From Candidatus Cryosericum sp. (GTDB lineage: Bacteria > Caldisericota > Caldisericia > Cryosericales > Cryosericaceae), in contig JBNAWM010000023.1 of NCBI GenBank assembly GCA_049699855.1, forward strand, positions 1 through 16,845: DNA of 16,845 bases, read 5' to 3'. The stretch's first letter is position 1, and each line of letters begins with the position of its first letter. The notes beneath the pieces are model-generated. The model worked only from the letters and a program-made list of their open reading frames with translations. It had not been told where the DNA came from and made no database searches. This document shows positions 1-16,845 of the stretch, one piece after another. A program made the translations under genes and the position numbers.

Positions 1-1
1 G

Positions 2-1723
2 GTTTCAGAGGATGACGGGACACTCCACCGGAATGTCACTTCTCTCGCCGCTGACCTAACCACACCAACGGTCCTCTACGCCGGCACTTATGGCACCGGT
101 GTCTTCAAGTCAACAGACAAGGGGGACCATTGGACCCCGATGAATACCGGCCTTTCTGATCTGCATGCCAGTTCTCTTGTGATCAGTCCCGTTTCTCCCG
201 CCACTCTTGCTGTAGCTACTGACAGTGGGATCTTCCGTTGGGACGGTACCACGTGGACCATGGCAAACGCTGGCATCACAAATCACACGCTGGCTCTTGC
301 TGTTGATCCGACAACTCCAGCCGTCGTCTATGCTGGCACAGATGGAGCCGGTGTCTTCCGTTCCACGGATGCCGGGGATCACTGGACTGCCGTGAACACA
401 GGTCTTCCCTATGTTCGTGTTTCATCTCTCGCCGTGGATCCTGCGTCCAAGGGCACCATCTACGCAGGGACCGACAGTGGTGTTTTCCGCTCGAGAGACA
501 GCGGCACCACCTGGACGGCCGCCAATGCCGGCATCACGGAATGGGGTGTCAACTGCCTCGTCATTGACCCGCATACTCCTGCTACCCTGTATGTCGGTAC
601 GCACAACGGCGTCTACCGTTCTGATGATGCAGGCGATCACTGGATAGCTGCAAATGCGGGGATCACAAAGACGCGAATTGCCGTTCTCGCCATAAACCCT
701 CAGACGCCCACGACGGTCTATGCCGGTACCAACCTCGGGGTCTTCCGTTCTACGGATAGCGGTGCGACCTGGACGGCGATAGACGCAGGTCTTCCGGTAC
801 ATACAGATGTCTGGTCCCTTACGATTGATCCTGCAAACCCCGCTGTCCTCTATGTCAGCATCTGGACCATGGTTGCTACTTCCAGTGACATCTTTCACTA
901 CCCAAACTCAGTTTTTCGCTCCACTGATGGGGGCGACCACTGGAACGCGGTGAACGTGGGTGTCACAAATGAGGATGTTGAGTCGTTTGCCATTGATCCG
1001 GTCGTGCCTGCCAACTTGTATGCCGGTACTATGCATGGTTCCGTCTGCCGTTCCACGGACGGCGGAGCCACGTGGACGGTCAAAGGCATTGTTCCGTCCT
1101 ATGGGGAGGTGATGGCTCTTGCCATCGATCCTAAGGTTCATAGCACTGTGTATGCCGGTACCAGCGTTGGTGCGTTCTGCTCAGTGGATGCTGGAGTAAC
1201 ATGGAGTGCCATAAGTACGGGCCTTTCGTCGAAATATGTTACAGAGCTAGCCGCTGATCGGCTTACGGCTGGTGTTCTGTATGCCGCTACCGATGCCGGC
1301 ATCTCGCGGTATCAGGCTATTTCTCCTCTGAATCGAACAATCCAGCTGAAAATTAGCAGCACAACCATGCGCGTGGATGGGAAAGTCGTGCTACTGGAGG
1401 CAGCACCCATCATTATGAACTCACGTACTCTCGTTCCTCTCCGCGTCCTGATCGAGACGCTTGGTGGCCGGGTCGTCTGGAGTCCGTCTGCAAGAACCGT
1501 GGACGTGTTCCTGGGAGAGCACTCTGTGGACGTCGCTGTCGGGGGTAATATCGGATACGTCGATGACAAGGCGTTCCCCATTGATCCCGCAAACCCGAAG
1601 GTTGTGCCCATTATCATCAACAACAGGACCTTTCTCCCTCTCCGGTTTGTCGCCGAGGCACTTGGTCTAAATGTGCAATGGGATGCGACTACTCAAACAA
1701 TATGGATAACGTATGCACTGTAG
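2..1723 (+). CDS. Asp-box (BNR) repeat beta-propeller surface protein with C-terminal copper amine oxidase N-terminal (stalk) domain; 5'-partial
   Basis: The frame is open from base 2 (VSEDDGTLHRNVTSLAADLTTPTVLYAGTYGTGVFKSTDKGDHW...), so the ATG at 140 is internal. About ten ~43-aa repeats of the form LAVDP..P.T.YAGT..GVFRS.D.G..W. The C-terminus (AAPIIMNSRTLVPLRVLIETLGGRVVW...RTFLPLRFVAEALGLNVQWD) is typical of Cu_amine_oxidN1. Confidence 0.85.
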   Translation, partial: VSEDDGTLHRNVTSLAADLTTPTVLYAGTYGTGVFKSTDKGDHWTPMNTGLSDLHASSLVISPVSPATLAVATDSGIFRWDGTTWTMANAGITNHTLALAVDPTTPAVVYAGTDGAGVFRSTDAGDHWTAVNTGLPYVRVSSLAVDPASKGTIYAGTDSGVFRSRDSGTTWTAANAGITEWGVNCLVIDPHTPATLYVGTHNGVYRSDDAGDHWIAANAGITKTRIAVLAINPQTPTTVYAGTNLGVFRSTDSGATWTAIDAGLPVHTDVWSLTIDPANPAVLYVSIWTMVATSSDIFHYPNSVFRSTDGGDHWNAVNVGVTNEDVESFAIDPVVPANLYAGTMHGSVCRSTDGGATWTVKGIVPSYGEVMALAIDPKVHSTVYAGTSVGAFCSVDAGVTWSAISTGLSSKYVTELAADRLTAGVLYAATDAGISRYQAISPLNRTIQLKISSTTMRVDGKVVLLEAAPIIMNSRTLVPLRVLIETLGGRVVWSPSARTVDVFLGEHSVDVAVGGNIGYVDDKAFPIDPANPKVVPIIINNRTFLPLRFVAEALGLNVQWDATTQTIWITYAL

Positions 1724-1736
1724 CAGAAGGGTTGAT

Positions 1737-1765
1737 TTGACTGTGATGCGGGTACGCTGTAGAAT
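1737..1765 (+). promoter_or_regulatory. Putative sigma70-type promoter
   Basis: TTGACT (1737-1742), 17-nt spacer, TAGAAT (1760-1765), upstream of the 1841 and 1993 ORFs. Confidence 0.55.
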
Positions 1766-1840
1766 GCTAATGGTTCTGGAAACTGGGTTCAATTCCGCTT
1801 TCCTGAGTGGACGAGAGTGTTGAAGGGAGGCATGTAAACA

Positions 1841-2002
1841 ATGAAATCACGACTGTGTTCAGTGACGGCCACACTAATGAGCCTCCTCGTGCTGGTTGCT
1901 CTGGCAGTGACTCAGTTGCATCTTATCGCTACAGACGTTCTCCTCACCCGGGACCGGAACAAACACTGCACAAGACCTGTGAGGTGCTCGCCATGCGTCT
2001 GA
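1841..2002 (+). CDS. Small 53-aa ORF with signal-peptide/TM-like N-terminus (small protein or gene remnant)
   Basis: GGGAGG at 1825-1830, ATG at 1841. Translation MKSRLCSVTATLMSLLVLVALAVTQLHLIATDVLLTRDRNKHCTRPVRCSPCV*. The end overlaps the start of the next gene. Confidence 0.35.
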   Translation: MKSRLCSVTATLMSLLVLVALAVTQLHLIATDVLLTRDRNKHCTRPVRCSPCV

Positions 2003-2490
2003 TTATCAAACAGAGGGTCTTCTCCTGGACCGACAGATTCCGCGTATGGGATGAGGACGACCGTGATCGATACTATGTAGAAGGGGAGTTCTTCTCCTTC
2101 GGGAAGAAGCTCCATATCATGGCTCCGGATGGTCGGGAGGTCGCTCTTGTCCAACAGAGAGTCTTCTCCTTCCTGCCTCGGTTCTTCGTTTGGGTAGACG
2201 ACGTCCAGGTGGCGGAGATCGTCAAGGAGTTTACTTTCTTCCATCCCCGCTACACCGTCGATGGGTTGGGATGGGATGTCGAAGGGGACCTCTTCGCGCA
2301 CGACTATTCCATCTCTCAGGAAGGGCGCGAGATCGTCACGATCCACAAAGAATGGCTGACCTGGGGCGACTGCTATGTTCTTGACATCGCCGACCCCAAG
2401 GATACCGTTACGGCGCTGGCGGTAGTGCTGGCCATCGACTGCGTATCGGCCGCAGCGGCGACCCGTGCCGCGTCAGCCAACGGGTTCTGA
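1993..2490 (+). CDS. LURP-one-related / scramblase-like (Tubby C-terminal-like) family protein
   Basis: GAGGTG SD at 1981-1986, ATG at 1993. MRLIIKQRVFSWTDRFRVWDE...YYVEGEFFSFGKKLHI...WDVEGDLFAHDYSI...IHKEWLTWGDCY...LAVVLAID matches the family pattern. The ORF-track start at 1807 adds an implausible extension. Confidence 0.85.
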   Translation: MRLIIKQRVFSWTDRFRVWDEDDRDRYYVEGEFFSFGKKLHIMAPDGREVALVQQRVFSFLPRFFVWVDDVQVAEIVKEFTFFHPRYTVDGLGWDVEGDLFAHDYSISQEGREIVTIHKEWLTWGDCYVLDIADPKDTVTALAVVLAIDCVSAAAATRAASANGF

Positions 2491-2514
2491 GGGCGGCTTC
2501 TCCAACGCTTCCAT

Positions 2515-2623
2515 TTGCCCTATGGTACATTTCTGGGGCAGATGAGCTACTTCGAGTCAAGGCATGCATTTGCTTGGAATCAGTCAAAATTCTTCTATCG
2601 CGACATACATATGGGAAGTGGTG
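2515..2623 (+). repeat. Copy A of a diverged ~108-bp non-coding direct repeat
   Basis: Manual alignment to 4703-4809 gives 83/109 identical columns. Shared blocks include GGGGCAG, TTCGAGTCA, TGGAATCAGTCA and TCTTCTAT. Confidence 0.85.
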
Positions 2624-2725
2624 TTGTTTGTGTGGCGCTTTTGACAAGCATGATGTTCGAACGGCTTTGGTGACCGGGTTCCAATCTACCAATGCTGTTG
2701 AAAGTACGCGTTGGAGGCGCATGAC

Positions 2726-3427
2726 ATGAATACGAACAGATTAGTCAAGTTTATCGCAGTGAGCATAGTACTACTTCTCATTATCTCTGTCGGTGAATAC
2801 CTTTTGTTTAGGCCGGCCACTACACCCCAGCCGAACGAATCAGACGTCAACGCTATCTACCAGGTTGTCGGCGAGTTCGGCGCGCGTCTCAAGGATGTGC
2901 CAGACAGTAGTGACGCGTCTCTGGCTCTTCTGATCAAAGAAAAGGGAGTCGGCGTTCGTGTCGTTGACGGCAAAAGGGTACTGCATACAGCGGATGGACG
3001 GGATCTCCCAATAGCCAAGGGAAGTGACGGGAAGGAAACCGTTAATATAAACAAATACGAAGCCAGTTACGTTCAGGACGAGCTGAATTATCAGCACGAT
3101 ATCGTGCGGCATGAGATGAGTGCTCGTACGGTTTCTGGCGTTGATGCAAACCTGAAACGATTCATCACCGCCCGCCTCTACCAAGAGTTTACGACCTATA
3201 CAGACATTGTTCCCGGGAAGCCCGTTTCTGGACTATATCCCGGGAGTATCAGAATTGACTCCCTTCAGAAGATAGACGACGTCTCATACACAGTAAAGGG
3301 AAGTCTCATTTTGACGAGCGGAACGCAGACATCGCAGAACGGCAGTGCAGGAGAAAAACCCATCACGCTTTCGCTCAAGAAGGTGAGTGGCAGGTGGCTG
3401 ATCGATGACGTGGTCGGCGGAACGTAG
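2726..3427 (+). CDS. Hypothetical membrane-anchored extracytoplasmic protein, possibly NTF2-like C-terminal fold
   Basis: GGAGG at 2713-2717, ATG at 2726. N-terminal hydrophobic helix FIAVSIVLLLIISVGEYLLF; C-terminus ITLSLKKVSGRWLIDDV. Confidence 0.7.
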   Translation: MNTNRLVKFIAVSIVLLLIISVGEYLLFRPATTPQPNESDVNAIYQVVGEFGARLKDVPDSSDASLALLIKEKGVGVRVVDGKRVLHTADGRDLPIAKGSDGKETVNINKYEASYVQDELNYQHDIVRHEMSARTVSGVDANLKRFITARLYQEFTTYTDIVPGKPVSGLYPGSIRIDSLQKIDDVSYTVKGSLILTSGTQTSQNGSAGEKPITLSLKKVSGRWLIDDVVGGT

Positions 3428-3481
3428 CCAAAGGCATGAACCGGGCAGCGGAGTAGCTCATATTGTGTGTTGGAGGCAGCA

Positions 3482-3907
3482 ATGAGAGACGGGAGACGAG
3501 CAAGAACAATCATGTGGGTGTCTTTGTGGGTCGTATTCGTCGGCATATGTCTGTACTTTTTCTCACATTTCCCCCCGAAAACGGCGACGCTCAGCGGTTC
3601 GTCCGCGCACTGGAAAGCGGAGGATGTTGTTTATGTGCAGAAGCTGGACAGCAATTTCCGAACAGCTTCCGTTAGTGAGCTGAAGGTCTGGTGGATGGGG
3701 ACTCCGCGTGAATTCAATCATGTTGAATATGAGATCAGTGGATTGCATGGGAGCATCATGAAAGGAAACGGTGCGTCCGGATCATTCAATCCATGGGTGA
3801 CTCGACTCACCGACATTCTCCTTTCCGAGCCGCAACTTGAATATGGACTGGTTGTTACCATCACCTTGGACGGCAGCACTGAGACAATTCACCTTCGGAG
3901 GCAATAG
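3482..3907 (+). CDS. Hypothetical protein with a single N-terminal TM helix
   Basis: GGAGG at 3472-3476, ATG at 3482. Basic N-terminus followed by IMWVSLWVVFVGICLYFF and a beta-rich soluble region. Confidence 0.65.
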   Translation: MRDGRRARTIMWVSLWVVFVGICLYFFSHFPPKTATLSGSSAHWKAEDVVYVQKLDSNFRTASVSELKVWWMGTPREFNHVEYEISGLHGSIMKGNGASGSFNPWVTRLTDILLSEPQLEYGLVVTITLDGSTETIHLRRQ

Positions 3908-4145
3908 ATGAGAAGCGCTTGCTGGTTGGGGTCAAACGATACTAAATGGGTGACGTGGTTCAAATCCTCCATGGGGTATTTTGGTAGTATGAGGGTTATC
4001 ACACCATGATGATTACGGGCTACGGGAATGGTGGTGATTTTCTCCTTTCCTATCATACTACGGCAGCACTTGACAATCCGCTTCATACGATCGCCAGCGG
4101 CTACAATTCTCTTCTCTGGGAGTTCAAGTTTTTCCGGATGGGGCA

Positions 4146-4665
4146 ATGAACAAACGGTTTCTTCTTGTGATCGCTCTTGTTGTTCTTATTGTGATCGTCT
4201 TCGCAATAGGATTGAGCCCTTATGCGTGGATTACATCGAAGGAATTGGCCGCAAGACTTCATGGACCGTCCGCAGTGCAGCAGGATGTGATCCAGGCATA
4301 CTATGTGATTCAGGCATACTATAAGGCTCTTGACACTTGCGATGTCAAAGCCTGTGAAAAGCTGGCCGTTGGGGGGGCCTGGCGGCAACCCTCAGTGGGC
4401 ATTCAACGGATTGTGGCCGAATGAGAACATTCAGTGGGCAAAACTACTCTATATCAGTGGTCCGTTCCCTGCAAACGAAGGCGATGCTTACAAGCACGGT
4501 CCGGTCGCTTACCTGAAGTCAAAGCCAGCTGAGCTTGTAGAGTTCCGTGTTAAGGAGGTAATAAAGCGCAAAGACCAGAGGTGGCCTGATACAGATTTCA
4601 AAACCATTTTAATGATTAAGGAAACCAAAGATTCAAACTGGCTCATTGCTGCAGTAGGCTATTGA
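4146..4665 (+). pseudogene. Frameshifted gene for a membrane-anchored DUF4829/NTF2-like protein
   Basis: ORF 4146-4424 (signal anchor MNKRFLLVIALVVLIVIVFAIGL) and the +1-frame ORF ending at 4665 (...KTILMIKETKDSNWLIAAVGY) join into one 172-aa protein if the G7 run at 4371-4377 is read as G6. Confidence 0.7.
4285..4322 (+). repeat. 18-bp in-frame tandem duplication
   Basis: ATGTGATCCAGGCATACT / ATGTGATTCAGGCATACT followed by AT, encoding VIQAYY-VIQAYY. Confidence 0.9.
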
Positions 4666-4702
4666 TAGGCAAATGGGTGGGCTTGGGGGTCAAACGTTAC
4701 CC

Positions 4703-4809
4703 TTGCCCATGTTACAATTCAGGGGCAGGCGAGGTGTTTCGAGTCATGGTATGTGTATGCCTGGAATCAGTCAGACTCTTCTATGACGTCATCCATTTGG
4801 GGCGTGCTG
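4703..4809 (+). repeat. Copy B of the diverged ~108-bp non-coding direct repeat
   Basis: Homologous to 2515-2623 (about 76% identity, 2 gaps, manual alignment). Confidence 0.85.
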
Positions 4810-4879
4810 GTTACTGAAACTGAAGCCTCCTCGTTTAGTATTGTACACGAAATGAGGCTCATGCAACAATCAGGGGAGG

Positions 4880-4918
4880 GTTCCAGGGCAGGGACCACAG
4901 GGAGGACTGCCCTGGAAC
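4880..4918. terminator. Strong hairpin downstream of mog (terminator or 3' stabiliser)
   Basis: Perfect 12-bp inverted repeat GTTCCAGGGCAG (4880-4891) / CTGCCCTGGAAC (4907-4918), 25 nt past the mog stop. No clear U-tract. Confidence 0.5.
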
Positions 4919-4943
4919 GCAGCGTGAAAGTGATGCCAGCTGG

Positions 4944-5420
4944 CTAGTGTCCCTTGCCGGCGATCATCTCCAGGGCGTGCGGAAGCAGGGGGATGAGCAC
5001 GTCCATTCCATCCTCTACCGCGTGAAGGCTGCCAGGAAGGTTGATGATAAGGGTCGTGCCCCGCAGGCCCGCTTCGGCACGCGAGAGACAGGCGGTGGTG
5101 ACGCCTTTGTTGAGACCGTACAGGCGGATGGCCTCACTGATGCCGGGGGCGCGGCGGTCGATGACCGAGAGCGTTGCCTCGGGGGTGACGTCGCGAGGGG
5201 AGAAACCCGTGCCGCCGGTGGTGATGATGATATCCACGTTGTGGCTGGTGGCCCACTTTTCAATGATTTCGGCTATCTCCATCTGCTCGTCGGGGACGAT
5301 GGTCATCTCGTCGATGGTCCAACCGGCTCCCTGCAGCCGTCCTGCAATGAAGGGGCCGCTTTCGTCCACGCGGGTCCCTGCGGCACAACTGTCACTGACC
5401 GTCAAGACTGCTGCTTTCAT
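4944..5420 (-). CDS. mog: Molybdopterin adenylyltransferase, MogA/MoaB family
   Basis: Motifs LTVSD...DESG, TTGGTGFSPRDVTPEAT, SRAEAG and INLPGS. ATGA overlap with the upstream MOSC gene. Confidence 0.92.
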   Translation of the reverse strand: MKAAVLTVSDSCAAGTRVDESGPFIAGRLQGAGWTIDEMTIVPDEQMEIAEIIEKWATSHNVDIIITTGGTGFSPRDVTPEATLSVIDRRAPGISEAIRLYGLNKGVTTACLSRAEAGLRGTTLIINLPGSLHAVEDGMDVLIPLLPHALEMIAGKGH

Positions 5421-5872
5421 GAGGTTTCTCCTTGGTCGATGATGGTGATGCTATCCCCGGCCTGGATTGTGCCGGGTGTGAGGACGCGAGTGAAGATGCC
5501 CTCACGGGGCATGACGCAGTCACCGACCAGGCGGCGGACTTCACAGTCCAGGTGACACGTTTTGCCGATCTGGGTGACCTCCATGATGACGGCAGGTCCA
5601 ACCTGAAGCCGTGTTCCGATAGGCAATACCGGAAGGTTCAGGCCCTGCGTCGTGATGTTCTCGGCGAAGTCGCCGGGCTGGAGGACCATGCCGTGACCCT
5701 GCATCTTGTCGATACTCTCCTGTGCCAGCAGGCTGAGCTGACGATGCCAGTCGCCTGCGTGGGCGTCTCCTTCGATCCCCAGCATGGTAATGGTGACAGG
5801 GCCCTGCAGTGTGTGTTTGCGCTTTCCCCTCTGCTCTGAGATGTTGATTGCTACAACTGTTGGCTTGCTCAT
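5417..5872 (-). CDS. MOSC domain-containing protein
   Basis: Start MSKPTVVAINISEQRGKRK at 5872 (ATGA overlap with the moaC stop, GGAGG SD). Motifs GIEGDAHAG.WHRQLSLL, PGDFAENITT and EVTQIGKTCH...CVMPREGIF. Confidence 0.9.
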   Translation of the reverse strand: MSKPTVVAINISEQRGKRKHTLQGPVTITMLGIEGDAHAGDWHRQLSLLAQESIDKMQGHGMVLQPGDFAENITTQGLNLPVLPIGTRLQVGPAVIMEVTQIGKTCHLDCEVRRLVGDCVMPREGIFTRVLTPGTIQAGDSITIIDQGETS

Positions 5873-6351
5873 GTTTCCTCCCAGGTTCCACTCTGTCCGC
5901 CGCTTTTGCGGACAAGACGGAGATCGGTGATGCGGATGCCGCGCTCGACTGCCTTGCACATATCGTAGACCGTGAGGGCAGCGGTCGATGCTGCTACCAG
6001 TGCCTCCATCTCGACCCCTGTGTCTGCCCTGGTGCGAGTCGTTGCCTCGATGTCAACGCTGTGGTCCTTTTCATTGAGGGTCAGGACCAGGCCGGCAAAG
6101 GTGAGGCCAATGGGATGGCACAGCGGGATCAGTTCCCACGTGCGTTTGGCAGCCTGTATGCCTGCGACTTGAGCAACAGTGAGGACGTCGCCCTTCTTGA
6201 GATTGCCTGCCTTGACCAGGTCAAAGGTCGCCGGTGCCAGCAGGACGCGGCAGCGGGCAATGGCCTCCCGGACCGTCTCGGGCTTGCTGCCCACGTCTAC
6301 CATGCGCGCGTTGCCCTGCTCGTCCAGGTGTGTCAGTTCGTTGCTTCCCAT
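5869..6351 (-). CDS. moaC: Cyclic pyranopterin monophosphate synthase MoaC
   Basis: Motifs LTHLDEQGNARMVDV, KKGDVL, LIPLCHP, TGVEMEAL, YDMCKA and KSGG. Confidence 0.96.
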   Translation of the reverse strand: MGSNELTHLDEQGNARMVDVGSKPETVREAIARCRVLLAPATFDLVKAGNLKKGDVLTVAQVAGIQAAKRTWELIPLCHPIGLTFAGLVLTLNEKDHSVDIEATTRTRADTGVEMEALVAASTAALTVYDMCKAVERGIRITDLRLVRKSGGQSGTWEET

Positions 6352-6352
6352 G

Positions 6353-7318
6353 TTATCCTCCTATGCTTCCCATGGCACGTCCGTAGTCGAGAGCTGACGC
6401 TGGCATACACCGTGGTTTCTCACGCATGGCGCGCTCCAGCAGGGCGAGCAGAGCTTGTTCATCGACCGTGGGACGCAGTGCTGGTTTCACATCGATCTCG
6501 TCCGGTCCAAACAGGCACAGCCGCAGATGCCCGTCGGCGACAAGGCGCAGGCGGTTGCAGGTGGGGCAGAAGTGCTCGGTCATGGGCGCAATGATCGCTA
6601 CGGTCCCAGGAGCTCCCGGGATGCGGCGGTAGTCCTGGGCTGGGCCGTTACCCCGCGGCTTGTCGGCTGGTTCCAGGGTCGCCAGTGCCTCCAGCTTGCG
6701 GCGCAATTCGGCGGCAGGAACAAGGTAGTGATCCTCGCCCAGCGGGCCAATAGGCATGTATTCGATGAAGCGAACCTCGACCGGCAGACGCCTGGTGAGG
6801 TCGAGGAAGGGCGCCAGATCGTCGTTGATGCCTCGCAGAACCACCACGTTCAGCTTGATCGGACTGAATCCATTGTCGAGGGCCGCCGAGAGACCTGCGA
6901 GAGCAGCGTCCAGCGAACCAAGACGCGTAATGTAGCGGTAGACAGAGGAATCGAGAGACGGCAGGCCGATGTTTACCCTTGTCAGCCCTGCTTCCTTGAG
7001 TTGCGGAGCAAGCTGGGGCAGAAGGATGCCATTCGTCGTGATCGAAAGGTCCGTGAGCCCTGGAATGGCCACCAGCATGCGCACCAGATCAACAATGCCG
7101 GGGCGGTGCAGGGGTTCGCCGCCGGTGAGGCGCACCTTGACGATGCCTTGAGAGACGGCAACGCGCATGAAGGCGGCGATCTCTTCAAAGCGCAGGATAT
7201 CCTCATGGTCCAGCATGGGGACACCCTCCTCGGGCATGCAGTAGCGGCAGCGCAGGTTGCAGCGGTCGGTGACGGAGATACGGATGTAGTCGATGGTGCG
7301 TCCGATGTTGTCGATCAT
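6353..7318 (-). CDS. moaA: GTP 3',8-cyclase MoaA (radical SAM)
   Basis: YIRISVTDRCNLRCRYCMP (CxxxCxxC), RLTGGEP, RFIEYMP, FCPTCNRLRL...LC and C-terminal IGG. Confidence 0.97.
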   Translation of the reverse strand: MIDNIGRTIDYIRISVTDRCNLRCRYCMPEEGVPMLDHEDILRFEEIAAFMRVAVSQGIVKVRLTGGEPLHRPGIVDLVRMLVAIPGLTDLSITTNGILLPQLAPQLKEAGLTRVNIGLPSLDSSVYRYITRLGSLDAALAGLSAALDNGFSPIKLNVVVLRGINDDLAPFLDLTRRLPVEVRFIEYMPIGPLGEDHYLVPAAELRRKLEALATLEPADKPRGNGPAQDYRRIPGAPGTVAIIAPMTEHFCPTCNRLRLVADGHLRLCLFGPDEIDVKPALRPTVDEQALLALLERAMREKPRCMPASALDYGRAMGSIGG

Positions 7319-8547
7319 CAGTGGTCCTCCGGCAGGCTGATGAGCTGAACATTGACAGTCTGCCCTGCTTCAACGACGGGTCTGTCTTCGGGGACGACAG
7401 CTATACCCATGGCAAGCGCCATGGATGTCAGAATGCCGGATCCCTGGGGACCGGTGAGGCGGGCATGCAGTGTTTGATCATGTTCCTCCAGGAGCACCCG
7501 GACGAAGTGCGCCCGCCCTGCATCCGATCCCTTGGCGTAGCGTTCGTCAAAGACCGCTGAGCGCACGGGGCGGTACAGCAGTGTGTGGCCCATCATCTTG
7601 CGGACCATGGGGCGTACATATTCCTCGACCCCCACCATGCAGGATACGGGGTTGCCGGGCAGACCGACGATCCGTTTGGAGCCCATTGTCCAGAATGCCA
7701 TCGGTTTGCCGGGCTTCTGATTGACTCGCCAGAAGACCAGTTTCGCCCCCATCTGCTCAAGGACTTCTTTGACAAAGTCGTAGTCGCCGGCTGACACGCC
7801 GCCATTGGTCAGCACGATGTCTGCCTGTGCCAGTGCCAGCTCGAGAGCGGTGCGCACGGCTTCGGGCGTGTCCGGCACGCGGGCAAAGACCAGCGGTTCG
7901 GCGCCGATGGAGGCGACCTGAGCGCGCAGAGAATGGGCGTTGGCGTCGCGGATCTGTCCTGGCCCGGGCACCTGGCTCGCGTCGACGAGTTCACTGCCCG
8001 TGGTCAGGATGGCCGCTCGTATGCGCGGGTAGACGGTGACCTCCATCTGACCCGCCGCGGCACAGACGCCAATTTCGGCAGGATTCAGCAGTGTGCCGGC
8101 CGCAAGCACGGTTGTGCCATCCTTCATGTCTTCTCCCGCCCTCCGCACGTTGGCGCCCTTCTTGAGTGCCAGCAGGACCAGAACATCGTCGCCCTGGGTA
8201 GTGGTCACCTCGAAGTGGACAACGGTGTCAGCGCCGTCCGGAAGGGGGGCGCCGGTCATGATACGAATGGCGGTGCCGGGACGGACGGATTGCGTTGCGA
8301 CGCTGCCTGCGGAGACATTCTCCAAAACGTGCAAGCGAACGGGCCTGGCCTCGGATGCCTCGCTGATGTCTCCTGCCAGAACGGCAAAACCATCCATCGC
8401 AGAATTGGCAAACGGCGGCACGTTGCCGCGCGCAATGACATCCTGAGCGAGCACCAGCCCCGCCGCTGCGTCCAGTGGCATGGTGACGGGCGGTAGCAGT
8501 GAAGCGTGTTGCAGCATCGTATCAAGTGCTTCTTGTATGTTTAGCAT
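7318..8547 (-). CDS. moeA: Molybdopterin molybdo/tungsto-transferase MoeA (gephyrin-like)
   Basis: Motifs PPFANSAMDGFA, IMTGAPLPDGAD, TGSEL, GQIRDAN, GGVSAGDYD, KPGKP and LPGNPVS. SD GGGAGGAG precedes the ATG at 8547. Confidence 0.95.
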   Translation of the reverse strand: MLNIQEALDTMLQHASLLPPVTMPLDAAAGLVLAQDVIARGNVPPFANSAMDGFAVLAGDISEASEARPVRLHVLENVSAGSVATQSVRPGTAIRIMTGAPLPDGADTVVHFEVTTTQGDDVLVLLALKKGANVRRAGEDMKDGTTVLAAGTLLNPAEIGVCAAAGQMEVTVYPRIRAAILTTGSELVDASQVPGPGQIRDANAHSLRAQVASIGAEPLVFARVPDTPEAVRTALELALAQADIVLTNGGVSAGDYDFVKEVLEQMGAKLVFWRVNQKPGKPMAFWTMGSKRIVGLPGNPVSCMVGVEEYVRPMVRKMMGHTLLYRPVRSAVFDERYAKGSDAGRAHFVRVLLEEHDQTLHARLTGPQGSGILTSMALAMGIAVVPEDRPVVEAGQTVNVQLISLPEDH

Positions 8548-8591
8548 GATTTCTCCTCCCACAGATGTGTGTCAACTGCGTTTTTTTCATG

Positions 8592-9377
8592 TTACACAAG
8601 CAGCTCACCTGCAATGAAGCGGCGAGTCTGGTCATCACGCGGGTCTGAGAAGAACGCTTGGCGTGATGCCTGTTCAATAATGCGCCCTTGATGCAGGAAG
8701 GCCACCTGGTCAGCGATGCGGCGGGCCTCAAAAATATCCTGTGTGACAAGGATGATCGTCATGCCAAGACCATCACGCATGTGGAGTAGAAGGTCCTCCA
8801 GCAGTTTTGTTCCATACGGATCCAGGCTTGCAGACGGTTCATCCAGCAGAAGGAGACGCGGCTGCAGGGCAAGAGCGCGTGCCAGTGAGAGACGCGCCGC
8901 TTCGCCGCCGGAAAGGGATGAGGCATGCTGATGAGCGCGTTCAGCGATCCCGACCTCCTGCAGGGCAGCCATGGACGTTGCCTCTGCCTCGGCACGGGTT
9001 ACGCTGCGCAGCAGCAGCCCGTAGGTCACGTTGCTGAGGACCGAAGCATTGAAGACTGTCGGATGCTGGAAAGCCAGCATCATCTGGCGCCGCAGCTGCA
9101 GTGCATTCTGGTCCCGGGCAGGGTCTGTGGCCGTGGCGCCAAAAGTGAACGCTGGTGCGTCCGGGACGATGCCATCGTAGCAGAGGGTACCACCGTCAGC
9201 GGGTTCCAGCAATCCCAGGATACGCAGGAGGGTCGTTTTGCCGGCACCGTTGGTGCCAAGGATGACGGTGATGCTCCGGGGTGGAGCACCGAGGTCGATG
9301 CTCCGCAGTACCTCGCGTGTGCCGAAGCGCTTCGAGACACCTTTGACGGTGACCAGGTCAGTCGAGATGGCGGACAT
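8592..9377 (-). CDS. tupC: ABC transporter ATP-binding protein, tungstate uptake (TupC-like)
   Basis: Walker A GTNGAGKTT, Q-loop AFQHP, signature LSGGE, Walker B LLLLDEP. Follows tupB; GGAGG precedes the ATG at 9377. Confidence 0.85.
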   Translation of the reverse strand: MSAISTDLVTVKGVSKRFGTREVLRSIDLGAPPRSITVILGTNGAGKTTLLRILGLLEPADGGTLCYDGIVPDAPAFTFGATATDPARDQNALQLRRQMMLAFQHPTVFNASVLSNVTYGLLLRSVTRAEAEATSMAALQEVGIAERAHQHASSLSGGEAARLSLARALALQPRLLLLDEPSASLDPYGTKLLEDLLLHMRDGLGMTIILVTQDIFEARRIADQVAFLHQGRIIEQASRQAFFSDPRDDQTRRFIAGELLV

Positions 9378-10077
9378 TGCCGGCCTCCGATGTTCCCTCT
9401 CCAAGGCGGGACAGCAGTACGTTCACAAAGAACGACACGACTAACAGAATGATGCCCAGTGCAATGGCGCGATCAAAACTTCCTTCCCGGGTTTCAAGCA
9501 CGAGCGCTGTGGTGAGGGTCCGGGTTGAACCCTGGATGTTGCCGCCCACCAGCATGGCAGCGCCCACCTCGCTGATGGCGTTGCCGAATGCAGTAATGAC
9601 TGCGCCCAGAATGGCCAGGCGGGCTTCGCGCACCAGAGCGATCGATGCCTGCGGGCGCGTGGCGCCAAGCGTGAGCGCCAGGTCAACAATGCCTTTGTCG
9701 GCACTGCGCAGTCCAAGGACAGTGAGGCCAATGATGACTGGGAGTGCCAGGGTGATCTGAGCCAGCACCATGGCCGTTCGGGTATACAGCAGTCCCAGCG
9801 GTCCCAGGGGACCGCTGCGCGACAGCAGGAGGTAAACCAGGAGTCCCGCTACCACGGGCGGAAACCCCATCAGCGTGTAGATGACGTTCATAATGGCCTG
9901 CTTGCCTGGGAAATGCTTGAAGGCGAGCAGGATGCCAAGTGGAAATCCCGCAAGTGCCGACCACAGGAGAGCACTCATAGTGACAGCGAGGGACGTCGCC
10001 AGGGCCTGGTAGGTGTCAGGATCCAGCGAAACAATGAGTCGGATCGCCTGAACGAATCCCCGGCCGATATCACCCAT
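9358..10077 (-). CDS. tupB: Tungstate ABC transporter permease TupB
   Basis: TupB-type motifs LMGFPPVVAGLLVYLLLSRSGPLG and ISEVGAAMLVGGNIQGSTRTLTTA; several TM helices. Confidence 0.9.
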   Translation of the reverse strand: MGDIGRGFVQAIRLIVSLDPDTYQALATSLAVTMSALLWSALAGFPLGILLAFKHFPGKQAIMNVIYTLMGFPPVVAGLLVYLLLSRSGPLGPLGLLYTRTAMVLAQITLALPVIIGLTVLGLRSADKGIVDLALTLGATRPQASIALVREARLAILGAVITAFGNAISEVGAAMLVGGNIQGSTRTLTTALVLETREGSFDRAIALGIILLVVSFFVNVLLSRLGEGTSEAGNVRHLD

Positions 10078-10103
10078 GTGCGTCCCTCGCCGTGCTATTC
10101 ACG

Positions 10104-11915
10104 TTATTTCTGGATTTGGACTTTGTAGATGTACTTGATGCTGTTCACCAGGAATGCCCCCCTGGTTGTCATGAGTGCCATGAAGCCATCGTTGGTCGAG
10201 AGTGTTGCTCCATTCTTGAGGTAGACGATGGTGATCTTCGTGCCGGTGCGTGCGTTGTAGATGTCGTCATAGCTCAGCGTGACGTGGCTGCCATCCGTTG
10301 CCGTCGCAATGACGGTGAGACGCTTTGCGGATGCTAGATCGGGAGAGATTACCTTCAGGATATCGATGAGCTGGACGCCGCCATAAGGGACAGGAGCCAG
10401 CGACTGGTTATTCTGAGGGTAGACGTTGATCGTCGTCACGGGGAACTTTCGCACGTCGTTCAAGCGGTAGGTGACCTGCCTGCCCGTCGGAAGTATGATA
10501 TCAAGACTGCGCGTGGCCTTCCACTCGGTGGAGTCTGGAAAGAACAGGCTCTGGCCGTACTGCTCGACGCCAAAGCTCTTGATCAGCTCCTGACCGGGCA
10601 GTCCCGTCATGAAGTCGGCGAAACGGACCGCGAGGTCGACCTTGACCGAGGGGTACTTGGCGGGGTTGACGGGCATGAGGCCATAGCGATTAAGCAGTCC
10701 CTGGGATCCCTGAACAAGGATCGGCAGATGGATCTTCCCACTGTTTTCGTAGGAGAGATACGTGGCGCGGTCCGTCAGCGTATACGCCTGTTTCTGGTCG
10801 GCCATCATGAGGACTTCACCCATGCCTTGCCCTGCACTCACATACCAGGAGTTGCCTGCAGGTTTGATGCCGGCGGATTTCCAGATGTCATTCTCTTTCG
10901 TATTTGTCCCTGAGTTGTCGCCACGGCTGATGAAGGTCGAGCCGGAGGCTGCGAGCTTCGTGAAGGCGGCGGTCGCATCCGTCATACCCTTGATTCCCGC
11001 AGGGTCACTGGCTGGTCCTATGATAATGAAGTCGTTGTACATGACGTCATCGCGGAAGAGGCCAAAGCCATCGGCCATGAACTGGTCTTCCTGGGCACGT
11101 GCATGAACGAGCAGGACATCTGCATCCCCCTTGCGTCCGGTCGCGATTGCCTGGCCGGTACCAACAGAGATGATCTTGACGTTGACGTGGTTGGACTTCT
11201 CGAATATGGGGATCAGGAAGTTCAAAAGTCCCGAATCATAGGTGGAGGTCGTCGTCGCAAGAATCATTGACTGCGTCGCGGGTGCCTTGTAGTTGAGCAT
11301 GGCAGGGAAGTAGGCTGCAGTCTGGGCGCGGGTGATAGCCGAGCCTGGTTTGGTCACATCCTGGACCATACCTTCCTGCACGCACGCGGCTGCAGCTGTC
11401 CGAGCCCACTCTGAAAGGCCATCTGCGCCGGCAACCTTGTCCAGGATGACGTGGGTCGCCATGCCACGGATCTCAAACCCCATGCGCTGTGCGACGACAG
11501 CCATCGACTCTTCTCGGGTGATGCTTGCCGTGGGGTGGAACGTTCCGTCCGGGTACCCGGAGATCCAGCCCTTGGCGACGGCGGCATAGACGAGAGGAGC
11601 AGCCCAGTTGACTATTGGCAGGTCCTTGAACGTTTTGGCAGGCGACTGCACAGGGTCGAGCCCGGCAGAGCGTGCAAGAGCGACGACGAACTCGGCGCGG
11701 GTGATGGGAGCGTTGGGGCGGAAGGTTCCATCCGGATATCCCTTCATGAACCCTTTGGCAACGACTCCCTCGATGATTGCCTGATCAGAACGCCCAGTGA
11801 TATCGGACAGTGATGTGGCACGGGCCGGGAGGGCGGATGCCATGGGCAGAAATGCAAGAATGAGTGCGACCGCAAGGATGCGGCGGACCAACAGACGTGA
11901 CAGACTTTCTTTCAC
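10104..11915 (-). CDS. tupA: Tungstate-binding protein TupA fused to N-terminal SLH domains and an extra C-terminal domain
   Basis: GTG start at 11915 after AAAGGAG; signal peptide ending A-R-A. SLH repeats (KGYPDGTFRPNAPITRAEF; SGYPDGTFHPTASITREE; degenerate third). TupA motifs LATTTSTYDSGLL, GTGQA, DVLLVHA, YNDFIIIGP, SRGDNSGT, GQGMG and YTLTDRATY. Confidence 0.9.
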   Translation of the reverse strand: MKESLSRLLVRRILAVALILAFLPMASALPARATSLSDITGRSDQAIIEGVVAKGFMKGYPDGTFRPNAPITRAEFVVALARSAGLDPVQSPAKTFKDLPIVNWAAPLVYAAVAKGWISGYPDGTFHPTASITREESMAVVAQRMGFEIRGMATHVILDKVAGADGLSEWARTAAAACVQEGMVQDVTKPGSAITRAQTAAYFPAMLNYKAPATQSMILATTTSTYDSGLLNFLIPIFEKSNHVNVKIISVGTGQAIATGRKGDADVLLVHARAQEDQFMADGFGLFRDDVMYNDFIIIGPASDPAGIKGMTDATAAFTKLAASGSTFISRGDNSGTNTKENDIWKSAGIKPAGNSWYVSAGQGMGEVLMMADQKQAYTLTDRATYLSYENSGKIHLPILVQGSQGLLNRYGLMPVNPAKYPSVKVDLAVRFADFMTGLPGQELIKSFGVEQYGQSLFFPDSTEWKATRSLDIILPTGRQVTYRLNDVRKFPVTTINVYPQNNQSLAPVPYGGVQLIDILKVISPDLASAKRLTVIATATDGSHVTLSYDDIYNARTGTKITIVYLKNGATLSTNDGFMALMTTRGAFLVNSIKYIYKVQIQK

Positions 11916-11918
11916 TGC

Positions 11919-12012
11919 TTCTCCTTTCCACAATGGGAGGCGCGGCCGTTTCCCGCCGTACCCTGCCGGCTGCACGCCATGGCTTGCGCCGAAGGACGGA
12001 CAGCTCGAAGAA
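11919..12012 (-). ncRNA. Moco RNA motif riboswitch, P3-less (tungsten cofactor-type) variant
   Basis: The minus strand reads UUCUUCGAGCUG...CAGCCGGCAGGGUACGGCGG-GAAA-CGGCCGCGCCUCCCAUUGUGGAAAGGAGAA. It has the conserved CAGGG, the GNRA-capped P4 and the GCCUCCC...GGAAAGGAG 3' end. P1 (UUCUUC/GGAGAA) covers the tupA SD. Confidence 0.88.
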
Positions 12013-12038
12013 TCTTGCCTGCACCAGCAGACAGGAGT

Positions 12039-12066
12039 AGTATAAACACAGCTCTCTCCAAGGCAA
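12039..12066 (-). promoter_or_regulatory. Putative sigma70 promoter of the tup/moa operon
   Basis: Minus strand TTGCCT, 16-nt spacer, TATACT, with a predicted start about 20 nt upstream of the riboswitch. Confidence 0.6.
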
Positions 12067-12197
12067 GAATTTCTGCACCGATTGGATATGTCCTCGCTTA
12101 GAAGAGTAGCTTTCGTTCTGGATTTTTTCCTGTATTATGGTATCAGAATCTTGGCGAATGTTGCCGGATCGACCTTATTTGAAAGGAGGATTTACTG

Positions 12198-14660
12198 ATG
12201 GCAGAACAGGTGGAGCCATTATCTCTTTCGTCCAAGGATGCTCAGCAAATGACTATCGACGAGGTCTTTGCCAAGCTCAATTCCACTGCTGCAGGACTCA
12301 GTGCCTCAGAAGCAAAGGAGAGATTGGAGCGGTACGGGGCCAACGAAATCACTGAGAGGAAGGTCAGTCCGATCGTGAAGTTCCTGGGATATTTCTGGGG
12401 TCCAATTCCCTTTATGATTGAAGCTGCTTCCATCCTCTCTCTTTTGAATCACAAGCTTCCGGACTTTTTCGTCATCCTGACACTGCTTCTTGTGAATTCG
12501 ATTGTGGGATTCTGGCAAGAGAACAAGGCTGGCAATGCCATTGAAATGCTGAAACAAAAGTTGGCCATCGTTTCAAGGGTACTGCGTGATGGCCAGTGGC
12601 AGCAGATCGCTGCAAAGGAACTGGTTCCAGGCGATGTCATCCGTGTCCGCATGGGCGACATTGTACCCGCTGACATCAAGCTCATCGAGGGCGACTATTT
12701 GACGGCAGATGAGTCCATGCTTACCGGAGAGTCGCTTCCAGCCGAGAAACACGTCAATGATGTATGCTATTCGGGCTCCGCTGCGAAGCAAGGCGAGATG
12801 AACGGAGTTGTCATAGCTACAGCAATGAACACATATTTTGGAAAAACAGCAAAACTTGTTGAAGAGGCAAGGACAGTCAGTCACTTTCAAAAAGCGATCC
12901 TCAAGATTGGCGATTTCCTGATCGCGGCTGCGATCGGGCTTGGAGTATTAATTCTCCTTGTTTCCATGTTCAGACATGAGCAGCTGACGAACACCATCAA
13001 TTTCCTGCTGGTCCTGACGGTCGCATCCATTCCGGTGGCCTTGCCCGCGGTCCTTTCGGTAACGATGGCGGTGGGTGCAATTGAACTGGCAAAAAAGGAA
13101 GCGATTGTCAGCAAACTTGTTGCAATAGAAGAAATGGCCAGTATGAACGTGCTCTGCTCCGATAAGACAGGGACGATCACTGAGAACAAACTGACGCTTG
13201 CAGAGATTGAACCTTTTGGTGATTTCACGGAGGAAGATGTCTTGTTGTATGGCGCTCTTGCGTCGAGATCCGAGGACAAGGATCCGATTGACGACGCAAT
13301 TCTGGATAAAGCCCACCAAACGCAACGAATCACCGATATTCTAAAGGCGCTTTCTATCACAAAATTCGATCCTTTCGATCCAGTTTCCAAGCGCACGAAA
13401 GCAACAGTGCAGGATGGAGCGGGCAAGACTTTTGAGGTGGCAAAAGGGGCTCCGCAGGTGATTTTGTCGCTGATTAAGAGCGGAGAACAGCTGGAAGCAA
13501 AAGTCAATGACACAGTTGACAGCTTCGCTCAGAAAGGGTATAGGGCACTTGGAATTGCCAAGACTCTCGACGATGGGACATGGGCCTTTCTGGGCATTAT
13601 TCCGCTCTACGATCCTGCCCGCGAGGACTCTGCTTCGACGATCGAAACTGCCAAGGCAATGGGAGTCGATGTTAAGATGGTGACCGGGGACCATGTTGCC
13701 ATTGCCAAAGAGATCGCCAGAAAAGTCGGCCTTGGTACCAATATTGTCGCTGCTGGTGATTTTCTGGACAAGTCAGACAGCAACGCGACAAGCATTGTGG
13801 AAAGCGCAGACGGGTTTGCACAGGTATTCCCTGAACAGAAATATCACATTGTGGAACTACTGCAGGCCAAGGGATACTTCGTAGGAATGACGGGAGATGG
13901 GGTAAATGATGCTCCCGCTCTGAAGAAAGCAAACGTGGGAATAGCCGTTGCTGGGGCCACCGATGCCGCAAAATCCGCTGCAGCCATTGTTCTGACACGC
14001 CCGGGGCTATCGGTGATTATAGACGCAATAATACAGGCGCGGATGATCTTCCAGAGGATGACGAACTATTCCATATACAGAATCGCTGAGACCATCCGGG
14101 TCCTGCTCTTTATCACAACTTCTATTATCGTGTTCGATTTCTATCCGATCACGGCGCTGATGATTGTGCTTCTTGCACTTCTCAACGATGCACCGATCAT
14201 GACGATTGCATTTGATAACGTCAAATACTCAGACCAGCCCGAACAGTGGAACATGAATAAGCTCCTTTCTGTTTCGGCAATGCTTGGCATCGTCGGGGTC
14301 TTTTCATCTTTCGGGGTACTCTACATCGGAAGAGAAGTCTTTCACATGAACACTAACATACTGCAGGCGTTCATATACCTGAAATTGTCGGTTGCCGGTC
14401 ACCTGACGGTTTTCGTGGCGAGAACCAAAGGCCATTTCTGGTCAATAAAACCTGCAAAATCGCTCTTTCTGGCGGTTATCATTACGCAGACTATTGCTAC
14501 CCTTATTGCAGTGTACGGGGTGCTCTTCCCTCAACCGCTGGGTTGGAAATTCGCTGGATTTGTCTGGGCGTATGCCCTTGTCATGTTTGTGGTGACTGAC
14601 TTCCTGAAGGTGTGGTTTTATAAGCTAATTGACACATCCGACATCCATTTCAGGAGATGA
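12198..14660 (+). CDS. Plasma-membrane proton-efflux P-type ATPase (type IIIA)
   Basis: Motifs FWGPIP, LTGES, IPVALPAVLSVTMAVGA, CSDKTGT, KGAPQVI, MVTGD, TGDGVNDAPALKKA, YRIAETIR and LLNDAPIMTIAFD. SD AAAGGAGG. Confidence 0.95.
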   Translation: MAEQVEPLSLSSKDAQQMTIDEVFAKLNSTAAGLSASEAKERLERYGANEITERKVSPIVKFLGYFWGPIPFMIEAASILSLLNHKLPDFFVILTLLLVNSIVGFWQENKAGNAIEMLKQKLAIVSRVLRDGQWQQIAAKELVPGDVIRVRMGDIVPADIKLIEGDYLTADESMLTGESLPAEKHVNDVCYSGSAAKQGEMNGVVIATAMNTYFGKTAKLVEEARTVSHFQKAILKIGDFLIAAAIGLGVLILLVSMFRHEQLTNTINFLLVLTVASIPVALPAVLSVTMAVGAIELAKKEAIVSKLVAIEEMASMNVLCSDKTGTITENKLTLAEIEPFGDFTEEDVLLYGALASRSEDKDPIDDAILDKAHQTQRITDILKALSITKFDPFDPVSKRTKATVQDGAGKTFEVAKGAPQVILSLIKSGEQLEAKVNDTVDSFAQKGYRALGIAKTLDDGTWAFLGIIPLYDPAREDSASTIETAKAMGVDVKMVTGDHVAIAKEIARKVGLGTNIVAAGDFLDKSDSNATSIVESADGFAQVFPEQKYHIVELLQAKGYFVGMTGDGVNDAPALKKANVGIAVAGATDAAKSAAAIVLTRPGLSVIIDAIIQARMIFQRMTNYSIYRIAETIRVLLFITTSIIVFDFYPITALMIVLLALLNDAPIMTIAFDNVKYSDQPEQWNMNKLLSVSAMLGIVGVFSSFGVLYIGREVFHMNTNILQAFIYLKLSVAGHLTVFVARTKGHFWSIKPAKSLFLAVIITQTIATLIAVYGVLFPQPLGWKFAGFVWAYALVMFVVTDFLKVWFYKLIDTSDIHFRR

Positions 14661-14727
14661 GTGAGTAAGCGCAGACGGCTGAGTTAATGGTGGCACGACG
14701 GCGTTGCGATAGAGGGCGCTAAACCGG

Positions 14728-14770
14728 ACGCGCATTAAGTGCGGCAAAAATTACTTGGTGCGCGTTTTTT
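14728..14770 (+). terminator. Intrinsic terminator of the ATPase gene
   Basis: Stem ACGCGCATTAAGT / ACTTGGTGCGCGT (13 bp, two G-U) followed by a T run. Confidence 0.75.
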
Positions 14771-14810
14771 CATACTAACTTTCTACCTAAAGGGCACCTA
14801 CTCGCTTTCA

Positions 14811-14839
14811 TTGACCTTGGAGGCATTTGGCGGTATACC
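14811..14839 (+). promoter_or_regulatory. Putative sigma70 promoter of the protease gene
   Basis: TTGACC (14811-14816), 17-nt spacer, TATACC (14834-14839). Confidence 0.5.
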
Positions 14840-14897
14840 CAATGCATCTGCTTCTGTATGGGTTCAAGATGCCCTGCAGGTGCTGCAGGAGGAAACG

Positions 14898-16845
14898 ATG
14901 GCGAAACGGTTGCAATGGCGTCTGACGATTGTGCTCGTGCTGGTTCTGCTCATGGGCTGTGCATTGCCGGCGAGCAGGGTGCGGGGCGCAGTGAACCTGC
15001 CCACGATCGATGCTGGTTTCCTGTCGCGCGCGGGGACCTTGCCGTCGGCTCAGGACGTGATTGTGCGCCTGCAGGGTGCTCCACTGGTCGACAGAGTTCA
15101 GGGTGCTGGATCGACCGGATGGCTGGAAACTACGGCAGCGCATGTGTCTCAGGATGCAATTACTCAGGAACAGGATGCGTTCCTCTCATCTCTGACTGCT
15201 CGCGGCATCACGTACACCGTCAAGCAGCGGCTGAGCGTGACCTTTAATGGCTTCTCGCTGAGTGTCGCCGGCAGTGATCTTGCAGCAGTAGCGTCTACAA
15301 AACACGTCTCGTTTATCTACGAATCTCAGAAGGCGCAGGTGCTGGATGCCGACACGAACGCCGCCATGGGTGTGAGTCAGGCGTTGTGGAACAGCACATC
15401 GATGGGCGGGGTCAAACTTGACGGCACGGGCACCAGCATCGGGATCATCGACACCGGCATTGACTACACACATCCGGACCTGGGGGGAGGCAAGTTCCCC
15501 AATGCGAAGGTAGTGGGGGGATATGACTTCGCCGATGGCGACAGCAATCCGATGGACAGCCAGGGCCATGGGACGCATGTGGCCGGCATTGCTGCAGCAG
15601 ACGGCAAACTGCAGGGTGTGGCCCCCAAGGCAAAACTGTATGCCTATAAGGTGTTCAGCAATCTGGGAGGAGGGGCCTCCGACGGCGACATCATCGCTGC
15701 ACTGGACCAGTCCGTGCGCGATCATTGCACGGTAGTTAACATGTCTCTGGGTATCACAGGGGGCACAGCAGACACTCCCGAGACGGAGTCCATCAACAAC
15801 GCAGTCAAGGCAGGCGTCGTGGTCGTTGCGGCAACAGGCAATGCTGGGCCGCGCAACCCCGAAACAAACTGGCCCCTGGGCTCTCCTGCAACGGCGCTGA
15901 ATGCGATCGCCATCGCAGCTTCAAATGACGGCCCATATCCGGTGGTGGACGTTGTAGCTCCGGCCGGGACGGACCTTGGTGACATCACGGGCAGCTATGC
16001 AGATATTGCTCCGGAGTTCACTGCGGGATCGACGTACAGCATTGTGGATGCCGGATATGGCTCCAAGACGGATTTTGCTGCCGTGAACGTCAAAGGGAAA
16101 GTGGCGCTGGTGGAACGTGGCCCTGTCGGGAGCGGCGGCATCTATTTCCGCGACAAGGTCCTGAATGCGATGGATGCCGGAGCAGCGGGGGTCATCATTT
16201 ACAACCATAGTCCCGGCGTGCTCGGGATGACGCTCAGGGTGGCAGCCGGTGATGAGGCCCGAACGTACATTCCCTGTATCGGGATTACTCAGGATGTCGG
16301 GCTTGAACTGAAAGCGCTGACGACGAGGGGCCTTGTGGTTCGGTTTGGAACACGCAGCAACCTCGGGACGATTGCCGACTTCAGTTCGATGGGACCAACG
16401 GAGGATTTCCATTTCAAGCCCGAGGTTTCGGCGCCAGGTGTCAGCGTGGACTCGACAATCCCGGGCGGCGGCTACGCCAAGCTGGACGGCACATCAATGG
16501 CATCTCCGGCCGTGGCGGGGGCTGTGGCTCTCGTCAAGGCGGCACACCCCGATTGGACACCTGAGACAGTGAAGCTGGCACTGATGAATACCTCCGATGT
16601 TCTGTCTAATTGGCAGAATAATGAGGTCATCACCTGGACACTGCAGGGAGCAGGAAGAGTCGATGTCCCGTCGGCTGTTGCTGCACCGGCGACGGCGGGC
16701 GTATCTACGTCGGACGGGACGACCACCTATCAGACGGGAGCCATTCTGGTGAACGATAGCACGATTGGCACGACGACCACGATCAATCTGCACAGTCTGG
16801 CCGATCATTCCACGTCGTTTGTGCCCTCGTTCAATTGGACCATGG
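14898..16845 (+). CDS. Secreted S8 (subtilisin-like, Vpr-type) serine protease with I9 propeptide and PA domain; 3'-partial
   Basis: Absent from the ORF track because there is no stop in the window. AGGAGG then ATG at 14898; signal peptide MAKRLQWRLTIVLVLVLLMGCALPA. Catalytic triad in one frame: IIDTGIDYTHPDL (Asp 15450), HGTHVAG (His 15567), GTSMASP (Ser 16494). Also oxyanion AATGN, PA insert VKGKVALVERG, and FSSMGP...KPEVSAPG. Confidence 0.95.
   Translation, partial: MAKRLQWRLTIVLVLVLLMGCALPASRVRGAVNLPTIDAGFLSRAGTLPSAQDVIVRLQGAPLVDRVQGAGSTGWLETTAAHVSQDAITQEQDAFLSSLTARGITYTVKQRLSVTFNGFSLSVAGSDLAAVASTKHVSFIYESQKAQVLDADTNAAMGVSQALWNSTSMGGVKLDGTGTSIGIIDTGIDYTHPDLGGGKFPNAKVVGGYDFADGDSNPMDSQGHGTHVAGIAAADGKLQGVAPKAKLYAYKVFSNLGGGASDGDIIAALDQSVRDHCTVVNMSLGITGGTADTPETESINNAVKAGVVVVAATGNAGPRNPETNWPLGSPATALNAIAIAASNDGPYPVVDVVAPAGTDLGDITGSYADIAPEFTAGSTYSIVDAGYGSKTDFAAVNVKGKVALVERGPVGSGGIYFRDKVLNAMDAGAAGVIIYNHSPGVLGMTLRVAAGDEARTYIPCIGITQDVGLELKALTTRGLVVRFGTRSNLGTIADFSSMGPTEDFHFKPEVSAPGVSVDSTIPGGGYAKLDGTSMASPAVAGAVALVKAAHPDWTPETVKLALMNTSDVLSNWQNNEVITWTLQGAGRVDVPSAVAAPATAGVSTSDGTTTYQTGAILVNDSTIGTTTTINLHSLADHSTSFVPSFNWTM

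Follow-up and report, generated by a model that had tools for sequence, protein, structure and literature searches.

The 16,845-nucleotide stretch of Candidatus Cryosericum DNA analysed here (hereafter the window) contains, just upstream of a tungstate-uptake gene, a compact element that a sequence-only reading had proposed to be a Moco-family RNA lacking the P3 stem. This raises the question of what the element is, which cofactor it would sense, and whether it would switch the genes behind it off or on. The family assignment is borne out by a covariance-model scan (cmscan, Rfam), which places the aptamer on the minus strand (a strand that the sequence-only reading had left unnamed) with a match to RF01055 at 12022-11905 (-), scoring 55.0 bits (E 5.2e-11) against a gathering score of 36 and spanning the full length of the model (model positions 1-135). 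The P3 columns of the RF01055 alignment are nearly all gaps, so the P3 stem is absent and the copy falls outside the P3-containing Moco subtype; P2 runs directly into P4 through a 5-nt CGGCA junction (11968-11964), as had been proposed. The proposed ends and approximate length hold as well, 11919 and 12012 being the two ends of P1 and the element measuring 94 nt.

The aptamer (11919..12012, -) is assigned to the P3-less Moco/Tuco riboswitches (RF01055) from the Rfam match and from covariation. P1 pairs UUCUUC (12012-12007) with GGAGAA (11924-11919) in six pairs, including one G-U, and P2 (12004-11969) consists of a GCUG/CAGC outer helix and an inner GGC-GCAA-GCC hairpin. P4 (11963-11938) carries a GAAA loop and is followed by P5 (11937-11928). 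The Moco-motif junction of P1, P2, P4 and P5, with its conserved GA, AGGG, CCU and AAAG, is found; there is an A-C mismatch within P4, while all invariant positions are retained. The GNRA loop on P4 (GAAA) and the P2 receptor are predicted docking partners, the latter being a variant form, CCUUCG/CAUGG, found genus-wide in place of the usual CCUAAG/UAUGG.

The structural evidence for this aptamer is comparative. Folded as a single sequence, the minus-strand element is no more stable than its shuffles (z 0.18), and single-sequence stability is therefore left out as support. When 45 of the 55 copies found in this genome and its relatives are aligned (10 copies directly preceding genes for aldehyde:ferredoxin oxidoreductase, AOR, which have a shorter P2, were omitted), 89.9% of cells pair, 23 of the 32 pairs vary on both sides, and none of 500 shuffles matches this. 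Versions with the structure slid along the alignment pair only 39.5-51.5%, a comparison biased in favour of the tested structure, which was derived from the Rfam alignment of the tupA-leader copy. An element on the plus strand was ruled out, its fold giving no structure signal (z -0.60), and a weak match to sR35 (E 0.19) was attributed to chance.

Downstream of the aptamer lies the tightly packed tupABC-moeA-moaA-moaC-MOSC-mog operon of the sequence-only reading, its eight genes recognized by profiles and all on the minus strand. The first, tupA (10104..11915, 603 aa), encodes a signal-peptide-like N-terminus, SLH domains, a TupA tungstate-binding domain and a C-terminal Oxidored_molyb-like domain. 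It matches NF041772 (209 bits, below the cut-off of 400), PF12849 and PF00395; its binding domain has a match in 3LR1, a tungstate binder of solved structure (E 5.7e-85), and a PDB sequence search found nothing for its C-terminal domain. It is followed by a tupB-like permease (9358..10077; NF038017 above cut-off, NF041773 at 169 bits, below the cut-off of 320) and an ABC ATPase (8592..9377; PF00005), which is tupC by position, no tupC-specific model being among the 25 best matches listed. Next come the metal insertase moeA (7318..8562) and the GTP 3',8-cyclase moaA (6353..7318; TIGR02666 above cut-off), then moaC (5869..6351; TIGR00581 above cut-off), a MOSC-domain protein (5417..5869; PF03473) and a mog/moaB-type molybdopterin adenylyltransferase (4944..5420), moeA and mog being assigned by profile matches. 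The gaps between these genes are, in order, 26, -20, 29, -1, 1, -1 and -4 nt.

The signal region of this SLH-fused TupA contains no cysteine, and Cu_amine_oxidN1 domains replace SLH in four of six WtpA relatives; both kinds of binder seem wall-tethered rather than lipid-anchored. Elsewhere in the window, the intergenic region that holds the tup promoter is bounded on its other side by the gene of a divergent P-type ATPase of the plasma-membrane proton type (12198-14660, +; TIGR01647, 1045 bits). At 2711-4665 (+) there are four short ORFs whose products begin with hydrophobic stretches and match nothing in Pfam; two of them (4146-4424 and 4330-4665) share sequence in different frames, and the pair may represent a single gene with a frameshift.

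For the aptamer to act on this operon it has to be transcribed with it. A sigma-70-type promoter is predicted at 12039..12066 (-), with a -35 element TTGCCT (12066-12061) and a -10 element TATACT (12044-12039), the only such site against a shuffle mean of 0.3, which would set transcription start at ~12033-12032, upstream of the aptamer. The same pattern precedes 21 of 22 same-genus copies in front of tupA or aldehyde dehydrogenase (ALDH) genes, and because this predicted promoter is conserved, the aptamer is probably inside the tup transcript. Between the putative start and P1, a 5' leader hairpin, P0 (12016..12033, -), is predicted; it is conserved in the genus with a variable loop and some compensatory changes, recurs at -5.0 to -13.0 kcal/mol in the folds predicted for all 21 leaders in which the promoter pattern is present, and may protect the 5' end.

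The ribosome site agrees with the proposal that P1 pairs with the Shine-Dalgarno sequence (SD). The GGAG of tupA (11921..11924, -) is itself part of the P1 3' strand, which couples the expression platform to the aptamer, and it stands 5 nt upstream of a GTG start at 11915 that opens the signal-peptide-like N-terminus; the start codon in the same place is ATG in all 18 other tupA copies. The predicted probability that the SD is unpaired is 0.22-0.26, and over 21 genus copies it ranges from 0.22 to 0.99 at one tested start, at which the present copy has the lowest value, 0.22. Opening the ribosome site is predicted to cost 7.7 kcal/mol, versus 1.7-5.5 kcal/mol in the other 30 copies with this layout, and the aptamer fold is predicted to be ~6 kcal/mol less stable than the unconstrained ensemble. 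A search of 11800-12250 gave no terminator-like site; a hairpin following P1 (-10.7 kcal/mol) has no U-run and was rejected as a terminator.

My preferred reading, to which I give a probability of about two in three, is that the tupA leader is a P3-less Moco/Tuco switch in which binding of the tungsten-pterin cofactor locks P1, hides the SD and blocks translation of the operon. Transcription would start near 12033, so that the aptamer is transcribed, and RNA free of ligand would leave the SD partly open. The cofactor would bind the four-way junction, aided by docking of the GAAA loop into its receptor, and would stabilize the weak 6-bp P1 and thereby hide the SD. The block could then reach the downstream genes by translational coupling, through their overlapping stops and starts, or by polarity, on which the available text of PMC3766115, PMC9971707, PMC11477304, PMC10265488 and PMC7653027 holds nothing. 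In favour of this reading are the lack of a terminator in the leader and, as a link to tungsten, the TupA domain, which is nearest a solved tungstate binder. Against it, other copies surpass the present one, which has a score of 55 bits, a P4 mismatch, a GTG start and the poorest predicted SD access. The OFF switch on W-pterin envisaged by the sequence-only reading is backed in its layout, its operon and its upstream promoter, while W-pterin as ligand is suggested by gene association, in a genome that also has Mo-type enzymes.

Gene association is also what ties the published subtype to tungsten. The Moco RNA motif was defined by Regulski et al. (2008; PMC2408646), and in the accessible part of that paper 58 of 176 examples lack P3 and are linked to tungsten genes, direct binding could not be demonstrated, and deletion of P3 abolished regulation. 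This agrees with the statement of the sequence-only reading that P3-less variants are tungsten-associated and that their direct binding is poorly validated. A review (PMC10265488), in the portion available, gives binding of the tungsten cofactor as fact, citing Regulski et al. and a second source.

Which metal is concerned can be approached from the host genome (assembly 97.9% complete, with two RF01055 copies). Tungstoenzymes of the AOR and formate dehydrogenase types, proposed earlier as a check, are represented by four AOR-family (AFOR_C) genes and by two DMSO-reductase-family genes that are formate-dehydrogenase-like by their N-termini. Tungstate transport or tungsten enzymes would be expected in a host of the P3-less subtype, and here there are a TupA domain and the four AFOR_C genes. 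The genome also holds two genes of the xanthine-oxidase family, which is Mo-only. MoaA, MoaC, MoeA and Mog occur once each, all in the tup operon, and the sole SBP_bac_11 match in the genome is the TupA of this operon; ModA has no match in the genome and WtpB none above cut-off. Because of the two xanthine-oxidase-family genes and the lack of a ModA match, the tup-moa operon probably also serves molybdenum enzymes. MoaE was not found in the genome, and the MOSC protein (5417-5869) may stand in for it. Two ThiS/MoaD-like genes adjoin AOR and xanthine-oxidase-family genes.

Among relatives, 55 copies of the RNA were found in 31 of 61 genomes, 51 of them above cut-off, and P3 is absent in all 55 (54 aligned together, the remaining one separately). 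The first downstream gene, labelled from N-terminal likeness (with Pfam scans of 21 of the 55 proteins and NCBIfam scans of 9), is TupA in 19 cases, a ferredoxin followed by AOR in 11, AOR in 10, WtpA in 6, ALDH in 5, P5C dehydrogenase in 2, and an ECF S-component and another binding protein in 1 each; one 'TupA' ORF ends at 217 aa, several ORFs run off their loci, and locus L058 was left out of the gene-order analysis. An AOR-family gene is present in 30 of the 31 RNA-bearing genomes and the RNA in only 1 of 25 AOR-less genomes, six genomes having AOR without the RNA. In one family (f2), xanthine-oxidase-type genes occur in 9/9 genomes, AOR in 1/9 and the RNA in 0/9, and two genomes (G026 and G038) have the RNA and AOR with no xanthine-oxidase-type gene. 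This co-occurrence points to tungsten, resting on about five families whose members are kin and not independent.

These patterns bear on an alternative that I hold to be unlikely, in which the same OFF switch answers to any metal-pterin (Mo or W) or to metal-free molybdopterin, the loss of P3 relaxing rather than reversing metal discrimination. In a genome with one oxyanion binder and no second MoaA/MoaC/MoeA/Mog set, a tungsten-only OFF switch could starve the Mo-type enzymes, and a broader ligand would suit an operon that holds the only pterin pathway and the only oxyanion importer found in the genome. It would also suit the genus as a whole (23 genomes), where xanthine-oxidase-family genes occur in 23/23 and ModA in 1/23. 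WtpA, before which six relatives place the RNA, binds both tungstate and molybdate, and one genome (G022, 79% complete) has the RNA and ModA with no AOR match; moreover, within its accessible part, PMC2408646 assayed no natural P3-less RNA. However, across families the RNA follows AOR and not the Mo-type family, and a xanthine-oxidase-family gene is first downstream in 0/55 copies. According to the available text of PMC11725836, two operons led by P3-less RNAs go up under tungsten limitation, yet iron transporters are unchanged there.

The expression platforms were analysed for all 55 copies. For TupA, WtpA, ALDH and the other binding protein, 31/31 copies have the SD as the P1 3' strand and a start codon 3-6 nt further on, and these 31 are predicted to be OFF. 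Where an AOR operon follows, P1 leaves the SD out in 21/21 copies. All ten direct-AOR copies can form a hairpin (-11.7 to -17.4 kcal/mol) from sequence that includes all six P1 3' bases, and 6-8 of 10 bases after this hairpin are T, whereas OFF-type copies have no hairpin below -10.7 kcal/mol at that place. Since formation of P1 would break this terminator, the direct-AOR copies are predicted to be ON. These copies (L046-L054, L031) have GCAA or GUAA loops and lack the P2 receptor, and so make up a short subtype of their own that goes with the competing terminator.

The 11 ferredoxin-AOR copies are less clear-cut in folding. Their SD is predicted to pair with the CCUCC of the aptamer at a probability of at least 0.85 in six, and with the aptamer forced, the ribosome site is predicted to open at a lower cost in nine and at a higher cost in two. 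SD-CCUCC complementarity is present in all 11, which is weak evidence because CCUCC belongs to the aptamer core and matches any GGAGG. The second copy of the host genome is of this kind: it is P3-less, lies before a 4Fe-4S protein and AOR (G000:C43:11118-11235; L001:1501-1618, -), has an AAAA loop where GAAA is usual, and has its SD outside P1. Forcing the aptamer barely changes its opening cost, from 7.2 to 6.5 kcal/mol (it is one of the nine), and ON wiring is possible, though marginal in folding. The genome thus holds one copy of each placement, with the SD inside P1 at tupA and outside P1 at the ferredoxin-AOR operon.

A two-way tungsten-cofactor regulon built on one aptamer would account for both placements, and I consider it slightly better than an even bet. 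Bound cofactor would turn off supply (Tup or Wtp uptake and pterin synthesis) together with a metal-free backup NAD aldehyde dehydrogenase, and would turn on AOR, by unmasking the SD in the genus and by breaking a terminator in the sister family. The aldehyde-dehydrogenase arm is seen only in relatives, because no NAD aldehyde dehydrogenase was found in the present genome. All five full-length ALDH genes of the genus lie behind a copy of the RNA. In three genomes they directly precede the tupA copy and have their own promoter pattern, and these ALDH copies could originate from a duplicated leader, against which counts the presence of copies before two unrelated P5C dehydrogenases in another family. 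In those two genomes (G026, L055:5192-5289, -; G038, L033:534-627, +), the SD held in P1 belongs to a mini-ORF of 13 codons, hydrophobic and ~100 nt before the P5C dehydrogenase, possibly a leader-peptide-coupled control. In G026, genes for an ECF S-component and an [FeFe] hydrogenase follow another copy (L032:524-3114, +), perhaps a further metal-independent electron route under cofactor control. In G028 (L060:508-2040, +), a copy precedes an operon with a PF01497 (iron/cobalamin-type) binding protein, which echoes the iron transporters described in the available part of PMC11725836.

The range of platforms also speaks to whether the RNA senses its ligand at all. The chances are slim that it is instead a conserved site where a protein that senses the cofactor docks, as the conserved core is combined with three platforms (a competing terminator, and the SD either within or outside P1), an arrangement typical of ligand-binding aptamers, and the unpaired junction bases are invariant. 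What such a protein has in its favour is that PMC2408646, in the part available, left a protein factor possible, and that a literature search, with most subscription journals outside its scope, found no direct-binding study (and nothing that describes ON wiring or control of ALDH). I give no more credence to the idea that the tupA-leader copy is degenerating or switches poorly, with its ribosome site kept partly closed by another fold whether or not ligand is bound, since its low SD accessibility and high opening cost come from equilibrium folding, which disregards tertiary contacts and co-transcriptional folding, and its P4 mismatch and GTG start stand against kept invariant positions, a P1 with 6/6 pairs, an intact promoter and a score far above cut-off.

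The tupA-leader element alone is an expected annotation, and the predicted two-way regulon is the more useful result. In the literature covered, the proposed sensing of a tungsten cofactor by P3-less Moco-family RNAs has been based on gene association since 2008. Near-identical aptamers predicted to be OFF at supply genes and ON at AOR within one genome offer opposite responses that would control for general metal effects. If correct, the regulon would be a tungsten-dependent isoenzyme switch, and the OFF/ON pair a self-controlled test of the P3-less ligand, in a lineage whose one pterin pathway for W- and Mo-type enzymes makes it well suited to testing metal selectivity.

The RNA of this locus is a genuine and ordinary P3-less Moco/Tuco riboswitch, whose subtype and link to tupABC are already published (PMC2408646, PMC11725836, in the parts available; the comparisons below refer to the same parts). 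It shares with the P3-less Moco motif of PMC2408646 the helices P1, P2, P4 and P5, the GAAA loop and receptor, and the link to tungstate-transport and pterin-synthesis genes, and differs from it in the CCUUCG/CAUGG receptor, the conserved P0 before P1 and the SLH-fused TupA as first gene. In the E. coli moaA riboswitch the SD likewise lies within P1, moaA/moaC-type genes follow, and expression is repressed by the molybdate-derived cofactor and not by the tungstate-derived one (PMC2408646), which resembles the translational OFF predicted here. Unlike the present locus, E. coli has P3; here, uptake and synthesis are joined in one operon, in a genome with no moaE detected. A further parallel is Eubacterium limosum, where five P3-less Tuco copies are described; the operons that they precede include tupABC and WOR1, the latter for a tungsten aldehyde oxidoreductase, and the action proposed is translational (PMC11725836). 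As here, copies precede both tupABC and a tungsten aldehyde oxidoreductase operon within one genome, and the WOR1 copy, with its GCAA loop and short P2, resembles the direct-AOR copies. For E. limosum tupABC a separate sequestor hairpin is proposed, whereas here P1 itself masks the SD, and the copies before NAD-dependent aldehyde dehydrogenases and the P1-competing terminator are features of the present lineage that the available text of PMC11725836 does not describe for E. limosum.
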